Notes under the pieces: model-generated
The model's database searches: none
Told to the model about the DNA's origin: nothing
The model's input: only the letters and a program-made list of their open reading frames with translations
Program-made: the position numbers and the translations under genes
In this document: piece after piece, positions 1 through 43,703 of the stretch
How positions within the stretch are numbered: position 1 is the stretch's first letter
Layout of the letters: each line of letters begins with the position of its first letter
From: Candidatus Avispirillum sp.
Lineage (GTDB): Bacteria > Bacillota > Clostridia > Oscillospirales > CAG-272
Assembly (NCBI GenBank): GCA_045638055.1
Contig: JAZUAR010000017.1
Coordinates: forward strand, 1 to 43,703
Length of the DNA: 43,703 nucleotides
Direction: 5' to 3'

Positions 1-8578: not shown

Positions 8579-8606
8579 CCGCGCTTCACTGACAAAATAT
8601 AATGAC

Positions 8607-8639
8607 AAAAAGGCTTGACCATACGGTCAAGCCTTTTTA
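8607..8639. terminator. Terminator hairpin (copy 2 of the duplicated 35-mer), probably terminating hemW read-through
   Basis: Identical aaaaaggcttgacc-atac-ggtcaagccttttt. T-runs are present on both strands. Confidence 0.7.
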
Positions 8640-8647
8640 TTTGTTTT

Positions 8648-8777
8648 TAGTGATGAGTCAGCTTCGCTGACGTGATGATACCCTTCGGGTAACGATGATT
8701 TCCCTTCGGGAAAGTGATGATATGATTGCCTTTTGCAATCATAACTGTTTTAAAACCTGACGCGTGAGGTTTTAAAA
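8648..8777. repeat. Direct array of GTGATGA-tagged hairpin units, plus an 11-bp-stem hairpin overlapping the hemW stop
   Basis: GTGATGA 8650 + gtcagc-ttc-gctgac. GTGATGA 8672 + taccc-ttcg-gggta. aCGATGA 8692 + tttccc-ttcg-gggaaa. GTGATGA 8714 + tatgattgc-ctttt-gcaatcata. Then ttttaaaacct-gacgcgtg-aggttttaaaa (8748-8777). Confidence 0.75.
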
Positions 8778-9968
8778 CTTCCCCGCGGGGGAAAGGGCGC
8801 CAAGGTCCTCGAAGGAAAGAATATCCGAAAGAATATGATTCGAAATAAACATTCCCGAGGGGGTGAGGGCAATTCTGTCTCCCTTATGGGTCATATAGCC
8901 GTATTTGATATATTTATCCGCTTTCTTTCCGTAAAGCGCGGCGAAATCTACGCCGTAGCGTCTTGCAATCTCGGAAAGGGAAATTCCGTCGTTCAGTCTC
9001 AGTCCAAGCATGATATATTCGCCAAGCTGCGCTCTGCCGCTGATCTCCTCGAGGCCGACAGTCAGATTAACTCGGCTCTGGGGGTCGGCAACGCCCTTGA
9101 TATATGCCTCGATATTGCGGACAAAGGAGAATCTCGTTGAATTGAAATAAGAATATGCGCCGGGGCCGAATCCAAGATATTCCTCGCAGTTCCAATACTT
9201 CAGGTTATGATGGCTCTGCTTGCCGGGGCGGGCAAAATTCGAAATTTCATACTGCTTGTAGCCACGTCTTTCAAGAAGATTGATGGCGTTTACGTACATC
9301 TCAAACTCCGTATCCTCATCGGGGAAGGAAAGCTTCGGCGCGATGCGGGCAAGAGGTGTGCCCTCCTCGATCTTCAAGTCATAAAGGGAAATGTGATCGG
9401 GATGAAGCCTTGTTACGTAGTCGATAGAAGCAAGAAGGGTCTGTGAGGTCTGATTGGGGAGACCGAACATCAAATCAACGCTGATATTCTGGATCTTTGC
9501 CGCTCTCGCATCATTGAAGCATTCCTCGAAATCAGCTCTTGAGTGAGTGCGGGTGAGGCTTTTCAGCTCTGCGGCATCCGCAGACTGAAGACCGATGCTG
9601 ATTCGGTTGACTCCCGCACGGCGAAGGGCGCGGAACGTCTTTATATCTGCAGTTTTCGGGTTTACCTCAACGGTAAACTCCGCATTTTTTGAAAGCTTGA
9701 AGTTCTTTTTGACAGCTCTCACAATTCTGAGAAGCTGCTCTGTGGGCATAGCCGTGGGAGTACCGCCGCCGATATAGACGGAATCGGGAAGATGATCCTT
9801 CGCCGCCTGACGGTACGCCTCCATATGGGCAATAAGGGCATCGGTATAGCGCTCGTATATACCCTCGCTTTTGGGGATGAATGAATAGAAATCGCAGTAA
9901 GCGCACTTGGTGCGACAGAAGGGAATATGGATATAGATACCCAGTTTTTTCTGCAACGTTCCGTACAT
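8772..9968 (-). CDS. hemW: Radical SAM HemN-like protein (heme chaperone HemW / oxygen-independent coproporphyrinogen oxidase-like)
   Basis: IHIPFCRTKCAYCDF (CX3CX2C), IGGGTP, and HemN-like length of 398 aa. Confidence 0.9.
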   Translation of the reverse strand: MYGTLQKKLGIYIHIPFCRTKCAYCDFYSFIPKSEGIYERYTDALIAHMEAYRQAAKDHLPDSVYIGGGTPTAMPTEQLLRIVRAVKKNFKLSKNAEFTVEVNPKTADIKTFRALRRAGVNRISIGLQSADAAELKSLTRTHSRADFEECFNDARAAKIQNISVDLMFGLPNQTSQTLLASIDYVTRLHPDHISLYDLKIEEGTPLARIAPKLSFPDEDTEFEMYVNAINLLERRGYKQYEISNFARPGKQSHHNLKYWNCEEYLGFGPGAYSYFNSTRFSFVRNIEAYIKGVADPQSRVNLTVGLEEISGRAQLGEYIMLGLRLNDGISLSEIARRYGVDFAALYGKKADKYIKYGYMTHKGDRIALTPSGMFISNHILSDILSFEDLGALSPAGKF

Positions 9969-10000
9969 ACGAACACCTGCCTTTCTTTAGACTACCCTTA

Positions 10001-10029
10001 ATAATAACATATTTTCATCATATGTGCAA
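10001..10029 (-). promoter_or_regulatory. Candidate sigma-A promoter of hemW
   Basis: The minus strand reads TTGCAC-17 nt-TATTAT, about 30 nt upstream of the ATG. Confidence 0.4.
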
Positions 10030-10050
10030 GTAGGAAAAAATATTAGGATG

Positions 10051-10076
10051 AAAAATACGCCCAAGGGCGGATTTTT
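10051..10076. terminator. Terminator downstream of the nucleoside hydrolase gene
   Basis: aaaaatacgccc-aa-gggcggattttt. There is a T-run on the minus strand after the stem. Confidence 0.6.
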
Positions 10077-10101
10077 CTTTACCTATTCACTTTTACAATT
10101 T

Positions 10102-11022
10102 TTACTTCGCCAGGGTCTCAAAAAGGTCCTCAAAAAGGCGGTCACGGTTGATTTTTGAGATATACTTTATAAAATGTCTGTTGCCGTCCTGAGCATAATG
10201 GGCGTCATACTCAGGGATGGGAGAGGGTATGAGCATCTCACGCATAAACTGCCATTCGTCATTAAGAAGCCATGCCACAGCGCAAACGTCCCAGATAGGG
10301 CGTGACCAGGGCTTTCCCGCAGCATATTTGTTTGCCTCGTTCACAGTATTCTCAACAAGATAATCGCAAAGAGCATTCTTGCCGGAAAGCCAGTAGGAAA
10401 GCTCGGGGCCCGTTGTTGCAAAGGCCTCTACAACGCCGCCGCAGGGAAGCTGAACCAAGGGAACACCGCATCCGAAAACAACTCGGGCGCCTGCAATATC
10501 CTGATGCATATTAAACTCGCCTGCCGCCATGGGCGCGTGGGTGGCGTGACCGCCAAGCCAGACAATAACGCAGTTTTCAAGCATATCGGGATTCTTGAGA
10601 ATTGCGCTTGCAACGTTTGTTATTGCACCGATGGCAACGATGTAGAGAGGATTCTCGGGAGAATAGTTATTTGCAAGGTCAGCCATGAAATCAGCGGCGG
10701 GAGACTCCACGGGAGTGCTCTCATCGCTCATATAGCGCTCGCTTCCCTTATAAACAATGCTCTTCAGGTCATCCATGCCCATAAAGGAAAGAAGCTTCAA
10801 TATCTCATCATAGCTTTTCTCCATACCGTCGGCAGGGCCGCTTGACTTCTCATTTGTGAAGGGGGCGGCACAAATGCCAACAACGTTCAGTCTTTCGTGC
10901 TTTTTCAGCATATATCCGATGGCAAACTGATCGTCTATTTCATTGTAGGCATCAGTATCAAGGATAACGTCCACACGTCCCTTAGGATTTGAAAGATTTA
11001 TCATACGGCGGTCGTAGGTCAT
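10102..11022 (-). CDS. Nucleoside hydrolase (inosine/uridine-preferring family)
   Basis: N-terminal VILDTDAYNEIDDQFA (the DxDxxxDD Ca-binding signature of IU nucleoside hydrolases). ATG at 11022 is preceded by GAGGTG. An ATG at 11034 is also possible. Confidence 0.85.
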   Translation of the reverse strand: MTYDRRMINLSNPKGRVDVILDTDAYNEIDDQFAIGYMLKKHERLNVVGICAAPFTNEKSSGPADGMEKSYDEILKLLSFMGMDDLKSIVYKGSERYMSDESTPVESPAADFMADLANNYSPENPLYIVAIGAITNVASAILKNPDMLENCVIVWLGGHATHAPMAAGEFNMHQDIAGARVVFGCGVPLVQLPCGGVVEAFATTGPELSYWLSGKNALCDYLVENTVNEANKYAAGKPWSRPIWDVCAVAWLLNDEWQFMREMLIPSPIPEYDAHYAQDGNRHFIKYISKINRDRLFEDLFETLAK

Positions 11023-11100
11023 AGCGCACCTCATTTAACGTATCATATATATTACTTATACCATATTATGTACATTGAGTCAACTGCAGCTTAATATCTT

Positions 11101-11577
11101 TTAAACTGCGCAGTACAGATAAGAGACAAACAAGGAGCACACTAAAAAAGGGATCATTGATGCCACTGCGATCACATACTGCTTTACAAAATTGCTTTCT
11201 CTCTTTCCTCGCAGGATTATCACAACTACCCTCACAATCTCAAAATAAAGAAAGCTGATAAGAGTGCCCATTACGGAAAATGACATCAGCGCCGTTATCA
11301 GATACATTCCCGCAATAACTGCGATTTCAAGAATCAAGGGGTAAACGGGGATTCTCACCTTACAGGACCTGCATCTGCCCTTACAGGCAATATAGGACAC
11401 AACAGGCAGCTGCAACAGCGGCGGTATCCTTGCACCGCAGCTGTCGCAAGCACATCCCGAAGCCAAAACAGGCAAGGTATTGCCCTTTGTCAGTCGCAGG
11501 ATATTCGTTGTTGCCAGCCCGCCGATATGAAAATAAATTATAAAAAGACCGATTGCTATAATAATGTGATCAGTCAT
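11101..11577 (-). CDS. Membrane protein consisting only of a prepilin-peptidase N-terminal (4-Cys) domain; no aspartyl-protease domain
   Basis: GCACDSCGARIPPLLQLPVVSYIACKGRCRSCKVRIPVYPLILE matches the CxxC...NIP..S....G.C..C...I...YP pattern of the peptidase A24 N-terminal domain. The following 80 residues are hydrophobic and contain no Asp at all. RBS is AAGAGGTGA. Confidence 0.75.
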   Translation of the reverse strand: MTDHIIIAIGLFIIYFHIGGLATTNILRLTKGNTLPVLASGCACDSCGARIPPLLQLPVVSYIACKGRCRSCKVRIPVYPLILEIAVIAGMYLITALMSFSVMGTLISFLYFEIVRVVVIILRGKRESNFVKQYVIAVASMIPFLVCSLFVSYLYCAV

Positions 11578-11600
11578 TACAAAATCACCTCTTTGATTTT

Positions 11601-11630
11601 AAATGGGCGGGAGTTTTCTCCCGCCCATTT
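11601..11630 (-). terminator. 13-bp-stem hairpin after the giant gene (weak or partial terminator)
   Basis: aaatgggcgggag-tttt-ctcccgcccattt. Only a poor U-tract follows on the minus strand, so read-through into 11577 is likely. Confidence 0.45.
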
Positions 11631-11637
11631 TCAGTGA

Positions 11638-14600
11638 TTATTTTTCACCGTTCTTTTTTCTCTTGTAAACTACAAGGAATACAATAAGACCTGCAAGAAC
11701 GACTACGCCTGCAATAGAGCCGTAGAAGAGAGGCTTATTTGTGTAGTAACGAACGAAGAAATCGGTTGTTACGTAGAAGTCCTCTACCTGCTCAGCATTT
11801 GCGGGAATATTTGCTTCGGAAATCTTTTCACCGTTTCCTGCCGCGTCAACCGCATATACTACAAGCTTATGGGAAGCGGTTGATTCACCGGAGATATCGA
11901 AGCTGAAGTTACCACCGTTCTTGATGATCTTCTCAAGCTCCTCGCCCTCCCATGTCTTGTATGTATTACCGTCAAGCTCAGCGATAACCTTTGTGAGCTT
12001 AAGGTTATCCTTAACGTTCATGGTAACTGTCATGTTATCCAAAGCGTAAGTTGTATTGCTTTCGAGGTTTTCGATGTTGATAATGGGAAGAGTGCTGTCA
12101 ACACCGAAGTTGATTGCTGTATCCTTTGTATCCTGGTCGTTCTTTGCCTCGTTGCCTGCCTTATCGTCAGACTCAACTGTGAGGCTGTATACACCGTCAG
12201 CATCGAAGTTTGCTGCAAATACGGTATATGTATACTGATACCACTGGCCGTTGCCGCCCTCAATATCGATCTTATAGTCTGCGCCTTCCTCAAGAACCTT
12301 GGTTTCGCCGTCCTTGAAAAGAATTACCTTGATATTGGAAAGCTCATCGGCATTGGTCTCTGTGATAACTACATCGATAGGCTCCTTAACGTAAGTGCCG
12401 TTCAGTGCCTCTGCTGCCTCGCTGAGTGCGTATGTGGAGCCGAAACGGTTAACAGAGAATACGATAGTCTTTTCTGTTGTGTTGCCGGCCTTATCTGTAA
12501 GGGATGCTGTCAATGTATAGATATCGTCAATTTCCTTTTCCTTCGCAAAGTTGTTGAATGTGAAGGTGCGGCCGTTATGAATGTCCGCATAGGAGCCGTC
12601 AAGCTCAACAGCCTTACGGTTTGCGCCTGTGAGGGTGATAGTTACCTCGCCTGCGTCATAGTTTGTATCGGAGTAGGAGATAACGGGAATAACGTCGCCG
12701 TTATTGGCAGACTTATCAGCAATGCCTGTGATATCGAGAGTGGGCATTGTAGTATCTACAAAGAATGTCTCCTCTGTGTAATCAGCAGACTCGTTACCTG
12801 CCTTATCAACTACAGCGATATCAAAGGTATACTTTGCATCCTTGCCGTAGTAGATCGTTGCTGTATGAGTATCACCGTTGGATGTCCATGCGCTGACGGT
12901 AGGCATTGCAGCTGTAGCACCATCATCTGTTGCTGTATGAGTAACAGTTACTCTCTCAGCATTGAAGTTATGCTCTGTGATAACAACAGTTGCAGTACGA
13001 ACTGCCTTGTAGTAGTTGCCGTTCAATGCGCTGTTATTATCGTATCTTACTGCAATAACAGGATCGATATGGTCGATAGTAAATGCGTTGGAAGCAACTG
13101 TGCCGTTTGCGAATGTTTCGCCTGCACAAGCATTTTCCGCAAGGTCGGTGTAATTGATATCAAACTCATAATCACCGTCTGCAGTATACTTGATCGTTGC
13201 TGTCCATGTTGTATCGTCACAGTTTCCTGTTCCTGCCTTCTTTGTGAAGGCGGAAATTACGGGGATCACACCGTCTGTATTTGTGATTGTTACCACAACG
13301 TCCTCAGCCTTGAAGTTACGCTCTGTAATAACAACTGTAGCAGTTCTGTCATCCTTGAAGAATGTATCGCTGTCTGCAGCGTTATTGTCGTAGGAAACAA
13401 GGATCTCGGGAGCAGTGATATCGATCTTGATATCGCCTGCAGCTGTTGTTGTCTTTCTCTCGTTGCCTGCGTTATCGATCGCTGTGATCTCTACGATAAC
13501 GTTGTTGCTGTTAAACTTCTCAGAATCGATAGTGATATTACCGCTCCAGGAGCTTACGAGCTTATCTGCATCAAATACTGCGCCTGCAGTCTTTGTTGCA
13601 AGGTCGAGAAGGATTCCTTCCTCAACTGCATCTGTATCTGTTGTGTAGATCTTATATGTGATCTTATTAATACCGGAGTAGTGACCGTTATCAGAAGCCG
13701 CGGCACCTGTATACTTGGGGTCAACAACCTTAAGGTCTACGTTAACGTCGCCCTTGTACATTCCGTTGGCGTTTGAGGGGCCGGGAATGATATCAATTTC
13801 GGGGGCGTGTGTTTCACCTACAGGCTTCTGGTCGTCTACTACAATGCCTGTAGATCTGATTATAGAGACATTGCCGGCTCTGTCCTCAGCTCTGAAGTAA
13901 ATTACAAACTTTTCGCTGGGATTAACAACGATACCTGTTTCATCGTTGTAATCTGTCCATTCGCCGTTTTCGTCATAATCACTGATATCTGCAACCTTCT
14001 GATACTTGAGTGTCTCAAGACCGCTGATGTCGCAGTTTGCGGAGAGCTTAACTGTAACTGCAGCACCGTAGAACTTATTGAATGCATGGTCTGTCATTAC
14101 ACCGTTAACAGAAACGTCTGCAATCTTGATGTTCATTGCTGTAGGAGCTGTCTTATCGATAGTAAACTCAACAGGCTCAAAATCCTCTGCTGCATTACCT
14201 GCAAGGTCCTTATAATCAATATCAAATGTGTAATGTGCCTCTGTGCTGAAGGGGATAACGATTGTGTGGATATCACCGTTGTCGTCCCAGTTCTCGTTAT
14301 TTGTCATGTAGCCAACGTAATCGAACACCTGAGCCTGAGCGCTTTCGGCAATTACGTTTACTACGATATCCTTAGCATCAAAGTTATGCTCATCAACAGT
14401 AATTGTTGCCTCTCTGTCAGCTCTGTACTGATTCTCGTTTTCATGATCGGGCTCAGTGAACTCAACCTTCATTTCGGGAGCGATCTTATCGATGGTGAAC
14501 TTATCCATCTCATAAGAATCATAAACATTGAGGGACTTATCTGTATACTTGATATTAAATGTGTAGTCTGCATTTTCATTGAATTCAACGGTTGCCTTGT

Positions 14601-17600
14601 AGTAGTCGCCGTCTCTTTCAAAGGCAGGCATAATATCTGTGTAGGTGTACTTAGACTCATCATTAAGCTGCTTACCTACTGTGATGATAAGATAATTGTG
14701 ATCCTGAGCTACGGGAGTACCTTCTTCATCATTCTTCATAACGGGAGTATAAAGATTATCCTTGAAGAAGTTGTCTGCGCTGATTTTGATTGTTGCTGTT
14801 CTGTCAGCATCATAATACTCGCCGTTCTTTACTTCGTTGTTATCGTATGTAACGATGATCTCGGAGATCACGTTATCAACTACGATACACTTTTCGTCTG
14901 TAAAGGTATCGCTTGTATTGTTGCTCTTATCAGTTGCTGTGAAGGAAACGTAGCCACGGAACTGCTCGGGAATCTTGAATGTTGCAGATGCCTTCTTTGC
15001 GCCATCCTCAAATGTGATTTCGCTGTTGGGAATTACAACATCGGATTTGCCTGCATCGTCCTTATGGCCATCCTCACTTACAGTGTAGGAGTATGTGAAG
15101 TAGTCGATACCTGCAGTTTCATCATATGCTGTGATGGTTACTTCCATCTCAGAGTTGTAGAAGCCGAAGGTAATAGCCTCGAGAATCGTATCGAGGAGAG
15201 ATGCGCTGTAGGAGATCTCAGCACCCTCTTCGAAGAAGGGAGCAACGTTATCAAGGCAGAATACGCTTTCCTCAGTTTCAGCTGCGTTATCTGCAAGGTC
15301 ATTATAGTTAAGCTTGATAGCGTAGTTCGCATCAGCCTCTTCCTTAGCGAGAGGGTAGGAAGCCTTATGAACGTCGCCCTCGGATGTCCAGTTGGAGGGA
15401 GTCTTGAAATATTCAACGATTGCCTCGATATCATCAACCTCAACATCTGCATTTGCAGCATTCTTGCCGAAGAATTCGGAGAAATCAAGCTCTTCTGCAT
15501 TGAAGTTATGCTCTGTTACTGTGATGATAAGCTGGCGGGAGCCCTTGAAATAACCCTTGTTTGCCTCAGACTCAACAGCATCTGTATCATCATAGCTGAT
15601 TTCAACAGAGGGATCTGTGTTATCGATAGTGAATGCTGTGGGAGCAACGGACTCACCGTAGTCTACAGAAGCATTCTCATTAAGGGAGTAGTCGAAGAAT
15701 ACTACATCAAATGTGTAATCGGCATCATCCTCAAATGTGTATGTTGCCTCATAAGCATCGCCAACCTTAGTGAATTCAAGATTAACGACAGTTTTTGTAT
15801 AATCATCCTCGTTGCCAACACGCTTGCCTACTGTAATAGTAAGATACTGTACCTCTGTGCCGGGGATGAGATTATAAAGATCATCCTTGAAGAAGTTTTC
15901 TTCATCGATTGTGATAGTTGCAGTTCTGCTGCCCTGGAAGTAAGAGTCATGGAATGCAGTGTTGTTATCAAAGGAAACAGAGATAACAGGCTTAAAATCA
16001 TCAACAACAAGTGTCTTATCGCCAACGATAGTTGTCTTGAAGCCTGCTGCATCAACTGCAGTCATTGTGATCTTGCTTCTTGAAAGATTTGCGGGGATCT
16101 CGAAGCTTACCTCTGCTATTTCGTTGTTCTCGCCGCTGAATGTAAGCTTATCCTTTGTAACAGTTACGATTTCGCCTTCACCGATGCGGTACTCAAGATG
16201 ATCGATCTTGGATACAAGGTCGGTAGCTGTAAGTGTTACTGTAGCAGATGACTTATAGAAGCCAAAGCTGATATTCTCAAGAATAATATCAATAACGGAT
16301 GAGGAGTATGTAATCGCAAGGTCTGTGGGGTATGTCTTATCGATGTAAATATCCTCAACAGCAATTGCCTCACTGATGTATCCTGTAGCCTCTTCAATCA
16401 GATATACATCTCCGACTGTGTTCTTGCCTTCGGGAGCAACTGTGATGATATCCTTCCACTCTGCATCAAACTGAGCGGAGCCGGAAATCTTGTAGCCCTC
16501 TGCGGGTGTAATTGAAACTGTGTTTGTATACCAGCCGCTTGCAGGACGCTCGTCAACTGCAACCATGCTGCTGAAATCGTTTGTAAGAACCTTAACTACA
16601 GCCTCTGCTGTGATGTTCTCATAGTTTTCGCCGCCGTCAAGAGTAGCAACAACTGTCATCTCACCCTTCTTGCCGGATGCGAATGCGATCTTGCCCTCAT
16701 TTTCCTCGGATACGATCACACCAAGGTCCCCGTCAGCGATCTCATAGGTAACAGCACCCTCAGACTGGCCGCCCTTAGCAACAACTGTGAGCTCCTTTGT
16801 ACCGTACTGAACAGTGTACTCAGCCTGCTCGAATGCGAAATCGCTCTGAGCAGCCTTGATCGTCTTGATTGTGTAAACAGCTACAGCATCCTTATAGTTG
16901 CTGTCGCCTGTGCGTGTAGCCTTAACAGTAACCTCACCGCCTGCCTTGAGAACAGTGATCATACCGTTTTCATCAACGGATACGTATTCCGCACCCTCAA
17001 CTACCTCATATGTGATCTCGCCATCAGTCTGACCGCCGTCAGCCTTGTTTTCAAGTGTGCCCTTATAAGCGAGGTCCTCGGGCTCCTTGATCTCAAACTC
17101 GAATCCTTCCTGCTCTGCCTTTGCAACATATACGTTGAAGGGAATAACAGCAGAGGGAGCCTTATCAACCGCTACATCCTTATCGTTGTAGTTGTTCTTG
17201 ATAGCCTTAACCTCAACAGTGTAGGAGCCTGCCTCGGTTACTGTGGGAACAGTATCTGTCCACTCGCCGTCATCAAGCTTGAACTGAAGAGTATAGTCGC
17301 CCTTATCTGTAATGATAACCGCATCCTGCGCAGAGCCGTTGTATACGCCCTCAAGACCCTCAACCTTAAGGTCGCCGAGATCAAGGTCGCCAAGCTCGAT
17401 TTCAGATGTAACAGTATGCTCGAACACCTTGTAGTTGGAGCCTCTGTCAACTGTTACGGTTACCTCATAGCTACCTGCATTAACAGCTGTTGCAGATTCG
17501 CTTTCCTCGCCGTTGACCTTGTATGTAACAATGTCACCCTCCTGAACACCCTCGAGTGTTACGAGAGGAAGCTCTGTGCCGTCATACACATTTGCGGTTT

Positions 17601-43703: not shown

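Follow-up and report, generated by a model that had tools for sequence, protein, structure and literature searches.

A stand-alone, aspartate-less counterpart of the PilD N-terminal half linked to Tad pilus islands of gut Clostridia: a candidate pilin N-methylase

The window, by which we mean the whole stretch of 43,703 nucleotides analyzed here, carries on its minus strand a set of Tad pilus genes, a threonine-phosphorylation cassette, a giant surface protein gene and a small membrane protein gene. Pfam matches identify TadZ (34763-36283), CpaF (33506-34753), a TadB-like protein (32707-33549), TadC (31823-32692), a DUF5702/TadG-like protein (27159-30731) and a TadE-like protein (25190-26458), while a candidate Flp pilin (31555-31758; ...KDESG/EANIIAIIL) and a TadE/F-like pseudopilin (30736-31470) were recognized by reading their N-termini, where class III leader cleavage sites are predicted. 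Further along the same strand lie a Tad-type prepilin peptidase of 227 aa (24495-25178; PF01478, E 9e-12), a TseJ-like DUF6382-FHA protein that marks the cassette (21675-23192; PF19909 3e-20, FHA 9.5e-13), a PP2C phosphatase (20846-21613; PP2C_2 1.6e-9) and a Ser/Thr kinase (19123-20826; Pkinase 1.2e-48). The giant gene (11638-18039) encodes a 2133-aa Ig-repeat surface protein with Big_13, Big_3 and MBG matches, a Sec-type leader and a C-terminal transmembrane anchor, with no prepilin leader. Directly downstream of it, an ORF at 11101-11577 (ATG at 11577, stop at 11101) encodes a 158-aa protein, here called the orphan, whose ribosome binding site AGAGGTG (11586-11592) stands 7 nt ahead of the ATG. 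A perfect 13-bp GC-rich hairpin on the minus strand (11601-11630; dG -28.6 kcal/mol, z -6.2) separates this site from the stop codon of the giant gene at 11638, and is likely a terminator or attenuator that reduces read-through into the orphan gene; a simple terminator scan does not report it because its U tract is short.

An earlier sequence-only reading had assigned the orphan to the four-Cys N-terminal domain of A24 prepilin peptidases, and profile searches bear this out. Pfam A24_N_bact (PF06750 / IPR010627) matches residues 18-94 with E 6.5e-13 (49 bits against a cut-off of 23), covering profile positions 6-80 of 84, and the zinc-finger cysteines are C44-x-x-C47 and, 21 residues on, C69-x-x-C72, with additional cysteines inside the domain (C42 and C65) and in the last helix (C147 and C156). 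Searched against the peptidase model as that reading had proposed, the orphan gives no match to Peptidase_A24 (PF01478 / IPR000045) even at E <= 1; no NCBIfam model fits it, and the source databases leave its family unnamed apart from one JGI label, 'PulO-like'. The claim that it lacks a catalytic Asp is likewise confirmed, as its two Asp residues stand at positions 3 and 45 and none follows the A24_N domain, and a protein of this predicted sequence cannot be an aspartyl protease. The Tad peptidase of the window is also as had been described, with the first catalytic Asp in KVD94FHEKKIPN, the second motif as GVGVGD160, two scattered cysteines but no CxxC, and Peptidase_A24 as its only Pfam match. 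It is of the TadV/CpaA/FppA kind, the Tad (type IVc) peptidases that lack a methylation domain (PMC10191384), while the orphan has the converse architecture, a methylase module without a peptidase. When all six frames of the MAG (2.06 Mb, 86% complete) were searched, each domain was found exactly once, A24_N in the orphan (50.6 bits) and Peptidase_A24 at 24495-25178. At its N-terminus the peptidase is extended by 82 residues that hold two predicted helices and a short basic loop and lack a zinc finger, and the 225-235-aa peptidase form with such an extension recurs in the islands of other genomes.

An AlphaFold2 model built with 116 relatives is compact and confident (pLDDT 93.7, pTM 0.85), and places helices at residues 2-28, 79-97, 102-123 and 130-157, with the four-Cys finger in a small domain (29-78) between the first two. 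On this model the orphan is a four-helix membrane protein, as compared with the eight transmembrane helices of a type IV prepilin peptidase. Basic residues concentrate in the loops 29-78 and 123-132, and the positive-inside rule would accordingly place both the zinc finger and the TM3-TM4 loop on the cytoplasmic side, the arrangement of PilD. Searches of the PDB, by sequence profile and by Foldseek with the model, returned only chance zinc-finger matches and no PilD structure.

Alignment of the family with nine canonical PilDs, and of its profile with full-length PilDs, which match colinearly to about residue 145, indicates that the orphan is homologous to and colinear with the first four helices of the bifunctional MEROPS A24A enzymes PilD/XcpA of Pseudomonas aeruginosa and GspO/PulO/ComC, across TM1, the C4 zinc finger, TM2, TM3 and TM4. 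Shared with them are the predicted topology, the CxxC-X21-CxxC spacing, the Gly-plus-basic pair that precedes the third Cys, and R28, P58 and E84, which have equivalents in all nine PilDs. The four-Cys pattern is invariant in the 116 relatives and holds in 49-52 of 52 representatives at 50% identity; Gly67 is kept in 116/116 and 51/52, respectively, and K or R at position 68 in 111/116 and 47/52. All of the features that published work on PilD links to methylation are thus retained. The features of the peptidase are not. The column of the first catalytic Asp falls in the loop R123-G124-K125, with K125 in place of the Asp itself and K or R at this position in 113 of the 116 relatives, and the orphan terminates one helix past this column, ahead of the GxGD helix, meaning that the last four helices of PilD are missing. 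None of the 52 representatives has a GxGD motif, and 32 have no Asp at all beyond residue 95. The orphan family also differs from PilD in being encoded apart from any peptidase domain and in having invariant residues of its own that are absent in PilDs, namely T23/T24 in helix 1, Q56, and the pair E113 and R/K116 in helix 3.

A stand-alone N-terminal half of this kind might be the remnant of a disrupted full-length pilD, a possibility that the sequence-only reading had named, beside a non-significant domain match, as an outcome that would undo its proposal. The domain match is significant, as shown above. Colinearity with the 5' half of pilD fits such an origin; the relatives, however, do not. 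A search of 5.8 billion proteins found 223 family clusters when grouped at a threshold of 90% identity, or about 50 with the threshold set to 50%, and the 120 clusters listed of the 223 are nearly all 155-161 aa long, carry PF06750 alone and are 54-72% identical. An exhaustive profile search matched about 50 representatives (50% identity) end to end, with PilDs entering from about E 1e-12. Divergence within the family reaches 25-30% identity, and 21 columns are invariant among 116 family sequences. The homologues are full-length proteins of 155-165 aa with a conserved C-terminus rather than 5' fragments of broken pilD genes, and a tree of the N-terminal region groups 49 of the 52 short proteins in a single, moderately supported clade (92/82) from which 28 of 29 PilDs are excluded. 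In the window, the orphan stop is followed after 66 bp by the next gene, which leaves too little space for a decayed peptidase half, and no peptidase-coding remnant is found there. With hundreds of relatives of the same length, their family-specific invariant residues and a compact, confident model, we reject the pseudogene reading, and from these comparisons the orphan is best described as a member of a conserved family of peptidase-dead PilD paralogues.

Members of the family are rare and patchily distributed. Scanning 185,579 species for the sequence pattern, each represented by a single genome, confirmed 26 loci, all in MAGs of gut or rumen Clostridia save one bin labelled Gastranaerophilales, with carriers labelled Acutalibacteraceae, Oscillospiraceae, Ruminococcus, Faecousia, Lachnospiraceae and Faecalibacterium; every orphan relative comes from a MAG. 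Within the window's own genus, only two of 32 species genomes have a member, and the remaining members of the order sample have ordinary PilDs only. Among the 150 best representative matches, there are no natural fusions to pilins. Carriage as phage or plasmid cargo was considered and rejected, as INPHARED, PLSDB and IMG/VR contain no orphan relatives, only ordinary PilDs. One match in a record named Microcystis phage MaAM05 is a 342-aa protein containing A24_N; it lies side by side with ispH, trpS and a FliA-type sigma factor gene (MW495066.1, 8979-12332), and the content of this record is more bacterial-looking than phage-like.

To describe the genomic setting, the ORFs of 30 orphan loci were clustered and their recurrent neighbors annotated. 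Many of these loci share an island of gut Clostridia that looks mobile. It combines a Tad pilus with an FHA/kinase/phosphatase cassette, to which a T7SS-like unit or a giant surface protein is often added. The orphan lies inside or at the end of the island in 17 of the 30 loci and adjoins island-type genes in two more, where the neighbor is a giant-protein homologue or a DUF4176 gene (L038 and L004). Directly upstream stands a giant Ig-repeat gene in six loci (the window, L025, L027, L028, L039 and L047), a PMT_2 or GT2 glycosyltransferase gene in four (L041, L008, L049 and L036, two of which have the giant gene or the peptidase at a greater distance upstream), and a DUF4176 or WXG100 gene, preceded by LXG-like and DUF6382-FHA genes, in five (L029, L031, L034, L044 and L046). 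In single loci, the orphan lies between an FHA gene and PP2C/kinase genes (L048) or is convergent with a kinase gene (L040). The remaining 11 loci have unrelated or undetermined neighbors, including genes for an ECF sigma factor, a ClpB-like protein, an FGGY kinase and MerR/IS200. Two of the glycosyltransferase loci (L041, 1159-5994, and L036, 2027-5962) have two to three PMT_2-type (protein O-mannosyltransferase-like) and GT2 genes between the giant or peptidase genes and the orphan, which suggests that the giant protein or the pilins are glycosylated. Directly after the orphan, a gene for a Macro-domain protein (ADP-ribose-binding/hydrolase) is seen in L008 (978-1499), L028 (6490-7008) and L049 (742-1263), and in L008 and L049 it overlaps the orphan stop codon.

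The orphan is usually the last gene of its island, either behind a hairpin or translationally coupled to the preceding gene. A strong hairpin (-25 to -38 kcal/mol) precedes the orphan ribosome binding site in all six loci with a giant gene upstream and in L046, where the orphan follows a WXG100 gene. The hairpins of these seven loci are unrelated in sequence, and the arrangement looks like a conserved expression step-down from a structural gene to a small downstream gene. In L041, L031 and L049, the orphan start is instead only 4-16 nt from the upstream stop. One island, that of genome G069, was followed over its whole length; here the orphan is the final gene of a same-strand island of about 32 kb (contig C86, 8000-39900; L051 1-19001 and L052 1-12900). 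This island begins with kinase, PP2C, CpaF, TadZ, TadB, TadC and a 225-aa A24 peptidase without an N domain, continues with a WG-repeat protein, Flg_new proteins with DUF5702 and TadE among them, an EssC-like FHA/FtsK ATPase and two WXG100 genes, and ends, after further genes, with DUF6382-FHA, LXG-like, DUF4176 and the orphan. A complete Tad set and a T7SS-like machine look to be co-transcribed in this genome.

The position immediately behind the giant gene had led to the proposal that the orphan is a maturation or anchoring factor dedicated to the giant Ig-repeat protein. It finds some backing in the six loci with this order, which come from different families and each have a hairpin between the two genes, and in L041, where glycosyltransferase genes come after a giant gene and lead on to the orphan. 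The proposal fits only these 6 of 30 loci, however, and elsewhere the upstream gene is a glycosyltransferase (PMT_2), DUF4176 or WXG100 gene. The G069 orphan ends its island without any giant gene, a congener (G022) has the giant gene and peptidase 13 kb apart with no orphan and a convergent LuxR-type gene after the giant gene, and the giant protein itself has the Sec-type leader and C-terminal anchor described above in place of a prepilin leader. A dedicated role of this sort is in our view very unlikely.

At the level of whole genomes, 21 carriers were compared with 120 other genomes of the order that are at least 80% complete. An A24 peptidase (PF01478) is present in 15/21 carriers vs 42/120 of the background (Fisher p 0.003) and DUF6382 in 15/21 vs 8/120 (Fisher p 3e-10), values that overstate the linkage, given that the relatives are not independent and that the carriers span several families where the background samples one order. 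The orphan and a peptidase share a contig in 9 of the 21 carriers, at distances of 5-22 kb (coordinates checked), and DUF6382 in carriers usually lies 2-9 kb from a 225-235-aa peptidase. Peptidases of orphan islands lack the N domain and are about 225-230 aa long. Conversely, eight further genomes that have the island (peptidase or cassette) all lack the orphan. In five carrier assemblies, A24 peptidase and T2SSF platform are both missing, though these are MAGs of unknown or modest completeness that may simply not cover the genes, and in two of the five the contig ends in or near a giant gene. The orphan is best seen as an optional accessory of such islands and not a core part.

These observations bear on the suggestion that the orphan and the peptidase are the two parts of a split PilD-like enzyme. 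Comparison lends it real backing, in that the orphan recurs at the edge of islands that carry a peptidase without the N domain and keeps the residues linked to methylation. It is not an obligate half, given the islands that do without it and the five carriers without type IV filament parts, and when three 225-229-aa peptidases were compared with the orphan family by hhalign, the probability was 0.2, meaning that no homology between them is detectable by profile. For the same reason, complementary degeneration, in which peptidase and orphan would be two decayed copies of one PilD, is unsupported.

The solitary copies among unrelated genes and the five assemblies without filament parts could also mean that the orphan is a zinc-finger membrane protein unrelated to type IV filaments, hitch-hiking on the islands while methylating or binding another substrate close to the membrane, or serving as an immunity-type protein against a T7SS toxin. 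In L029, L031 and L034, it follows an LXG-like gene and a DUF4176 gene, a position often taken by immunity genes. Unlike immunity proteins, though, the orphan stays 55-70% identical while the C-termini of the upstream 'toxins' and the neighboring genes vary, which makes an immunity role unlikely, and hitch-hiking has difficulty explaining a 10-fold genome-level enrichment with the island and the operon-type coupling of L041, L031 and L049. Taken as a whole, this explanation seems to us distinctly improbable, if less so than a dedicated giant-protein factor.

We tentatively propose that the orphan is a peptidase-dead PilD half that acts in trans as a pilin N-methylase on Tad islands, a role we consider plausible while rating its chances as somewhat below even. 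The Tad peptidase would remove the leader from Flp/TadE-type pilins, the orphan would then bind the pilin N-terminus so uncovered, on the inner side of the membrane, and, using SAM, it would N-methylate this N-terminus in trans, thereby supplying the second PilD activity that Tad peptidases are missing. The membrane-embedded, family-specific pair of Glu113 and Arg/Lys116 may be its own docking site for the N-terminal amine and the Glu of the pilin. In PilD, the zinc held by the cysteines is required for SAM-dependent methylation and not for cleavage (PMC3584216), and, according to the account of Pepe and Lory 1998 given there, methylation also depends in part on the Gly and the basic residue adjoining the third Cys; these are the features that the orphan family keeps. 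Pilus assembly in Pseudomonas proceeds without N-methylation (PMC3584216), and since the modification is dispensable there, a patchy, optional gene is what would be expected of a methylase. Reviewers nevertheless caution that a methylation role for IPR010627 'remains to be formally demonstrated' (PMC4471445). Further points count against a methylase: the candidate Flp pilin of the window would start with Glu, which is not a classic methyl-acceptor residue, 11 of the 30 loci are solitary, and in the five carrier assemblies noted above both an A24 peptidase and T2SSF are missing. To our knowledge, N-methylation has not been reported for Tad pilins, which are regarded as unmethylated, and no SAM-binding motif has been defined for the A24_N domain.

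The main rival is a non-catalytic pseudo-enzyme that binds class III N-termini or the peptidase, and that would serve as a holding chaperone or adaptor, restrain piliation, or connect the Tad/T7SS machines with the threonine-phosphorylation cassette. Replacement of the catalytic Asp and loss of half of the enzyme agree with such a role, and the family's own invariant residues (T23/T24, Q56, E113 and R/K116) suggest a new binding surface. The L048 orphan sits within an FHA-PP2C-kinase block, an optional and patchy occurrence would suit a regulator, and the strongest genome-level association is with DUF6382 and not with A24 peptidases generally. Against it, the methylation-linked residues are kept at 96-100% in a family that diverges to 25-30% identity, which would be needless for a mere binder, and neither homology (by hhalign) nor a predicted interface was found that would connect the orphan family to the locus peptidase. 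We regard a pseudo-enzyme as rather unlikely, albeit deserving of more weight than the hitch-hiking and giant-protein explanations.

Returning to the methylase proposal, the orphan could be the first pilin N-methyltransferase known to stand alone, in which nature has separated the two PilD activities and which would act in trans on Tad (type IVc) pilins; we put this forward with slightly more reserve than the proposal itself. In a bolder variant, the orphan would be a 'receptor', dead as a peptidase, that recognizes prepilin-type N-termini and couples both Tad pili and a T7SS-like machine to a threonine-phosphorylation switch. The A24_N domain and its presumed activity are known, and in the literature searched we found no description of a stand-alone A24_N protein; what is new relative to that literature is the stand-alone, four-helix, Asp-less form tied to Tad/T7SS/kinase islands. 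Tad loci adjoin one T7SS subtype (Microlife 2024, PMC11217815), and the orphan islands share cassette genes with the T7SSe/T7SSf loci described there, which have a kinase, a PPM phosphatase and DUF6382-FHA TseJ/TsfJ proteins; the likeness extends in G069 to an EssC-like ATPase and WXG100 genes. That paper mentions no A24-type or zinc-finger membrane component, with zero occurrences of 'prepilin', 'peptidase', 'A24' and 'zinc'. The orphan is an undescribed accessory component of Tad/T7SS/kinase islands in abundant uncultured gut Clostridia. Although pilin N-methylation has been known for over 40 years, what it is for continues to be called a mystery (PMC10191384), partly because methylation by PilD is inseparable from the essential peptidase. 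A protein consisting of the methylase half only, present or absent beside similar Tad islands, would offer a clean genetic and biochemical handle on pilin methylation, and would reveal whether the zinc-finger module suffices for catalysis.

Finally, a second, longer family of peptidase-dead PilD-like proteins (P0189, P0195, P0205 and P0238; 248-261 aa) was noted in AT-rich genomes. These proteins keep the zinc finger but lack GxGD; they carry the motif GYNNT(L/M)P, and their helix-1 motif GG(L/V)(A/S)TT resembles the GGLATT of the orphans.
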